A DNA stretch of 64,000 bases from an uncultured Alphaproteobacteria bacterium (lineage in GTDB: Bacteria > Pseudomonadota > Alphaproteobacteria > Rhizobiales > Tepidamorphaceae): positions 99,060 to 163,059 of the forward strand of contig CAWDMT010000008.1 in the NCBI GenBank assembly GCA_963803485.1, read 5' to 3'. Shown piece after piece: positions 1-64,000 of this stretch. Positions within the stretch are counted from its first letter, which is position 1, and each line of letters opens with the position of its first letter. Made by a program: the position numbers and the translations under genes. Below the pieces are notes generated by a model, which saw nothing but the letters and a program-made list of their open reading frames with translations, searched no databases and was not told the DNA's origin.

Positions 1-138
1 GGTCGCGACGATGCCTGGCGCGGATTCCCCACGGTCTCGGAAGGGCTTCGGCGCATCGACACGACGGTCCGCGAGTGGATCGGCCTCGCCGTTTACCGTC
101 TGATCGGCCGCAGCCCCGAGCTCCTTCCCGGGCCATGA
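1..138 (+). CDS. C-terminal end of an unidentified protein (gene starts upstream of the window)
   Basis: Frame +1 is open from base 1 to TGA 136-138 (GRDDAWRGFPTVSEGLRRIDTTVREWIGLAVYRLIGRSPELLPGP*). Third codon positions are G/C-rich. No family recognised by eye. Confidence 0.3.
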   Translation, partial: GRDDAWRGFPTVSEGLRRIDTTVREWIGLAVYRLIGRSPELLPGP

Positions 139-164
139 CGGCGCGAGCCGTGCGTCCCCCGATC

Positions 165-179
165 TGCTGCATTGCAGCA
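165..179. promoter_or_regulatory. Perfect palindrome TGCTGCA-T-TGCAGCA (contains CTGC-N3-GCAG), possible dimeric regulator site
   Basis: Read directly. Intergenic, 27 nt after the upstream stop. A 1-nt loop is too small for a terminator hairpin. Confidence 0.3.
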
Positions 180-285
180 ATGCCCCTTGCGCCCCCAAGG
201 CCGAGCGTGTAACTCCCGCCACCGCTCCGCTCATCGGGCGTATGATCCGCGGCGGGGCGGATCGAATCACAAGAGGTTTGTGTAA

Positions 286-411
286 ATGCAGCGAGATGCC
301 GAGCCGTCCTATCTCAGGGTGACGGCCTGGACGCTGGCGGTGCTCGTCGGCGTGATGATGGTGACGGCGCTGTTCGGCGGCTTCGAGCCGACCGCGGTGG
401 CCGGGAGATAG
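286..411 (+). CDS. Possible 41-aa single-pass membrane peptide
   Basis: ATG 286 is preceded by AAGAGG (271-276). Translation MQRDAEPSYLRVTAWTLAVLVGVMMVTALFGGFEPTAVAGR* has a hydrophobic core and GC-rich third positions. It is shorter than any ORF listed in the supplied track. Confidence 0.3.
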   Translation: MQRDAEPSYLRVTAWTLAVLVGVMMVTALFGGFEPTAVAGR

Positions 412-524
412 TCTGAGGCGCAGCTTGCGAACCATTACGGCGCGGTTCCGGCGGAGCCGCGCCGTTCGCGTTTCGGGGGGCGCCAAGTCGTGCTAGCGTC
501 CGCCGCCGATACGGGAGGACGCGC

Positions 525-935
525 ATGGCCCAGACGATAAAGCTCGGTTACCGGAAGCTCGTTGACGACGCCTTGGCCGAGGTGGAGACGATCTCTGCGG
601 AGGAGGCGAAGGGCCTCGCCGGACGGGACGACGTCCTGCTGGTCGACATCCGCGACATTCGCGAGTTGGAGCGCGAGGGCAGGGTGCCGGGCGCGTTCCA
701 CGCGCCGCGCGGGATGCTGGAGTTCTGGATCGATCCCGACAGCCCGTATCACAAGCCGGCCTTTGCGGAAGACAAGCGCTTCGTATTCTTCTGCGCGGGC
801 GGCCTGCGCTCGGCGCTCGCCGCGCAGATCGCGAGCCGTATGGGGCTGGCGCCCGTGTGCCATGTCCACGGCGGCTTCAAGGCCTGGAAGGAGGCCGGCG
901 GCCCGGTCGAGGCCCCGGCCGCGAAGCGTGGCTGA
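525..935 (+). CDS. Rhodanese-domain sulfurtransferase
   Basis: 136-aa ORF with GGGAGG just upstream of the ATG. Rhodanese-like pattern includes the active-site loop FFCAGGLRS (Cys-X4-Arg). Confidence 0.8.
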   Translation: MAQTIKLGYRKLVDDALAEVETISAEEAKGLAGRDDVLLVDIRDIRELEREGRVPGAFHAPRGMLEFWIDPDSPYHKPAFAEDKRFVFFCAGGLRSALAAQIASRMGLAPVCHVHGGFKAWKEAGGPVEAPAAKRG

Positions 936-968
936 CGCCGCGCTCCGAATGCGCGTATCGTCCGTCCC

Positions 969-2576
969 ATGCCGCTGATCGAATCGAGGATAGACACGCA
1001 GGACGAGGACTTCCGCGCCAATGCGGAGGCGATGGCCGCGCTCGTCGCCGAACTGGAAGCGAAGCGCGCCGAGGCGGCAGCCGGCGGCGGCGAGAAGGCG
1101 CGCGAGCGGCACGTGAAGCGCGGGAAGCTTCTGCCGCGCGAGCGAGTGATGCGGTTGATCGATCCGGGCTCGCCCTTCCTCGAGATGTCTCCGCTGGCCG
1201 CCGGCGGCATGTACGACGACGCCATCCACGGCGCGGGCATCATCACCGGGATCGGGCGCGTCGAGGGGAGGGAATGCGTGATCGTCTGCAACGACGCGAC
1301 GATCAAGGGCGGCACCTACTATCCGATGACGGTGAAGAAGCATCTCCGCGCGCAGGAGATCGCGCGCGAGAACCGGCTGCCCTGCGTCTATCTGGTCGAT
1401 TCCGGCGGTGCCAATCTGCCTAACCAGACCGAGGTGTTCCCGGACCGCGATCATTTCGGCCGCATCTTCTACAATCAGGCGACGATGTCGGCGGAAGGCA
1501 TACCGCAGATCGCAGTGGTCATGGGGTCGTGCACGGCGGGCGGGGCCTACGTCCCGGCGATGTCGGACGAGACGGTGATCGTGAAGGGGCAGGGGACGAT
1601 CTTCCTGGCTGGCCCGCCGCTGGTGAAGGCGGCGACGGGCGAGGAGGTGTCGGCGGAGGATCTCGGCGGGGCCGACGTGCATACCCGCGTCTCGGGTGTT
1701 GCGGACCACTATGCCCTGGACGACGACCATGCGCTGAGGATCGCCAGATCCATCGTCGCGAACATTAACAGTCGCAATGCGTTGGCCGCCGAACTTCAGG
1801 AAACGGTACCGCCGGCCTATGAAGAGGCGGAACTGGACGGCATCGTACCGGCGTCGCTGTCTCGGCAGTACGACATCCGCGAGGTGATCGCGCGGATCGT
1901 CGACGGCTCCGTGCTCGACGAGTTCAAGGCGCGCTATGGAACGACGCTGGTAACGGGCTTTGCCCGGATACATGGGATGCCGGTGGGAATCCTCGCCAAT
2001 AACGGCATCCTGTTTTCGGAATCCGCGCTGAAGGGCGCGCATTTCGTGGAATTGTGCTGTCAGCGCCGGATTCCGCTGCTGTTTCTCCAGAACATCACCG
2101 GGTTCATGGTCGGCCGCGAATACGAGGCGGGCGGCATCGCAAAGGACGGAGCGAAGCTGGTCACCGCCGTGGCCTGTGCGAAGGTGCCGAAGCTGACGGT
2201 CATCGTCGGCGGTTCCTTCGGAGCGGGGAACTACGGCATGTGTGGGCGCGCCTACGGGCCGCGGTTTCTGTACATGTGGCCGAATGCCCGCATCTCGGTC
2301 ATGGGCGGCGAGCAGGCCGCGAGCGTCCTCGCGACGGTCCGGCGGGACAATATCGAGGCTGAAGGCAAGGCCTGGAGCGCGGAGGACGAGGACGCTTTCA
2401 AGGCCCCGATCCGCGAGCGCTACGAAGCGGAAGGCAGCGCCTATTACGCGACCGCCCGGCTCTGGGACGACGGCATCATCACCCCGCGCGAAACCCGCCG
2501 CGTCCTCGCCCTGTCGCTGGCCGCCGCCCTCAACGCGCCGATACCCGAGACCAGGTTCGGCGTTTTCCGGATGTAA
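969..2576 (+). CDS. mccB: Methylcrotonyl-CoA carboxylase, carboxyltransferase (beta) subunit
   Basis: 535 aa, collinear with MCCC2/LiuB-type proteins. Matching blocks: [118 protein letters not shown]. Confidence 0.88.
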
Positions 2577-2582
2577 CGAGGC

Positions 2583-2672
2583 GGGGCTCGATCCTTCGAG
2601 ACGGCGCTGTGCTCTGGTGAATTCCTCATCCTGAGGGGCCGCTCGATGAGCGCGTCCCGAAGGGTCGACGCC
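2583..2672. repeat. REP-like imperfect palindromic intergenic element, copy 1
   Basis: Arms TCGATCCTTCGAGACG (2588-2603) and CGTCCCGAAGGGTCGA (2653-2668) flank a central CCTCATCCTGAGG (2624-2636). The same motifs recur at 49626-49736. Confidence 0.5.
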
Positions 2673-2771
2673 CGTTGCGATGATGCGAGCACATGCGTGC
2701 GATGTCGCGCATCGGCGCCCTCGGGCGTGAAAAGCTGCTAGATGAATGAGTTGCGTATCCGGAGCCTTCTC

Positions 2772-4160
2772 ATGTTCCTCAGCGTCTTCGAGCTTTTCAA
2801 GATAGGGATCGGGCCGTCGAGCTCGCATACCGTGGGGCCGATGGTGGCCGCGGCGCGGTTCCTGGAAGCCATGCGGCGCGGCGAGGGGCCGAGGCCGACG
2901 CATGTCTCGGTGTCGCTTCATGGATCGCTCGCCTTCACCGGAAAAGGGCACGGCACCGACCGGGCGATCGTGCTGGGACTTCTCGGCGAAGCGCCCGACC
3001 GCGTCGATCCGGACGCGGTCGACGGTCTCATAGCGCAGGTCGCCTCGGAGAAGGCGATCGTTCCCCCTGGGCTGTGGCGGATGGAGTTCGATCCCGCCGC
3101 CGACATCGTCTTCGACTACGGCCCGCCATTGCCGGGACATTCCAACGGCATGTCCTTCCGGGCCATGGACGCGGCCGGCGACGTCCTGATCGAGAAGACG
3201 TATTTCTCGATCGGCGGCGGTTTCGTCGTGAGCCGTGCCGAGCTCGACCGCGTGGGCGAGGACGAGTCGCCGCTGGCGCGCGCTTCCGACGTGCCCCATC
3301 CCTTTGCGAGCGCTGCAGAAATGCTCGAGATGGCGGCCGCGGCAGGAATGACCGTCGCGCAGATGAAGCGCGCCAACGAACTCTCGCGTATGGAGGGTTC
3401 GGAGCTCGACGCGCGCCTGGACCGCATCTGGGATGCGATGAACGGCTGCATGCAGCGCGGGCTGACCCATCACGGAGAACTGCCCGGGGGTCTGCACGTG
3501 AAGCGGCGTGCGGCGACCATCCACGACAAGCTGATGGAGGAGAAGGGGCGTAACAGGCCCTTCGAGCATCAGGTCATGGACTGGCTGTCGGTCTATGCCA
3601 TGGCCGTGAACGAGGAGAACGCGGCGGGCGGGAGCGTCGTCACCGCGCCGACGAACGGAGCCGCCGGCGTCGTGCCCGCCGTCATCCGTTACTACCTCGA
3701 CCATTGCCCCGGCGCCGACCGGGCTGGAATCCGCACTTTCCTGCTGGCGGCGGCGGCCATCGGCGGGATCATCAAGCACAACGCGTCGATTTCCGGTGCC
3801 GAGGTCGGCTGCCAGGGCGAGGTCGGCTCTGCCTCGGCGATGGCGGCGGCGGGGCTCGCGGCGGCGCTCGGCGGCACCAACGCGCAGGTCGAGAACGCCG
3901 CCGAGATCGCGCTGGAGCACCATCTCGGCATGACGTGCGATCCCGTCGGCGGGCTCGTGCAGGTCCCGTGCATCGAGCGCAACGCGCTCGGCGCCGTGAA
4001 GGCTGTGACCGCCGCATCGCTCGCGCTCAGGGGCGACGGCAGCCACTTCGTCCCCCTCGACACCTGCATCGAGACGATGCGCCAGACCGGCATCGACATG
4101 AGCGAAAAGTACAAGGAGACCTCGACCGGCGGCCTCGCGGTGAACGTCGTGGAGTGCTGA
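2772..4160 (+). CDS. sdaA: L-serine ammonia-lyase (iron-sulfur L-serine dehydratase, single-chain form)
   Basis: N-terminus [24 protein letters not shown] is the SdaA signature. GGAG lies 7 nt upstream of ATG 2772, which I prefer over the track start at 2742. Full-length collinearity of about 460 aa. Confidence 0.92.
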
Positions 4161-4231
4161 GGGGGGTGGGGACGGAGCAGTCCCGCCACCGGCCCGATTG
4201 CCCGAAGCGGCAGGGCGGGCGATAAGGCGGC

Positions 4232-6205
4232 ATGTTCGGGTCGCTCCTCATCGCGAATCGCGGCGAGATCGCCGTACGCGTGATCCTGACCGCCAGGCGG
4301 ATGGGATTGCGCACGATCGCCGTTCATTCGGAGGCCGACCGGGGCGCGCTGCACGTCGAACTCGCCGACGAGGCGCATCCACTCGGCCCTGCGCCCGCCG
4401 CCGAGAGCTACCTCCGTCCCGACCGTATCCTCGATGTCGCGCGGAACGCCGGGGCCGAGGCGATACACCCCGGCTACGGGTTTCTTTCCGAGAATGCCGA
4501 CTTCGCGGAGGCCTGCGCGGCAGCGGGTATCGTCTTCGTCGGCCCTCCGCCATCGGCGATCCGGGCGATGGGCCTGAAGGACGAAGCCAAGGCGCTGATG
4601 GAGAAGGCGGGCGTGCCCGTCGTGCCCGGCTATCACGGAAGCCGGCAGGAGCCCGACTTCCTGCGCGAGAAGGCCTACGAGATCGGCTATCCGGTGCTCG
4701 TCAAGGCCGTGGCCGGCGGCGGCGGCAAGGGCATGCGCCGCGTCGACCGGCAGATCGATTTCGATGGCGCGCTGGAGGCCGCGCAGCGCGAGGCGCGGGG
4801 CGCGTTCGGCGATCCACGGGTCCTGATCGAGAAATACGTCGCCCGGCCGCGCCATATCGAGATGCAGGTCTTCGCCGACGCGCACGGCAACGCGGTGCAT
4901 CTCTTCGAGCGCGACTGCTCGATGCAGCGCCGCCACCAGAAGGTGATCGAGGAAGCGCCGGCGCCGGGCATGACGGCTGTGACCCGCGCCGCAATGGGCG
5001 AGGCCGCCGTCGCTGCAGCAAGGGCCGTCGGCTACACGAACGCCGGCACGGTCGAATTCATCGTCGATGGGACGAAGGAACCGGGGCCGGACGGCTTCCA
5101 TTTCATGGAGATGAACACCCGGCTTCAGGTGGAGCATCCCGTGACCGAGGCCGTTACGGGCCTGGATCTCGTGGAGTGGCAGCTTCGCGTCGCCGCCGGA
5201 GAGCCGCTGCCGCTGAAGCAGGACGAGATCGGAATCTCAGGCCATGCGGTCGAGGCACGGCTCTACGCCGAGGACCCCGACAGGGGGTTCCTGCCGTCCA
5301 CGGGCCGGCTCGAGGTGCTCGAACTCGCCGGGGGCGATGGGATACGCGTCGACAGCGGCGTGCGCGAGGGCGATGTCGTCACCCCGTTCTACGACCCCAT
5401 GATCGCGAAGATCATTGCGCACGGGGCCAGTCGCGACGAGGCGCTCGACCGGCTGGCGCAGGCGCTGGACGAGAGTCTGGTGGCGGGCCCCAGGACCAAT
5501 CTGGGATTTCTGCGCCGCCTGACGCAGGACGAGGGGTTCCGGTCCGGTGCGTTCGACACCGGGCTGATCGATGCCCGGATCGAATCGCTGATCGCCCGGC
5601 CGGAGGGTGCGGTGGAGGCTGCCACGGCGCTGGGCGTGCTGCGGCTGCTGGAAAGGCGCGAGGAATCGGCAGCGGCGCCCGCCCTGCGGGCCACGAGCCC
5701 CTGGGATGCGACCGACGGTTTCCAGCTGGGGCCCGCACGACGCATGGGCGTCCGCGTCCGCGTCGACGGCGTGACCCGCTCGGTGGAGGTCGAATGGGAT
5801 GAGGGCGAGGCGTCTGTGGTTGTCCCGGAGGATGGCCCACGGTGGGCGGAGATCGACGCCTGCCTGATCGACGTCCCCTCGGGCGTGCTGGTTGTCGCGG
5901 ACGGCCGCCAGACGCATGTCGAGCCGTCCGCGGATGCCGGTCCCGACACGGAGGCGCTCGCGGGCGACGCGCCCGTGCGCGCGCCGATGCACGGACGGGT
6001 CGTGTCCGTCGATGTCGTGGACGGCGAGGCGGTCGTGAAGGGCCGGAAGCTCGCCGTCGTCGAGGCGATGAAGATGGAGCACGCGCTCATCGCGCCGCAT
6101 GGCGGGACGGTCGGCGCCATATCGGTCGCGGCGGGCGATCAGGTCGCCGAGGGACAGGTGATGATGGTGGTCCACGGCGCGGTCGCCGCGGACCCCGAAG
6201 GTTAG
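4232..6205 (+). CDS. mccA: Methylcrotonyl-CoA carboxylase, biotin carboxylase/BCCP (alpha) subunit
   Basis: 657 aa. N-terminal biotin carboxylase ([17 protein letters not shown]..., ATP-grasp GGGGKGMR). C-terminal biotinyl domain with the EAMKME motif. Paired with mccB nearby. Confidence 0.88.
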   Translation: MFGSLLIANRGEIAVRVILTARRMGLRTIAVHSEADRGALHVELADEAHPLGPAPAAESYLRPDRILDVARNAGAEAIHPGYGFLSENADFAEACAAAGIVFVGPPPSAIRAMGLKDEAKALMEKAGVPVVPGYHGSRQEPDFLREKAYEIGYPVLVKAVAGGGGKGMRRVDRQIDFDGALEAAQREARGAFGDPRVLIEKYVARPRHIEMQVFADAHGNAVHLFERDCSMQRRHQKVIEEAPAPGMTAVTRAAMGEAAVAAARAVGYTNAGTVEFIVDGTKEPGPDGFHFMEMNTRLQVEHPVTEAVTGLDLVEWQLRVAAGEPLPLKQDEIGISGHAVEARLYAEDPDRGFLPSTGRLEVLELAGGDGIRVDSGVREGDVVTPFYDPMIAKIIAHGASRDEALDRLAQALDESLVAGPRTNLGFLRRLTQDEGFRSGAFDTGLIDARIESLIARPEGAVEAATALGVLRLLERREESAAAPALRATSPWDATDGFQLGPARRMGVRVRVDGVTRSVEVEWDEGEASVVVPEDGPRWAEIDACLIDVPSGVLVVADGRQTHVEPSADAGPDTEALAGDAPVRAPMHGRVVSVDVVDGEAVVKGRKLAVVEAMKMEHALIAPHGGTVGAISVAAGDQVAEGQVMMVVHGAVAADPEG

Positions 6206-6221
6206 AGTTCCGATCGGCCGG

Positions 6222-8799
6222 CTACTGGCCGAAGATGCGCCGGCGCTGCCACCAGCCGCGCTTCGGCTCGGCGGAACCGCTCTCCTCGCCGCCATCCGCC
6301 TCTGAGTCGTCGGAATCCGCGCCGTTGGAGGCGGGAGCGGCCTGATCCGCTGCCTCGACAGGTTCGGGCGCCACCGCCTTGACCGGCTCGATCGTCTCCG
6401 GCTCCGGCTCGGCAGGAGTGGCCTCCGCGGCTTCCGCTGCCTCGGCAGGCTTGGCCTTGGCCCTGGAACGGCGCGGTGCGCGGCGCTTCGGCGCGGGCTT
6501 TTCCTCTTCGACGGCGGGCTCCGCCGCGGTCTCGGGCTCGGCCGGGGCTTCCGCCTCGACGGGCGCGACCTCGGGCTCGCTGTCCACGGGCTCGGTCGCC
6601 TCGGCCGGTGCGGCGGCGACGGTCTCCGCGGCGGCAGGCTCGCCGGCATCGGCCGCGGCTTCGCCGTCCCCGGACACCTCGTCGTCACCGTGCTCGTCGG
6701 ACGGACGCGTCGTGCCGTCGCGGCGGTGCCGCCGGCCTCCCCGTCGACCCCGCCGGCGGCGGCGGGGCTGGTCGTCGCCTTCGCCGCGTTCCTCGTCGTC
6801 TGCTTCGGTCTGCCCGTCGCCGGCGTCCTCGGCGGCGGTCTGTTCGGCGGGCTGGGCCTGCGTGGCCTGCCCCTCGCCGCCACGCCGGCGCCGACGCCGG
6901 CGGCGGCCCTTGCGTCCGCCGCGCTCGTCGTGCTCGCGATCGCCGTCGGCCGCCTCGGCCTCGGCCTCGGCGTCCGTTTCGGCCTCGTCGTCCTCGATCT
7001 CGGCCTCTGCCTCGTGCTCGTCCTCGACCTCCTCGTCGGGGTCGACGGAGACCGGGCGCACGACGCTCTCGGCGAGCGGGGTGCGGGCCGGCTCGCCCTT
7101 CTCGAGCTTGAAGGCGACGCCGGACATGGTCTCGTCGGCCTCCAGCGTGATGCGGATGCCGAGCGCCTCCAGTTCGCGCAGGTGGTTGCGCTTCTGGTTG
7201 AGTATGTAGAGCGCCACCGCCGTGCGCACGTGCACGGTCAGGTCGGTCGGGCGGGTGCGCAGGAGTTCGTACTCGATCGAGCGCAGCACGTGCAGCGCGA
7301 CCGACTCCACGGAGCGGATGCGGCCGGTGCCCTCGCAGTGCGGGCATGGCTCGAGGCTCGAGCCTCCAGCACGCCGGTGCCGGATGCGCTGGCGGGACAT
7401 CTCGAGCAGGCCGAAGTGCGAGATGCGGCCGACCTGGATGCGGGCCCGGTCGTGCTTCAGCGCAGTCCTTCATGCTTGCTCTCGACGGCGCGGTTGTTGC
7501 GCTTCTCCTCCATGTCGATGAAGTCGATGACGATCAGGCCCGCGAGGTCGCGCAGGCGGAGCTGGCGGGCGACTTCGTCGGCGGCCTCCAGGTTGGTCTT
7601 GAGCGCGGTGTCCTCGATGTTGTGCTCGCGCGTCGAGCGGCCCGAGTTGACGTCGATGGCGACGAGCGCCTCGGTCTGGTTGATGCACGATGTAGCCGCC
7701 GGATGTCAGCGTCACGTGCGGCGAGAAGATCGCGTCGAGCTGGCCCTCGACGCCGTGCTTGAAGAACAGCGGCTCCGTCGTCGCGGTAGGGCTGGACGTT
7801 CTTGGCGTGGCTCGGCATGAGCATGCGCATGAAGTCCTTGGCCTCGCTGATAGGCGTCGTCGCCGTCGACGATGACTCGTCGATGTCCTTGTCGTAGAGG
7901 TCGCGGATGGCGCGCTTGACGAGGTGGCCTTCCTCGTAGACCAGCGTCGGCGCGATGGAATTCAGCGTCAGTTCGCGCGACGTTCTCCCACAGCCGCAGG
8001 AGATATTCGAAGTCGCGCTTGCACCTCGGTCTTGGTGCGCTTCGCGCCGGCGGTGCGCAGGATCACGCCCATGCCCTCCGGCACGTCGAGATCGCGAGGC
8101 GATCGACTTCAGGCGCTTGCGGTCGGCTGGCGTTGGTGATCTTGCGGGAGATGCCGCCGCCGCGCGACGTATTGGGCATCAGCACGCAGTAGCGGCCGGC
8201 GAGCGACAGGTAGGTGGTCAGCGCCGCGCCCTTGTTGCCGCGCTCTTCCTTGACGACCTGCACCAGCAGCACCTGCCGGCGCTTGATGACTTCCTGGATC
8301 TTGTACGGCCGCGGTGGCGCTGGCGGCGCTCGGGAACCTCCTCGAGCGCGTCGCTCGCCGCCGACCGATTCGACCGCTCGTCGCTCGCCGGCGTCTCGCG
8401 GCCTGGCGACGGCATCGGCGTTCTCGGCGTCCTCGCCGTCTCCGTCGGCCTCGGCCTCGCGACCTCGGCGGCGTCCGCTCGCCGGCTCATGCCATGCCTC
8501 GCCGGCGCTCTTCCTCGGCTCGTCCTCGGCGAGCAGCGCCTGACGGTCGGCATGGGGATCTGGTAGTAGTCGGGATGGATTTCGCTGAAGGCGAGGAAGC
8601 CGTGGCGGTTGCCGCCATAGTCCACGAAGGCCGCCTGGAGCGACGGCTCGACCCGGGTAACCTTGGCAAGGTAGATATTGCCGCGTAGCTGCTTGCGCGA
8701 TGCGGCCTCGAAATCAAAGTCTTCGACCTGTCCGTCCCTTACGACGACCACCCGGGTCTCCTCCGGATGGGTCGCATCGATGAGCATCTTTGTTGACAT
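6222..8799 (-). pseudogene. rne: Ribonuclease E, reading frame interrupted several times between about 7400 and 8560
   Basis: N-terminal S1 region MSTKMLIDATHPEETRVVVV...GNIYLAKVTRVEPSLQAAFVDYGGNRHGFLAFSEIHPDYYQIP (8218-8799). LLVQVVKEERGNKGAALTTYLSLAGRYCVLMPNTSRGGGISRKI (8063-8272). MRMLMPSHAKNVQPYRDD and TLTSGGYIV sit in other frames. The Zn-link CPHCEGTGRIRS plus an Arg/acidic tail is intact (6222-7400). Only frame changes are seen, no nonsense codons. Confidence 0.9.
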
Positions 8800-9540
8800 G
8801 TTCTGAACTCTGATTGGGGAGGGGCGCGTCGTGCGGCCGGTCCCCGCCCATGCCGGGCGGTCGGGCGCGCGCGCTCTCCGTTTCGGTTGAAAGCAAATTC
8901 ATTTCGTGGACCGGTCGGGCGCATCGCGCCACGGGCGCCGCCGACAACGCGGCGATCATGAGCACCGGGGCCGCGGGCCCCGCCCAGATCGTCGGCGTCG
9001 AAACTGCGCAGACCTTTCATCCACAACTCTCACATAACGGGCCGAGGTGACACCGGCCGTTGTCGATCAGCATCGCCCGGAGGGTCCGAGGCCGCCGCAT
9101 GGGCCGGGGAAGGGACACCTGACATCCCGGCCAGTCCAAAGCGCCGACGCATTCCGTCGTGCGCGAAAACCGTAAATCTCCCGGCGACGCGACATCGCGG
9201 TTCGCCCCGGTACGGCGGGCCAACGCCCACCGTGCGACTGATGGCAACCTTCGGTCCTGTTGAAACGCGCACCCTGAAAAAGGAGGGCTTTCGGCCGGGC
9301 CGATGATCTGCACGAGGCCAGAGACGCGAACGTATGCATTCCTCGCCTTATTAGTGCGTTGCAGGCACCCTTGGCAAGTGATTGTCTGCCATCTGACCGG
9401 GCGTAACGTTGAAAGCCGCCAGTCGTAAAGAGGTGGTTAACCCTACCGCTTTAATCGTGACCCGGCTTCCACCATATTGGCCAACATACGGACAGCGACA
9501 AGGGGCGTCCCCGGTGTCTCCGGCCGAAACGATCAGGCAC

Positions 9541-10775
9541 ATGTTCCGACACGCGCTGCCGGCGGCAATGCTCGCGGTAATGGCGCTTGTCGCCAATGCT
9601 GGAAGCGCACCCGCGGCGAACGACGCGAGTGAAATCCGGTCGCTACGGCGTCCCGTCTGGCGGGCGACGACGAGCGCACGCGATTCGTGATCGATCTCGA
9701 CCGGCACGTCGATTTCCGCGTCTTCCCGCTCGCCGATCCGTATCGTGTCGTCATCGACCTGCCCCAGGTCGACTTCCGACTCGCCGAGGGAGAAGGGAAG
9801 GAGGGCCGCGGGCTGGTGAAGGCCTATCGGTTCGGTCTCTTCGCGTCCGGAAAGTCCCGCATCGTCATCGACGCCGCCGGCCCCGTATCGGTCGAGAAGG
9901 CCTTCGTGCTCGATCCGCAGGACGATCAGCCGGCCCGTCTCGTCGTCGACCTGGTGGCCTCCGACCGCGCGGCCGTCATGGCCGCCATGGAGGAAGAGCG
10001 GCCGCAGCGCGAGTCCGACGGTCAGGAGAGCGCGCCCGGATCGCACGCGGCGGTTCCGCCGGGGACGGCGGACGAGGGGCGCCGGATCGCCATTGTGCTC
10101 GACCCCGGGCACGGGGGGATCGACCCGGGCGCCGTCAGCCGGGGAGGAACCCGGGAAAAGGACATCGTGCTGGCCTTCTCGCAGAGGCTGAAGGAGGCGC
10201 TTGAGGAGGTCGGGCAATTCGATGTCCACCTGACCCGCGAACGCGACGTGTTCATTCCGCTGGCCGAACGCGTCCGTCAGGCGCGCGAGCTGCGGGCATC
10301 GCTCTTCATCTCAATTCATGCCGATTCGGTCTCCACCGGCAGCGTCAATGGCGCTTCGGTCTACACCTTGTCGGAACGGGCATCCGATTCGGTTGCGGCG
10401 GCACTCGCCGAGCAGGAGAACCGGTCGGACGCGCTGGCCGGCGTCGAACTGGTCGAGGAGAACGACGCGGTCGCGGACATCCTGATCGACCTCGTTCGGC
10501 GGGAGACCAACAATTATTCGGTCTTTTTCGCCAGGACGCTGGTGGAGAACCTGCGCGAGGACGTGGCGCTGGTGCGGAATCCGCACCGGTCGGCTGGATT
10601 TCGCGTCCTCCGGGCACACGACGTGCCCTCGATCCTCCTCGAACTGGGCTACCTGACGAACACTGCCGACGAAAAGCTCCTCAACGACGAGGAGTGGCAG
10701 AACACGGTCGCGAAGCGAACCGTTGAGGCCGTGAACGCCTATTTCGGCGAAAAACACGCCCGAGGGCCGTTTTGA
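9541..10775 (+). pseudogene. amiC: N-acetylmuramoyl-L-alanine amidase (AmiC-like, AMIN domain plus Amidase_3), one frame change near 9650
   Basis: Signal peptide MFRHALPAAMLAVMALVANAGSAPA is in the 9409 frame. LAGDDERTRFVIDLDRHVDF (AMIN) and IVLDPGHGGIDPGAV...SIHADS (amidase_3) are in the 9687 frame. Confidence 0.85.
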
Positions 10776-10981
10776 CATCGGTCTCGACTGGCCAATGTCA
10801 CATTTTGAACACGGCGCTCGCATTGAACCGGTACTTGAAACGATGGTGATTTGCTCACCGAATACGGGCAGGATATGAGCATTGGCCGAACGGAACCGCG
10901 CGAGGCCGTACCGGGGGAAGGACGCGCAGACGGGGCGCGACTGCTTCGCGGAGAGGCGCGGAATGAGTTGGTGATACGGCC

Positions 10982-13455
10982 ATGCTACTGAGATTTCTGG
11001 GATTCCTGTTCACGATCGGTGTCGTGCTTTTCCTCATAGGCGCGGCGGTGGCCGGTTATGTCCTGTGGTATGTCGGGCGCGACCTTCCCGACTACGCGGT
11101 GCTGCGAAATTACGAGCCGCCGGTGATGACGCGCATTCATGCCGCCGACGGCCAGCTCGTCGCCGAATACGCCCGCGAGCGCCGGCTCTACCTGCCGATC
11201 CAGGCCGTGCCGGACCTCGTGTCAAGGCGGCGTTCCTGTCGGCGGAGGACAAGAACTTCTACAGCCACGGCGGCCTCGACTGTCTGCGGCATCGGCCGCG
11301 CGGTCGTGGAGAACGTCCGGAACCGCGGCTCGCGGCAAGCGGCCGGTCGGCGCCTCGACCATCACCCAGCAGGTCGCCAAGAACTTCCTGCTGACGAACG
11401 AGGTGTCCTACGAGCGCAAGATCAAGGAAGCGCTGCTCGCGCTCAGCGATCGAGCAGGCCTATTCCAAGGACAAGATCTTCGAGCTGTATCTGAACGAGA
11501 TCTATCTCGGGCTCGGCTCCTACGGCATCGCCGCGGCGGCGCTGAACTACTTCGACAAGCCGGTCACCAGCTGACGTCTGCGGAGGCGGCCTATCTGGCG
11601 GCGCTGCCGAAGGCGCCGGACGAACTACAATCCGTTCCGCCACAAGGAGCGCGCCATCGAGCGGCGGAACTGGGTGCGTCGACCGCATGGTGGAGAACGG
11701 ATACATCCGCAGCGAAGACGGCGAGGCGGCGAAGGCGAGCCAGGGACATCGAGGTCACGCCGCGGCCGACTGGCACGTACCTCTTCGCGTCAGAGTACTT
11801 CGCCGAGGAGGTGCGCCGGCAACTCGATCGAGCTGTACGGCGAGAGAAGCTCTACGAGGGCGGGCTGTCGGTCCGCACCACGCTCGATCCGAAGCTGCAG
11901 GTGCTGGCCCGCAGGCGCTGACCGACGGGCTGATCAGTACGATCCGGCGCGCGGCTTTCGCGGACCCGTCGAAGAGGTGGACGTAGCGGCGACTGGGGCG
12001 AGGCGCTCGGCGAGGTCGCCGCCGCTCTGCCGACGTTCCGGAATGGCGCCTGGCGGTGGTGCTGAGGACGGACGCCGACGACGCGGTCATCGGGCTGCAG
12101 CCGGGACGGCTTCCGAATCGGAAGGCTCGATGAGCGCCGGAGACGCGGCGACATCCCGCTCGAACAGCTGAGGTGGGCGAAATGGGCGACAGGCGAGCGT
12201 CGCGGGCGCGACGTCACGGCGCCCGAGCAGGTGCTCAAGCCCGGCGACGTCGTCTATGTCGAGACGGTCGACGAGGACGGGGGCGTCTACGAGCTTCAGC
12301 AGCCTCCCGAGATCCAGGGCGCGCTGGTGGCCATGGACCCGCATACCGGCCGCGTGCTCGCCATGGTCGGCGGCTTCTCGCTACGCCGAAAGCGAGTTCA
12401 ACCGGGCGACGCAGGCGCTGGCGGCAGCCGGGCTCTTCGTTCAAGCCGTTCGTCTACGCGGCGGCGCTCGACAACGGCTATACGCCGTCGTCGCGTGGTC
12501 ATCGACGCGCCGATCGAGATCGATGTCGGGCAGGCGATCTGGCGGCCGGAGAACTACGGCGGCAAATTCTACGGTCCGGCGACCCTGCGGACCGGCATCG
12601 AAAAGTCGCGGAACGTCATGACCGTGCGCCTGGCGCAGGACATGGGCATGCCGCTCGTCGCCGAATACGCGCGCCGCTTCGGCATCTACGACAACATGGG
12701 CCAGTACCTGCCCATGGCGCTCGGCGCCGGCGAGACGACGGTGCTGCGGATCACGGCAGCCTACGCGACGCTGGCCAACGGCGGCAGGAAGATCACGCCG
12801 ACGCTGATCGACCGCATCCAGGACCGGTACGGCGACACGATCTACAAGCACGACCAGCGGCAGTGCGTCGGCTGCGCGTCGACGGACTGGTACGGACAGG
12901 CCGAGCCGGAGCTCGTCGACGACCGCGAGCAGATGCTCGACCCCTATACCGCCTACCAGGTCACCTCGATGATGGAGGGCGTCGTCCAGCGCGGCACCGC
13001 GACGTCGGTGCGCGAGGTCGGCAAGCCGATCGGCCGGCAAGACCGGCACCACGAACGACTATGAAGGACGCCTGGTTCGTCGGATATTCCCCGGACCTCG
13101 CGGTCGGCGTGTTCGTCGGCTTCGACAAGCCGCGTTCGATCGGCAAGGGCAACGCCGGCGGCCGGCTCTCCGCGCCGATCTTCAAGAATTCATGAAGGAA
13201 GCCCTGAAGGACAAGCCGGCGGAGGCGTTCCGCATTCCGCCCGGCATCCAGCTCGTCAGGATCGACCCCACGACCGGACTTCGCGCCGGTCCCGGCGACG
13301 AGCGGGTGATCCTCGAGGCGTTCAAGCCGGGCCAGGAGCCGCCGTCGAGCTATTCGGTCATTGGCTTCCAGGACGGTTTCGGCTATCCGACGTCGGGTGG
13401 CTACCCCTCGCAGCAGGGGCCGGCCATCGGCGCGGGAACCGGCGGCCTCTACTAG
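10982..13455 (+). pseudogene. mrcA: Penicillin-binding protein 1A (bifunctional transglycosylase/transpeptidase), multiple frame changes
   Basis: TM anchor MLLRFLGFLFTIGVVLFLIGAAVAG. Glycosyltransferase motifs [31 protein letters not shown]. Transpeptidase motifs SSFKPFVYAAALDNGYTP and DAWFVGYSPDL. Tail FMKEALKDKP...GTGGLY*. These pieces are spread over at least 5 frame segments. Confidence 0.9.
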
Positions 13456-13506
13456 CTCCGCCGTCCCGCCGCCCGAACTCCAGGACCGGACCAGCAACGG
13501 ACAGCC

Positions 13507-14632
13507 ATGCGCGCAGAACACCAATCGCTCGTCGACGAAATCCGCCAGTCGATGGCCTTGCTCCGGAGGCATCTTTGACTGGGATCAGGCAAACCGCCGT
13601 CTGGACGAGCTGAACGGCCTCGCCGAAGACCCCTCGCTCTGGGATGACGCGGAGCGGGCGCAGGGCCTCATGCGCGAGCGCCAGCAGCTGGAGGATTCCA
13701 TCGAGGCGCTGACCGGCCTCGAGACCGGGCTCAACGACACGATCGAGCTGATCGAACTGGCCGAGGCGGAGGGCGACGCGGGCGTCCTCGACGAGGCCGG
13801 CGAGACGCTGCGCGCCATCCAGCGCGACGCGGCCAAGCGGCAGATCGAATCGCTGTTGTCGGGCGAGGCCGACGGCAACGACGCCTATATCGAGATTCAT
13901 GCCGGCGCCGGCGGTACCGAGAGCCAGGACTGGGCGGAGATGCTGCTCAGGATGTACACGCGCTGGGCGCAGGCGCACGGCTACAAGGTCGACGAGATCG
14001 GCTACAACGCCGGTGACGAGGCGGGGATCAAGGGCGCGACGATCCAGGTCAAGGGTGCCAACGCCTATGGCTGGCTGAAGTCGGAATCGGGCGTTCATCG
14101 CCTCGTGCGCATCTCGCCGTTCGATTCGAACGCCAGGCGGCATACGAGCTTCGCATCGGTCTGGGTTTACCCGGTCATCGACGACACCATCGAGATCGAC
14201 GTCAACGAATCCGACGTCCGGGTCGATACCTACAGGTCGTCCGGCGCCGGCGGCCAGCACGTGAACACGACGGATTCGGCCGTCCGGCTGACGCACATCC
14301 CGACGGGAATCGTCGTCGCCTGCCAGAACGAGCGCTCGCAGCACAAGAACCGCGCGACCGCCTGGGACATGCTGAGAGCGCGGCTCTACGAGCTGGAACT
14401 GCAGAAGCGGGAAGAGGCGGCGATGGCGGAGGCCGCGTCGAAGAGCGACATCGGGTGGGGCCACCAGATCCGCTCCTACGTCCTGCAGCCCTACCAGATG
14501 GTCAAGGACCTGAGGACCGGCGTCGAGAGCACCAATCCGTCGGCCGTGCTCGACGGCGATCTCGACGAGTTCATGGAGGCGTCGCTGGCGCAGCGTGTCG
14601 GTGGCGAGGAGGCCGAGGCGCAGGTCTCGTGA
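13507..14632 (+). CDS. prfB: Peptide chain release factor 2, join(13507..13575,13577..14632) via programmed +1 frameshift
   Basis: [23 protein letters not shown] is followed by an in-frame TGA. The +1 frame continues [24 protein letters not shown]... through the SPF and GGQHVN motifs to a stop at 14630-14632. Confidence 0.95.
13564..13579 (+). promoter_or_regulatory. prfB: prfB autoregulatory +1 frameshift site (internal SD-like AGG AGG, CTT TGA C slippery/stop context)
   Basis: cgGAGGcatCTTTGAC read directly. CTT is 13573-75 and TGA is 13576-78. Confidence 0.9.
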
Positions 14633-14645
14633 GACCCCGGGACCG

Positions 14646-15950
14646 TCAGTAGCCTTCCGGGACCAGCTTGGCCGCGTCGACAAAGGGGCGGGGATTGCGC
14701 GGGGCGCCCGACTTGCGGGTCTCGTAATGCAGGTGAGGACCCGTCGAGCGGCCGGTGCTGCCGACCTCGCCGACGATGTCTCCCGGCTCTACCGACTGCC
14801 CGCGGCTGACGGCGATCGAGTTCAGGTGGGCATAGCGCGTCTGATAGCCGTTGCCGTGGTCGATCTCCACGAGGTTGCCGTATCCGCCCATCCTGCCGGC
14901 GCGCGTCACGCGGCCGGCGCCCGCGGCCAGAACCGGGGTTCCGGTGCGTGCCCTGAAATCCAGGCCTGTATGCATGGCGGGGCGGCGCAGGAACGGGTCC
15001 ATGCGCGTGCCGTACCCGCTGGAGAGCCGGGGCGACCCGGCCAGCGGCAGCCTCACGGGGAGATAGCGCACCTGCTTCGAAAGGATATCGAGCCTCTCGA
15101 TGGCATTTTCGATACGCACGATCTGGTTGTCGGCCTCCATCGGGCCTTCACCACCGCGCAACTCGACGAACGGACCGCCGATACCCTCTTCGATCTGGGC
15201 AGAGGCCGGCACGGCCGCGCCGATGGCGCCCGGGATGGCGGCGAGCCTGCGGACCTTGTCGACCACGGAGGTCTCGAGGGAATTGAGGATCATGTTCTGG
15301 GAATTGGCCATCCGGTCCAAAGCCCCGCCCAACTCGGCAAGGGCACGGGTCGCGGGGTTGTCGGAGGGGCCGTTCCTCTCCGGGAACCCGAAGCCGAGCG
15401 GCTGTGGCCGGGAGAGTAGGATCGGTACCGTACCCGCCGAGGCGACGGTCGGCTTGACCAGGGGCACGATCGCTCCGGTCTGGACGGGCTCCGTCTTCGC
15501 CGGGACCGACCTGATGGACAGGTCATGCTCGCCGGCCGTTCGGAAAAGGCCGCCGATCCGGGCGTGATACTCTTCCATCTGGGCCTGGCGCCGACGCATG
15601 TCGGCGAGCTCGCGCTCGAACTTCGTCTGGTCCAGGAACTGGCGGCTGTTGATCTCGTCGATCTGGCGTCGGAGCGTCGCTATGCGGTCTTCGTAAGCGC
15701 GCTGGTTCTCGACCTCGTAGAAGCGTGCCGCCTCCTGGATATCCCGATGGAACAGGAGCCATCCCGTCGAGACCACCAGCCACGAGGTCAACAGGACCCC
15801 GATCGCGGCGAGGGTCGAAAGGGTGGCAGGCGTGAAGGTTACGCAGACGCTTCCGCGAGGGGCTGCCGGTGCGGCGGCAGACTCGACCTCGGGGCGGCGA
15901 TAGGACGTATGGGGGCGCGTCATCTCGTCCGAAGCACAGAATGGGGACAC
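14646..15950 (-). CDS. M23 family peptidoglycan DD-metalloendopeptidase with N-terminal TM and coiled-coil region
   Basis: C-terminal LytM/M23 domain: [23 protein letters not shown]...GGYGNLVEIDHGNGYQTRYAHL...GSTGRSTGPHLHYE. The start is uncertain (GTG 15950 or ATG 15923). Confidence 0.85.
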   Translation of the reverse strand: MSPFCASDEMTRPHTSYRRPEVESAAAPAAPRGSVCVTFTPATLSTLAAIGVLLTSWLVVSTGWLLFHRDIQEAARFYEVENQRAYEDRIATLRRQIDEINSRQFLDQTKFERELADMRRRQAQMEEYHARIGGLFRTAGEHDLSIRSVPAKTEPVQTGAIVPLVKPTVASAGTVPILLSRPQPLGFGFPERNGPSDNPATRALAELGGALDRMANSQNMILNSLETSVVDKVRRLAAIPGAIGAAVPASAQIEEGIGGPFVELRGGEGPMEADNQIVRIENAIERLDILSKQVRYLPVRLPLAGSPRLSSGYGTRMDPFLRRPAMHTGLDFRARTGTPVLAAGAGRVTRAGRMGGYGNLVEIDHGNGYQTRYAHLNSIAVSRGQSVEPGDIVGEVGSTGRSTGPHLHYETRKSGAPRNPRPFVDAAKLVPEGY

Positions 15951-16048
15951 TGGGGAAGTCGGTTACACGGTAGCCGTGAAGAGAGTGGCTTCCGCATGGT
16001 TAAGATTGTACGAAGATTGTCCCCGTTCGCGCGCCGGCCGTGTCGAGA

Positions 16049-16540
<492 letters not shown>

Positions 16541-16776
16541 CCTTTCGTCGCTTTCGCCGTCTTAGCCAGTGTTCCGCCATCCGCGGACCCTACGCAGCGC
16601 TCCCGCGGTGCGGATCAGCAATGCGCCTGGCGGTGGAGAATTCGGTCCGCGCGGACGGCGCCGGATCGGTGTATTGTCTGTTTCGTACGGCAATCTCAAC
16701 GATTCCGTGACGGTTAGGGTAGCAGTATCTTGAGGGTGAGATCGACGGGCGACGTTCACGGAACGACGGCGTACCG

Positions 16777-19700
16777 ATGAGGACCAGCGCAGTCCGGCTG
16801 CTCGGGCGCGCCCGGCGCTCAATGCGCAGGGCCGGGTGGCGCATGCGCCAAGTCCTCGCCGCCAGACCTTCCATCCGCCGGGCGCTGGCCGGGGGCGTCA
16901 TTGCCGCCGCGCTCGTCGCGATCGGGCTGGGCACTCTGAACTGGAGGCTCTCCAGCGGACCGATCGCCATTTCATTCCTGACCGACGACATCGTCGCCGC
17001 CGCCGCGCAGCGGCTGCCTGCGGGCTTCGTGCTCGAGGTCGCGGACACGGAGCTGAACCGGCATCCCGACTATGGCATACAGGTGGGGCTCAGCGACGTC
17101 GCCCTGACCGGTCCGACGGGGGAGACCGTCTTCGCGGCTCCCCGGGCGACCATCGGCCTGTCGCCTTGGCGGCTGGTCACCGGGCGGGTATCGCCGCGGT
17201 CGCTGTGGCTGATCGAGCCTGAACTCACGGTCGTGGACACCGAGGCCGGGCTGCGGCTTCGCGCAGCCACGCCCGAGCCGCTTCCGGAGACGGCCCGCGT
17301 GACGACCCGGCCAGCCGATGTGGCGGCGGTCCTGCTCGCGCTCGTCAACGATGGCGGCCTGCAATCGGTCGGTGTTCGCGATGCGACGTTCACGGTGGAC
17401 CGCGACGGCGAGCGGGCCGCCTTCGGCCCCGTCACGCTCGGCATGTTCAACGGCCGGGGAGCCAACGATCTTTCGTTCATGGCGATGCTCGGCAGCGAAG
17501 CGGGGATGCCTCGCATCCAGGGCACGATAGTTCGCGAGGCGGACTACGACCTGATGGTCGAGGCGACCCTGAGCGACCTGGCGATGACCGACGTCGCGGC
17601 ATGGTTCCCCAAGACCTTGCCGGTCACTTTCAGCAGCCCGATGAACAGCGTTGTTGCCTTCCGGATCGACGGCGGCGGCCGGCTGGAGGCGGCGAGCGCG
17701 AAGGTGACGGTCGGCGCGGGGCATGTCGGATTCGGAGAGAGGCGATTTCTGATCGACGAGGCGGACGTTACCATCGACTGGAGCGATGCGACGGGCCAGG
17801 TGTCCATCCTGCCATCCGTCATCCTGGCCGGGGGGAGCAAGGCGACGGTCGCCGCCCAGGTCGCGGTCCCTGATCGCGGAGAATTCAGCTACGGCACGAT
17901 CCCGATGCGGCTGGAACTCACGGATGTCGAGATCGGCGACGACAGGGGCGGCCCGCCGGCGATCTATCCCTCGGTGACCGCCGAGGCCTTCTACGTGACG
18001 GACCAGAGCGTCCTGCACATCAGCCGCCTTGATGTCGTGGCGCGTGACGCCGCCATGTCGTTCGTCGGCTTCGCCGGAGGAGCCGGCGAATCCCCGGGCA
18101 TCAGGCTCGCCGGCAGCATGGTGCCGATGCCCTACGACGCGCTTCGGGAACTCTGGCCGCCATTCCTCGGCCCCAACACGCGAAACTGGGTGCTTCGCCA
18201 TCTCGACGCCGGAACGGTCACCGAGGGCAGGCTGACCGTCGACATCGCGCCGGGCGACCTCGCCGCGATGGCGCGGGGCGTGCCTTTACCCGAGCAGTCG
18301 TATCTTCTGGAGTTCCAGGTCGAGGACGTCGATTTTCGCTATCTCGGCGACATGCCGCCGATCACCGGCGCCCGCGGCCATGCCAGGCTTACCCCCGCGA
18401 CCTTCGACCTGCGGATGGCGCAGGGCGCGATCGTGCCGGTCGGGGAAAGCGAGCGCATAGCGGTCGGCAGCGGTCGTTTTCACATCGCCGACCGCCGGGC
18501 GCAGCCGCCGACAGGGGAGATCACGCTTTCGGTCTCCGGGAGCGCCTCGGCCATGATGCGGCTGTTCGATCACGAGCCGATCAGCCTCGCGAGCAGGCGC
18601 AACCTCGATCCGTCGACCCTGGGCGGGGACGGCGCGCTCGACATCGGGCTGACGCTGCCGCTGGTCAACGGCGTGCGTCTGTCGGACGTCGGGCTGACGG
18701 TCGATGGAACGATCAGCGGCTTTAGCGCGGAGAACTTCTCGGGGGCGCGTACCGTCGAGGGGGGCGAGATGGAGGTCAGGGTCGCCGACGGGCGATTCTC
18801 GGTGACTGGAGAGGCGGTGGTCGACGGCGTGCCGGCCGAGATCGCTCTCGAGGATTCCATCGACGGGCAAGGCGAGCCGGGCGAGCAGGCAGTGACGCTG
18901 CGTCTCGACGAGGAGGCGCGGGAGCGGCTCGGCATTCCGTTGGGCGATATCATCTCGGGACCGATCTCGGCGACCGTGGCGGACGTGCGGGCCGTCGGCC
19001 GCGGAACGTCGCAGCGCATCGAGGCCGATCTCACCGACGCGCGCATCGCTTTCGCCCCGCTCGGACTCGAGAAGCCCGCGGGCGAGCGGGCGAACGCCAC
19101 CTTCCAGCTCGCGCAGGAGGGCGAGGCGATCCGGCTGACCGGAATCGACTTCCAGTCCGGCGCGATCCGGATCCGGGGCGAGGCCGAGTTCCAGCGTGGG
19201 GGAGGACTGGTAAGTCTCGACCTGCCCGTCGTGCGCACCGCACGGGGGACCGACATCGCGATCACCGGCGAGAGCGACGGGGCGGCCGACAGGTTCACGC
19301 TGCGCGGGCGCGCGCTCGACTTGCGACCTGCGCTTCGCGGCATAGGCGGCCGGGCGACGGAGGGCGCGGCGACCGCCACGGGCGGGGACGGCGGCCGGTA
19401 CCGGGTGGCGATTGACGTGGAAGAGGCGATCGGCTTCCACGGTGAATCGCTCGGCTCGGTCGACGCCACGGTTCACCAGGATGGCGGCTCGGTTTCGCGG
19501 CTGGAACTGACCGGGACGACATCGACAGGGCAGAGCGTCGTGGTCCGTTTCGGGGACGACGGCGGGATTGCCGACCTCGGCGTCGATACCGACGACGGCG
19601 GGCGGTTGCTGGCCTGGAGCGGACTTTACCCCAACATGCGCAACGGCCGGCTCCGGCTCGCCGCCTCCCGGCGCGGGGCCGACGCGCCGCTGGCCGGCCG

Positions 19701-20226
19701 GCTCGTCATCAATGGGTTCGCGATCGCCAACGATCCGTCGCTGCAGCGCATCATGGAAAGCGGGGAACAGGACAGGCGGCGAGGCGCGGCGCAAGGTGAC
19801 GGGCAGTCGTTCAATCCTTCCAATGTCGGCTTTGACACGCTGTCACTACCCTTCATCCAGGGGCCGGCCGGGTTCCAGGTGAGCGACGGGGTGCTGCGCG
19901 GGCCAGCCGTCGGGGCGACGATCGAGGGGCAGGTGGACCTCGGTAGCGACCGGCTGTCCCTCCACGGCACCTACGTACCGCTCTACGCGCTGAACAACCT
20001 GTTCGGGCAACTGCCCATCTTCGGGCCGCTGCTGGGCGGCAAGCGCAACGAGGGGATGTTCGGGGTGACCTATTCGCTGTCGGGGCCGGTGAACAGCCCG
20101 GTGCTGACGATCAATCCGCTGTCGCTCGTGGCGCCCGGCGTTTTCCGCTACATCCTGGGCATGGACAATCCGCAGGCCTTCACGCCGCAGTCGACGGGCA
20201 GCTCCCGCGATCCGTCGATCCGCTGA
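16777..20226 (+). CDS. Large AsmA-family / DUF3971-type membrane-anchored protein (YhdP/TamB-like)
   Basis: Uninterrupted 1149 aa. N-terminal TM (GGVIAAALVAIGLGTL). Long beta-rich body. C-terminus GMFGVTYSLSGPVNSPVLTINPLSLVAPGVFRYILG is typical of AsmA-like C-terminal regions. Family call is by pattern only. Confidence 0.6.
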   Translation: MRTSAVRLLGRARRSMRRAGWRMRQVLAARPSIRRALAGGVIAAALVAIGLGTLNWRLSSGPIAISFLTDDIVAAAAQRLPAGFVLEVADTELNRHPDYGIQVGLSDVALTGPTGETVFAAPRATIGLSPWRLVTGRVSPRSLWLIEPELTVVDTEAGLRLRAATPEPLPETARVTTRPADVAAVLLALVNDGGLQSVGVRDATFTVDRDGERAAFGPVTLGMFNGRGANDLSFMAMLGSEAGMPRIQGTIVREADYDLMVEATLSDLAMTDVAAWFPKTLPVTFSSPMNSVVAFRIDGGGRLEAASAKVTVGAGHVGFGERRFLIDEADVTIDWSDATGQVSILPSVILAGGSKATVAAQVAVPDRGEFSYGTIPMRLELTDVEIGDDRGGPPAIYPSVTAEAFYVTDQSVLHISRLDVVARDAAMSFVGFAGGAGESPGIRLAGSMVPMPYDALRELWPPFLGPNTRNWVLRHLDAGTVTEGRLTVDIAPGDLAAMARGVPLPEQSYLLEFQVEDVDFRYLGDMPPITGARGHARLTPATFDLRMAQGAIVPVGESERIAVGSGRFHIADRRAQPPTGEITLSVSGSASAMMRLFDHEPISLASRRNLDPSTLGGDGALDIGLTLPLVNGVRLSDVGLTVDGTISGFSAENFSGARTVEGGEMEVRVADGRFSVTGEAVVDGVPAEIALEDSIDGQGEPGEQAVTLRLDEEARERLGIPLGDIISGPISATVADVRAVGRGTSQRIEADLTDARIAFAPLGLEKPAGERANATFQLAQEGEAIRLTGIDFQSGAIRIRGEAEFQRGGGLVSLDLPVVRTARGTDIAITGESDGAADRFTLRGRALDLRPALRGIGGRATEGAATATGGDGGRYRVAIDVEEAIGFHGESLGSVDATVHQDGGSVSRLELTGTTSTGQSVVVRFGDDGGIADLGVDTDDGGRLLAWSGLYPNMRNGRLRLAASRRGADAPLAGRLVINGFAIANDPSLQRIMESGEQDRRRGAAQGDGQSFNPSNVGFDTLSLPFIQGPAGFQVSDGVLRGPAVGATIEGQVDLGSDRLSLHGTYVPLYALNNLFGQLPIFGPLLGGKRNEGMFGVTYSLSGPVNSPVLTINPLSLVAPGVFRYILGMDNPQAFTPQSTGSSRDPSIR

Positions 20227-20231
20227 ACGAG

Positions 20232-21485
20232 TCAGGCGGGACGCAGGAGGACGTGCTTCTTGCGCCCGAAGGACAATTTGATCACGCCGTCGGCCGTCAG
20301 GTCCGAAGCGTCGAGCGTCCTCGTCGGGTCGTTCACCGGCTGGTCGTTGACCCTCAACGCACCGCCCGACACCGCGCGGCGGGCCTCGCCGTTCGACGCG
20401 ACGAGGCCGGCGCGGACGAAGGCGGTGAGGAGGCCGAGCCCGGCTTCGATCTCGCCGCGCGGGACTTCGACCGTCGGCAGGTCCTGCGACAGGCGGCCTT
20501 CCTCGAAGGTGGCGCGCGCGGTCTCGGCAGCGGCGTCGGCGGCCTCACGGCAATGCAGCATCGCAGTAGCCTCCGTCGCCAACACCTTCTTGGCCTCGTT
20601 GATCTCCGCGCCCGGCAGAGCCTCGAGACGGGCGATCTCGTCCAGGGGCATGTCGGTGAACAGGCGCATGAAGCGGCCGACGTCGGCGTCCTCGGTGTTG
20701 CGCCAGTACTGCCAGTAATCCCACGGACTCAGCATGTCGGCGTTGAGCCAGACGGCGCCGGCGGCTGTCTTGCCCATCTTGGCCCCCGAGGCGGTGGTGA
20801 TGAGGGGGCAGGTGAGGCCGAATATCTCCGCACCGTCGATCCGGCGGGCGAGGTCGATGCCGTTGACGATGTTGCCCCACTGGTCCGAGCCGCCCATCTG
20901 GAGCCGGCAACCGTGGCGGCGGGCAAGCTCCATGTAGTCGTAGGCCTGGAGGATCATGTAGTTGAACTCCAGGAAAGACAGCGGCTGCTCGCGTTCCAGC
21001 CGCAGCTTCACCGAATCGAACGACAACATCCGGTTGACGGAGAAGTGGCGGCCGACCTCGCGCAGGAAGGGGATATATTCGAGCTTGTCGAGCCAGTCGG
21101 CGTTGTTGACCATGACAGCGTCGGTCGGACCGTCGCCGAAAGTCAGGAAGCGGTCAAAGGCGGTTTTGATCGAAGCCATGTTGGCGGCGATCTGGTCGTC
21201 GGTCAGGAGCTGGCGCGCCTCGTCCTTGCCAGACGGGTCGCCCACCTTGGTCGTGCCGCCACCCATGAGCACGATGGGCTTGTGGCCGGCCTGTTGGAGC
21301 CGGCGCAGCATCATGATGCCCATCATGTGGCCGACATGCAGGCTGGGGCCGGTGCAGTCGAAGCCGATATAGGCGGTGATCGCCTCCCTGGCCGCGAGCG
21401 CGTCGAGCGCGTCGGCGTCGGAGATCTGGTGGATGTAACCGCGCGCGTCGAGCGTGCGCAGGAAATCAGACTTGAAGGCGGGCAT
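20232..21485 (-). CDS. tyrS: Tyrosine--tRNA ligase
   Basis: 417 aa from ATG at 21485 ([20 protein letters not shown]). HIGH-type motif PSLHVGH. KMSKS-type motif KMGKT. C-terminal S4-like domain. The 838-aa track ORF is an upstream over-extension. Confidence 0.95.
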
Positions 21486-21611
21486 CGGACTTGCGCTTAT
21501 TCCAAAGTATCCGAAAGGGGCCGGCGTACGTCCACGAAAGACTTGGATGCCGGGGACGAGCCCGGGCGACGAGGCCAAGGTTTGGGACACAGCGTATAGC
21601 AGCGGTATCGG

Positions 21612-22724
21612 ATGATTGCACCTAGCCAGACCATGACGGCGATCGGGCTGATGAGCGGGACGTTGATGGACGGTATCGACGTGGCGCTGATCGAAACGGA
21701 CGGGGAGACTGTCTCGCGTTTCGGGCCCGTCGCCTCGCGGAGCTACGCCCCCGAGGAGCGGGCGGCGATCCGGCGGGCGTTGGAAGCGGCGCGCAGCGTG
21801 ACCGACCGGGCAGACAGGTCGGGCGCGCTGGGCGACGCCGAGCGCGTCGTCACCGAGGCGCACGGACGCGTCGTGGAGGCGTTTCTCGCCGATAACGGGC
21901 TGTCGCCGTCGGACATCGACGTGGTCGGATTCCACGGCCAGACGGTGGTGCATCGGCCCGATCTCGGCTTCACGGTACAGGTGGGCGACGGCCCGGCGCT
22001 GGCCGGGCGGCTCGGCATAGACGTGGTTCACGATCTCAGGGCGGCCGACATGGCGGGCGGCGGGCAGGGCGCGCCTGTCGTGCCGGTCTATCACCGGGCG
22101 CTGGCGCTGGGCGCCGGCCTCGACCTGCCGGTGGTGGTGGCCAACATCGGCGGGGTTGGCAACGTCACCTGGCTCGGCGACGGCGATCCCGTTGCCTTCG
22201 ACACGGGCCCGGGCAACGCCCTGATCGACGACTTCGTGTCGGGTAGGACGGGCGCGCCCTACGACGACGGCGGACGGCTCGCGGCGGCGGGCAGGGTGGA
22301 TCAGGCGGCGCTGGACCGGCTCATGGACAATCCATACTTTGCGATGCAGCCGCCGAAATCGCTCGACCGCGACGCCTTCGATGGTTCGCCGGTCGCCGGC
22401 CTGTCCCTGGAGGATGGCGCGGCGACGCTGACGGCGTTCACTGCCGAGACGCTCGCTGCCGCCAGAGCGTTCTTCCCTGAGTCGCCGAAGCGCTGGATCG
22501 TGTCGGGCGGCGGCGGGCGGAACCCATCCATGCTCGCCGCGCTGCAGGCGCGCGTCGAGGCGCCAGTCACGACGGCGAACGCGATCGGCTGGGCCGGCGA
22601 CCACGTGGAGGCGCAGGCCTTCGCCTTCCTCGCGGTGCGGTCGCTGAAAGGCCTGCCGCTGACATTTTCGACGACGACGGGGGTGCGGGAGGCGATGACG
22701 GGGGGCGTGCTGGCGCGGGGGTGA
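21612..22724 (+). CDS. anmK: Anhydro-N-acetylmuramic acid kinase
   Basis: [23 protein letters not shown]-terminus and AnmK-like collinearity over 370 aa. The start may instead be ATG 21633. Confidence 0.88.
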
Positions 22725-22807
22725 TGGGATCCCGGGCGAATTCCGCATTCAGAGCAGCGCTTGTTAAAGCCCGCCTGGAACGACCGAGGCCTCAACGGGC
22801 CGCCCCC

Positions 22808-22960
22808 GAAATAAGAAGAGGCGGCCGATGAGCCGCCTCAGTCTGATACGCACCAACGGAGGGAGGTTGGGTACAGAAGGCCGTTCAGCGGACTCCGACA
22901 AAGAGCTGGTGCCGAAATCTTCGTCGCCATGAAGTCTGACCGATTCTCGGGCAGGAGCGG
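22808..22960 (-). ncRNA. Candidate trans-acting sRNA with anti-Shine-Dalgarno hairpin loop (5' end not determined)
   Basis: On the minus strand there is a hairpin CCAAC-CUCCCUCC-GUUGG (22853-22870). It is followed by a terminator GAGGCGGC-UCAUCG-GCCGCCUC (22818-22839) plus UUCUUAUUUC. The region is AT-richer than its surroundings. The overlapping 80-aa ORF lacks the GC3 bias of real genes here. Confidence 0.3.
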
Positions 22961-23041
22961 ACCGAAATATCCATCCAGGTAACTGGAACTCGAATGAAGT
23001 TGCCAAAGTGTCACAGAGGCTAAGTCGCGGTGTAGCCCAAC

Positions 23042-23070
23042 AAAAAGGGGCGGCCAGTTGGCCGCCCCTT
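23042..23070 (-). terminator. Rho-independent terminator downstream of nrdJ
   Basis: GGGGCGGCC-AGTT-GGCCGCCCC (23047-23068). On the minus strand it is followed by TTTTT (complement of AAAAA 23042-23046). Confidence 0.65.
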
Positions 23071-23096
23071 GCGTCAGTTCGGCGAAATCCGCCGGA

Positions 23097-26819
<3,723 letters not shown>

Positions 26820-27373
26820 CTCTCTGCTCCACCATGTATCTTCGTATCTTCGCGCAAAAAATCCGCGCCGGACCACGACCGACCCGGCTCCTACGCACTC
26901 GCAATGACGCTTTACCCCGTCACCCCGGAGATCGCCCCCGATCTCCGCACCCATCGCGATCCGGGCGTCTTCGGCCCTCTGATCGCGTTACTTGCCCTTA
27001 CGTCACTCAGTCTCTCGAGACGCGGAGTACTCTTCTCCCGCCCGGCTCGGCCTAATGCGGGGCCCAAGTCGTCTCGTCTCGGATGAGGTTGTCCGGGTGC
27101 TTCCCGGCTGCCGGGCGATTGCCGCGACGTCCACAACGCTAAAGCGACTTAACTCCGCCCGTCAAGGATTAGTATGCGCGGATAAACAAATCCCTAAATC
27201 TGGTATCTCGCACCCAGAATACGCGGTTAACTCCGGGGAAAACCCGGAATCCACGAGGCGCTGCAATCACTTCCGATTGGGGCCGATTTCGCATCGAATT
27301 GTCACATTCGATTTCAACGCGGAGTAAGCGGGGCGGGATATGTTCCGCAAGGTGACAGACGGAGCCCCCCGGA

Positions 27374-28066
27374 ATGAAGAAGAGCCTCGCCTACGGCCGC
27401 ACGCTGGACACGATGGACGTTGTTCTTGTGCAGGACAATCGCGGCGCCCAGGCGATCCTGCGGTCGATGATCGCGTCGTTCCGCGTCAAGCGCCTGCGCG
27501 TGTATGACCGGGCCGACGATGCGCTCAAGGACATGATGATCGACCCGCCTTCGGTGGTGATCACCGACTGGGAGATGAAGCCGATGAGCGGCTATCGATT
27601 TACGCGCCTGGTGCGCAACAAGTCGATGGAACCGTTGTGCTACGTTCCGATCATCGTTGTTTCCGGAAGTCCGACCATGAGCTTCGTGGACCGTGCGTTC
27701 TCGAACGGCGTCAACAATATCATGGTCAAGCCCGTGGCCCCGACGATGCTCCGCCGGCGCCTCGAATGGCTAACACAGGACGCGCGCGGCTTCGAACTCA
27801 AGGGCGACCAGCTCGTCGTCCGTGGCATGGATGAAATTCTCGAGACGAGGGTGCGGCGCAACGACGTTGCCGACATGCTGAAGCGCCAGAAGATCATGCA
27901 GGAGGCGCTGACAAAGGAGGCGCAGAGCGCACAGGATCTCGTGGACCGGATCGTCAACGGCGAGGTGGACGTTGATTTGCTACCGCGCGATCTGCCGGGC
28001 GTAGCCCAATCCGTTCGGGACAGGGCGCCGGCCGACGTTCGCCGCACTGGAACAGCTGGACCATGA
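27374..28066 (+). CDS. Response regulator receiver protein with uncharacterised ~100-aa C-terminal extension
   Basis: REC-like pattern: VVLVQDN, phospho-acceptor VVITDWEMKPMSG, VVSG, VKP. No recognisable HTH or enzymatic output domain. Confidence 0.7.
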   Translation: MKKSLAYGRTLDTMDVVLVQDNRGAQAILRSMIASFRVKRLRVYDRADDALKDMMIDPPSVVITDWEMKPMSGYRFTRLVRNKSMEPLCYVPIIVVSGSPTMSFVDRAFSNGVNNIMVKPVAPTMLRRRLEWLTQDARGFELKGDQLVVRGMDEILETRVRRNDVADMLKRQKIMQEALTKEAQSAQDLVDRIVNGEVDVDLLPRDLPGVAQSVRDRAPADVRRTGTAGP

Positions 28067-28149
28067 ACTGACCCGTTCCCGTCCCGGCCGAGGCTGGACA
28101 CAGGGGGCATCGCGCGCCATAGTCCGCGCCGCCAACCGAGCGGACGGAC

Positions 28150-28560
28150 ATGCGCGAACTCATTCTACAATTATTCACGTGGTGGAACCGGGCGACGATC
28201 GGGCTGCGCTTCCACCTCTGGCGCAAGGGCGAGTTCGTCGGCGAGGATGCCTTCGGCAACCGCTATTACCGCCGTCGGGGAGGACGCCCCGATCCTGCTC
28301 TCGGGTTCGAGCGGCGCTGGGTGATCTACTCCGGAGTGTCCGAGGCGAGCTTCATTCCTCCGGAGTGGCACGGGTGGATGCATCATATCGTCGACGTGCC
28401 GCCGACGGAGGCCGGCTACAGTCCGAAATCCTGGGAGAAGCCGCACCGCCCGAACCTTACGGGCACACCCGGTGCCTATCGGCCGGCCGGCAGTCTGCTG
28501 ACGCCCGAGCGGCGCCCCCGCGTGGCTGGCGACTACGACGCCTGGTCGCCCGGGGCGTGA
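28150..28560 (+). CDS. NADH:ubiquinone oxidoreductase subunit NDUFA12-family protein
   Basis: FTWWNRATIGLRFHLWRKGEFVGEDAFGNRYYR...PEWHGWMHHIVDVPP is the typical NDUFA12 signature. Confidence 0.85.
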   Translation: MRELILQLFTWWNRATIGLRFHLWRKGEFVGEDAFGNRYYRRRGGRPDPALGFERRWVIYSGVSEASFIPPEWHGWMHHIVDVPPTEAGYSPKSWEKPHRPNLTGTPGAYRPAGSLLTPERRPRVAGDYDAWSPGA

Positions 28561-28601
28561 CCGGCCGCGTTTTCGGCACATTCCCGCATCACAGGGTCAT
28601 C

Positions 28602-29418
28602 ATGGTCGAGCGAGCAGCCAGACGGACGATCGGTGGCGGCCTGCGCGCGGCGGTAGTCGTCGCGATGCTGACGGCAATGCCGGCGATCGCGCAGGCGCAG
28701 CGCGACGACAGCGCCCCGCTGCCTCCCAGCCCAGACCAGGGATGGCAATTGCCCGGCGGGTTCCAGTTGCCACAGCAGCAGTTCCCCCCGCAGCAGCAGT
28801 TTCCTCCGCCGCCACCACAGCAGCAGTTCCCGCCGCAACAGTTCCCGCCGCAACAGTTTCCGCCTCAGGAGCAGTTCCCTCCGCAACAATTCCCGCCGGA
28901 CCAGTTTCCTCCGGACCAGTTTCCGTCAGATCAGTTCCCCCCGGACCAGTTTCCGCCCGGGGACGGCATTCAAATGCCGCCGGACGAGCAGTTTCCCGAC
29001 GATGGGCAACAGCCGCTGCCGGACGACCAGCAGGGACTCGACCGAGGGGGAGCAGCCCCAGGTTCCGCAGGAGCAGACCGACACCAAGATCCGCAATCCC
29101 GTTGCCGAGTTCACTGGGCTCGACAAGATCACGGGCCGGGTCATCACGTTCGACGTGCTGATCGACGAGACCGTGCAGTTCGGCGCGCTGCAGGTTACGC
29201 CGAGGGTCTGCTACTCGCGCCCGCCGACCGAACCGCCGCGCACCACGGTCTTCGTCGAGGTCGACGAGGTGACGCTGGATAACCGGATCCAGCGGATATT
29301 CTCAGGGTGGATGTTCGCCGACAGCCCCGGGCTCAACGCCGTGGAGCACCCCGTCTACGACGTTTGGCTGGCCAACTGCAAGGAGACCTCGGAGGAGGTG
29401 GACACGGGCAGCTTATAG
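28602..29418 (+). pseudogene. DUF2155-family periplasmic protein with an N-terminal (Q/D)QFPP repeat region, one frame change near 29040
   Basis: Signal peptide MVERAARRTIGGGLRAAVVVAMLTAMPAIAQA and the repeats are in one frame. The DUF2155 body FTGLDKITGRVITFDVLIDETVQFGALQVTPRVCYSRPPTEPPRTTVFVEVDE...VWLANC is in the next frame. Confidence 0.75.
28772..28958 (+). repeat. In-frame 15-nt tandem repeat encoding 12 consecutive (Q/D)QFPP units
   Basis: QQQFPP QQQFPPPPP QQQFPP QQFPP QQFPP QEQFPP QQFPP DQFPP DQFPP DQFPS DQFPP DQFPP, read from the translation. Confidence 0.85.
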
Positions 29419-30026
29419 AAGTCGGCCCGGCCATTGACGGCACTGTCGAGCCGCCGGTGGTACTCTTTCCGGGACAACTCGTAAGCGCCTAGCCGCTTCA
29501 AGTGGTCGGTGACGAACTGCGTGTCGAGCAGTTCGAAACCGCCGGCGCGCAGCCGTGCGACCAGATGGACCAGTGCGATCTTGCTGGCGTCGGTGTCCCG
29601 GTGGAACATGCTCTCGCCGAAGAATGCCGCGCCGAGGTGAACACCATACAGCCCGCCCACGAGGCCGCCGCCGCGCCAGATCTCTACCGTATGGGCGTGG
29701 CCGATCGCGAACAAGGCGCGATAGAGACGGCGTATCTCCGCGTTGATCCAGGTCGAGCGGCGGCCGGGTCCGGCGGCGGCACAGGCGTCGATCACAGCGT
29801 CGAAGTCGTGGTCGATGCGGACCTCGTAGTCGGTCCGGCGCACGGCCCGAGCGAGGCTGCGCGACACCACCAGCCCGTCGAGCGGCAGGATGCCGCGCTC
29901 CTTGGGCTCGATCCAGTAGAGAACAGGATCGGTTGCGCTCTCCGCCATCGGGAAGATGCCGCAGGCATAGGCCTTGAGGAGCACCTCCGGCGTGATTTCA
30001 ACGAAAAGATTGTCAGGAGAAGCCAT
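29355..30026 (-). CDS. aat: Leucyl/phenylalanyl-tRNA--protein transferase
   Basis: 223 aa with [38 protein letters not shown] motifs. The 3' end overlaps the convergent DUF2155 gene by 64 nt, so the true stop may lie earlier. Confidence 0.88.
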
Positions 30027-30075
30027 GGAAGGGGAGTTCTAGCGCGCGTGACCGTATTGTCACCGGCTAAGATCG

Positions 30076-30215
30076 TCACGCCCGCAACTTCGCCGGTGCG
30101 ACGCCGGCCTCAAGCATTGCGACGATCTCGAGCGCGGGCTGGCCGTGAAGCGTTTCCCGCATTCGTTCGACGAAATGATAGCGGTTCTGAAGGCCGGTGA
30201 GTGGGTGGAATTGCG
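30076..30215 (-). pseudogene. Relic of a GGDEF (diguanylate cyclase) domain N-terminus
   Basis: The minus strand reads LLAQFHPLTGLQNRYHFVERMRETLHGQPALEIVAMLEAGVAPAKLRA* with no start codon. (D/H)PLTGLxNRxxF is the characteristic start of GGDEF domains. Only about 45 codons remain. Confidence 0.25.
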
Positions 30216-30237
30216 CCAGAAGGCCGAAAAGTCGGCC
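30215..30237 (-). terminator. Possible terminator after accC
   Basis: GGCCGA-CTTT-TCGGCC on the minus strand (30222-30237) is followed by TTCTGG. The stem is short and the U-tract weak. Confidence 0.3.
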
Positions 30238-30246
30238 GTTACAATT

Positions 30247-31625
30247 CTAGCCTTCGGCCGAACTTTCCTGCTCGCTTTTCGCTTCGAGGAAACGCTCCAG
30301 CCAGTGGATGTCGTAGTCGCCGTCCATGATATCGGGTTCGGCGACCAGGCGCTGGAACAGCGGGATCGTCGTCTCGATGCCGTCGACGACGAATTCGCCG
30401 AGCGCGCGGCGCAGGCGCATCAGGCACTCGTTGCGCGTCTTGCCGTGGACGATCAGCTTGCCGATCAGGCTGTCGTAGTAGCGGCGGGATGCGATAGCCC
30501 GCATAGACGCGCCGAATCGACCCGGACGCCGAGCCCGCCGGGCGGATGGTAATAGGTGATCTTGCCGGGCGACGGCGCGGAAGGTGGCAGGGTTCTCGGC
30601 GTTGATCGCGGCACTCGATGGCGTGGCCCTCGAAGGTGATGTCGTTCTGCGCTCATCGACAGCGCGGTGCCGGCGGCGACGCGGATCTGCTCGTTGACGA
30701 GATCGATGCCGGTGATCATCTCGGTGACCGGGTGCTCGACCTGCAGCCGCGTGTTCATCTCGATGAAGTAGAACTCGCCGTTCTCGTAGAGGAACTCGAC
30801 CGTGCCGGCGCCGGAATAGCCGAGCTCGCCGCATGGCCTTGGCGACACGGCCGCCGATCGCGTCGCGCTGCCTCGACGTTGAGGGCCGGGGAGCGGGCCT
30901 CCTCCCAGACCTTCTGGTGGCGGCGCTGCAGCGAGCAGTCGCGCTCGCCCAGATGCATGGCGTTGCCCTGGCCGTCGCCGAGCACCTGGATCTCGATGTG
31001 GCGCGGGCTGGCGAGATACTTCTCGAGATAGACGGCGTCGTCGCCGAAGGCGGCCTTGGCCTCGGCGCGCGCGGTCTGGCAACGCAGTCTCGAGGTCGTT
31101 CGGCGTCATGCGCGACCTTCATGCCGCGCCCGCCGCCGCCGGCGGCCGCCTTGATCAGCACGGGATAGCCGATATCGGCGGCGACCTTGCCGCGCGGCGC
31201 TGCTCGTCGATCGCCGCCGTCGGAGCCCGGCACGACGGGAATGCCGAGCTGCGCGGCCGTCTGCTTGGCCTCGATCTTGTCGCCCATGATGCGGATGTGC
31301 TCCGGCGCTCGGACCGATGAAGGTGATGCCGTGCGCGGCGCAGGATCTCGGCGAAGCGCGCGTTCTCGGACAGGAAGCCATAGCCGGGATGGACCGCGTC
31401 GGCGCCGGTGATCTCGCAGGCGGCGAGGAGCGACGGGATGTTGAGGTAGCTGTCGCGGGCCGGCGGCGGGCCGATGCAGACGCTCTCGTCGGCGAGGCGG
31501 ACATGCATGGCGTCGGCGTCGGCGGTCGAATGGACGGCGACGGTCTGGATGCCGAGTTCCTTGCAGGCGCGCAGGACGCGCAGGGCGATTTCGCCGCGAT
31601 TGGCGATGAGGATCTTGTCGAACAT
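30247..31625 (-). pseudogene. accC: Acetyl-CoA carboxylase biotin carboxylase subunit, multiple frame changes
   Basis: [47 protein letters not shown]...[15 protein letters not shown] (31155-31625). [48 protein letters not shown] (30465-31109 frame). C-terminus DIHWLERFLE...AEG* (30247 frame). Confidence 0.9.
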
Positions 31626-31640
31626 GCGAGGCCCCGCCGC

Positions 31641-32105
31641 TTACTCGATGACCAGGAGCGGCTCGCCGTATTCGACCGGCTGCCCGTCCTCGACGAGGAT
31701 GTGCGTGACCGTGCCGGAGCGCGGGGCGGGGATCTGGTTCATCGTCTTCATCGCCTCGATGATGAGCAGGGTCTGGCCCTCGCTTGACCTTGGCGCCGAC
31801 CTCGACGAAGGCTGGGCGCCGGGCTCGGGCGCGCGATAGGCGGTGCCGACCATCGGCGAGGTCACGCGCCCGCCGGATGCGGCGTGCCTCGGCATCGGCA
31901 GCGGCTGCGGCGGCGGCACGGCGTGCCGGCGCGGCCGGCGCACCGTGTGCGGCCATGAGCAGTGCGACGGCGCCGCCGGCCGCGCGCGACGCGCACCCGC
32001 AGCTCGTCCTGCTCGATCTCGATCTCGGTCAGGTCCGGTCTCGGTGAGCAGCGCGGCAAGGTCACGGATGAGCTGCTTGTCGATGTCGCGTGACGGACGG
32101 TCCAT
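31641..32105 (-). pseudogene. accB: Biotin carboxyl carrier protein of acetyl-CoA carboxylase, internal frame changes
   Basis: MDRPSRDIDKQLIRDLAALLTET, then DLTEIEIEQDELRVRVAR in another frame. C-terminal SPMVGTAYRAPEPGA...EGQTLLIIEAMKTMNQIPAPRSGTVTHILVEDGQPVEYGEPLLVIE* with the biotinyl-Lys motif. Confidence 0.85.
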
Positions 32106-32136
32106 CGGAAGTCCCTGTTCGTTGTTCCGGAGGCCG

Positions 32137-32589
32137 TCAGGCCCCGTTGGTTAGCAGGTTGTGCAGGCGCGTCGAGCGCCAGCTCGTAGCCGGTGGCGCC
32201 GAAGCCGCAGATCACGCCGACCGCGACCGCGCGACACGTAGGAATGATGGCGAAAGGCCTCGCGGGCATGAGACGTTGGACAGATGCACCTCCACGACCG
32301 GGAGTGCCGGCGGCTGCGCAGCGCGTCGTGGAGCGCAAGCGACGTGTGGGTGTAGGCGCCGGCATTCAGCACGATCGCCGCGGCCGTCGTCCGCGCCTCC
32401 TGGATCCAGTCGACCAGTTCGCCTTCGTGGTTGGACTGGCGAAAGTCGACGTTAAGCCCCAGTCGCCGCGGCGTGAGCCGGCAGCGCTCCTCGACATCGG
32501 CCAGCGTCCGCGTCCCATAAATGGCCGGCTCGCGCAGACCGAGGCAGGTTCAGATTCGGACCGTTGAGGATGAAACGGGCTTCGGCCAT
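32137..32589 (-). pseudogene. aroQ: Type II 3-dehydroquinate dehydratase, frame changes
   Basis: [15 protein letters not shown]...EPAIYG...[17 protein letters not shown]...[10 protein letters not shown]...[13 protein letters not shown]...[11 protein letters not shown] is recoverable only by switching frames. Classic aroQ-accB-accC order. Confidence 0.85.
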
Positions 32590-32649
32590 CGATTCGCTGC
32601 GAGATTTCCGCCGGCGCGCTGAGTTGCCGGCTCCTGGTGTGACAGCCGC

Positions 32650-33460
32650 TTATAGAGAGGCGGTCCGGAGGGGGAAGGGGGCAAGCCTAGCAGACCTCGT
32701 CAGCCGCTTCTCGCGAAGTTCGGCAATACTTTTCCCTGATCGCATCGATCGCCGACGGCGCCCATCATGATCTCGTCGCCGACGATGTAGGTCGGCGTCC
32801 CGTGAATGCCGAGCGCCCTGCGCGAGCCGGTAGTGCCTCCACGATCGGTTCGTCGACGGTGGGATCGGCGATCTCGATCTCGAGCGCATCACGATCGATG
32901 CCCATATCCTCGGCGACTTGGCGAGCCCGCTCCCCGTCGACCTGTCCCTGGCTGGACAGCAGGGCGACGTGGAAGTCGAAATACTGGTCCGGCGGCCTCG
33001 CGACGCACGGCCACGGCGACCCTGGCCGCCTGATGCGGACTCTTCCCCAGCACCGGCAATTCCTTGAAGACGACGCTCAGGTCGTGATCTTCCTCGATCA
33101 AGCGCGGCGAGGTCGGCATCAGCGCCGGCAGTAACCGCAGTTGTAGTCGAAGAACTCGACCAGCGTGACGTTGCCGTCGGGATTTCCGGCCACATAGGCG
33201 TTTGGCGAGCGGAATATCTCGTCGGCATTCTCGGCGACGGCGCTTCTCGCTGCGTCAGCCTCGCTCTGCGCCTGCTGCCGCTCCAGAGCCTCCAGCACCT
33301 CCTCGAGGACCCCGGGGTTCGCGATCAGGTAGTCGCGGACGATACGACCGACCTCATCGCGCTGTTCGTCGCTGAAGGCGCCGTCGGCCATTCGCGGCGG
33401 CTCCGAACGAAGCCCGACCACGACGAACGCGGCGGCGACGAGGATCGCTCCCGCGAGCAC
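32650..33460 (-). pseudogene. DsbA-family thiol:disulfide oxidoreductase (membrane-anchored), frame changes; 3' end uncertain (32650-32700)
   Basis: TM MLAGAILVAAAFVVVGL. GNPDGNVTLVEFFDYNCGYCRR carries the CxxC motif. LIEEDHDLSVVFKELPVLG and GIHGTPTYIVGDEIMMGAVG are in other frames. Confidence 0.75.
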
Positions 33461-33520
33461 GAGCGCGACGGTTCTGGAGATCTGCGGGCACCTCGCTGGA
33501 GGACTGGACCGGGCGAGGTA

Positions 33521-34942
33521 TCACGTTCTCGGCGGGCGGTAATTCAAAATGTCGTCAGCCCGCAGCGCGGCCGGGGAGCCAGCCGAAGTGCCTGGCGCGC
33601 CCGCTGTGCGAAGCGCTTGGCCGTTTCGTGGTCACCGTGGAAGCCATGTGGCCCTGCGCGGTGGCAAGGTCAGCCTCGGGGATGCGGCCCGCACGACCAT
33701 AGGCCATGGCGAGATAGCGGTAGCCTCCCGCGTGTTCCGGTTCGCGCTGGAGAGCCGGCGTTTAGCTGGCTGATGGCATCGTCCAGGAATTGGTTGTCTT
33801 CCGTCGCGACGAGGGCCTGGCCGAGAGTGATCCTGCACGAGGGGAGCTTCCGGCTGGAGCGAGGAAGCGCTGACGCAGCGGCTCGATCGGCTTCGCCGGG
33901 CCGACCGGCGCGGATGAGGAGTTCTCCCTTGAACTCCCAGAACCAGGCATTGTCCGGCTGCGCCTGGATGAGGCCGTCCACGGCCTGAATGGCCGCGCGG
34001 ATGTTGCCGCTGCGCATCTCGGCGATGGCGCGGGCGTATCGCCCGGCGAGGCCCTGATCGGACCCATAGCGCCGCTGAACCGAGCTGGGGTGCTCCAGAT
34101 TCCCGAAATCTTCGCCTTGGCGAGATCGTGACGCGCCTGAAGGGCCGGCGGGTCGGTCCGGTCGAAGTGGGGCTCTGGCGAGCGATCGCCTCCAGGGCGG
34201 CTATGCGATCGCGCGGCATCGGATGACTGCGCGAATAGGGATCGGCATAGCGGTCGGTGAACATCGACTGGTCGGCGAAGCGCGAAAAGGTGACCAGCAT
34301 ACCCTTGGCCGACTGGCTCGTGGCGTTGAGGTAATTGACCGCCGCCCGGTCCGCCGCCTGTTCCTCGGTCCGCTGGTAGGCGAGAAGGGTGCGATGGGCC
34401 ATGTGCTGGCCGCCCATCATGACGGCCTGGCCGGCCTCCACGCCCTGACCTCCGGCGCCGGTCATCGCGCCGGCGGCGATCGCCCCGGCGCCAAGCAGAG
34501 TCGACAGGATAGCGACGGCTGTGGCGCCGCTCAGCTCGTTGCGCAGGCGAGCCAGGTGTCCGCCCGCGATATGGCCGGCCTCGTGAGCGAGGACGCCTAT
34601 GACCTCGTTCGGCGTTCCCGCCTGAAGAAGGACACCGGCATTGATGAAGATGCGGCGACCGTCGATGACGAAAGCGTTGAATTGCGCCGAGTTGACCACC
34701 ATGACCCGGATGTTCGAATTGCCGAGCCCCGCAGCGCGAAGGATCGGTGCGGCATAATCGCGGAGCAGCCCCTCGATCTCGGCGTCACGGATGAAACTGA
34801 TGCGTTGCTGGGCGGCGGCATTGTTCATTTGCGCGAGGGAAGCCGACAGGCCGACGGCGGCCGCAAGCCCGAGCCGGCCGACAACCCGTCCCGCTCGCGA
34901 CAGACCTGCCCGAACGAGAGCCTTCCCGAAGGTGGCAGCCAT
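33521..34942 (-). pseudogene. M48-family Zn metalloprotease with C-terminal TPR region (BepA/YfgC-like), frame changes in the C-terminal half
   Basis: Signal peptide, then GVLAHEAGHIAGGH (HExxH), YSRSHPMPRDRIAALE. TPR part IQAQPDNAWFWEFKGELLIRAGRPGEA and the end GSPAALRADDILNYRPPRT* are in other frames. Confidence 0.8.
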
Positions 34943-35139
34943 GATCGTCTCGCTCCCGTTATCGCGAAGCTAGGCTAAGGTGCGGCAAAAGACGGGTCAA
35001 ACGCCTCGTCCGCCGAATTGCCGTGACCTTGTGTGGGCGCGGCAGGACCGTCCGGTGCGCCGGGCCTACGAGAAACGGCCAATTGCGGCGGCAGGGTGGC
35101 AGATCCGACGGCCAGCAACCTCAAGGGAATGTGTTCGAG

Positions 35140-36328
35140 ATGAGTGATCGCAGCGCAGACATCCGTTCCACAAAGGCGCTGCCGCGCCTTGTCTCGCGCC
35201 GCTCGGAGGTGGCGCCGTTCCTGGCGATGGACGTTCCTGCGGGAAGCCAACGAGATCGAGGCCGCAGGACGTAGCGTCATGCACATGGAAGTCGGGCAGC
35301 CGGGCGCGCCTGCTCCGGCGGGGGTGCGCAAGGCCGCCGCCGAGGCACTGGAGCGCGGCGTGATCGGCTATACCGAGGCGCTCGGGACGATGGCTTTGCG
35401 CAAGCGAATCGCCCGCCACTACGCCGACGCCTACGACATCGACGTTCCGGTCTCCCGGGTCGTCGTCACCGCGGGGTCGTCGGCGGGATTCGTGCTGGCA
35501 TTCCTCGCCTGCTTCGACGCGGGGGGGCGGGTTGGGCTTGCGGCTCCCGGTTACCCGGCTTACTGCAATATTCTCTCCGCGCTGGGACTGGAGACGGTCT
35601 GGCTGGAGACGACGGAGGCCACCCGCTGGGCACCGACGCCGGACATGCTGGATGCGGCGGGCCATCTGGACGGGCTGCTGGTCGCGAGCCCTGCCAATCC
35701 GAGCGGCACGGTGATCGCGCCGGACGCGCTCCGCGACCTCGCGGGAGCCTGCCGGGATCGCGGCATCCGCTTCATCTCCGACGAGATTTATCACGGGCTG
35801 ACCTACGGCGCGCCGACAGACACGGCGCTGCGCTTCGGCGACGAGGCGCTGATCATCAACAGCTTCTCCAAATACTACTGCATGACCGGCTGGCGCATCG
35901 GATGGATGATCGTGCCGGAGGAACTCGTGCGGCCGATCGAACGGCTGGCCCAGAACCTCTACATCTCGCCGCCGGCCCTGTCGCAGTTCGGCGCGCTGGC
36001 GGCGTTCGACTGCAACGAGGAACTCGAGCGCAACAAGGCGGTCTATGCCGCCAACCGGGCGCTGCTACAGCATGCGTTGCCGAAGCTCGGCCTCGACCGC
36101 TTCCTGCCGATGGACGGAGCGTTCTACGCCTATCTGGACGTATCGAGGTTCACCAACGATTCCAGCGACTTCGCATCGCGCATCCTGCGCGAGGCCGGCG
36201 TGGCGACGACGCCAGGCCTGGACTTCGATCCCGAACGCGGCCGGCGGTTCCTGAGACTTTCATTCGCGGGCTCCACCGAGACGGTGGAGGAGGCCGTGCG
36301 TCGCCTCGGCGCCTGGTTGCCGCGCTGA
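35140..36328 (+). pseudogene. Class I/II PLP-dependent aminotransferase, one frame change near 35235
   Basis: MSDRSADIRSTKALPRLVSRRSEVAPFLAMDV (35023 frame) continues as REANEIEAAGRSVMHMEVGQPG... with the SFSKYYCMTGWRIGW lysine motif (35144 frame). Confidence 0.85.
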
Positions 36329-36334
36329 TCGCCG

Positions 36335-37693
36335 CTACTGGGCTATCAGCTCGACCTCGGCGTCGACGCCCGGCTCGACCGTGAAGTCGCGGTTGTAGAG
36401 CCGGCCCTCGTGGCGGGCGACAACCGAATATCGGGCCGCCGGCGAGGACGTGGGTCGGGAAGGCGCCGAAGGAACTCCTTCACGACGTCTCCTCCAGGCG
36501 ACAGGATCGACCAGTTGGTGTTGGCCAGAGCCTCGCCGCCCGGCTCGTTCACGAGCTTGAGTGTGACGGTGGCGGCGCTGTGGTGGATGCGGGCGTCCGT
36601 GAGCTGCCCGGGCTGGACCCGGACGTCGGCGCGCACGATGGCGTTGGCGTCGCCGAACCGACTGACGATGTGATAGGCGCCCGGATTGAGCCGGATGATG
36701 TGGCCGGGATGCGCCTGTTCGACGATGAGGCGCCGCTGGCCGTATTCGTCCTGCTCCGAGGAATAGACCGAAATCGACAGGTGTCGCTCGGCGATCGGGC
36801 GGTCATCCCCGTCCACTCCGAGCAGCCGCAGGCCGCCCGCATTGAGAGTGATCTCCTCCTGCGCCGGGCCGGCCCGCAGGGAGACCCGGCGCGCGGTGTT
36901 GGCGCGACCGTAGGCGACGTGGACAATGTAGTCGTCGGCTGGAAGCACGAACGAAGGCGCCGGCAGATCGCTTTCCTCGATCAGCTCGAAGGTCCCGTCG
37001 CTGGTGGGAATGGAGCGGAAAACCCTCCACACGAGGCCGTTCGACAATCGTCCGGACTCGTCGGTCAGCCGCGCCGCCAGCGTTAGCGGGAAGCTCTCCT
37101 GCGGTCCGATCTGGACGTCGGGCTCGGCCTCCTCGAACTCGAGACCCCGCGCCGGCGACAGATCGATGCCCTCCATTGTGAAGGCCGGGTGCTCTGGGTC
37201 GATCGGACCGGCGCCTTCGGGCATCGGCATGCCGACCGCGTTCTCCTCGCCGGCCGCAGCTGCCGGCGCAGCGTCAGCCGGACCGCCGGTCCCGGCGGCC
37301 ACATTGGCGGGATTCCGAAGGCGTGTCCGGGTCGGGGCGAGGGCGCGGCAGCGGCGGGTCGGTCACCGCGATTGCCGCCGGTGCGCTTCTTGCCGGTTGG
37401 CGAGCGGGCGCAGACTGCTGTTGCGCAGGCGGGGCGGGCTCGGATTGCGGGGCGGCGGGCGCGGTCTCCGATTGCGGCTGTGCGGTTTCGGCAGTCGGCG
37501 GGGTGTCGGGTTCCGGCTCGATGGCTGGGGCCGGCGGCTCGGCGGGCTCTTCCCGGGCCGTGACCGGTGCGGAGGGATCATTGCTCTGGGCAAAGGCCCA
37601 GTGCGCGCCCATGATCAAGGACAACGCCGCCGCCGCAGTCACAACGAGCCGGTATCCGCGGCCGTTTGCGGCCTTTGACGCTCCATCGGACAT
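36335..37693 (-). pseudogene. Secreted protein of unknown function: signal peptide, Pro/Ala-rich linker, three beta-sandwich-like repeats; frame changes
   Basis: MSDGASKAANGRGYRLVVTAAAALSLIMGAHWAFAQ plus a PAPE-rich linker (37274-37693). Body 36346-37302. The end YSVVARHEGRLYNRDFTVEPGVDAEVELIAQ* is in another frame. Recurrent motif Y-h-V-x-h-x-x-G...V-x-V-x-x-G. Confidence 0.55.
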
Positions 37694-37974
37694 CAGCTGT
37701 CAGGGTCCGTACGCACTTTCCTGCGGTCGAGTATCCGGCCAGCGCCGGGCGCTCACCATTCCGACGCGACTGTGGCATCCGCGCGGCATTGCCGTCGGCG
37801 GGCGGGATCATGCCGAGTCGGACGGGCGTGGGCAAGTTGCCTTAACGGCGGAATCGGTGCTGAAAACTCGGGGCCCCGGTGCCCGACCGCGGGCTCAGGA
37901 CCTCGAATTGACAGCGATTGCCCGTCGTGCAGGTATCTGACCCGCTCTATTTCCATAACGATCACGAACCGTCG

Positions 37975-38553
37975 ATGCCGAAGAACGCCGAAGCGCTCGC
38001 CCACCTTCTGTCCCGCCGCAGCATCCCGGCCGTTCGACTCACCGAGCCGGCGCCCGGTGCCGACGATCTCGACGCGATGCTGACTGCGGCGATTCGCGTA
38101 CCCGATCACGGCAAGCTCGCGCCGTGGCGCTTCATCCTCGTGGAGGGGGAAGAACGGCGCCGGTTCACCGATGCGCTGATCGCCATCTGGCGTGCCGGCA
38201 ACCCCGACGCCAGCGCCGAGGCGGAGGCGATCGAGAGGGGCAAGCGCACCGGGGCCCCCACTGTCGTTATCGTGATCAGTCGAGCCGCGGAGCATCCCAA
38301 GATCCCGGTCTGGGAGCAGGAGCTGTCGGCGGGCGCGGCCTGCATGAACCTCGTACACGCGGCGCACGCCAGCGGATACGCCGCCCAGTGGCTCACCGGC
38401 TGGCCGGCTTATGACGAGGCGGTGGCCAGGCTCCTGGGCTTGTCGGAGGGCGAGCGGGTGGCGGGTTTCATCAGTGTCGGCACGCCGTCCGAGGCACCCG
38501 TCGAACGCGACCGGCCGGAGCCCGAGGCGCTCGTCAGCCGCTGGAAGGGGTGA
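37975..38553 (+). CDS. Nitroreductase-family protein
   Basis: LLSRRSIPAVRL...IRVPDHGKLAPWRFILVEGEER...AAQWLTGWPAYD are typical nitroreductase-fold blocks. I prefer ATG 37975 over TTG 37918. Confidence 0.78.
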   Translation: MPKNAEALAHLLSRRSIPAVRLTEPAPGADDLDAMLTAAIRVPDHGKLAPWRFILVEGEERRRFTDALIAIWRAGNPDASAEAEAIERGKRTGAPTVVIVISRAAEHPKIPVWEQELSAGAACMNLVHAAHASGYAAQWLTGWPAYDEAVARLLGLSEGERVAGFISVGTPSEAPVERDRPEPEALVSRWKG

Positions 38554-38562
38554 CGCCGGTCC

Positions 38563-39267
38563 ATGGCGATCCGCGGCATCCTTCTCGACAAGGACGGGAC
38601 GCTGATCGACTGCGACCTGACGTGGGCGCCGATCCTGCGGCTTCTGGCAGAAGAGATGAAGCCGCCGGGGCAGGTGGACGATCTGGTGGATGGGGCGGGC
38701 CTCGATCCGGCCACGGGCCGACTGCGCGCGGGGTCGACATGGGCGGCAGGTTCCACGATCGATCTGGTCCGGCTCTGGTGGCCCGAGGCCGACAAGGCCG
38801 CCGTCGACGCGCTTCGGCATCGCATCGATGGCATCTGCGCCGATCACAGTCCGCGGACTTCAGTGCCGCTGATAGATCTCGCGGAATTCATGGAGATGAT
38901 CGCCGCCCGCGGTCTCGAAGCGGGGATCGCTACGAACGATTCCACGGCCTCGGTAAAGGCATTCCTGGAGGCGCAAGGTCTCGCCGACCGCATTGCCCAT
39001 GTGATCGGCTATGACAGTGTGGCCACCCCGAAGCCGGCGCCGGACATGGTGCACCGCTTCTGTGAGATGGCCGGGTTGACCCCGGTCGAGATCGCCGTCG
39101 TCGGCGACAACACGCACGATCTGGAAATGGGCCGGGCCGCGGGGGCGGGAGCGGTGCTGGGGGTCCTCAGCGGCAACGGATCGCGGGCCGACCTCGAACC
39201 GCTGGCCGATGCGATACTCGACAGCGTCGCCGACCTGGCGGCATGGCTCGACGCGAACGAACGATAG
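38563..39267 (+). CDS. HAD-superfamily hydrolase (phosphoglycolate phosphatase-like)
   Basis: Motif I ILLDKDGTLID, motif II ATNDS, motif IV VGDNTHDLEMGRAAG. Confidence 0.8.
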   Translation: MAIRGILLDKDGTLIDCDLTWAPILRLLAEEMKPPGQVDDLVDGAGLDPATGRLRAGSTWAAGSTIDLVRLWWPEADKAAVDALRHRIDGICADHSPRTSVPLIDLAEFMEMIAARGLEAGIATNDSTASVKAFLEAQGLADRIAHVIGYDSVATPKPAPDMVHRFCEMAGLTPVEIAVVGDNTHDLEMGRAAGAGAVLGVLSGNGSRADLEPLADAILDSVADLAAWLDANER

Positions 39268-39282
39268 CGACAGGGAGACCGG

Positions 39283-39886
39283 ATGTTCTACGACGCGGTG
39301 AAGAACGAGCACGGACTGAAGCACGACCCCTTCAAGGCGCTCGTCGTGCCGCGGCCGATCGGTTGGGTGACGAGCCTCAGCCCGGACGGCAAGGTCAACC
39401 TGGCTCCCTACAGCTATTTCAACGCGCTCTCCCAGGCGCCGCATATCGTCGGCTTCTCCAGCGACGGCTGGAAGGACAGCGTGGCCAACGTCTCCGAAAC
39501 GAAGGAGTTCGTCTGCAATCTCGCGACGTGGGAGCTGCGTGAGAAGATGAACGCCTCGTCGGCCGACGTGCCGGCGGACGTTCGACGAGATGGAACTCGC
39601 CGGCCTCGAAGCCGCGCCGTCGCGGATCGTCAAGCCGCCGCGGGTGAAGGCCTCGCCGGTGGCCCTGGAATGCAAGCTCTTGCAGACCGTCAAGCTGATG
39701 GACCTCGAGGGCAACCATTCGAACCGCTGGCTGACCATCGGCCAGGTGGTCGGCGTCCACATCGACGACGCGCTGATCGAGGATGGGCTGGTGGATATCA
39801 CGCGGGCCAAGCCCATCTCCCGGCTCGGATACCGGGACTATGCGGTGATCGAGTCCGTATTCGCGATGGTTCGCCCCGAGGTCTGA
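39283..39886 (+). pseudogene. Flavin reductase-like (FMN-binding split-barrel) protein, one frame change near 39580
   Basis: FKALVVPRPIGWVTSLSPDGKVNLAPYSYFNALS... (39283 frame). Then ELAGLEAAPSRIVKPPRVKASPVALECKL...ISRLGYRDYAVI (39590 frame). Confidence 0.8.
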
Positions 39887-39904
39887 CGGGTGTAGGCTTC
39901 AGGA

Positions 39905-40339
39905 ATGTCGGTCCATCTCATCAAGCTCTGCGTCGGGGCGGATTTGGTCGAGGACCTCTCGGCCTGGATCGGGTCGCGACAGTCTGACCGCCGTCGTCGC
40001 GGGGAGCCTGCCGAACATATCCATACGACGCGGATGACGCCCTCGCGGCGCGCGGAACTGCTCGATGGCGGATCGCTCTACTGGGTCATCAGGGGCGTGA
40101 TCCAGTGCCGGCAGCAGCTGATCGACATCCGGCCGGTGGTGGACGGAGACGGACTATCGCGCTGCCAGCTCGTCATGTTGCCGGAGCTGGTTCTGGTGTC
40201 GCCCAGGCCCCGCGGTCCGTTCCAGGGTTGGCGCTATCTCGAGGCCGCCGACGCGCCGCAGGATATCGCCGCCGGCGCGGACACCGGCGACATGCCCCTG
40301 GAGATGCGGCGCGAACTCGCCGAGCTCGGGCTGTTGTGA
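39905..40339 (+). CDS. DUF1489-family protein
   Basis: MSVHLIKLCVGADLVEDLSAWI...GGSLYWVIRGVIQCRQ resembles the conserved alphaproteobacterial DUF1489 pattern (recalled from memory). Confidence 0.6.
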   Translation: MSVHLIKLCVGADLVEDLSAWIGSRQSDRRRRGEPAEHIHTTRMTPSRRAELLDGGSLYWVIRGVIQCRQQLIDIRPVVDGDGLSRCQLVMLPELVLVSPRPRGPFQGWRYLEAADAPQDIAAGADTGDMPLEMRRELAELGLL

Positions 40340-40424
40340 GTTCTGCCGAGCCAGCCCCGCCAGATGTTGCGAATTGGCGGTCGTGCGCCATCTTTACCCC
40401 GATGAACGAGCATCCGTCAGGACG

Positions 40425-41159
40425 ATGAGCCGGGAACCGAAGATACCTGCGCAGCGCGAGGAGGGACGCGACGTCTCCGGGACGAGCGCGCGCTCCGAGA
40501 TCGATGCATTCCTCGTCAGGGCTCGAACCATGAGCTCGAGCCGCGCGCCGGGATCGCGCGGACGGCTGATTTTCGCGCTCGATGCAACCATGAGCCGGCA
40601 GCCGACCTGGGACCAGGCCTGCAAGCTGCAGGCGGAGATGTTCAACGAGACGGCGGCGATCGGCGGCCTCGAAGTGCAACTCGTCTATTTCCGCGGCTTC
40701 GGCGAATGCCGTTCGAGCAAGTGGGTGGACGATCCCCGCCGGCTCGCGGAGATGATGACCCGGATCGATTGCCGTGGCGGCGCGACCCAGATCGGCAAGG
40801 TCCTCAAGCACACCCGCGACGAGGCCCGCAAGAAGCCGGTCCAAGCGCTCGTCTACATCGGCGATGCGATGGAGGAGTTCGTCGACCGGCTGTGCGCGAT
40901 CGCCGGGGAGATCGGACTTCTTGGAATGCCGGCCTTCATGTTTCACGAAGGGCCGGACCAAATCGCGGGCAGCGCCTTCAAGGAGATCGCGAGACTGACG
41001 GGTGGAGCGTATTGCCGGTTCGACTCCGGATCGGCGCAGCAGCTGCGAGAACTTCTATCGGCGGTCGCGGTCTATGCGGCCGGCGGCCGGGCGGCGCTCG
41101 AGGACTACGGGCGGAAAAGCGGCCCGCAGACGCGCCTCCTCATCGAACAGATGCGCTGA
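40425..41159 (+). CDS. von Willebrand factor A (VWA) domain protein
   Basis: [13 protein letters not shown] is a MIDAS-like DxTx[27 protein letters not shown] prefer ATG 40425 over TTG 40374. Confidence 0.72.
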
Positions 41160-41172
41160 GGCACGGCCGTCG

Positions 41173-41891
41173 ATGGGATACTTCTTTCTCGGCCTCGTCA
41201 TACTCGTGCTCGGTATCCTCGCGACACGCTGGTTCGTCAGCGCGGACGCTGCCGTGGTGGCGCGGCGGCTCCGTAAGGGGGCGGGGATCGGGCTGCTGGG
41301 ACTCGCCGGCGTGTTCATGCTGACCGGCCGCTGGATACTCGCCTTCCCGGCGGCGGCGTTCGGTCTCTCGCTGCTCGGACGGGGCGGCCTCATGCCGTTC
41401 GACTTCGGAGCGCAGACCTCGCGCAGCGGCGGACAGACGTCCACCGTGCGCTCGGCATGGATCGAGATGACGCTCGATCACGACAGCGGTCGAATGGAAG
41501 GTCGGGTGAGGCGAGGGCCGTACGCCGGCACAATGCTCGACGACCTCGACCGGGAGCAGGTCCTGGACCTGCTCGCCGAACTCGACGACGCGGAGAGCCG
41601 GCAGCTACTCGAAGCTTATCTCGACCGCCGGGAGCCCGGCTGGCGTGACGACGGACATGGTGACACGGCAGCGGGGCACGGAGGCATGCCGTCCGGCGGC
41701 GGGCCAATGACGCCTGAGGAGGCCTATGAGATACTGGGCGTGACGCCTGGGCCGGCGAGGGCGACATTCGACGCGCCCACCGGGACCTGATGATGAAGGT
41801 TCATCCCGATAGGGGTGGCTCCACCTACCTGGCCGCCAAGATCAACGAGGCCAAGGAACTTCTGCTTCGCAAACATCGCGGCCGCTCCTGA
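41173..41891 (+). pseudogene. Membrane-anchored J-domain (DnaJ-like) protein, one frame change near 41750
   Basis: Three hydrophobic segments at the N-terminus. [12 protein letters not shown] is then, after a 1-nt shift, followed by [39 protein letters not shown] with the HPD motif. Confidence 0.75.
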
Positions 41892-41899
41892 GCTCTCCC

Positions 41900-43262
41900 T
41901 CAGTTGCGGGCCGAGAAGCAGCCGAAGGAGCGGCGCTTCAACTCGGCGCAGGCCTGGTCGGCGCCGCCGCGGTCGAAGCCGGCGAAGCGGGCCCGCCATA
42001 GCGTCGAGCCGTTGGACTGAACCGTCTCGGTAAAGGCGGATGCGCCGCTAAGCGCGCCCGACACCTGCGAGCGGGCACGGTCGAGCGAGTCCCTTCGCGA
42101 GGGCTTCGGTCGCAAAGGCGCCGATCTGGATCACGTAATCGCCCGCCGCACGGGGTTCGGCGGTCGCGGAACCCTCCTCGGGAAATTCGGCGAACTGCGG
42201 GTCCTGGGAAACCTGGGCGACGAGCGCGCCGAGGGCCTGCTGTTCCTGCAACGGATAGGGCCGCCCGGCCGACGCCGCGACGAGCGTTGCGGGAACGGTC
42301 GTCGAGGGGACGAGGATCGGAGCCGATGCCGTTTGCGTTGTGACGGGCATGGACGGATCGTGGTTAGGACGCGCCTGCGGCATCGGAGGGTTGGAGACCA
42401 GGAGCTGCTGTGCGCCGCGGGCAGCATTGGGCAGGGCGTTGGCCAGGATTTCGCGCATGTGGGCGTCGCGGCTGGCGCCGGTGCGGCCGCCCATGACGAC
42501 GGCGACGAGATGCTTGCCGTCGCGGCGCATGTTGGCGACGAGGTTGAAGCCCGAGGCGCGGATGAATCCGGTCTTCATGCCGTCGACGCCCTGCACCTGG
42601 CCGAGCAGGCGATTGTGGTTGCGGAAGGTGGTGCCGCGCCAGGACGCCGAGCGGGTGTTGAAGTAGTGGTAGTACTGCGGGAAGCGCTTCTGGACCGCGA
42701 GCGCGAGCGTGACGATGTCGCGGGCGGTCGTCACCTGACCGCTGTTCGGCAGGCCGTGGGGATTGCGGAACGTCGTCCGGCTCATCCCGATGCTGCGCGC
42801 GGTCTTCGTCATGCGGTCGGCGAACGCCGAGACGCTTCCGCTGACGTTCTCGGCGACGACGACTGCGACGTCGTTGGCCGACTTCGTGATGAGAAGCTTG
42901 ATGGCGTCCTCGACACTGATCGTCTGGCCGGCCCTGATCCCGATCTTCGAGGGGGCCTGGTCGGCTGCGTTCTGGGAGGCCGTCAACGGGCTGTTCGGCT
43001 GAAGCCGGCCGGCGGCCAGTTCCTCGAACAGGATGTATACGGTCATCACCTTGGTGATCGACGCCGGGAAGCGGTGCTCGTCAGCGTAGCGCGAGAAGTG
43101 CGTCTGGCCGCTGTTGGCGTCGAAGACGATCGCGGCATAGCGCGGATTGGCGTCGGCCGGAGCGGTCGCGGCGAGCATCGCCCCGACGGCTAGTGCGGCG
43201 ACGAGAAAGCGGGCGGACCCGCCGAGGATGCCGGTCGAAACGCGCCGGAGAACGCCGATCAT
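41900..43262 (-). pseudogene. D-alanyl-D-alanine carboxypeptidase (S11, PBP5/6-like) with C-terminal SPOR domain, one frame change near 42090
   Basis: Signal peptide. SITKVMT (SxxK), KSANDV (SxN), KTGF (KTG). SPOR-like YVIQIGAF...STLWRARFAGFDRGGADQACAELKRRSFGCFSARN* is in the 41900 frame. Confidence 0.85.
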
Positions 43263-43546
43263 GGATTGAACCCCATTACCCTGTCTGGGCATGCCGAAGG
43301 AGCGTCCGACCCCAAGGTCGACGTTAGCCCGATTCCCACCGAATGAGAGACTGGACCCCAACGGAACCACCCGTACGCAATACACTCGCTTTCCCCGATA
43401 GGGCGAGACCATCCCGCATAGCCATGCCGACGGCCGCGCCCTTGCCCCGATGGAGGAAGCTAGAGGGCGCGAGTTAGGAAATCGTAAAGCTTGTCGAAAA
43501 GACGGCCGGGTTCCGGCCAGTGAAATGGTGCAGTGCAAAATGAATG

Positions 43547-43574
43547 TTGACTTTCATGCTGCATTGCATATATC
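43547..43574 (+). promoter_or_regulatory. Putative sigma-70 promoter of the phasin gene with an embedded CTGC-N3-GCA(T) PhaR-like box
   Basis: TTGACT (43547-52), 16 nt spacer, TATATC (43569-74). The spacer contains TGCTGCATTGCA (43557-68). Confidence 0.4.
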
Positions 43575-43648
43575 TGCCCTTGAAATGCCCGGTGGGGAGC
43601 GGCCCCGCCAAAGAAAGCCCCCTAACTCACGTCTTGAGGAGAGCCCCG

Positions 43649-43981
43649 ATGATCAATGGTTTCGAGGACTTCCAGAAGCTCGGCAAGGACAACATGGACC
43701 TTGCCATGAAGAGCTTCGGCACCGTCAGCAAGAGCTGGCAGGCCATCGCGGTCGAGGTTGCCGACTATTCGAAGAAGTCCTTCGAGGAAGGCGCCGCCAC
43801 GTTCGAGAAGCTGGCTTCGGCCAAGTCGCTCGACAAGGCGATGGAGATCCAGAGCGACTTCGTGAAGTCGTCCTACGAAGGCTTCGTGGCCCAGGCCACC
43901 AAGATGGGCGAACTGTACGTCGATCTCGCCAAGGACGCCTACAAGCCGTTCGAGAGCGCGGTTGCCAAGGTCGCCAAGTAA
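43649..43981 (+). CDS. phaP: Phasin (PHA granule-associated protein)
   Basis: MINGFEDFQKLGKDNMDLAMKSFGTVSKSWQAIAVEVADYSKKSFEEG... is a typical alphaproteobacterial phasin_2 sequence. A strong terminator follows. Confidence 0.85.
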   Translation: MINGFEDFQKLGKDNMDLAMKSFGTVSKSWQAIAVEVADYSKKSFEEGAATFEKLASAKSLDKAMEIQSDFVKSSYEGFVAQATKMGELYVDLAKDAYKPFESAVAKVAK

Positions 43982-44017
43982 GGCGCCGACCCGCTTCAAA
44001 ATTTCCCAGAATGCAGA

Positions 44018-44046
44018 AGCCCGGCCGGTCTGGCCGGGCTTTTTTG
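44018..44046 (+). terminator. Rho-independent terminator of the phasin gene
   Basis: AGCCCGGCC-GGTCT-GGCCGGGCT followed by TTTTTG. Confidence 0.8.
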
Positions 44047-44219
44047 CGTTTGGCTTCAGCGCGCCGGTGGAAGAATGCCCGTCCGAGACTTATGTTATCG
44101 GACATCTGGCAACCGAGCGGGGACGCTCCTAGAATGCTGACCAGGCGGTTGGGATCGCTTCGGGCGGAAATTCGCCGGGTCGTGCGTCGCGAACCGAAAG
44201 ATCCCGGAAGGCAAAGGTG

Positions 44220-44585
44220 ATGGGCAGACTGGAGACGTCCGGCGGCCGGCCGATCGTCATGAGGATGAGCCGGCAGAACAGCGACGGCGATACGGGAACC
44301 GGCATCGTCACGCGGACCCGGACGCGCACCAAAAGACCCAGTCTCTATCGCGTCCTGCTCCTGAACGACGACTACACGCCGATGGAATTCGTCGTTCACG
44401 TCCTCGAGCGCTTCTTCAACAAGGGACGCGAGGATTCGACACGTATCATGCTGCACGTTCACCACCACGGCGTGGGGGAGTGCGGGGTATTCACATACGA
44501 GGTGGCTGAAACCAAGGTGACCCAGGTCATGGATTTCGCCCGGAAGCACCAGCATCCGCTACAGTGCGTCATGGAAAAGAAGTAG
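44220..44585 (+). CDS. clpS: ATP-dependent Clp protease adaptor ClpS
   Basis: [29 protein letters not shown]...[20 protein letters not shown] is the ClpS core. Confidence 0.92.
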
Positions 44586-44595
44586 GATCGAGCCC

Positions 44596-47034
44596 TTGCC
44601 ATCGTTCTCACGCAGTCTCGAACAGGCCCTTCACCGAGCGCTCGCCTTCGCGAACGAGCGGCACCACGAGTATGCGACGCTGGAGCACCTGCTGCTGGCG
44701 CTCATCGAGGACCAGGACGCGGCCGCCGTCATGCGCGCCTGCAACGTGGACCTCGACGTTCTGCGGCAGAACCTCGTCGAGTATATCGACGGCGAACTCG
44801 ACAACCTGATCACCGATCTCGGCGAGGACTCCAAGCCGACGGCGGGGTTCCAGCGCGTCATCCAGCGCGCCGTCATTCACGTGCAGTCGTCGGGACGGGA
44901 GGAGGTGACAGGGGCGAACGTGCTCGTGGCGATATTCGCAGAGCGCGAGAGCCACGCCGCCTACTTCCTCCAGGAACAGGACATGACGCGCTACGATGCC
45001 GTCAACTACATCAGTCACGGCATCGCCAAGCGCCCGGGATATTCGGAGACCCGTACCGTGCGTGGCAGCGACGACGAAGCCGCAGAGGCGGAAGAAGGCG
45101 AGAAGAAGAAGTCGGACGCCCTCGAGGCCTACTGCATCAACCTCAACGAGAAGGCCCGCGAGGGCCGGGTGGACCCGCTGATCGGCCGCGAGGCCGAACT
45201 GAGGCGGACGATCCAGGTCCTGTGCCGGCGCCAGAAGAACAACCCGCTGTTCGTCGGCGATCCCGGCGTCGGTAAGACCGCCATCGCGGAAGGGCTGGCG
45301 CGGCGGATCATCCACAACGAGGTGCCCGAGGTCCTCGCCAAGGCGACGATCTTCCAGCTCGACATGGGCTCGCTGCTCGCGGGAACCCGCTATCGCGGCG
45401 ACTTCGAGGAGCGGCTGAAGGCGGTCGTCAAGGAGATCGAGAAGTATCCCGGCGCGATCATGTTCATCGATGAGATCCACACGGTGATCGGCGCCGGCGC
45501 GACGTCCGGCGGCGCGATGGACGCATCGAACCTGTTGAAGCCGGCCTTGCAGAGCGGCCAGCTCCGCTGCATCGGCTCCACCACCTACAAGGAGTACCGC
45601 CAGTACTTCGAGAAGGACCGCGCACTCGTGCGGCGGTTCCAGAAGATCGACGTCGCCGAGCCGACGGTTCCGGACGCGATCAAGATCCTCAAGGGGCTGA
45701 AGCCCTATTTCGAGGAGTTCCACGGCCTGCGCTACACCAACGAGGCGATCACCTCGGCGGTCGAGCTCGCCGCGCGGCACATCCACGACCGCAAGCTGCC
45801 CGACAAGGCGATCGACGTGATCGACGAGACCGGCGCGTCGCAAATGCTGCTGCCGCCGTCGCGGCGCAGGCGCGTGATCGGGGTCAAGGACGTGGAGGCC
45901 ACCATCGCGACGATGGCGCGCATTCCGCCTAAGTCGGTTTCGAAGTCGGATGCCGAGGTGCTCGTCCACCTCAAGGACAACCTGCAGCGCACCGTTTTCG
46001 GCCAGGACAAGGCGATCGAGGCGCTGTCGGCGGCGATCAAGCTCGCCCGGGCGGGCCTGCGCGAGCCGGAGAAGCCGATCGGCAACTACCTGTTCTCCGG
46101 CCCGACCGGCGTCGGCAAGACGGAAGTCGCCAAGCAACTCGCCCAGCTCCTCGGCGTCGAGCTGCTGCGCTTCGACATGTCGGAGTACATGGAGCGGCAC
46201 ACCGTCTCGCGGCTGATCGGCGCACCTCCAGGCTATGTCGGGTTCGACCAGGGCGGACTCCTGACCGACGGCGTCGACCAGCACCCGCATTGCGTGCTCC
46301 TGCTCGACGAGATCGAGAAGGCGCATCCCGACCTGTTCAACATCCTCCTCCAGATCATGGATCACGGGAAGCTGACCGACCACAACGGCAAGCAGGTCGA
46401 TTTCCGCAACGTGATCCTGATCATGACCACAAACGCGGGCGCCGCCGATCTCGCCAAGCCGGCTATCGGCTTCGGGCGCACGAAGCGGGAGGGCGACGAC
46501 CAGGAGGCGATCAACCGGATGTTCGCACCGGAGTTCCGCAACCGGCTCGACGCGATCATCTCCTTCGGCAACCTGCCGACGGAAGTGGTGGCGATGGTGG
46601 TCGACAAGTTCGTCCTCCAGCTCGAGGCGCAGCTCGCCGACCGCGGGGTGACGATCGAACTGACGGAAGACGCCAACAAGTGGATCGCCGAGCGCGGCTA
46701 CGACGAGCAGATGGGCGCGCGGCCGCTGGCCCGTGTCATCCAGGAGCACATCAAGAAGCCGCTGGCCGACGAGGTGCTGTTCGGCAAGCTCAAGGATGGC
46801 GGCGTGGTGCGCGTCCTGGTGCAAGGCAAGGGACCGACCTCCACGCTCGGCTTCGACTATGTCGAGGAGGGGCGCCAGGCCAAGGCGCCGCCGCCGAAGG
46901 CGAAGCCGAAGCGTACGCCGAAGCCCAAGACGGCGCGTCCCAAGCCGAAGCGTCCGGCGAAGCCGAAGTCCGGCGGTGGCGGAAACGGGACGGGCGGTGC
47001 GACCGTCCCGAAGATCCCGCTGCCGAGCCAGTAA
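44596..47034 (+). CDS. clpA: ATP-dependent Clp protease ATP-binding subunit ClpA (TTG start) with Lys/Pro-rich C-terminal tail
   Basis: 812 aa uninterrupted. Clp N-domain. Two AAA+ modules ([30 protein letters not shown]). Immediately downstream of clpS. Confidence 0.95.
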
Positions 47035-47073
47035 GGTGTCGGCGAACGCGGCCGATCAGGCCGCAGATGCCCG

Positions 47074-47817
47074 ATGCTTGCGAGAGCGCGGCCGGACGAC
47101 GTGACGCCGGGTAGCGAACTGGATCGGCGCGGCGGCTTTCGTCTGGGCGCGCGCGTGGCGCTTTCGGTGCCGGGCGCGGTGTTGTTTGCGTCCGCGTTCG
47201 GCTTCGGGGCCTTCGCACAGGGGTCGAACTTCGACCTCGGCCTCGCGCTTTTCACCGCGCTCGTATTCGCGCTTCCCGGACAGGTGGTGCTGGTCGATTC
47301 CGTCGCCAACGGGGCGGGGCTCGCCGGCGCCACGCTGGCGGTGACGCTGACGGCGGTGCGGCTTTTGCCGCTCACCGTCGCGCTGATGCCGCATCTCAGG
47401 CGGCCCGATACGCCGCTCGCGCAGCAGCTCGCGCTGTCTCACTTCGTCGCCGTCACGGTGTGGGTGGAGACGATGCGGCGGCTGCACGAACTGCCCCGCG
47501 ACGTACGCATCTCGTTCTACTCCGGCGTCTCGGTGGTGCTCCTGCCGAGCGTCATCGTCGGCACGCTGCTCGGCTTCATCGCCGCCGGCGTGCTGCCGCC
47601 GCCGCTGGCGGCCGGCCTCATGTTCCTGACGCCGATCTATTTCCTGCTGTCGATGCTGTCGGCGTCGAGGGAGCAGATGGACGTGCTGGCGATCGGCATA
47701 GGCCTCGTGTTCGGCCCGATCTTCTATGCGCTCGTGCCGGGTCTCGATTTGCTGGTGACCGGCCTCGTCGCCGGGACCCTGGCCTATGCGGTCGCGCGCT
47801 GGAGACGGCGGCCATGA
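47074..47817 (+). CDS. azlC: AzlC-family branched-chain amino acid export protein
   Basis: 247-aa polytopic membrane protein. AzlC-like N-terminal region (GARVALSVPGAVLFASAFGFGAFA). ATGA overlap with a downstream AzlD-like gene. Confidence 0.8.
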   Translation: MLARARPDDVTPGSELDRRGGFRLGARVALSVPGAVLFASAFGFGAFAQGSNFDLGLALFTALVFALPGQVVLVDSVANGAGLAGATLAVTLTAVRLLPLTVALMPHLRRPDTPLAQQLALSHFVAVTVWVETMRRLHELPRDVRISFYSGVSVVLLPSVIVGTLLGFIAAGVLPPPLAAGLMFLTPIYFLLSMLSASREQMDVLAIGIGLVFGPIFYALVPGLDLLVTGLVAGTLAYAVARWRRRP

Positions 47818-48164
47818 TGGCGGCAGGGGGCATCTGGCCCTACGTGTTCGTCACGATCGCCGGTATTCTCGCGACGGATTTCTGGCGGTGGCTCGGCGTA
47901 CTTACGGCCGCGCGGCTTGATGAGAACAGCGAGATCCTTCGCTGGGTGCGGGCCGTCTCGACGGCCCTGGTCGCTGGCCTTGTGGCGCGCATCGTCATCT
48001 TCCCCATCGGCGCCATGGCCCTGACGCCACTCAGTGGCCGGGTGGGCGCGGTCGTGGTCGGACTGATCGTCTACGTCGCACTCAGGAAGAACGTCTTCCT
48101 CGGCATCCTCGCCGCCGAGGCGGTGCTGATCGGGGCGACGATCTGGGCGACCGGGGGACTGTAA
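47814..48164 (+). CDS. azlD: AzlD-family small membrane protein
   Basis: 116-aa, 4-TM-like protein translationally coupled (ATGA) to azlC. Confidence 0.72.
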   Translation: MMAAGGIWPYVFVTIAGILATDFWRWLGVLTAARLDENSEILRWVRAVSTALVAGLVARIVIFPIGAMALTPLSGRVGAVVVGLIVYVALRKNVFLGILAAEAVLIGATIWATGGL

Positions 48165-48225
48165 CTTCTCGAGGCATCGGGGCCTCGATCCGTCGAGCCG
48201 CGCCTTGCGGCGCGCGCGCCTAGCC

Positions 48226-48645
48226 TTACAGCGCCGCCTTCAGCTTCTCCGCGTTCGCCGCGAGAACCTCGTTCGTCTCCTTGAACGAGGCCGCGGGGCG
48301 CAGGTCGACGCCGGCGTGGCGCGGGATGACATGAAAGTGCGTATGGAACACGACCTGGCCGCCGGCCGGCTCGTTGAACTGGTGGATCGTCACGCCGTCG
48401 GCCCCGAACGCCCGGCGTCCGGCACGGGCGAGCTTGCGCACGGTCTCGATCACTGCGGCAAGATCGTCCAGCTCGATGTCGAGCAGGTTGCGGGAAGGCG
48501 CCTTTGGGATCACCAGGGCATGGCCGTCGGCGCGCGGCATGATATCCATGAATGCGAACGTCCGATCGTCCTCATGGACCTTATGCGCCGGCAGTTCGCC
48601 GCGCAGGATCTTCGCGAAGATGTTGTCGTCGTCGTAATCGGCCAT
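48226..48645 (-). CDS. HIT-family (histidine triad) nucleotide hydrolase
   Basis: DNIFAKILRGELPAHKV...GQVVFHTHFHVIPR histidine triad. Confidence 0.9.
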   Translation of the reverse strand: MADYDDDNIFAKILRGELPAHKVHEDDRTFAFMDIMPRADGHALVIPKAPSRNLLDIELDDLAAVIETVRKLARAGRRAFGADGVTIHQFNEPAGGQVVFHTHFHVIPRHAGVDLRPAASFKETNEVLAANAEKLKAAL

Positions 48646-48695
48646 GGTCTGCTCCCGTTAGCGCAAGGCGTAGCATTCAGAGACCGGCGCGTGCG

Positions 48696-49541
48696 TCAAG
48701 GCAGACGCATGAGGACCAATCCGAGGATGACGACCGCGACCGAAACGGCGCGCGCGGCCGTCAGCTTCTCACCGAGGAAGAGGACGCCGATGACCACGGC
48801 GAACACGACACTCGTCTCGCGCAGGGCGGCGACGAGGGCGATCGGCGCGACCGTCATGGCCCAGATCGCGATCCAGTAGGCGATTAGCGACAGCGCTCCG
48901 CCGACGAGGCCTGCCTTCCAGTTCTCCGAGATCATCTCGCTCGTCGCGCGGCCGCGTGCCCAGAGCGCGTAGAGCAGCAGCGGGAAGCCGTCGAGTACGA
49001 AGAGCCAGAGAATGTAGGAATGGGCGCTGCCTGCCGCGCGGGCTCCCATCCCGTCTGCGATCGTGTAGCCCGCGATGAAAACCGACGTGCCCAGTGCGAA
49101 TGCGACGCCCTTCGGCGCCTCGCGAATGACCTTGAGGCCCTGCTCGAAGGTGAGCGCGAGGATGCCGACGCCGAGCGTAACGATGCCGAGTACGGTGAGC
49201 GCAGGCAGCGGTTCGCCGACGATCAGGAAGCTCGCGAGAAGTGTCAACAGCGGCGCGGAGCCCCGCGCCAGCGGATACACCTTGCCCAACTCGCCGTGCA
49301 TGTAGGCGTTGGCGAGGAAGACGTTGTAGCCGAGATGCAGGACGACGGACGCCGCCAGCCAGGGCCAGGAATTGGGATGCGGCGGGCTGACGAGCAGCAA
49401 CCCCGGCAGGGCGAACACCGCGGCGAAGGTCGCCAGCAGCGTCATCATCGCCAGCCGGTCGCCCTTCAGCCGTATCAGCGCGTTCCAGCTCGCATGCAGG
49501 AGCGCCGAGAACAGGACGGCTGAGGCGACGGCGAGGGTCAT
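48696..49541 (-). CDS. EamA/DMT-family transporter
   Basis: 281 aa, about 10 TM segments, two EamA-like halves. Confidence 0.82.
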   Translation of the reverse strand: MTLAVASAVLFSALLHASWNALIRLKGDRLAMMTLLATFAAVFALPGLLLVSPPHPNSWPWLAASVVLHLGYNVFLANAYMHGELGKVYPLARGSAPLLTLLASFLIVGEPLPALTVLGIVTLGVGILALTFEQGLKVIREAPKGVAFALGTSVFIAGYTIADGMGARAAGSAHSYILWLFVLDGFPLLLYALWARGRATSEMISENWKAGLVGGALSLIAYWIAIWAMTVAPIALVAALRETSVVFAVVIGVLFLGEKLTAARAVSVAVVILGLVLMRLP

Positions 49542-49625
49542 GAGGCAGGACGCTCGGTGGGGCAGGCGCCCGGCATAGCGCCGTCATCGCAGTGTCGCAA
49601 TGGGGTGGGGGTGTGAACTTCGCGG

Positions 49626-49736
49626 CCCCGTCCTCCGAGATGCGTGCGCTGGACGCTTCTCAGGATGAGGATTCGAGCCCTGACATAACCCCTCATCCTG
49701 AGGAGGTCACGGAGCGGCCGTCTCGAAGGATCGGGG
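49626..49736. repeat. REP-like imperfect palindromic intergenic element, copy 2
   Basis: Inner stem CTCAGGATGAGG (49659-70) / CCTCATCCTGAG (49691-702). Outer arms CGTCCTCCGAGATGCG and CCGTCTCGAAGGATC (49718-32). The latter is the exact reverse complement of 2590-2604. Confidence 0.55.
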
Positions 49737-49754
49737 CCACTCTTGTGCCGCCCC

Positions 49755-51586
49755 TCAGTCCGTCATCTTCACGTAGCTGCCGGGCGCGTCCTCGATGGGC
49801 TTGAGCTTGCCGCCGCCGGGCGTGCGGGCGGGAACGCGCGTCCCGTCCTGCTTATCGAGCCAGGCATTCCAGTCGGGCCACCAGGAGCCGGGGTTCTCCT
49901 TGGCTTTCGAAATCCACTTGTCGAGGTCGCCGACCGGCTTGCCGCCGGTCCAGAACTGGTACTTCTGCTTGGCCGGTGGATTGACGACGCCGGCGATGTG
50001 GCCGGAGGCGGCGAGGACGAACCGGACTTTCCCGCCGAAGAACTTCGAACCGAGAAAGGCCGACTTCGCCGGCGCGATGTGGTCTTCGCGGGTGGCCAGA
50101 TTGTAGACGGGGATGGTGACCTTCCCGAGGTCGAGCCTCACGCCGCCGACCTCCATCTCGCCCCTGGTCAGCCGGTTCTCGAGATAGCAGCTGCGCAGGT
50201 AGAAGGAGTGGTTGGCGGCCGGCATGCGCGTGGAATCGGAATTCCAGTAGAGCAGGTCGAAGGGAAACGGCGCGCGGCCCCTGAGGTAGTTGTTCACCAC
50301 ATAGGGCCAGATCAGGTCGTTGGAGCGCAGCAGGTTGAAGGCGGTCGCCATGCGGCGGCCTTCCAGATAGCCGCGCCGAGCCATGTCCTCCTCGACGGCG
50401 CGCGATCTGCTCCTCGTCGACGAAGACCTTCAGGTCGCCGGCGAAGGTGAAGTCCACCTGGGTCGTCAGGAGCGTGGCGCTGGCGATGCGGTCGTCGCCC
50501 TTCGCCGCCATCCAGGCCAGCGTGACGGAGAGCAGCGTGCCGCCGACGCAATAGCCGACCGCGTTGACCTTTCGTTCGCCGGTCGCCTTCTCGATGACGT
50601 CGAGCGCTTCGAGGATGCCCTCGCGCATGTAGTCCTCGAAGGACTTCCTCGCGAGCCGCTCGTCCGGATTGACCCAGGAGATGACGAAGACCGTATGGCC
50701 CTGCTCGACGGCCCAGCGGATGAAGGACTTATCGCGGGTTGAGGTCGAGGATGTAGAACTTGTTGATCCACGGCGGGACGATGAGGAGCGGACGCTTGCA
50801 GACGTTCTCGGTCGCCGGCTCGTACTGGATGAGCTGGATGAGCTCGTTCTGCCAGACGACCTTGCCGGGGGTGAGCGCGAGGTTGCGTCCGACCTCGAAC
50901 AGGGTCGGGTCGGACTGGCGGATCTTCAGTTCGCCCTTGCCGAGCTTGATGTCCTCGGCGAGGAGCTGCATGCCGCGGACGAGGTTCTCGCCGTTCGATG
51001 CCAGCGTCTCGCGCAGGAGCTCCGGGTTGGTCATCACGAAGTTCGACGGCGACAGCGCGTTGGCGATCTGCCGGACGTAGAAGCGCGCCTTGTGGCGGGT
51101 GTGGTCGTCGATGTCCTCGGTCTTCTCGACGAGATCCTCGGCCCAGCGCGTGGTCAGCAGATAGGCCTGCTTGAGGAAGTCGAAGACACGGATTCTCGGC
51201 CCAGGCATGGTCGGCGAAGCGCCGGTCGCCTTTGTCAGGCTTTGCGACCGGCGGGTGGATTCCCCCCCATGCGACGCAGCATCGTCGTCCAGAGGTCGAG
51301 ATAGCCGACCCAAAGCCTGGTCTGCGCCTCGAAGGCCTTGCCGGGGTCGGAGAGCCATTTCTCCGCAATTTGGCCGAGCGTCTTGGCGGCCTGGCCCATT
51401 TCCTGGGCGAATACCAGCTTCGCCTCGCCGTCGTCGCGCGCCTCCATGACGGCGGCGAGCGCCTCTGCCGCCTTCCTCCGCGAGGCGGGAGATATTCTGC
51501 GCGAATGCCTCAGGATCTCGGATCTGGGTAGCCTCGTCCCGGTGTTCGACCCGTTCGGTCATCAGTTCCCCAGACTGTCTTTTCAT
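49755..51586 (-). pseudogene. phaC: Class I poly(3-hydroxyalkanoate) synthase, multiple frame changes
   Basis: N-terminal part through [17 protein letters not shown] (50729-51586). Lipase-box [13 protein letters not shown] (49852-50628 frame). C-terminus [11 protein letters not shown]...PGSYVKMTD* (49755-50384). Confidence 0.9.
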
Positions 51587-52100
51587 TGTCCCGTGGCCTG
51601 CCGTGGGCCGGGTTTCTCAGGCATTATCATGCCGCTGCTTTTGACAAACTGGAAATCGAGAGCCAAGACGGCGATTGGGAACGCCGGGTCGTTAGGGAAT
51701 GCTTTACCATGAACGCAGACCCTGTGAAGCGATCCCCGGTCGGGTTCCGGGGGAGCAGGTTGTCATGAGAATGTCCGGACAGACGAGGCGTGGCGCGGCA
51801 GCCGTTGCGACGGTGTTGCTCGCGCTCGGCGTTGCGCGGCTGCACGGAAAATCCGCGGACTGCCGTTCATCGCTGACGTTCCCGAGACACGAGAGCGGCG
51901 CCGCCGCCCGGCGTCTATCCGAACATCAACAACCATGCCGGAACCGCCGGCCGATCGAAGACGGCCGAAGAGCCTCAGGCTGCCGAGGAAGAGCTGGAGC
52001 GGCTCGGCACGTCGCCACGTCGAGTGGCGCCCAGCGAGCATTAGGCCGGCGAGCGGCGGCTCGTCTGACCGGCGCCCCGCCCAGGGAGCAGTATGCAGAG

Positions 52101-53335
52101 ATGTCGGACTTCCATCGCATCAAGCGCCTGCCGCCCTACGTCTTCGAGCAGGTCAACAGGCTGAAGGCGCAGGCCCGCGCTGGCGGCGCCGACATCATCG
52201 ACCTCGGCATGGGCAATCCGGACCTGCCGACGCCGCAGCACATCGTCGAGAAGCTGGTCGAGACGGTCGCCAAGCCGCGCACCCACCGCTATTCGGCCTC
52301 GCAAGGGCATTCCCGGGCCTGCGCAGGGCGCAGGCCGCCTATTACGACCGCCGCTTCGGCGTGAAGCTCAACCCGGACACGCAGGTCGTCGCGACGCTCG
52401 GCTCCAAGGAAGGCTTCGCCAATATGGCGCAGGCGATCACCGCGCCCGGCGACGTCGTGCTGGTGCCCGACCCGACCTATCCGATCCACGCATTCGGCTT
52501 CATCATGTCGGGCGGCGTCGATCCGGCAGCTGCCCGCCGAGCCGGACGACGAGTTTCATCCGCCGCGCTCGACCGGGCGGTGCGCCATTCGATCCCGAAG
52601 CCGCATCGCGCTGGTGCTCAACTACCCGGCGAACCCGACCGCGCTACGTCGCCGACCTCGATTTCTACAAGGAGGTGGTGGCCTTCGCGCGCAAGAACGA
52701 CCTCTTCATCCTGTCCGATCTCGCCTATGCCGAGATCTATTTCGACGAGCACGCCGCCGCCTTCGATCCTGCAGGTGAAGGGCGCGATGGACGTGGCGGT
52801 CGAGTTCACCTCGATGTCGAAGACCTATTCGATGCCCGGCTGGCGCATGGGCTTCGCGGTCGGCAACGAGCGGCTGATCGCCGCGCTGGCGCGGGTGAAG
52901 TCCTATCTCGACTACGGCGCCTTCACGCCGATCCAGGTGGCCGCCGCCGCCGCGCTCAACGGGCCGGAGGACATGCATCGAGGAGATGCGCGACGATCTA
53001 CCAGCAGCCGCCGCGATGTCTGGTCGACAGCTTCGCGCGCGCCGGCTGGGACATCCCGGCGCCGCCCGCGACGATGTTCGCCTGGGCGCCGATCCCCGAG
53101 CAGTTCCGGCAGCTGGGCTCGCTGGAGTTCTCCAAGCTGCTGGTCGAGAAGGCCGGCGTCGCGGTGGCGCCGGGCGTCGGCTTCGGCGAATATGGCGAGG
53201 GCTACGTGCGCATCGCGCCTCGTGGAGAACGAGCAGCGCATCCGCCAGGCCGCCCGCAACGTCAAGCGATTCCTTGCGAACGGCCGACGAAACGATGCAC
53301 AACGTCATCCCTGCTCGGGGCGACTGCGCGGCTGA
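52101..53335 (+). pseudogene. Class I/II PLP-dependent aminotransferase (AlaC / LL-DAP-aminotransferase-like), multiple frame changes; 3' end uncertain
   Basis: [130 protein letters not shown]. These lie in different frames. Confidence 0.85.
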
Positions 53336-53392
53336 CGCCGCCGGAGTCGGCCGTGCCGTCAAGCGCTGGCTGGTTCAGGTCCTCGGCGGGCG

Positions 53393-54707
53393 ATGCTCGG
53401 AACACTCTGCGCATCGGGCTCGCCGGGCTCGGCACGGTCGGCGTCGGCCGTACTCGACTGCTTGCCGAGAAGGCGATCCGTCGCGGACCGGGCGCGGTCG
53501 GCCGTGCGGGTCGGTGGCCGTCTCGGCGCGCTCGAAGCGCAAGCGCGGCATCGATCTCTCGGGCATGACATGGTTCGACGACCCGGTCGAGCTCGCGCAA
53601 GTCGCCGGAAATCGACGTCTTCGTCGAACTGATCGGCGGCGAAGGCGGCGCCGGCCAAAGCGGCCGTCGACGCCGCGCTTAGGCGGGCAAGCACGTCGTC
53701 ACGGCCAACAAGGCGCTGCTGGCCGCGCACGGCGTCGCAACTCGCCAGGCGCGCCGAGGCAAAGGCGCGCCGCTGATCGGCTTCGAGGCGGCGGTCGCCG
53801 GCGGCATCCCCATCGTCAAGACCTTGCGCGAGGCCTTGCGCGGCAACCGCATGAGCCGCGTCTACGGCATCCTCAACGGCACCTGCAACTACATCCTGAC
53901 GCGGATGGAGGATGAGGGCTCGGCCTTCGACGAGTGCCTGGCCGAGGCCCAGCGGCTCGGCTATGCCGAAGCCGACCCGACCTTCGACATCGAGGGCCAT
54001 CGACACCGCGCACAAGCTCGCGCATCCTGACGCGCCTGCCTTCGGCACCGAGATCGACGTCGATTCGATCTATCTCGAGGGCATCTCCTCGATCACCCAG
54101 GCCGACATCGAGGCGGCCGACGAACTCGGCTACAAGATCAAGCTGCTTGGCGTCGCGCGGCGCACCGAGAGCGGCATCGAGCAGCGCGTACACCCGACCA
54201 TGGTGCCGCACGATACCGCCATCGCCGGGGTCGACGGCGTGCTCAACGCGGTCGCCGTCGACGGCGACTTCGTGGGCGAGATCATGCTGGTCGGGCCCGG
54301 CGCGGGCGGGCCGGCGACAGCCTCGTCGGTGGTGGGCGACATCGCTCGACATCGCGCGCGGCATGGCGCCTGCCGTCGTTCGGCATGCCCGCCGCGCGCC
54401 TGCAGCCATACGAGCGCGCGCGGATGCGGGCGCACGAAGGCGGCTACTACATCCGGCTGTCGGTCTACGATCGGCCGGGCGCCTTCGCGGCGATCGCCGC
54501 GCGCATGGCCGAGCAGGAGCATCTCGCTGGAGAGCATCGTGCAGAAGCGACCGCGTGCCGCGGCCAGCGACCGATAGCGCGCGCCGCGTCGGTGCTCATC
54601 ACCCACGAGACGACCGAGGCGCACATCCGCGAAGGCGCTCGAGGCCATCGAAGAGGACGGTCACATCACGGACCGCCGCAAATGATCCGCTATCGAGCAC
54701 GCCGTGA
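53393..54707 (+). pseudogene. hom: Homoserine dehydrogenase, multiple frame changes; 3' end uncertain (54685-54753)
   Basis: ATG 53393, then after a 1-nt shift [91 protein letters not shown]-like end VLITHETTEAHIRE. Confidence 0.85.
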
Positions 54708-54742
54708 CGAACGAATGCCCAGGGCGGCTAGTATCGACCGAC

Positions 54743-55739
54743 ATGTCGGGTAAGGACAAGACCGCAGCATCCGTCGGCTCGACCGGATCCTGACGCTCGA
54801 GGTGGTGCGGGTGACCGAGCGCGCCGCCATCGCCGCCGCCAGGCTGCGCGGGCGCGGCAACGAGAAGGCCGCCGACCAGGCCGCCGTCGACGCCATGCGC
54901 GCGCGAACTCAATCAGCTTCCGATCAAGCGGCACCGTCGTCATCGGCGAGGGCGAGCGCGACGAGGCGCCGATGCTCTACATCGGCGAGGAAGTCGGGAC
55001 GGGCGAGGGCCCGAAGTCGACATCGCGGTCGATCCGCTCGAGGGGACGACGCTCTGCGCCAAGGACCAGCCCAATTCGCTGGCCGTGCTCGCCATCGCGG
55101 AAGGCGGGCAGCCTGCTCAATGCGCCGGACATCTACATGGACAAGATCGCCATCGGACCCGGCTATCCGGCCGGCACGGTCGATCTCGACAAGTCGCCGG
55201 CGGAGAACCTGCGCGGCGCTGGCCAAGGCCAAGGGCGTGCCGATGAGCGAGATCACCGCCTGCATCCTCGACCGCCCGCGCCACGCGAAGCTGATCGAGG
55301 AGGTGCGCGCGGCCGGCGCCGCGATCAGCCTGATCGGCGACGGCGATATCGCCGGCATCATCCACACGACGGACACCGACGAGACCGGGATCGACATCTA
55401 TATCGGCATCGGCGGCGCGCCCGAGGGCGTGCTGGCGGCAGCCGCTCTGCGCTGCATCGGCGGCCAGATGCAGGGCCGCCTGATCCTCGACACCGAGGAG
55501 AAGCGCAAGCGCGCGTCTGGCGATGGGCATCAAGGACCCGGACAAGAAGTACGACGATCGAGGAGATGGCGCGCGGCGACGTGATTTTCGCCGCGACCGG
55601 CGTCACCGACGGAAACCTCCTGTCCGGTGTGAAGTTCGGCAAGGAGACGGTGATGACGGATACCGTAGTCATGCGGTCCTCCACCCAGACCGTCCGCTGG
55701 ATCAAGGCCGAGCACCGCGCGCTCGCCAAGTTCGAATAG
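54743..55739 (+). pseudogene. glpX: Class II fructose-1,6-bisphosphatase, multiple frame changes
   Basis: [105 protein letters not shown]...RWIKAEHRALAKFE*. Spread over three frames. Confidence 0.9.
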
Positions 55740-55754
55740 CGCCGCTTTCTCGCG

Positions 55755-57586
55755 ATGGCGCAGCTGGCACCGGCCGATCATCCTGACCTTGCGGCCCCGG
55801 CACGGGCCTATCTGGGGGTGGAGCGTTCGGTGTCGGGCCGCCGCTGGGTGGATCGGCTCGATCCGGCCACCCACCAGACCGCGCTCGCCATCGCGCAGCG
55901 GGCGGACCTGCCGGAACTCGTCGCGCGCGTCGCCGCCGGGCGTGGAGCCGGCCCGGACGAAATCGGCCGGTTTCTCGACCCAAGCCTCCGCGATCTGATG
56001 CCCGACCCGTCGCTACTGGCGGGGATGGACGCGGCGACGGAGCGGCTGGCCTCTGCGGTGCGCCGTAGAGAGCAGATCGCCATATTTGGCGATTATGACG
56101 TTGACGGAGCCACTTCGTCTGCGTTGCTCGCGCGATTTCTGAACTGGAATGGGCTCCGGCCGGCGATCCACATTCCCGATCGCATCACCGAAGGGTATGG
56201 GCCCAACGAAGACGCGATCTCGCGGCTCGCCGCCGCCGGCGCGACTCTTCTGGTGACGGTCGACTGCGGCTCGACCAGTCCGAGGCATTCACGCACGCCG
56301 CGAAACTCGGCCTGGACGTCGTGGTGATCGACCACCACCAGGTGGGCGAGGTCTTGCCGCCGGCGCTGGCGATCGTCAATCCCAACCGCCAGGACGACCT
56401 GAGCGGGCAGGGCCACCTCGCAGCCGTCGGTGTCGTGTTCCTTACCGTGGTAGCCGTCAACCGCGCGCTGCGGCAGTCGGGCTGGTACGCGGACGGGCGG
56501 CACGAACCGGATCTCCTGGTCTGGCTCGATCTCGTCGCTTTGGGGACGGTGGCCGATGTCGTGCCGCTGACCGGCCTCAATCGGGCCTATGTCCGCAAGG
56601 GCCTGACGATCATGCAGCGGCGAGGGTCGGTTGGCCTGGCCGCGCTGGGCGATGTCGCGCGGCTCACGGGGCCGGTCGACTGCTACCATCTGGGATTCCT
56701 GCTCGGCCCCCGGATCAACGCCGGCGGACGCATCGGCGATGCGGGACTGGGAGTGCGGCTCCTCCTCTGCGAGGATCGCGACGACGCCGCGCAGATCGCG
56801 GCCGAACTGGACCGCCTGAACGGCGAGCGGCAGGCGATCGAGCAGGCGATCGTGGACGAGGCCATATTGGCTGTAGAGGCCGCCGGGGACCCGACGGCGG
56901 GCAGCGTCGTGATCGCCCATTCCGATGCGGACTGGCATCCCGGCGTCGTCGGTCTGGTCGCCTCGCGGCTGAAGGAGCGATACGCGCGTCCCGCGTTTGC
57001 GATCGCGTTCCGGCCGGACGGCGTCGGTACCGGCTCCGCCAGGTCCATCAGGGGTATCGACATCGGTTCGGCGGTGCGTGCCGCCGTCGAGTCCGGCATC
57101 GCCCTCAAGGGGGGAGGCCATGCCATGGCCGCCGGTCTGACCGTGCACCGGGATCGTCTGGCCGATCTTCAGGCCTTCCTCGGCGAGCGGCTGGCCGCGT
57201 TCGCGGGCACCGGCGATCCGTCGGTTCTCGAGATCGACGGCGCGCTCACGGCCACTGCGGCGCGCGTCGAACTGGTCACGGCGCTGGAAGCCGCGGGTCC
57301 GTTCGGATCGGGCAACCCGGAGCCCGTCTTCGCCCTGCCGGCGCACCGAATCGCTTTCGCTGAGGCGACCGCGCAGGGTCATGTGCGTTGCGCGTTCTCG
57401 ACCTCTGACGGCGGGCGGATCAAGGCAATCGCCTTCCGGGCCGCCGACGATCCGCTCGGTGCGGCTCTTCTCAACGGACGCGGAGATTCCGTTCACGCCG
57501 CGGGCGTGCTGCGGATCGACCGTTGGGGCGGACGCGAAGAGGTCTGCCTGCACCTGCGCGATCTCGCGCTCGCCAAGGCCCGCTGA
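55755..57586 (+). pseudogene. recJ: Single-stranded-DNA-specific exonuclease RecJ, one frame change near 56281
   Basis: IAIFGDYDVDGATSSALL...VTVDCGSTS (55755 frame). Then EAFTHAAKLGLDVVVIDHHQ...GGHAMAAGLTV (56321 frame). DHH/DHHA1 motifs are present. Confidence 0.9.
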
Positions 57587-57804
57587 AGCCCGGTCCCTCC
57601 CGAATTTTCCCTATGCCGCGGAATAAACGCCCGGCGCCTCCGTTCTCGTATGCAGAGGTGGAGGCCAGGGCGAGTTCATCGGACGAGACCTTTCGCCCCC
57701 GTCCAGCCGCGACCCTCCACCTCGCTGGACATCGAGCGGAATAGCCGGTCGGACCGGCGCTGACTTCACGGCGCCTCAGCCCGCCGGCAGAACGGAGACA
57801 GGAC

Positions 57805-58203
57805 ATGAGCGATCATTCGAATGACGCGAACACTGCGGAAGACGCGCCGAACCTAGACCGGCGCCGGATGCTGATGCGCCTCGGGCTGGCGGCGACCGCG
57901 ATCTACTCCGCGCCCGTGCTGCTTCAGCTGAACGAGGCCCATGCCTCGGGCGGCAGCGGCGGCGGCCGGGGCGGCAGCGGCGGCGGCCGGGGCGGCGGCA
58001 GCGGCGGGCGTGGCGGTCGCGGAAGCGGCGGCCGGGGCAGCGGTGGCCGGGGCAGCGGTCGCGGTCGCGGCGGGCAGGCTGCCCGCGGATTCGGCGGACA
58101 CCGGGGAAGCTGGGGCAGCGGCGCACGCCGCGGCGGCAACCGCGGGAATACGACGCTCAGCCAGGGGCTGATGCGCGACCTGCGCGATGCTTTCGGGCGG
58201 TAA
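57805..58203 (+). CDS. Small exported/precursor-like protein A: 47-aa twin-arginine-type leader ending AHA, 85-aa Gly/Ser/Arg (RGG) core
   Basis: GGAGA lies 6 nt upstream of the ATG. The leader DRRRMLMRLGLAATAIYSAPVLLQLNEAHA is 25/29 identical to the next ORF, with mostly synonymous DNA differences. By my count the core has 16 Arg and 2 Asp. Confidence 0.7.
   Translation: MSDHSNDANTAEDAPNLDRRRMLMRLGLAATAIYSAPVLLQLNEAHASGGSGGGRGGSGGGRGGGSGGRGGRGSGGRGSGGRGSGRGRGGQAARGFGGHRGSWGSGARRGGNRGNTTLSQGLMRDLRDAFGR
57951..57992 (+). repeat. Perfect 21-bp in-frame tandem duplication (2 units, partial third) inside the RGG core
   Basis: CGGCAGCGGCGGCGGCCGGGG at 57951-57971 and again at 57972-57992. It encodes GGSGGGR twice. 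Confidence 0.85.
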
Positions 58204-58272
58204 GGCCCTCTTCGCCGGGAGCTGCCCAGGCCGCACCCGGCGTCCTTGAACCCAAATGACGGGAGAACAGCG

Positions 58273-58563
58273 ATGACCGAGAGAAACGACAACTCCGACG
58301 AGCCGGTGATGACCCGCCGGGGCATGCTGATGAAGCTCGGCCTCGCGGCGACCGCCATCTACACGGCGCCGGTCCTGCTTCAGCTCAACGAGGCCAAGGC
58401 CTCGGGCGGGAGCTGGGGCAGCCGTGGAAGCGGACGTCGGCGGCGCTACAGCTACGCCAGCGGCGGACGTCGACGGACCCGCGCTCGCTACAGCTACGGC
58501 AGCGGGGGACGCAGGCAGGTGAGCCCGGAACGGGTCATCCGGGGCGTACTCGGAAACCTCTGA
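58273..58563 (+). CDS. Small exported/precursor-like protein B: 43-aa twin-arginine-type leader ending AKA, 53-aa Arg/Ser/Tyr/Gly core
   Basis: GGGAGA lies 6 nt upstream of ATG 58273. Leader TRRGMLMKLGLAATAIYTAPVLLQLNEAKA. The core has two RYSY(A/G)SGGRR motifs. By my count it has 14 Arg and 1 Glu. Confidence 0.7.
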   Translation: MTERNDNSDEPVMTRRGMLMKLGLAATAIYTAPVLLQLNEAKASGGSWGSRGSGRRRRYSYASGGRRRTRARYSYGSGGRRQVSPERVIRGVLGNL

Positions 58564-58640
58564 ACCTGACCAGCGCGCAGTGGGCGGGCGCCGTGCCGGG
58601 CACGGCGTCCGTTCCCTGGCCGACCACGACGAGGCGAGAT

Positions 58641-59885
58641 ATGCTTAAGCCCGAAGAGCCACTTCCCGCGATGGACCGGACCCTCATCTCGTTCGACGGA
58701 CTGTCCAGGCCGGTCGCCCTCGTCGGGTGCGACGAACTCCTGGAGATCTTCGACGCCGTCGTGAAGGGATGGCGACATGTCCCGGCGTCCGCCGATGCCG
58801 GCGAGCCGGTCATAACGATCACGGCCGACGGCCCGGAATATCTGATCGACGGCCCGGTGGACGATCCGTTCTACGAGGATACCGGCGTCAGTGCTGTCTG
58901 CAGCTTCATCGTCGACTTCGTGCACAGCTACATCCTCGACAACCCCGACCTCCTCTGCCTGCACTGCGGGGCGGCCGAGATCGCCGGGCGACTGGTCGTC
59001 TTCCCGAGCGCGACAAGGGCAGGGAAGAGCACGCTCATCTCGCGGCTCTCGGGCGCGGGCGTCCGGGTATTCACCGACGACCTGCTGCCTATAACGCCGG
59101 ACGACCGCGGCATGGGCCTCGGCATCGCGCCGCGCCTTAGGCTGCCGCTTCCGGAGATCGCGAGCGAGCCCTTCCGGCGCTTCGTCGTGGATCATGCCGG
59201 ACCCGACGATCCCGACTATCTCTATCTCGACCTGCCGACGGAGGTTCACGCCACGCACGGGGAGACCGCGCCTCTGGGCGCCGTGGTGCTGCTGCAGCGC
59301 GAGGCCGGCGCGAGGGCCGAGCTCCTGCCGGCGGCGACCGGGCAGAGCCTCAAGCATCTCATCGTCCAGAACCTGGCCCGCGACGGCGCCGCGACGGCGA
59401 TGATCGACCGGCTTCATGCGATCGTCTCGGCGCTGCCGTGCTTCACCTTGCGCTATTCCGACCTCGACGAGGCGGCGGAGCTTCTGAAGTCCCGGTTCGC
59501 CGACTGGGAGGCGTTGAGCGATGAAGAGGCGGGCGAGGCACCCCATCCCGCACCCCCGGCCATCGCCGACGAGCATCTCCCCGCGCGGATGGAGGGGCCG
59601 CGCTCGGTGGCGATAGACGGGGCAAGATACTCCCAAACAGCGGGCGTCCAACTGCGGGTGGTCGACGGACACCTGTTCCTCGCCGACGCCGAGGATCGCG
59701 CCGTATTCCACCTCAACACGACGGGCGCCGGCATCTGGAATCTGCTGGAGAACGCGGCCTCTCACGCGGAGGCGGTCGACGTGCTCGGCGTCGCGTTTCC
59801 GAACGTCGACCGGACGGCCATCGCCCACAACGTCGCGGAGGTCATGTCCGACCTCTACGACGCGGGCCTGATCCGGCGCGCCTGA
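58641..59885 (+). CDS. HPr-kinase-like P-loop protein fused to a C-terminal PqqD-like (RiPP recognition element) domain
   Basis: ATG 58641 with GAGGCGAG upstream (the track ORF starts at GTG 58593). LHCGAAEIAGRLVVFPSATRAGKSTLISRLSGAGVRVFTDDLL resembles the HprK C-terminal/HprK-related kinase P-loop block. VFHLNTTGAGIWNLLENAASHAEAVDVLGVAFPNVDRTAIAHNVAEVMSDLYDAGLI matches the PqqD-family pattern. Both calls are by eye. Confidence 0.65.
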   Translation: MLKPEEPLPAMDRTLISFDGLSRPVALVGCDELLEIFDAVVKGWRHVPASADAGEPVITITADGPEYLIDGPVDDPFYEDTGVSAVCSFIVDFVHSYILDNPDLLCLHCGAAEIAGRLVVFPSATRAGKSTLISRLSGAGVRVFTDDLLPITPDDRGMGLGIAPRLRLPLPEIASEPFRRFVVDHAGPDDPDYLYLDLPTEVHATHGETAPLGAVVLLQREAGARAELLPAATGQSLKHLIVQNLARDGAATAMIDRLHAIVSALPCFTLRYSDLDEAAELLKSRFADWEALSDEEAGEAPHPAPPAIADEHLPARMEGPRSVAIDGARYSQTAGVQLRVVDGHLFLADAEDRAVFHLNTTGAGIWNLLENAASHAEAVDVLGVAFPNVDRTAIAHNVAEVMSDLYDAGLIRRA

Positions 59886-59892
59886 GCCCCGG

Positions 59893-60651
59893 CTACTTGT
59901 TCGTGACGCTCTTGAGGAACTCGCCGAACTCGACGGGGAAGGGGAAAACAATGGTCGAGTTCTTCTCCCCGGCGATGAAGCCCAGCGTGGAGAGGTAGCG
60001 AAGCTGCATTGCTTCCGGCGCGCGGCCGAGGATTTCAGCGGCCTCGAGCAGCTTCTGGGCGGCCTGTTCCTCGCCCTCGGCGTTGATGATCTTGGCACGG
60101 CGCTCGCGCTCGGCCTCGGCCTGCCGGGCGATCGCACGGATCATCGACTGGTCGATGTCGATATGCTTGATCTCCACGTTGGCGACCTTGATGCCCCAGG
60201 CATCGGTATGGCTGTCGAGAATCTCCTGGATGTCGCTGTTCAGCTTGTCGCGCTCCGAAAGCATCTCGTCGAGCTCGTGCTTGCCCAGCACCGACCGCAG
60301 GGTGGTCTGCGACAGTTCGGAGGTCGCCTGCATGAAGTTCTCGACCTGGATCGTCGCCCGCTCGGGATCGACGATGCGGAAGTAGATCACGGCGGAGACA
60401 CGCACCGAGACGTTGTCCTGCGAGATCACGTCCTGGCTGGGCACGTCGAGCACCAGCGTCCTGAGGTCGGTGCGGACCATCTGCTGGATATACGGGATCA
60501 GCAGGATCAGGCCCGGACCCTTGACGCCGGTGAACCGGCCCAGCGTGAAGATCACGCCACGCTCGTATTCGCGCAGGATCTTGATCGCCGAGGACAGGAA
60601 CAGGACGACCAGGACGATCGCGAGAATGTAGAAGGCGAATTCGAAGGGCAT
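59893..60651 (-). CDS. SPFH/band-7 (stomatin-like) protein
   Basis: N-terminal TM, then [18 protein letters not shown]...[32 protein letters not shown]...[17 protein letters not shown]. Confidence 0.9.
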
Positions 60652-60665
60652 CGTGGCGTTCCTTA

Positions 60666-62078
60666 TCAGCTTCGTTCGTTGGTGTCGGGCGCGACATCGA
60701 GAGTCAGCCCGTTCATGCCCGTGACAGTGACGGGTTGCCCCTTCTTCAGAGGAGCCCCAGACGACGCCTGCCAGCGCTCGCCATGGACGAACACGTGGCC
60801 CGCGCCGCCCTTCCAGTCGGTGACGCGGCCGGTGGCGCCGATCATCTCCTCGCGGCCCGAGACGATGCGGCGACGGTGGGATGCTGCCGCCAGGTAGGCC
60901 ACCAGCAGGCTGAGCGCCAGGCTCGTGGCGCCAAGACCGGCGAGCATCGACCAGCCGACCTCCATCCCCGGAATTTCCGGATCGAACAGGATCGCGCCGC
61001 CGAGCACGAAGGCCACGGCGCCGCCGATCCCCATGATGCCGAAGGACGGTGCGAAGGCCTCTGCGACGAGCAGGGCCATCCCGAGCAGCATCAGTGCGGC
61101 GCCGGCGTAGCTGACCGGCAAGACCGCCAGTGAATATAGCCCGACCAGGAGGCAGATGGCGCCGATCGTGCCGGGAACGAGCGCGCCGGGGTTCATAAAC
61201 TCGAAGATCAGGCCGTAGATGCCGATCATCATGAAAATGAGCGCGACGTTGGGATTGGTGATGACGGCGAGCAGCTGCGTACGCCAGTCCGGCTCGCGCG
61301 ACTCGATCTCCAGGCCGGCGAGTTCGAGCCGCCGTTCGGAGCCGCCGACATCGACGGTGCGGCCTTCGGCCTGGGCAATCAGGTCGTCGAGATCCCGGGC
61401 GACGATGTCGACGACGCCGTCGGCCAGCGCCTCGGTCGCCGACAGGCTGGCCGCCTCGCGGACAGCGCGTTCGGCCCAGTCGGCGTTGCGTCCGCGCATC
61501 TCCGCCAGGCCGCGGATATAGGCGCCGGCATCGTTGACGGCCTTGGCCTCCATCGCATTACGCGGGCCGGCGCGTTCGCCGTCGCCGTTCTCGGCATCGT
61601 CGCCGTCGTTGCCACCGCCGAAAGGCAAGCCACCGCCGCCTACCTGGACGGGCGTCGCGGCGCCGAGATTGGTGCCGGGTGTCATCGCGGCGACGTGGCT
61701 CGCATAGAGGATGTATGTCCCGGCGCTGGCGGCACGGGCGCCGCCGGGGGTGACGTAGGTCGCCACCGGGACCGGCGACGCGAGGATGTCGCGGATCATG
61801 TCACGCATCGATGTGTCGAGGCCGCCGGGCGTATCCATGCGGACAACCACGAGGGCCGCGTTGTCATCGGCGGCCGCATCGAGCCCGCGCGCGAGATAGT
61901 CCGCCGTGGCCGGACCGATCGCGCCATCGATATCGAGGACGACGACGATGCCGCCGGAGGTCTGGCCACTCACCGATCCCGCCAGCCCGGCCGCTCCCAG
62001 GCACACCAGGGCGAGCGCGAGCAGCGCCCGCACCGAGTGTCCCAAATTGTCAGTCCACCGTCCGTCCCGCGAATCCAT
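60666..62078 (-). CDS. NfeD-family membrane-bound ClpP-class serine protease
   Basis: 470 aa. Signal/TM. ClpP-like N-domain ([18 protein letters not shown]...MDTPGGL...AASAGTYI). Multi-TM block. C-terminal NfeD OB fold ([12 protein letters not shown]...[16 protein letters not shown]). Directly upstream of the SPFH gene. Confidence 0.9.
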
Positions 62079-62218
62079 GCCGGGATTGTAGTGCTCCTCG
62101 GCCGATTTCCCACTTTTTCGACCTTGCCCCTGTCCAAATGGAGCCGGTTGTCCCCGTTGACAACGGCACGACCTCCGGCTGTCATTACCGGGGCACCTCG
62201 GGGGCGAGGAGCGCGCTG

Positions 62219-63037
62219 ATGTGGAAGTTCTCGCTCGTGGTGGCGCGCTGCGCCGTCGTCTCCGCCGTCATCGTCCTGGCCGGTCCAGCGCTCGCGCAAC
62301 AGTGCGGCAACGACGGGTCGGGGTTCAGTTCCTGGCTGCAAGGGTTCAAGCAACGCGCCATCGCAGGCGGGATCCGCCCCCAGGCGGCCAACGCGCTCGA
62401 CGGGCTGACTTACAATTCCCGCGTGGTCCAGCTCGACCGCAACCAGCGCTCCATGCGGCTGTCCTTCGAGGAGTTCTACGCGCGGCGCGTCAACAACGCG
62501 CTGATCAGTCAGGGCAAGCAGCGGATGGCGCAATACGCGGCGCTGTTGTCCTCCATCCAGCAGCGATACGGCGTCCCGCCGGAGATCATCGTCGCGATCT
62601 GGGGGCTGGAGACGGGATACGGGCGCGACAGCGGCAACATGTCGGTGCTAAGCTCGCTGGCGACGCTGGCCTACGACTGCCGGCGCTCCGAGTTCTTTTC
62701 CAACGAATTGTTCAGCGCGCTGCAGATCGTCGACCGCGGGCACATGCGGCCCGACCAGATGATCGGCGCCTGGGCCGGTGAGATCGGCCAGACGCAGTTC
62801 CTCGCATCGTCATTCGTGAAATGGGGTGCCGACGGAGACGGAGACGGGCGGATAGACCTGGTGCGCAGTGTGCCCGATGTTCTCGTCTCGACCGCCAACT
62901 ACCTGCGCGCCCACGGCTGGCAGCCGGGCGCGGGCTACGGGCCCGGCACGCACAATTACGAGGTGCTGAGGCTCTGGAACCGGGCGAGCGTCTATGTGCA
63001 GACGATCTCGATCATGGCGGGCCGGCTCGCCGGCTGA
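62219..63037 (+). CDS. Lytic murein transglycosylase (MltB/Slt35-like)
   Basis: Signal peptide. YGVPPEIIVAIWGLETGYG, AGEIGQTQFLASSF, GDGDGRIDL, ANYLRAHGW. Confidence 0.85.
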   Translation: MWKFSLVVARCAVVSAVIVLAGPALAQQCGNDGSGFSSWLQGFKQRAIAGGIRPQAANALDGLTYNSRVVQLDRNQRSMRLSFEEFYARRVNNALISQGKQRMAQYAALLSSIQQRYGVPPEIIVAIWGLETGYGRDSGNMSVLSSLATLAYDCRRSEFFSNELFSALQIVDRGHMRPDQMIGAWAGEIGQTQFLASSFVKWGADGDGDGRIDLVRSVPDVLVSTANYLRAHGWQPGAGYGPGTHNYEVLRLWNRASVYVQTISIMAGRLAG

Positions 63038-63223
63038 GCCGCCTTCGAGTAGCGTCGGTTCCTCAGGGGCAGTCGTTATCGTCCATGAATTCCAGGGTGC
63101 CGGTGAACGAGGCTTTTGCTTCGTCGCGTGAATCCACGTCGGGACATGTCGACGTGTCCGAGGCCAGGGGTGGAACACCAGCGTCTCTGCGTATTCGCTA
63201 CTCTGCCGGCGGGCCGACCCTGC

Positions 63224-63562
63224 TCAGCGGCGGCGCCGATCGTCCGACGCGGAATGTCCGGCGACGAAGCCGAGGAGAAACCCCAGAACTCCGACGGCGG
63301 TGAGGAGGGTGGCTGCGGTGCCGGGATTCTCCCTTGCCGCCTCCGTTACGGCATGCGCCTGTTCCTGAACGTGCCGGGCAGCCGCGCGGGCGCGTCCGGA
63401 GGCATCGTCGTAAGCGCCCTCTGCGCGGTCCCGCGCCTCTTCGAACGCCGCCGATCCTCGCTTCGACAAGGCGCGGCTGATGGCCGCGACTTCCTTACGA
63501 AGCTCGGCCATCTGCTTCTCGACGGCGTCCTGGATTTCCGATGCGGTGGGGGTGTCGGCCAT
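63224..63562 (-). CDS. DUF883/ElaB-like membrane-anchored protein
   Basis: GAGGAGG lies 7 nt upstream of ATG 63562. Helical N-terminal region and a C-terminal TM (TLLTAVGVLGFLLGFVAG). Confidence 0.6.
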   Translation of the reverse strand: MADTPTASEIQDAVEKQMAELRKEVAAISRALSKRGSAAFEEARDRAEGAYDDASGRARAAARHVQEQAHAVTEAARENPGTAATLLTAVGVLGFLLGFVAGHSASDDRRRR

Positions 63563-63637
63563 TGTCGCGCCTCCTCGACTGACTAGAGGCATAAAGAACG
63601 TGGGGCCGGGATGTTCGGTTCCAGCGGGACGGCGCGT

Positions 63638-64000
63638 TCAGTGGGCCAGGATGGAGTTCCCGGAACCGGAGTGGCCGGGCGACGCGGGCGATGTCCGCGG
63701 CATTCACGCCGGTTCCCTGTACGCTCACCGTGCCGAAGTCGAGTAAACGCCCGAGCACCGACTGGGTCAGGTTCACGCTCTCGATCTTGTTGAAGTGGAT
63801 TTCCTTTACGTCGCGGCTGACGAGGCCGCGCTTGTAGATCACGCGCTGATCGGTGACGGCGATCTCTGTCGTCTTCCGCTCGATGAAGGCGCGGATGAAG
63901 CTGACGACGAACATCAGGAGGAGAAGCTTCGAGACCATGTCCACTGTCTCGGCGTGCTCTTGGCCGAGGGGAACCGCAAAGGCGGCGATCGCCATGGCGA
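63638..64000 (-). pseudogene. Bacterial PH-domain (bPH_2/YdbS-like) membrane protein; probably continues beyond the window; 1-nt frame change near 63660
   Basis: TM VSKLLLLMFVVSFIRAFI, then TEIAVTDQRVIYKRGLVSRDVKEIHFNKIESVNLTQSVLGRLLDFGTVSVQGTG. Removing one base at CCC 63659-61 gives the end FRNSILAH*. Confidence 0.55.

What the first reader, a model, noticed from the sequence alone, without database searches (positions are those of the whole stretch)
57805..59885. Candidate undescribed peptide-maturation (RiPP-like) locus: two leader-sharing cationic peptides plus an HprK-like kinase fused to a PqqD-like recognition domain
Seen in the sequence: three same-strand genes separated by 69-nt and 77-nt spacers. 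The first two are small ORFs (132 and 96 aa) with a conserved leader and unrelated Gly/Ser/Arg-rich cores. The third is a ~414-aa protein with two parts. Its N-terminal two thirds carry an HPr-kinase-like P-loop block (LHCGAAEIAGRLVVFPSATRAGKSTL...FTDDLL). Its last ~90 aa follow the PqqD-family pattern (FHLNTTGAGIWNLL...S..EAVDVL...FPNVD...I..NV.EVMSDLYDAGLI). Established knowledge: PqqD-like RRE domains bind precursor leader peptides in many RiPP pathways. HPr-kinase homologues phosphorylate Ser residues of some lasso-peptide precursors. Uncharacterised 'HprK-related kinase A/B + PqqD' gene sets are also catalogued. This locus has no lasso cyclase or leader protease, no radical-SAM or YcaO enzyme, and no dedicated ABC exporter. 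The leader itself looks like a Tat/Sec signal with an AxA signal-peptidase site. Inference: this may be a minimal system in which the export signal doubles as the recognition leader. The kinase would modify Ser (or Tyr) in SGGR / RYSY contexts before export, perhaps masking the charge of a very cationic secreted peptide. I know of no characterised system with this architecture.
Basis: partly seen in the sequence, partly recalled or inferred. Interest (0 to 1): 0.85.

Follow-up and report, generated by a model that had tools for sequence, protein, structure and literature searches.

The report
Leader-guided peptide kinase cassette, LPP-like
Two small genes for secretion-signal-bearing, serine/glycine/arginine-rich peptides sit next to an enzyme that fuses a serine-kinase-like domain to a peptide-leader-binding domain; this cassette recurs in many alphaproteobacteria, has not been described, and its closest studied relative is a phosphorylated-peptide pathway of Bacillota reported in 2026.

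Summary
Three same-strand genes are present: pepA (57805-58203), pepB (58273-58563) and a 414-aa enzyme (58641-59885), with 69- and 77-nt spacers. The peptides share a leader, RRxxLxxLGLxxxxxYxxPxLLxLxxAxA|S. The enzyme's N-domain has a PEPCK/HprK fold with the HprK His, GKS and DD residues conserved. Its C-domain is a PqqD-family RRE closest to lasso B1 proteins.

The gene pairing is conserved: at least 54 of 60 informative homologous loci carry one or two leader-bearing ORFs just upstream. Split (kinase plus PqqD) and kinase-only versions exist. Twelve loci add a subtilisin-like peptidase carrying the same leader.

Cores are rich in Ser, Gly and Arg but not always cationic. 48 of 51 have a Ser within five residues of the AxA site.

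The closest known system is the Linear Polyphosphorylated Peptides (LPP) of Bacillota (PMC13381572). It has an HprK-like kinase, a discrete RRE, a YxxPxV leader and a signal-peptidase-I-type leader peptidase. This locus differs in four ways: the kinase and RRE are fused, the leader looks like a Tat signal, and there is no dedicated peptidase and no exporter.

Best reading: the enzyme binds the leader and phosphorylates core Ser in the cytoplasm, then general export and signal peptidase finish the job. It is a new variant of a known kind. No biochemistry was tested.

The parts
57794..57798 (+). Shine-Dalgarno-like GGAGA, 6 nt before the pepA ATG
   Evidence: Read directly from the sequence.
57805..57945 (+). 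pepA leader (aa 1-47): RRR at aa 19-21, hydrophobic stretch, and AHA at positions -3 to -1
   Evidence: Leader alignment A3 has invariant RR, L, GL, P and A(-1), and near-invariant Y and A(-3). The leader HMM hits at E 3e-23.
57904..57921 (+). Y34-S-A-P37-V-L39 in pepA: a YxxPxL motif at positions -14 to -9 from the AxA site
   Evidence: Y and P are (near-)invariant in 21 leaders. [Y/W]xxPx[L/V/I...] is the motif bound by lasso and LPP RREs (PMC13381572; PMC10368454).
57946..58203 (+). pepA core (85 aa plus stop): SGG/RGG-rich and low-complexity, with a C-terminal LMRDLRDAFGR tail
   Evidence: Similar RGG-rich cores with tails such as MRLLRNMFGFR occur in L008 and L013.
58261..58265 (+). Shine-Dalgarno-like GGGAG, 7 nt before the pepB ATG
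   Evidence: Read directly from the sequence.
58273..58401 (+). pepB leader (aa 1-43) with RR at aa 15-16, YTAPVL at 58360-58377, and AKA at positions -3 to -1
   Evidence: E 1.7e-23.
58402..58563 (+). pepB core (53 aa plus stop): SGGSWGSRGSGRRRRYSYASGGRRR..., net charge about +13
58631..58634 (+). Shine-Dalgarno-like GAGG, 6 nt before the enzyme ATG
   Evidence: The alternative ATG at 58671 has no SD.
58641..59531 (+). Enzyme N-terminal domain (aa 1 to about 297): P-loop kinase-like, PEPCK/HprK fold. His108 is at 58962-58964, G128-K129-S130 at 59022-59030, and D146-D147 at 59076-59081
   Evidence: AF2 model: pLDDT 89.6, pTM 0.87. Foldseek: ATP-PEPCK E 2e-6; HprK/P 1kkl/1jb1 E 6e-4, target-normalised TM 0.57. 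All 22 aligned family members hit TIGR04352 at E<=0.01. A phmmer alignment of family member P0112 to L. casei HprK/P lines up LH, GKS and DD; these residues are invariant or near-invariant in A1.
59532..59621 (+). Inter-domain linker (aa about 298-327), predicted disordered
   Evidence: pLDDT is below 50 for residues 306-322. The region varies in length and sequence in A1.
59622..59885 (+). Enzyme C-terminal PqqD-family RRE domain (aa 328-414) plus stop
   Evidence: Pfam PF05402 at 34.5 bits, cut-off 23.4. Profile search against PDB: TbiB1 5v1u E 6.6e-10, LppB 9x8z E 1.3e-6, PbaB1 9x90, TfuB1 6jx3. Foldseek: TbiB1 target-normalised TM 0.85, rmsd 1.8 A. The stand-alone PqqD of L017 matches 59622-59879.

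Best explanation
This is a compact, self-contained peptide-modification cassette of the lasso/LPP 'HprK-like kinase plus RRE' type.

Proposed mechanism:
1. pepA and pepB are precursors. Their N-terminal 43-47 residues do two jobs. They form a twin-arginine-type signal peptide (RR, a moderately hydrophobic stretch, a basic c-region, and AxA). Embedded in the hydrophobic stretch is the YxxPxL motif that lasso-type RREs bind.
2. The cytoplasmic 414-aa enzyme docks on that motif through its C-terminal RRE.
3. Its N-terminal HprK/PEPCK-fold P-loop domain phosphorylates Ser of the Ser/Gly/Arg-rich, disordered core, possibly several times. The most likely first target is the conserved Ser just after the leader, by analogy with Ser3 of LppA and BsfA.
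4. The modified peptide is exported by a general pathway (Tat, or Sec), and housekeeping signal peptidase I removes the leader at AxA|S. This would explain why the cassette needs no protease or transporter of its own.

Shown here: the gene anatomy, the domain identities and fold, conservation of the catalytic residues, conservation of the leader, and the peptide-enzyme co-occurrence.

Inferred: RRE-leader binding, Ser phosphorylation and its site, export and its route, and cleavage by signal peptidase.
For: Genes and translation signals:
- The genes are real and have SD sequences.

The enzyme:
- PqqD scores above the Pfam cut-off.
- The C-domain's best solved relatives are leader-bound lasso and LPP RREs: 5v1u, 9x8z, 9x90 and 6jx3.
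- By my reading of the alignment against the contacts described, RRE cleft positions of LppB map onto conserved family residues: L32/N33 to the 'HLN' motif with invariant L358, Y60 to invariant F386, D70 to near-invariant D397 (Asn in the window protein), and M78 to invariant L405.
- The N-domain has a PEPCK/HprK fold.
- The HprK/P His, GKS and DD residues align and are conserved across 22 proteins that are only 38-50% identical to the window protein.
- All 22 members match HprK_rel_A at E<=0.01.

The leader:
- Invariant RR...GL...YxxP...AxA in 21 leaders.
- Y(-14), P(-11) and L(-9) are spaced like Y-16/P-13/V-11 in LppA and W-15/P-12/L-10 in PbaA.
- The only HMM hits are Tat-signal models.

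Co-occurrence:
- 50 of 60 loci with at least 450 nt of upstream sequence carry a leader ORF by regex. L083, L071 and L078 are added by HMM or by eye, and L039 by a C-terminal peptide fragment cut off at the contig edge whose leader is not visible.
- Starting from the peptides instead, fused (L088), split (L017) and kinase-only (L087) partners are found.
- Apart from an S8 peptidase, no other gene is conserved in the neighbourhood. This fits the use of general export and cleavage.

The cores:
- Composition is G 29%, S 19%, R 12%. 48 of 51 have a Ser in the first five residues, and none lacks Ser/Thr.

Precedent:
- HprK-like kinases (poly)phosphorylate Ser of leader-bearing linear precursors. 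BsfK was assayed with the RRE BsfB1 co-expressed; RRE-assisted phosphorylation is stated in the introduction of PMC13381572.
- The LPP leader is removed by a signal-peptidase-I homologue (PMC8498205; PMC10368454; PMC13381572).
Against: - No biochemical data exist for any member of this family.
- The kinase domain misses the curated cut-offs of every named HprK family: TIGR04352 at 42 bits against 200, and no PF07475 hit for the window protein.
- Its Walker A is atypical (SxxxxGKS).
- Tat-signal HMMs are all sub-threshold and do not hit the two window leaders themselves with TIGR01409. SignalP and TatP could not be run.
- The same leader, YxxP included, occurs on peptides whose neighbours within +/-6 kb have neither kinase nor PqqD (L018-L020, next to a TPR-methyltransferase). 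It also occurs next to a kinase lacking an RRE (L087). YxxP may therefore serve something other than RRE binding, or more than that.
- In BsfA, Ala substitution of Y, P and L did not abolish phosphorylation.
- One locus with ample upstream sequence (L004) has no leader ORF.
Confidence: 0.55

Rival explanations
1. Phosphorylation is only the first step. The phospho-Ser is then elaborated by enzymes encoded elsewhere in the genome, for example glycosylated or nucleotidylated through an NTP transferase as in pseudomycoidin and proposed for LPP, or eliminated to dehydroalanine. The product would then be a phosphoglycosylated or otherwise modified peptide rather than a simple phosphopeptide.
For: The split version of the system (L017) lies beside an NTP_transf_5 gene, an HldE-like heptose kinase/adenylyltransferase and sugar epimerases. 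GmhA/HldE/glycosyltransferase genes also flank leader peptides in L018, L020 and L087. LPP and paeninodin-type clusters pair the kinase with an NTP transferase.
Against: The window holds no NTP_transf_5 relative. In roughly 80 fused-enzyme loci the only recurrent neighbour is the S8 peptidase. Contexts such as paa or LPS genes are unrelated and vary.
Confidence: 0.15
2. The leader is not an export signal. The RR/hydrophobic/YxxP segment is purely a recognition element for the enzyme. The peptides act in the cytoplasm, or they are released by another protease, such as the leader-bearing S8 peptidase recruited to an oligomeric enzyme.
For: Tat HMM scores are below cut-off. RiPP leaders are often partly hydrophobic, and YxxPxL sits inside the putative h-region. 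An S8 peptidase is co-encoded in 12 loci.
Against: RR, a 17-20-residue uncharged stretch, a basic c-region and an invariant AxA together make a complete signal-peptide architecture. The same segment heads a 420-580-aa subtilisin-like peptidase, a protein class that is normally secreted. The window has no dedicated exporter and no S8 or other cassette-type protease.
Confidence: 0.12
3. The enzyme is not a modifying kinase. It is a signal-peptide-binding chaperone or proofreading NTPase, by analogy with Tat REMPs such as TorD and DmsD. It would hold sticky, disordered cationic or acidic cargo and hand it to the translocon.
For: The leader is signal-like and shared by cargo of very different kinds, both peptides and an S8 peptidase. 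The leader also occurs without the enzyme nearby. P-loop domains can act as switches.
Against: The full HprK/P phosphotransfer constellation (His, GKS and DD) is invariant or near-invariant. The characterised relatives cited here (HprK/P and the lasso, LPP and BsfK kinases) are kinases. Ser is enriched in every core.
Confidence: 0.08
4. The small ORFs are chance ORFs of a high-GC genome, and the enzyme acts on unrelated substrates.
For: The region has many overlapping ORFs in all frames. The pepA core is low-complexity, with an uninformative GC3 of 0.78.
Against: The leader is conserved at the protein level across loci whose enzymes are only 33-56% identical. The position and strand are conserved, and there are SD sites. 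A leader HMM finds only these two hits in 64 kb.
Confidence: 0.02

Closest known systems
Linear Polyphosphorylated Peptides (LPP) of Bacillota: LppA, LppK, LppB, LppS, LppD, LppN (PMC13381572, Nat Commun 2026)
   Same: - Linear precursors of 35-200 aa with a conserved N-terminal leader and highly variable cores, one to three per cluster.
- An HprK-like kinase together with a lasso-type RRE.
- A leader carrying YxxPx[V/L] at about -16 to -11.
- Ser near the start of the core (Ser3) is the (poly)phosphorylation site in LPP. Here Ser lies within five residues of the leader end in 48 of 51 cores.
- Leader removal uses signal-peptidase-I chemistry.
- No macrolactam cyclase.
- LppB (PDB 9x8z) is among the best solved matches of the C-domain.
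   Different: - Kinase and RRE are fused in one 414-aa protein here; split forms exist in relatives such as L017.
- The leader motif differs: RRxxLxxLGLxxxxxYxxPxLLxLxxAxA rather than YxxPxVLxHQxIxFETxxS. It has the architecture of a Tat signal peptide.
- The window has no SipW-like LppS, no MsbA-like exporter and no NTP transferase.
- Cores are low-complexity Gly/Ser/Arg (or acidic) sequences.
- An S8 peptidase with the same leader is the only recurrent accessory gene.
- The hosts are alphaproteobacteria and a few other marine or soil proteobacteria, not Bacillota. The paper mentions neither Proteobacteria nor a kinase-RRE fusion.
Phosphorylated lasso peptide pathways (paeninodin PadeK, ThcoK/SyanK, BsfK with BsfB1; pseudomycoidin)
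   Same: An HprK homologue phosphorylates Ser of the linear, leader-bearing precursor. A B1-type RRE recognises YxxPxL. The C-domain here is most similar to lasso B1 proteins: TbiB1 E 6.6e-10, target-normalised TM 0.85.
   Different: There is no lasso cyclase (C) and no B2 protease. The cores are far longer and unlike lasso cores. The kinase is fused to the RRE, and the leader is signal-peptide-like.
NCBIfam 'HprK-related kinase A/B' with PqqD gene sets (TIGR04352, TIGR04355; uncharacterised)
   Same: HprK_rel_A is the best-scoring named family for the N-domain: all 22 members hit at E<=0.01, best 6e-17. From my own knowledge of the TIGRFAMs descriptions, these families are also paired with a PqqD-family protein.
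   Different: Scores are far below the equivalog cut-off (42 bits against 200), and only about 50 residues around the P-loop align. This is a different, unnamed family.
HPr kinase/phosphorylase (HprK/P) and ATP-dependent PEP carboxykinase
   Same: The fold matches, and so does the catalytic motif order: LH...G(x)L...GKS...DD.
   Different: About 10-15% identity. There is no HPr substrate context. An extra N-terminal subdomain resembles PEPCK more than HprK/P, and an RRE is fused at the C-terminus.
Twin-arginine (Tat) signal peptides and their binding chaperones (REMPs)
   Same: The leader has Z-RR-x-hydrophobic-L, a moderately hydrophobic h-region, a basic c-region and AxA. Tat-type HMMs are its only hits. 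A cytoplasmic protein predicted to bind the signal before export parallels TorD and DmsD (own knowledge).
   Different: Scores are sub-threshold. The binding domain is an RRE (a winged helix), not a TorD-family fold, and it is fused to a kinase-like catalytic domain.

Membership tests
Pfam PF05402 PqqD / RRE | HMM score above the gathering threshold (23.4 bits) | tested here: met
   34.5 bits, E 2.6e-8, for the window protein. 22 of 22 aligned family members hit.
Lasso-type (B1) RRE | Winged-helix RRE fold superposable on B1-leader complexes | tested here: met
   Foldseek: TbiB1 5v1v, target-normalised TM 0.85, rmsd 1.8 A over 86 columns. Profile search: 5v1u E 6.6e-10, 9x8z 1.3e-6, 9x90 9e-5, 6jx3 1e-4.
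Lasso-type (B1) RRE | NCBIfam lasso_PqqD models above their cut-offs (70 and 80 bits) | tested here: not met
   NF033530 scores 24.7 bits and NF033536 scores 18.3 bits. The domain is related but is not a member of those exception-level models.
Lasso-type (B1) RRE | The cognate leader carries [Y/W]xxPx[L/V/I/A/F/Y] about 10-17 residues before the cleavage site | tested here: met
   YSAPVL and YTAPVL lie at -14 to -9. Y is near-invariant and P invariant in 21 leaders. The motif definition is from PMC13381572. Actual binding was not tested.
Lasso peptide BGC | Asn-synthetase-like macrolactam cyclase (C) and transglutaminase-like B2 protease | tested here: not met
   Neither is in the immediate flanks, which are recJ, SPFH, NfeD and SLT_2. 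Neither is a recurrent neighbour in about 80 loci. The rest of the window was not scanned specifically for these two genes.
Pfam PF07475 Hpr_kinase_C | HMM score above the gathering threshold (33.3 bits) | tested here: not met
   The window protein has no hit at E<=1. Only 1 of 22 family members hits, at 25.9 bits.
HprK/P-type kinase (by mechanism) | Conserved His, P-loop GK[ST] and DD catalytic constellation on the HprK/PEPCK fold | tested here: met
   Aligned to L. casei HprK/P. H108, G128, K129, S130 and D147 are invariant and D146 is at least 90% conserved. Fold match: PEPCK E 2e-6, HprK/P E 6e-4. Catalysis was not tested.
NCBIfam TIGR04352 HprK-related kinase A | Score of at least 200 bits (equivalog) | tested here: not met
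   42 bits, covering only profile positions 95-146 of 280.
NCBIfam TIGR04355 HprK-related kinase B | Hit above the cut-off | tested here: not met
   No hit for the window protein. 3 of 22 relatives hit weakly, best E 2e-4.
LPP (Linear Polyphosphorylated Peptides) | HprK-like kinase plus RRE acting on a linear precursor, with no cyclase | tested here: met
   Here the two are fused rather than discrete.
LPP (Linear Polyphosphorylated Peptides) | Precursor leader consensus YxxPxVLxHQxIxFETxxS | tested here: not met
   Only the YxxPx[VL] part is shared. The rest of the leader is RR...LGL...AxA (compared).
LPP (Linear Polyphosphorylated Peptides) | Archaeal-type (SipW-like) signal peptidase I, MsbA-like exporter and NTP transferase in the cluster | tested here: not met
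   None flanks the cassette, and the window has no NTP_transf_5 relative. SipW-like and MsbA-like genes were not searched for across the rest of the window. NTP_transf_5 is present only beside the split variant L017.
LPP (Linear Polyphosphorylated Peptides) | (Poly)phosphorylation of a core Ser | not testable with these tools
   Needs co-expression and mass spectrometry. A Ser lies within the first five core residues in 48 of 51 cores.
Tat signal peptide (TIGR01409) | Score of at least 16.7 bits; experimentally, RR-dependent export | tested here: inconclusive
   Related leaders score 14.6-14.8 bits. The window leaders hit only TIGR02811 formate_TAT, at 12.8-14.2 bits against a cut-off of 48. 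The RR + h-region + basic c-region + AxA architecture is invariant. TatP and SignalP were not available.

The most novel reading that the evidence does not exclude
A bona fide general-secretion (Tat-type) signal peptide has been co-opted as a RiPP leader. An RRE fused to a kinase reads a YxxPxL motif buried in the signal's hydrophobic region and phosphorylates intrinsically disordered RGG/RS/GS-rich cargo in the cytoplasm. The cargo includes the N-terminal linker of a co-encoded subtilisin-like peptidase. The housekeeping translocon and signal peptidase then serve as exporter and leader protease. If so, this would be a peptide-maturation class with no dedicated protease or transporter, and a bacterial counterpart of SR/RGG-domain phosphorylation coupled to secretion.
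Probability: 0.35. Interest if true: 0.8.

Novelty: new variant of a known kind. Interest (0 to 1): 0.66.

Why it matters
If correct, four things follow.

1. It extends the recently defined phosphorylated linear peptide (LPP) logic from Bacillota to a large, unannotated family in alphaproteobacteria. This search alone found 218 enzyme homologues and about 115 leader peptides. The enzymes that carry a name are labelled 'PqqD family protein' or 'hypothetical protein', and the peptides are unnamed or 'hypothetical protein'.

2. It provides a natural kinase-RRE fusion, with a confident structural model, for studying how an RRE hands a substrate to an HprK-like kinase.

3. It suggests that a signal peptide can double as a RiPP leader. 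That blurs the line between protein secretion and natural-product maturation. It would also explain how a two-component cassette can work without its own protease or pump.

4. It points to a class of secreted, phosphorylated, low-complexity peptides of unknown role. Candidates include antimicrobial activity, metal or mineral binding, and envelope or matrix functions.

It also gives genome miners a simple rule: a leader HMM next to an HprK-like domain.

Tried and rejected
- **Diverse alignment for locus scanning.** The 22-sequence alignment A1 was too diverse for the search for related loci. The 6-sequence alignment A2 worked.
- **Source contig look-up.** An exact look-up of P0001's contig found nothing on record, so the rest of the source genome (Tat genes, an S8 peptidase, an NTP transferase elsewhere) could not be examined.
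- **Leader-enzyme complex model.** RRE-leader docking therefore rests on homology and on mapping of cleft residues.
- **Signal and leader HMMs.** Pfam gave no hit for the leaders even at E<=10. NCBIfam gave only sub-threshold Tat-type hits. SignalP, TatP and RRE-Finder are not available here.
- **Literature.** RRE-Finder (PMC7470986) and the 2025 structure-based RRE survey (PMC12710340) contain no mention of HPr, kinase or Tat. Searches combining twin-arginine, RiPP and kinase found nothing on this system.
- **Promoters and terminators.** The scan found no sigma-70-like promoter, and the terminator-like sites found were no more than chance would give.
- **Rejected: charge masking of a very cationic peptide as the general rationale.** About 12 of 51 cores are net acidic.
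- **Rejected: the long antisense ORF 58494-60137 (547 aa) as a gene.** Its GC3 is 0.71 against 0.86 for the enzyme frame, and it recurs only as a shadow of the enzyme gene.
- **Rejected: membership of TIGR04352, PF07475 or the lasso_PqqD models.** The curated cut-offs are not met.

Full report
**1. What is in the sequence**

Window 57805-59885 holds three same-strand ORFs.
- pepA is 57805-58203 (132 aa).
- pepB's mechanical ORF starts at TTG 58246. The ATG at 58273 gives 96 aa.
- The enzyme's mechanical ORF starts at GTG 58593. The ATG at 58641 gives 414 aa, identical to the publicly called protein P0001.

Each ATG is preceded at 6-7 nt by a Shine-Dalgarno-like element: GGAGA, GGGAG and GAGG.

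Third-position GC is 0.83-0.86 in these frames, matching the flanking genes. Overlapping shadow ORFs score 0.71-0.83, and the low-complexity pepA core alone scores 0.78. Both peptides are called, unnamed genes in the public collection.

The two peptides share 28/42 identical residues over the leader (E 1e-17) and nothing afterwards.

The flanks are housekeeping genes: recJ upstream, then a convergent SPFH/NfeD pair, an SLT_2 transglycosylase and a bPH_2 protein downstream. RecJ homology places the source among unnamed Hyphomicrobiales. The closest named relative is Microbaculum, at 71% RecJ identity.

**2. The enzyme**

*C-terminal domain.*
- Pfam PqqD is significant: 34.5 bits against a cut-off of 23.4.
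- A profile of 22 homologues searched against PDB sequences hits only lasso-type and LPP RREs: TbiB1 5v1u (E 6.6e-10), LppB 9x8z (1.3e-6), PbaB1 9x90 and TfuB1 6jx3.

*Predicted structure.*
- AlphaFold2 on that alignment gives a confident two-domain model (pLDDT 89.6, pTM 0.87) with a disordered linker at residues 306-322.
- Foldseek matches the C-domain to leader-bound TbiB1 (target-normalised TM 0.85, rmsd 1.8 A).
- It matches the N-terminal ~300 residues to ATP-dependent PEP carboxykinase (E 2e-6) and HprK/P (E 6e-4, target-normalised TM 0.57).

*Kinase-like domain at sequence level.*
- The window protein scores 42 bits on TIGR04352 HprK_rel_A, far below the 200-bit cut-off.
- All 22 aligned relatives hit that model at E<=0.01. 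Only one reaches even a sub-threshold PF07475 hit.
- A phmmer alignment of relative P0112 to L. casei HprK/P lines up the LH motif, the GKS P-loop and the DD pair.
- The corresponding residues are H108, G128-K129-S130 and D146-D147. They are invariant or near-invariant in an alignment whose members are only 38-50% identical to the window protein.
- From established knowledge of HprK/P (own knowledge, Fieulaine et al. 2002), these are the nucleotide-binding and catalytic residues.

The protein is therefore an HprK/PEPCK-fold, catalytically intact-looking P-loop phosphotransferase fused to a lasso-B1-like RRE. It belongs to no named HprK family.

**3. The leader**

I aligned 21 leaders from the window and related loci.
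- Invariant: RR, L, GL, P and the -1 Ala.
- Near-invariant: Y and the -3 Ala.
- Consensus: RRxxLxxLGLxxxxxYxxPxLLxLxxAxA|S.

This has two readings, and both fit.

*Reading 1: a twin-arginine signal peptide.* It has RR followed by hydrophobic residues, a 17-20-residue uncharged stretch, a basic residue in the c-region, and AxA. The only HMM hits for seven leaders are Tat-type models (TIGR01409 at 14.6-14.8 bits against 16.7, and TIGR02811). All are sub-threshold.

*Reading 2: a lasso-type RRE recognition motif.* It contains YxxPxL at -14 to -9.
- The literature defines [Y/W]xxPx[L/V/I/A/F/Y] as the motif bound by discrete lasso RREs.
- It shows Y-16/P-13/V-11 of LppA and W-15/P-12/L-10 of PbaA sitting in two hydrophobic pockets of the RRE (PMC13381572; PMC10368454).
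- I mapped the described LppB contact residues through the alignment. They fall on the most conserved positions of the C-domain:
  - L32/N33 map to the 'HLN' motif with invariant L358.
  - Y60 maps to invariant F386.
  - D70 maps to near-invariant D397, which is Asn in the window protein.
  - M78 maps to invariant L405.
- This mapping is my own inference from published contacts, not a docking result.

**4. Is the pairing conserved?**

Yes, strongly.
- *Starting from the enzyme.* Scans of one-genome-per-species contigs and of metagenomes returned 14 and 64 loci, and two more loci came from exact look-ups. Of 60 loci with at least 450 nt of upstream sequence, 50 have at least one same-strand leader ORF within 1.5 kb by a simple regex. 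L083, L071 and L078 are recovered by an HMM or by eye. L039 is counted from a C-terminal peptide fragment cut off at the contig edge, whose leader is not visible. One clear exception remains, L004.
- *Specificity.* In about 428 kb of loci the regex gave about two hits that are not plausible leader ORFs (a 26-aa and a 23-aa match in L006 and L065). The remaining hits were leader ORFs near the enzyme, including two downstream of it (L047, L063). In the 64-kb window the leader HMM finds only pepA and pepB (E about 1e-23).
- *Starting from the peptides.* A leader-profile search found about 115 unnamed proteins of 57-81 aa. Their contexts include:
  - another fused enzyme (L088);
  - a split pair, a 298-aa kinase plus an 89-aa PqqD, each homologous to the matching half of the window enzyme (E 3e-42 and 1e-12) (L017);
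  - a kinase-only version (L087).
- *Other neighbours.* An all-against-all comparison of neighbouring ORFs shows one other recurrent gene. It is a subtilisin-like S8 peptidase in 12 loci that carries the same leader followed by a Ser-rich linker. The surrounding genes are otherwise unrelated (paa genes, LPS genes, dehydrogenases).

The unit is therefore a small, self-contained cassette: an optional S8 peptidase, one or two peptides, and the kinase-RRE.

**5. The cores**

I examined 51 distinct cores next to fused enzymes.
- Composition is Gly 29%, Ser 19% and Arg 12%.
- Types include RGG/SGG repeats (the window type), SRP repeats, Arg-rich peptides ending in SFSR, and Gly/Ser/Asp/Glu-rich acidic sequences. 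About a quarter are net acidic.
- 48 of 51 have a Ser within the first five residues after the AxA site. None lacks Ser/Thr.

Ser is the common denominator, not positive charge.

**6. Closest known systems**

*LPP.* The best match is the Linear Polyphosphorylated Peptide (LPP) family of Bacillota (PMC13381572, May 2026).
- Linear precursors of 35-200 aa have a conserved YxxPxV-containing leader and variable cores.
- The HprK-like kinase LppK polyphosphorylates core Ser3.
- LppB is a discrete RRE.
- The SipW-like signal peptidase I, LppS, removes the leader in an RRE-dependent way.
- The cluster also has an MsbA-like pump and an NTP transferase.

*Phosphorylated lasso pathways.* PadeK, ThcoK and BsfK (with BsfB1) set the earlier precedent.

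*How the window cassette compares.*
- Shared: the kinase + RRE + YxxP-leader + linear-peptide logic.
- Different: the fusion, the Tat-like signal architecture of the leader, the absence of a dedicated peptidase, pump and NTP transferase, the low-complexity cores, the leader-bearing S8 peptidase in relatives, and the host phylum.
- The LPP paper mentions neither Proteobacteria nor fused kinase-RREs. Two RRE surveys and my keyword searches found no description of this system.

I therefore classify it as a new variant of a known kind.

**7. Mechanism and its weak points**

*Most likely sequence (confidence about 0.55).*
1. The cytoplasmic enzyme binds the leader's YxxPxL through the RRE.
2. The kinase domain phosphorylates core Ser, possibly repeatedly.
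3. The peptide is exported by a general route.
4. Signal peptidase I cuts at AxA.

The fact that LPP uses a signal-peptidase homologue as its leader protease makes the step to a true signal peptide plausible.

*Weak points.*
- No biochemistry exists for this family.
- The Tat assignment is sub-threshold.
- The same leader, YxxP included, occurs on a Cys-containing peptide subfamily. Its neighbours within +/-6 kb are a TPR-methyltransferase and ADP-heptose genes, with no kinase or RRE (L018-L020).
- The leader also occurs beside a kinase without an RRE (L087).
- In BsfA, Ala substitutions of Y, P and L did not stop phosphorylation.

YxxP may therefore serve more than RRE binding, or a trans-acting RRE may exist in those genomes.

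*Rivals.*
- Phosphorylation is only the first step towards phosphoglycosylation. This is supported by NTP_transf_5, HldE and GmhA genes beside some relatives, but none is in this window.
- The leader is recognition-only, and the peptides are not exported.
- The enzyme is a non-catalytic signal-binding chaperone.
- The small ORFs are spurious. The comparative data effectively exclude this.

**8. Verdict**

Two corrections apply: cationic charge is not general, and a characterised relative (LPP) now exists. The finding is a real, widespread and unannotated peptide-modification cassette whose chemistry and export route are directly testable.

Noticed in passing
window 55755-57586 (+): recJ is split into two overlapping frames. 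A 190-aa N-terminal DHH part (55755-56327) is followed by a 421-aa DHHA1/RecJ_OB part (56321-57586). Homologues are single proteins of about 609 aa, and the public gene call for this contig is the 420-aa fragment. This is a frameshift near 56290-56327, either an assembly error or a pseudogene.
   Followed up: partly
L002, L005, L008, L013, L028, L037, L038, L040, L044, L072, L073, L084 (e.g. L005:4292-5581; L085:7373-8644): A subtilisin-like S8 peptidase (about 410-580 aa; Pfam Peptidase_S8; mycosin-like at 106 bits, below cut-off) carries the same RR...YxxP...AxA leader plus a Ser-rich 'ASSxSFS' linker. It sits directly upstream of the peptide and the kinase-RRE genes. It goes mostly with Arg-rich peptides ending in SFSR. 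No such gene is in the window.
   Followed up: partly
L017:6001-8472: A split version of the system. A leader peptide ends ...GEPGKKS (C-terminal Ser). It is followed by a 298-aa kinase and an 89-aa PqqD. Next to these are NTP_transf_5, an HldE-like heptose kinase/adenylyltransferase and two sugar epimerases/dehydratases. This is the most LPP/pseudomycoidin-like arrangement and hints at phosphoglycosylation.
   Followed up: partly
L018:5553-7469, L019:2049-3965, L020:5890-7343: A large subfamily of peptides has the same leader but a two-Cys core (...HLDRSANAVQPSCxGKGKGNPWC...). These are followed by a 380-aa TPR + SAM-methyltransferase protein. GmhA/HldE/glycosyltransferase and MmcB-like genes lie nearby, with no kinase or PqqD within +/-6 kb. 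The modification and the reason for the shared leader are unknown.
   Followed up: partly
L087:5001-6140: A leader peptide with a Cys/Pro-rich core is followed by a 281-aa kinase-domain-only homologue (36% identical to the window enzyme's N-domain, E 3e-49). No adjacent gene is annotated as PqqD. ADP-heptose genes (SIS, HldE) lie directly upstream.
   Followed up: partly
window 58116-58200 and 58507-58560; L008, L013: The longer RGG-type cores end in a short, non-repetitive, amphipathic-looking tail: LMRDLRDAFGR and VIRGVLGNL in the window, MRLLRNMFGFR in L013, and NNGLRAVGLRF in L008. This may be a conserved C-terminal functional element.
   Followed up: no
window 58494-60137 (-): A 547-aa antisense ORF spans the whole enzyme gene. 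It is a high-GC shadow ORF (GC3 0.71 against 0.86 for the sense frame). It recurs in other loci only as the mirror of the enzyme gene.
   Followed up: yes
window 59885-59893: The enzyme's stop codon ends at 59885. The convergent SPFH gene (59893-60651, minus strand) ends 7 nt away. No terminator-like hairpin lies between them.
   Followed up: no
L086:5800-7004: In the Rhodomicrobiaceae locus, an ECF-type sigma factor and a 237-aa protein with no Pfam hit (a possible anti-sigma factor) are divergently transcribed from the S8-peptide-enzyme cassette. They could be its regulators.
   Followed up: no

What the first reader, a model, noticed from the sequence alone, without database searches (positions are those of the whole stretch)
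57805..58563. Two paralogous small ORFs: leader under purifying selection, cores hyper-divergent and extremely cationic
The leaders RRRMLMRLGLAATAIYSAPVLLQLNEAHA and RRGMLMKLGLAATAIYTAPVLLQLNEAKA are 25/29 identical. At the DNA level many differences are synonymous third-position changes (ctc ggg ctg gcg vs ctc ggc ctc gcg; ccc gtg ctg vs ccg gtc ctg; cag ctg vs cag ctc). That argues for real translation and selection on the peptide sequence. Both leaders have a twin-arginine-type n-region (T/D-R-R-x-M-L-M-K/R), a hydrophobic h-region and an A-x-A c-region, followed by SGGS. After that point the sequences diverge completely. A is an 85-aa RGG-type repeat (16 Arg, 2 Asp by my count) ending in LSQGLMRDLRDAFGR. 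B is a 53-aa core with two RYSY(A/G)SGGRR motifs (14 Arg, 1 Glu) ending in SPERVIRGVLGNL. A conserved leader with a variable core is the hallmark of RiPP precursors and bacteriocins. A Tat-type signal on an apparently disordered Gly/Arg polymer is also unusual, because Tat normally carries folded cargo.
Basis: seen in the sequence. Interest (0 to 1): 0.7.

Follow-up and report, generated by a model that had tools for sequence, protein, structure and literature searches.

The report
Exported peptide precursors with leader-guided kinase
Two small genes encode peptides whose conserved front end looks like both an export signal and the docking motif for the kinase encoded next door, which places them in a widespread, unnamed proteobacterial relative of the recently described linear phosphorylated peptides.

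Summary
ORF A (57805-58203) and ORF B (58273-58563) share a 25/29-identical leader under purifying selection (dN 0.10, dS 0.60), and their cores are unalignable.

It fuses an HPr-kinase-like P-loop kinase to a PqqD-type RiPP recognition element (RRE).

This pairing is conserved. In 54 of 60 homologous genome loci, at least one ORF with the same leader lies next to the kinase-RRE gene, almost always just upstream. RR, Tyr and Pro are invariant in 82/82 leaders. Y-x-x-P-x-L is the motif that lasso-type and LPP-type RREs bind. The kinase keeps the H...GKS...DD catalytic set of lasso-peptide kinases at identical spacing.

The leader also has Tat-like RR, hydrophobic and A-x-A regions, and it occurs on subtilases. 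It therefore probably doubles as an export signal.

Cationic charge is not a family trait: core net charge runs from +29 to -29. Ser/Thr/Gly richness is.

Best reading: RRE-guided Ser phosphorylation near the SGGS junction, then export and cleavage by the cell's general machinery.

Closest known system: the Bacillota linear polyphosphorylated peptides (2026). This is a new variant of that kind. All chemistry and export steps are inferred.

The parts
57620..57644 (+). ECF-sigma-type promoter-like motif GGAATAAAC-N-CGTT, about 160 nt upstream of ORF A
   Evidence: It is one of only 2 matches to GGAAY-N16-17-CGTT in the 64 kb window. Near-identical GGAATAAA...CGTT motifs lie upstream of leader genes in 8 of 79 cases in related loci, against about 1.5 expected, and in L062/L063. 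Function is inferred.
57805..57945 (+). ORF A leader (aa 1-47): acidic n-region, twin Arg (R19 R20), hydrophobic region with Y34-x-x-P37-x-L39 (57904-57921), and A-H-A at the end
57946..58203 (+). ORF A core (aa 48-132) plus stop: SGGS junction, Gly/Arg/Ser repeats, amphipathic tail LMRDLRDAFGR
   Evidence: Composition. Tandem DNA repeats at 57948-58073. The tail is shared with L021 and L054 precursors.
58273..58401 (+). ORF B leader (aa 1-43): twin Arg (R15 R16), Y30-x-x-P33-x-L35 (58360-58377), and A-K-A at the end
58402..58563 (+). ORF B core (aa 44-96) plus stop: SGGS junction, GSWGS, two RYSY(A/G)SGGRR motifs. It belongs to the Arg-rich 'Ser-aromatic-Ser' subfamily.
58641..59528 (+). Kinase-RRE gene, N-terminal part (aa 1-296): PEPCK/HprK-like P-loop kinase domain with H108, G128-K129-S130 and D146-D147. 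An alternative GTG start lies at 58593.
   Evidence: Weak TIGR04352 hit. Residues invariant in 25 homologues. AF2 pLDDT 89. Foldseek finds PEPCK at 3.5e-6 and HprK/P at 2e-4. The catalytic motif spacing is identical to BsfK.
59625..59885 (+). Kinase-RRE gene, C-terminal part (aa 329-414) plus stop: PqqD-type RiPP recognition element
   Evidence: PF05402 at 2.6e-8, above the gathering score. Profile against PDB: TbiB1 3e-9, LppB (9x8z) 1.2e-7, TfuB1 7e-7. Foldseek to TbiB1-leader complexes gives TM 0.83-0.86 and rmsd 1.7.

Best explanation
ORF A and ORF B are precursor peptides of a compact RiPP-like cassette whose only dedicated enzyme is the downstream kinase-RRE fusion.

Shown: the gene association, the conserved motifs and the folds.

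Inferred mechanism:
1. The C-terminal PqqD/RRE domain binds the invariant Y-x-x-P-x-L segment inside the leader.
2. This positions the core at the HprK-like kinase domain.
3. The kinase phosphorylates Ser, possibly several times on one residue. The most likely site is the conserved SGGS junction, 14-18 residues after the Tyr, which matches the register of the Ser3 acceptor in BsfA and LppA. Further Ser in the repeats may also be modified.
4. The same leader is built like a twin-arginine signal peptide: RR, a moderately hydrophobic h-region, and A-x-A. The modified peptide is therefore exported by the general Tat (or Sec) pathway and released by signal peptidase I. This would explain why no dedicated protease or transporter is encoded.
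5. The RRE would act on the signal peptide much as a Tat proofreading chaperone does.

The mature products would be disordered, Ser/Gly-rich, phosphorylated peptides of 85 and 53 residues. At this locus they are Arg-rich. They would sit in the envelope or outside the cell. Expression may depend on an ECF sigma factor. Their biological role is unknown.
For: 1. Genetic coupling. In 54 of 60 genome loci retrieved with the kinase-RRE, at least one ORF with the same leader lies next to it, almost always just upstream. Five of the six exceptions are contigs truncated just upstream. The reverse look-up from a precursor (P0130) also lands next to a PqqD-fusion gene.
2. Leader conservation. R2, R3, Y17 and P20 are invariant in 82/82 leaders, L6 and G10 in 78/82. 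YxxP is present in 174/174 further family members.
3. Known recognition motif. [Y/W]xxPx[L/V/I] is the experimentally established motif for lasso and LPP RREs (PMC10368454; PMC13381572).
4. RRE similarity. The RRE domain is most similar to TbiB1, LppB and TfuB1. It aligns LppB L32-N33 with the conserved L358-N359. It aligns LppB D70, which H-bonds the leader Tyr, with a column that is Asp in at least 90% of homologues.
5. Kinase residues. H108, G128-K129-S130 and D146-D147 are invariant. The spacings of 21 and 17 are identical to BsfK H148...K169...D186, residues shown there to be needed for activity.
6. Fold. The AF2 model has pLDDT 89 and matches PEPCK and HprK/P.
7. Precedent. HprK-like kinases phosphorylate core Ser3 in an RRE-stimulated way and can add several phosphates.
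8. Acceptor register. Ser frequency peaks at Y+14, +15 and +17, and 232 of 252 leaders have Ser/Thr within Y+14..+19.
9. Core composition. Every core is Ser/Thr-rich (median 29% against 10.9% background).
10. Export. The same leader heads S8 subtilases and PepSY-like proteins. Many Rhodobacteraceae cores end in a two-Cys module.
11. Cleavage site. Small residues at -3 and -1 are conserved (A66/82 and A60/82).
12. No dedicated machinery. No conserved protease or transporter is found in the loci.
13. Tat compatibility. Median core length is 84 aa, and 56 of 76 cores are at most 120 aa, within the range Tat tolerates for unstructured cargo. [quoted passage not shown]
Against: 1. No biochemical data exist for any member.
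2. The Pfam and NCBIfam scans, which should include their Tat-signal models, returned no hit for the leaders. Sec export is equally compatible with the sequence.
3. The P-loop is atypical: x-x-x-R-A-G-K-S, lacking the equivalents of BsfK G163 and G166, and G163 mattered for BsfK activity.
4. In BsfA, Ala substitutions of Y, P and L did not abolish phosphorylation.
5. The window's own RRE has Asn, not Asp, at the Tyr-contacting column.
6. I know of no precedent for export of a phosphorylated cargo through Tat or Sec.
7. One locus (L014) has the enzyme without an adjacent precursor.
8. A related leader occurs next to a TPR-methyltransferase instead of the kinase. The leader may therefore be primarily a signal peptide.
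Confidence: 0.6

Rival explanations
1. This is a classical antimicrobial RiPP or bacteriocin. The cationic Arg/Gly cores are the active toxins, the leader keeps them inactive, and the kinase is a tailoring or self-protection step.
For: The architecture is leader/core with an RRE enzyme. The cores at this locus carry net charges of +14 and +13. A large Arg-rich 'SFS' subfamily exists. Cores are species-specific.
Against: Across related loci, 38 of 79 cores are strongly anionic and 16 are neutral. No immunity gene or dedicated exporter is conserved. The same leader is attached to subtilases and PepSY proteins. Orthologous cores show dN/dS below 1 and not diversifying selection.
Confidence: 0.15
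2. These are ordinary secreted low-complexity envelope proteins with a Tat or Sec signal. The downstream protein is a signal-peptide-binding chaperone or export regulator (REMP-like), and its kinase-like domain hydrolyses NTP or gates export without modifying the cargo.
For: The leader behaves as a genuine signal on subtilases and PepSY proteins. TorD-type chaperones bind signal h/c-regions and use GTP. The P-loop is atypical.
Against: The full catalytic set of peptide kinases (H, GKS, DD) is invariant with the exact BsfK spacing. Ser/Thr enrichment peaks at a fixed register after the Tyr. Experimentally characterised relatives (BsfK, LppK) are bona fide kinases working with RREs.
Confidence: 0.15
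3. The leader is only an RRE/kinase recognition sequence and not an export signal. The phosphopeptides stay in the cytoplasm, or leave by an unlinked transporter after cleavage by an unlinked protease.
For: Lasso and LPP leaders are not signal peptides. No Tat-signal model matches.
Against: RR is invariant, and the hydrophobic stretch (17 residues in the window's leaders; mean hydropathy 1.56) is followed by small residues at -3 and -1. Subtilases and PepSY-like proteins, normally extracytoplasmic, rely on this leader as their only N-terminal signal. Two-Cys C-terminal modules occur.
Confidence: 0.08
4. The two ORFs are chance open frames in 67% GC DNA, and the similarity reflects a recent non-coding duplication.
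For: Long spurious ORFs overlap the region on both strands.
Against: Substitutions show a third-position bias and dN/dS is 0.16. Both ORFs have Shine-Dalgarno sequences. The family has at least 860 representative clusters and a conserved position next to the enzyme. Orthologues differ by in-frame repeat indels.
Confidence: 0.01

Closest known systems
Linear polyphosphorylated peptides (LPPs) of Bacillota (LppA/LppK/LppB/LppS; PMC13381572, 2026)
   Same: Both are linear, with no cyclase. Both have one to three precursors with a conserved N-terminus carrying YxxPx[V/L] and highly variable C-termini (LPP precursors are 35-200 aa). Both pair an HprK-like kinase with a PqqD-type RRE. LppB is the second-best PDB sequence match of the RRE domain. 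In LPPs the acceptor Ser lies about 18 residues after the Tyr. Leader removal is done by a signal-peptidase-type enzyme.
   Different: Here the kinase and RRE are one polypeptide. No SpI-like peptidase, MsbA-type exporter or NTP-transferase is encoded. The leader has an invariant twin-Arg, a hydrophobic h-region and A-x-A, like a true signal peptide. Cores are long Ser/Gly low-complexity repeats. The hosts are Alpha-, Gamma- and Deltaproteobacteria. The same leader also heads subtilases and PepSY proteins. The LPP paper text does not contain the words Proteobacteria or Pseudomonadota, none of its uses of 'fused' or 'fusion' shown by the search concerns a kinase-RRE fusion, and it has no occurrence of 'signal peptide'.
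Lasso-peptide precursor kinases with discrete B1 RREs (BsfK/BsfB1, PadeK, ThcoK; PMC10368454)
   Same: The H...G-K-S...D-D catalytic motif has identical spacing. Both show RRE-stimulated phosphorylation of a core Ser close to the leader junction, a YxxPxL leader motif, and possible polyphosphorylation.
   Different: No lasso cyclase (C) or B2 peptidase is present in the window or recurrent in the 60 loci. The cores lack the Asp/Glu at position 7-9 needed for a macrolactam. The P-loop lacks two of the three glycines.
Tat signal peptides and their proofreading chaperones (TorA/TorD and other REMPs; PMC6708511)
   Same: The leader consensus S-R-R-x-A-L-x-R-L-G-L resembles the TorA SRRRFLAQLGG (TorA sequence from my own knowledge). 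A cytoplasmic protein is predicted to bind the h/c-region of the signal before export.
   Different: The binding module is a PqqD/RRE fold and not a TorD fold. It is fused to a kinase. The cargo is a disordered peptide and not a cofactor enzyme. Tat dependence is untested.
NCBIfam TIGR04352 'HprK-related kinase A'
   Same: It is the only kinase-family model that hits the N-terminal domain, around the P-loop (E 5.7e-11).
   Different: The score of 42 bits is far below the 200-bit cut-off, so the protein is not a member of that equivalog.

Membership tests
RiPP precursor with RRE-dependent enzyme | Short precursor with a conserved leader and a variable core | tested here: met
   Leader dN/dS is 0.16 and the cores are unalignable. 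The same pattern holds in 54 loci.
RiPP precursor with RRE-dependent enzyme | Adjacent modifying enzyme containing a PqqD-like RRE | tested here: met
   PF05402 scores 34.5 bits against a cut-off of 23.4. TbiB1 3e-9 and LppB 1.2e-7. TM 0.83-0.86 to TbiB1-leader complexes.
RiPP precursor with RRE-dependent enzyme | Leader physically bound by the RRE, and a post-translational modification installed | not testable with these tools
   Only indirect evidence is available: invariant YxxP and conserved RRE contact residues.
Linear polyphosphorylated peptides (LPP) | HprK-like kinase plus RRE, with no macrolactam cyclase | tested here: met
   No other enzyme is conserved in the loci.
Linear polyphosphorylated peptides (LPP) | Archaeal-type SpI leader peptidase (LppS), MsbA-like exporter and NTP-transferase in the cluster | tested here: not met
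   The window cassette has only three genes, between recJ and the SPFH/NfeD pair. Clustering of neighbours in 60 loci finds only two-component, ECF, PepSY and S8 genes.
Linear polyphosphorylated peptides (LPP) | Leader consensus YxxPxVLxHQxIxFETxxS | tested here: not met
   Only YxxPx[L/V] is shared. The rest of the leader is RRxALxRLGL...TLSxAxA.
Lasso peptide system | B2 transglutaminase-like peptidase and Asn-synthetase-like cyclase; core with Asp/Glu at position 7-9 | tested here: not met
   Neither enzyme is present in the window cassette or recurrent in the 60 loci. The cores begin SGGSGGGRG and SGGSWGSRG.
Lasso/LPP-type HprK-like peptide kinase | Catalytic motif H-x14-G-x2-G-x-G-K-S-x15-D-D | tested here: inconclusive
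   H108, G128, K129, S130, D146 and D147 are invariant with the exact spacing. The equivalents of BsfK G163 and G166 are Ser/variable and Arg.
Lasso/LPP-type HprK-like peptide kinase | HprK/PEPCK-like fold | tested here: met
   Foldseek finds PEPCK at 3.5e-6 and L. casei HprK/P at 2e-4, using a model with pLDDT 89.
Twin-arginine (Tat) signal peptide | S/T-R-R-x-hydrophobic-L-K motif, moderately hydrophobic h-region, A-x-A c-region | tested here: met
   RR in 82/82. Ser/Thr at -1 of RR in 45/82. A/M then L at +2/+3. Window h-region hydropathy 1.56. Small residues at -3 and -1.
Twin-arginine (Tat) signal peptide | Match to curated Tat-signal models (PF10518 and TIGR01409; accessions from my own knowledge) | tested here: not met
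   No hit, even at E <= 10 on isolated leaders in Pfam and E <= 1 on the full-length ORFs in both libraries. I assume these models are in the libraries scanned.
Twin-arginine (Tat) signal peptide | Tat-dependent export | not testable with these tools
   This needs RR-to-KK mutants, a tat mutant and reporter fusions.
Cationic antimicrobial peptide / bacteriocin | Cationic mature peptide as a family trait; immunity or export genes | tested here: not met
   Core net charge ranges from +29 to -29, and only 25 of 79 cores are cationic. No conserved immunity or export gene is found.

The most novel reading that the evidence does not exclude
The leader is a dual-purpose element, at once a twin-arginine export signal and an RRE docking site. 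A single fused kinase-RRE protein then phosphorylates cargo in the cytoplasm and hands it to the housekeeping Tat/signal-peptidase machinery. This would be a bacterial route to secreted phosphopeptides, and even phospho-tagged secreted enzymes such as the leader-bearing subtilases. It would also be a RiPP pathway with no dedicated protease or transporter, and an RRE acting as a Tat proofreading chaperone.
Probability: 0.35. Interest if true: 0.85.

Novelty: new variant of a known kind. Interest (0 to 1): 0.68.

Why it matters
If the model holds, three things follow.

1. The newly described linear phosphorylated peptide chemistry extends from about 80 Bacillota genomes to a much larger, entirely unannotated proteobacterial family. 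That family has at least 860 precursor clusters at 50% identity and more than 370 kinase-RRE clusters.

2. It shows a minimal two-component RiPP logic in which the leader is also the signal peptide. General export and signal-peptidase machinery then replaces dedicated genes. Genome-mining tools that look for proteases or transporters would miss such clusters.

3. It gives a testable case of cytoplasmic phosphorylation preceding export. This bears on how bacteria could place phosphate-rich disordered peptides in an ATP-free periphery.

The link to ECF sigma factors and two-component systems suggests an envelope-related role. Two small proteins and one enzyme are enough to test the model in E. 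coli.

Tried and rejected
- A word-indexed homology search with ORF B alone found only itself and ORF A. The family became visible only through the neighbouring enzyme and then a leader profile.
- The first genome scan with the 25-sequence alignment failed for lack of a conserved stretch. It worked with 9 sequences.
- The leader-only alignment was too short for the protein search.
- Pfam and NCBIfam give nothing for the precursors, including isolated leaders at E <= 10.
- Rfam and the sigma-70 promoter/terminator scans of 57300-60100 gave nothing meaningful.
- No additional leader gene, ECF sigma or anti-sigma homologue is present in the 64 kb window.
- Literature searches found nothing on this system, using HprK plus PqqD plus RiPP, twin-arginine plus RRE, 'HprK-related kinase', and RiPP plus twin-arginine. 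The LPP paper surfaced only via 'RRE-Finder' plus 'HPr'.
- I considered and rejected a lasso peptide (no B2 or C genes, and the core is unsuitable), membership of TIGR04352 (42 bits against 200), diversifying selection on the cores (dN/dS below 1), and core B being a deletion derivative of core A (no DNA similarity above shuffles).
- I did not attempt a leader-enzyme complex prediction.
Full report
**1.

The window contains two same-strand ORFs. ORF A is 57805-58203 (132 aa). ORF B is best started at ATG 58273 (96 aa) and ends at 58563. Each is preceded by a GGAG-type ribosome-binding site.

- Their leaders are 25/29 identical, and both run into SGGS.
- Over 33 aligned codons, 13 of 18 nucleotide differences are at third positions. 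This gives dN = 0.097, dS = 0.60 and dN/dS of about 0.16.
- The cores have the stated sizes and Arg/Asp/Glu counts.
- The core DNAs align no better than codon-shuffled controls (39 against 30 +/- 6).
- Core A lies on in-frame tandem repeats of period 9, 15 and 21. This gives a simple slippage route to rapid divergence.

**2. The key context is the next gene**

The next gene lies 77 nt downstream, at 58641-59885 (a GTG start at 58593 is possible). It encodes a 414-aa protein.

- Its C-terminus is a PqqD-family domain (PF05402, 34.5 bits against a cut-off of 23.4).
- Its N-terminal part gives only a weak hit to 'HprK-related kinase A' (42 bits against 200).
- A 25-sequence alignment gave an AlphaFold2 model with mean pLDDT 89.3.
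- Foldseek matches the N-terminal 300 residues to ATP-dependent PEP carboxykinases (E 3.5e-6) and HPr kinase/phosphorylases (2e-4). It matches the C-terminal domain to TbiB1 in complex with its leader (TM 0.83-0.86, rmsd 1.7 A).
- A profile search of PDB sequences ranks TbiB1 (3e-9), then 9x8z chain B (1.2e-7), then TfuB1 (7e-7). Chain 9x8z_B is LppB, according to PMC13381572.

The cassette is bounded by recJ upstream and by a convergent SPFH/NfeD pair downstream. It therefore has just three genes.

**3. The pairing is conserved**

The fusion protein has more than 370 homologous clusters. All 120 listed hits but two carry PF05402, and the named ones are annotated only as 'PqqD family protein'.

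I fetched 60 genome loci from Alpha-, Gamma- and Deltaproteobacteria and searched them with a leader HMM. In 54 loci at least one ORF with the same leader lies next to the enzyme gene, almost always immediately upstream. Five of the six exceptions are contigs that end within 300 nt of the enzyme gene. One (L014) is a true orphan. About two fifths of the loci have two or three leader-bearing ORFs, as the window does.

The reverse look-up from a precursor (P0130, Aquamicrobium) again lands beside a 420-aa PqqD-fusion gene.

An exhaustive HMMER search with a precursor profile finds 860 representative clusters at E <= 1e-3. None of those I saw has a name or a Pfam domain. Only the two ORFs in question match the leader HMM in this window.

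**4. Anatomy of the leader**

Across 82 leaders the consensus is [S/T]-R-R-x-A-L-x-R-L-G-L-x-A-x-A-A-Y-x-A-P-x-L-x-T-L-S-x-A-x-A. Both Arg, the Tyr and the Pro are invariant (82/82). Leu6 and Gly10 are present in 78/82. YxxP is present in 174/174 further members. Two functional signatures overlap here.

*(a) RRE recognition motif.* Y-x-x-P-x-[L/V/F] is the motif that discrete lasso RREs and the LPP RRE bind. In the crystal structures, Tyr and Pro sit in hydrophobic pockets, and Y-to-A or P-to-A mutations weaken binding (PMC10368454; PMC13381572). The alignment of LppB to my profile places three contact features on conserved columns:
- LppB L32-N33, the strand that pairs with the leader, falls on the invariant L358 and near-invariant N359.
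- LppB W40 falls on the invariant W366.
- LppB D70, which H-bonds the leader Tyr, falls on a column that is Asp in at least 90% of homologues. The window protein has Asn there.

*(b) Signal-peptide layout.* The leader has the following parts:
- a long polar n-region;
- a twin-Arg in a TorA-like S-R-R-x-x-L-x-x-L-G context;
- a 17-residue h-region of moderate hydrophobicity (1.56);
- small residues at -3 and -1 (A66/82 and A60/82);
- often a basic residue at -2.

The leader is a working export signal, as three observations imply:
- It is the only N-terminal signal on S8 subtilases in L021, L038, L054 and L062.
- It is the only N-terminal signal on PepSY-like proteins downstream of the enzyme in ten Rhodobacteraceae loci.
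- Many Rhodobacteraceae cores end in a two-Cys module.

Against a confident Tat call, the Pfam and NCBIfam scans, which should include their Tat-signal models, returned no hit for the leaders.

**5. The enzyme looks active**

H108, G128-K129-S130 and D146-D147 are invariant in 25 diverse homologues. The spacings are H-to-K = 21 and K-to-D = 17, the same as in BsfK (H148, K169-S170, D186-D187). Mutagenesis showed those BsfK residues to be required.

One caveat: the equivalents of BsfK G163 and G166 are not Gly, so the P-loop reads R-A-G-K-S.

Characterised relatives behave as the model requires:
- BsfK phosphorylates Ser3 of the core, is strongly stimulated by the RRE BsfB1, does not act on leaderless core, and can polyphosphorylate.
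- LppK puts several phosphates on Ser3 of a linear 45-aa core.

**6. What the cores have in common**

Charge is not the shared feature. Among 79 cores from related loci, 25 are cationic, 38 anionic and 16 neutral, with net charges from +29 to -29.

The common denominator is Ser/Thr plus Gly in low-complexity repeats:
- Mean Ser is 21% and mean Gly 24%.
- Median Ser+Thr is 29% in the first 60 residues against a 10.9% background, with a minimum of 13%.
- The one Ser-free core uses Thr.

Ser frequency peaks at 14, 15 and 17 residues after the invariant Tyr. 232 of 252 leaders have Ser/Thr within Y+14..+19. This is close to the register of the acceptor Ser in LppA (Y+18) and BsfA (Y+19 to +20). 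The SGGS that both window ORFs share right after A-x-A is therefore the prime candidate acceptor.

ORF B belongs to a large Arg-rich subfamily with Ser-aromatic-Ser motifs (SFS, RYSY). ORF A shares its RGG-like array and its C-terminal M-R-x-L-R-x-x-F-G-x-R tail with precursors in L021 and L054.

In ten orthologous pairs, leader dN is 0-0.27 and core dN is 0.03-0.48. Core dN/dS is below 1 in the nine pairs where core dS could be estimated, and the differences include in-frame repeat indels. The cores are therefore under relaxed, composition-preserving constraint and not diversifying selection.

**7. Most likely mechanism**

Steps 1-3 are inferred from homology. Steps 4-5 are inferred from sequence logic.

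1. The RRE domain binds YxxPxL in the newly made precursor.
2. The tethered kinase phosphorylates Ser at or near the junction, possibly several times, and possibly also Ser in the repeats.
3. The precursor is released.
4. The same leader directs export through Tat. Tat tolerates unstructured hydrophilic cargo of 100-120 aa. The median core here is 84 aa, and 56 of 76 cores are at most 120 aa. Sec is the alternative route.
5. Signal peptidase I cleaves after A-x-A.

This would explain the absence of any conserved protease or transporter. It would also make the RRE a functional analogue of TorD-type signal-peptide chaperones.

Regulation looks envelope-related:
- An ECF-type motif, GGAATAAAC...CGTT, lies about 160 nt upstream of ORF A. 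It is one of two matches in 64 kb.
- Near-identical motifs precede leader genes in other alphaproteobacterial loci (8 of 79 against about 1.5 expected).
- A specific ECF sigma/anti-sigma pair is adjacent in eight of the 60 genome loci and in the Aquamicrobium-type loci L061-L063.
- Two-component systems are adjacent in 15-18 further loci.

**8. Comparison with the known**

The closest described system is the linear polyphosphorylated peptide (LPP) family of Bacillota, published in May 2026 (PMC13381572).

What is shared: an HprK-like kinase, a PqqD RRE, linear precursors with a YxxP leader and variable C-termini, and leader removal by a signal-peptidase-type enzyme.

How the proteobacterial system differs:
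- The kinase and RRE are fused.
- It lacks the SpI-like peptidase, the MsbA exporter and the NTP-transferase.
- The leader is itself signal-peptide-like, with an invariant RR.
- The cores are long Ser/Gly repeats.
- The leader also occurs on full-size secreted enzymes.

The LPP paper text does not contain the words Proteobacteria or Pseudomonadota. None of its uses of 'fused' or 'fusion' shown by the search concerns a kinase-RRE fusion, and 'signal peptide' does not occur in it. This is not a lasso system, because no B2 or C genes are present and the cores are unsuitable. It is not a TIGR04352 member.

I rate it a new variant of a known kind. The biological role is unknown, as it is for the LPPs themselves.

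**9. Limits**

Nothing here shows phosphorylation, binding, export or cleavage. The source genome outside the window could not be checked for tatABC. In BsfA, Ala substitutions of Y, P and L did not abolish phosphorylation. A related leader with a Cys-containing core sits next to a TPR-methyltransferase instead of the kinase. The leader may therefore be an older signal-peptide family onto which different enzymes have been grafted.

Noticed in passing
window 55755-57586 (+), break near 56278-56320: recJ is split into two frames: ...VTVDCGSTS in one frame and ...AKLGLDVVVIDHH in another. This is an apparent frameshift, either a sequencing or assembly error or a pseudogene.
   Followed up: partly
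window 57620-57644 (+); L021:3342, L054:3165, L038:2203 and 3552, L002:2607, L062:2556 and 3923: A conserved ECF-sigma-type promoter-like motif, GGAATAAA-N-CGTT, lies upstream of leader-bearing genes. A specific ECF sigma/anti-sigma pair is adjacent in L007-L011, L021, L054, L056 and L061-L063, but not in this window.
   Followed up: partly
L021:1803-3323, L038:2258-3529, L054:1703-3151, L062:~2607-3902: S8 subtilases carry the same RR...YxxP...AxA leader, followed by a short Ser/Arg- or Gly/Ser-rich stretch. They sit just upstream of a small cationic precursor and the kinase-RRE gene. In L061 and L063 the subtilase leader is cut off by a frameshift relative to L062.
   Followed up: partly
L028:5176-5895, L039:5146-5805, L059:5169-5768 and seven other Rhodobacteraceae-type loci: A second leader-bearing gene lies downstream of the kinase-RRE. 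It encodes a leader, a Ser/Pro-rich linker and a PepSY-like domain (PF03413, 20.9 bits, just below the cut-off). It often lies next to an OmpR-type response regulator and a histidine kinase.
   Followed up: partly
L064:4001-5388: A variant leader (YSAPSVMHLDRSANA) with a Cys-containing core (P0148) is followed by a TPR-methyltransferase instead of the kinase-RRE. This may be a sister system using the same leader family with a different enzyme.
   Followed up: no
window 58150-58200; L021:3327-3935; L054:3155-3751: ORF A's C-terminal tail (GLMRDLRDAFGR) resembles the tails of RGG/RSSGG-type precursors in two other genomes (DMRLLRNMFGFR and AMRAVNNGLRAVGLRF). This suggests a conserved amphipathic end-module behind the repeat array.
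   Followed up: no
L014:3983-5182: A low-GC genome has the kinase-RRE gene with no leader ORF on either side. It is an orphan enzyme, or its precursor is encoded elsewhere.
   Followed up: partly
window 59893-62078 (-): A convergent SPFH/band-7 gene and an NfeD membrane-protease gene end 8 nt from the kinase-RRE stop codon. This pairing is not conserved in the other loci, so it is probably unrelated.
   Followed up: partly
P0063, P0074 (kinase-RRE homologues): Two homologues carry a precomputed Pfam hit, PF27840, which my Pfam scans of the window protein did not report. It may be a recently created family covering the N-terminal domain.
   Followed up: no
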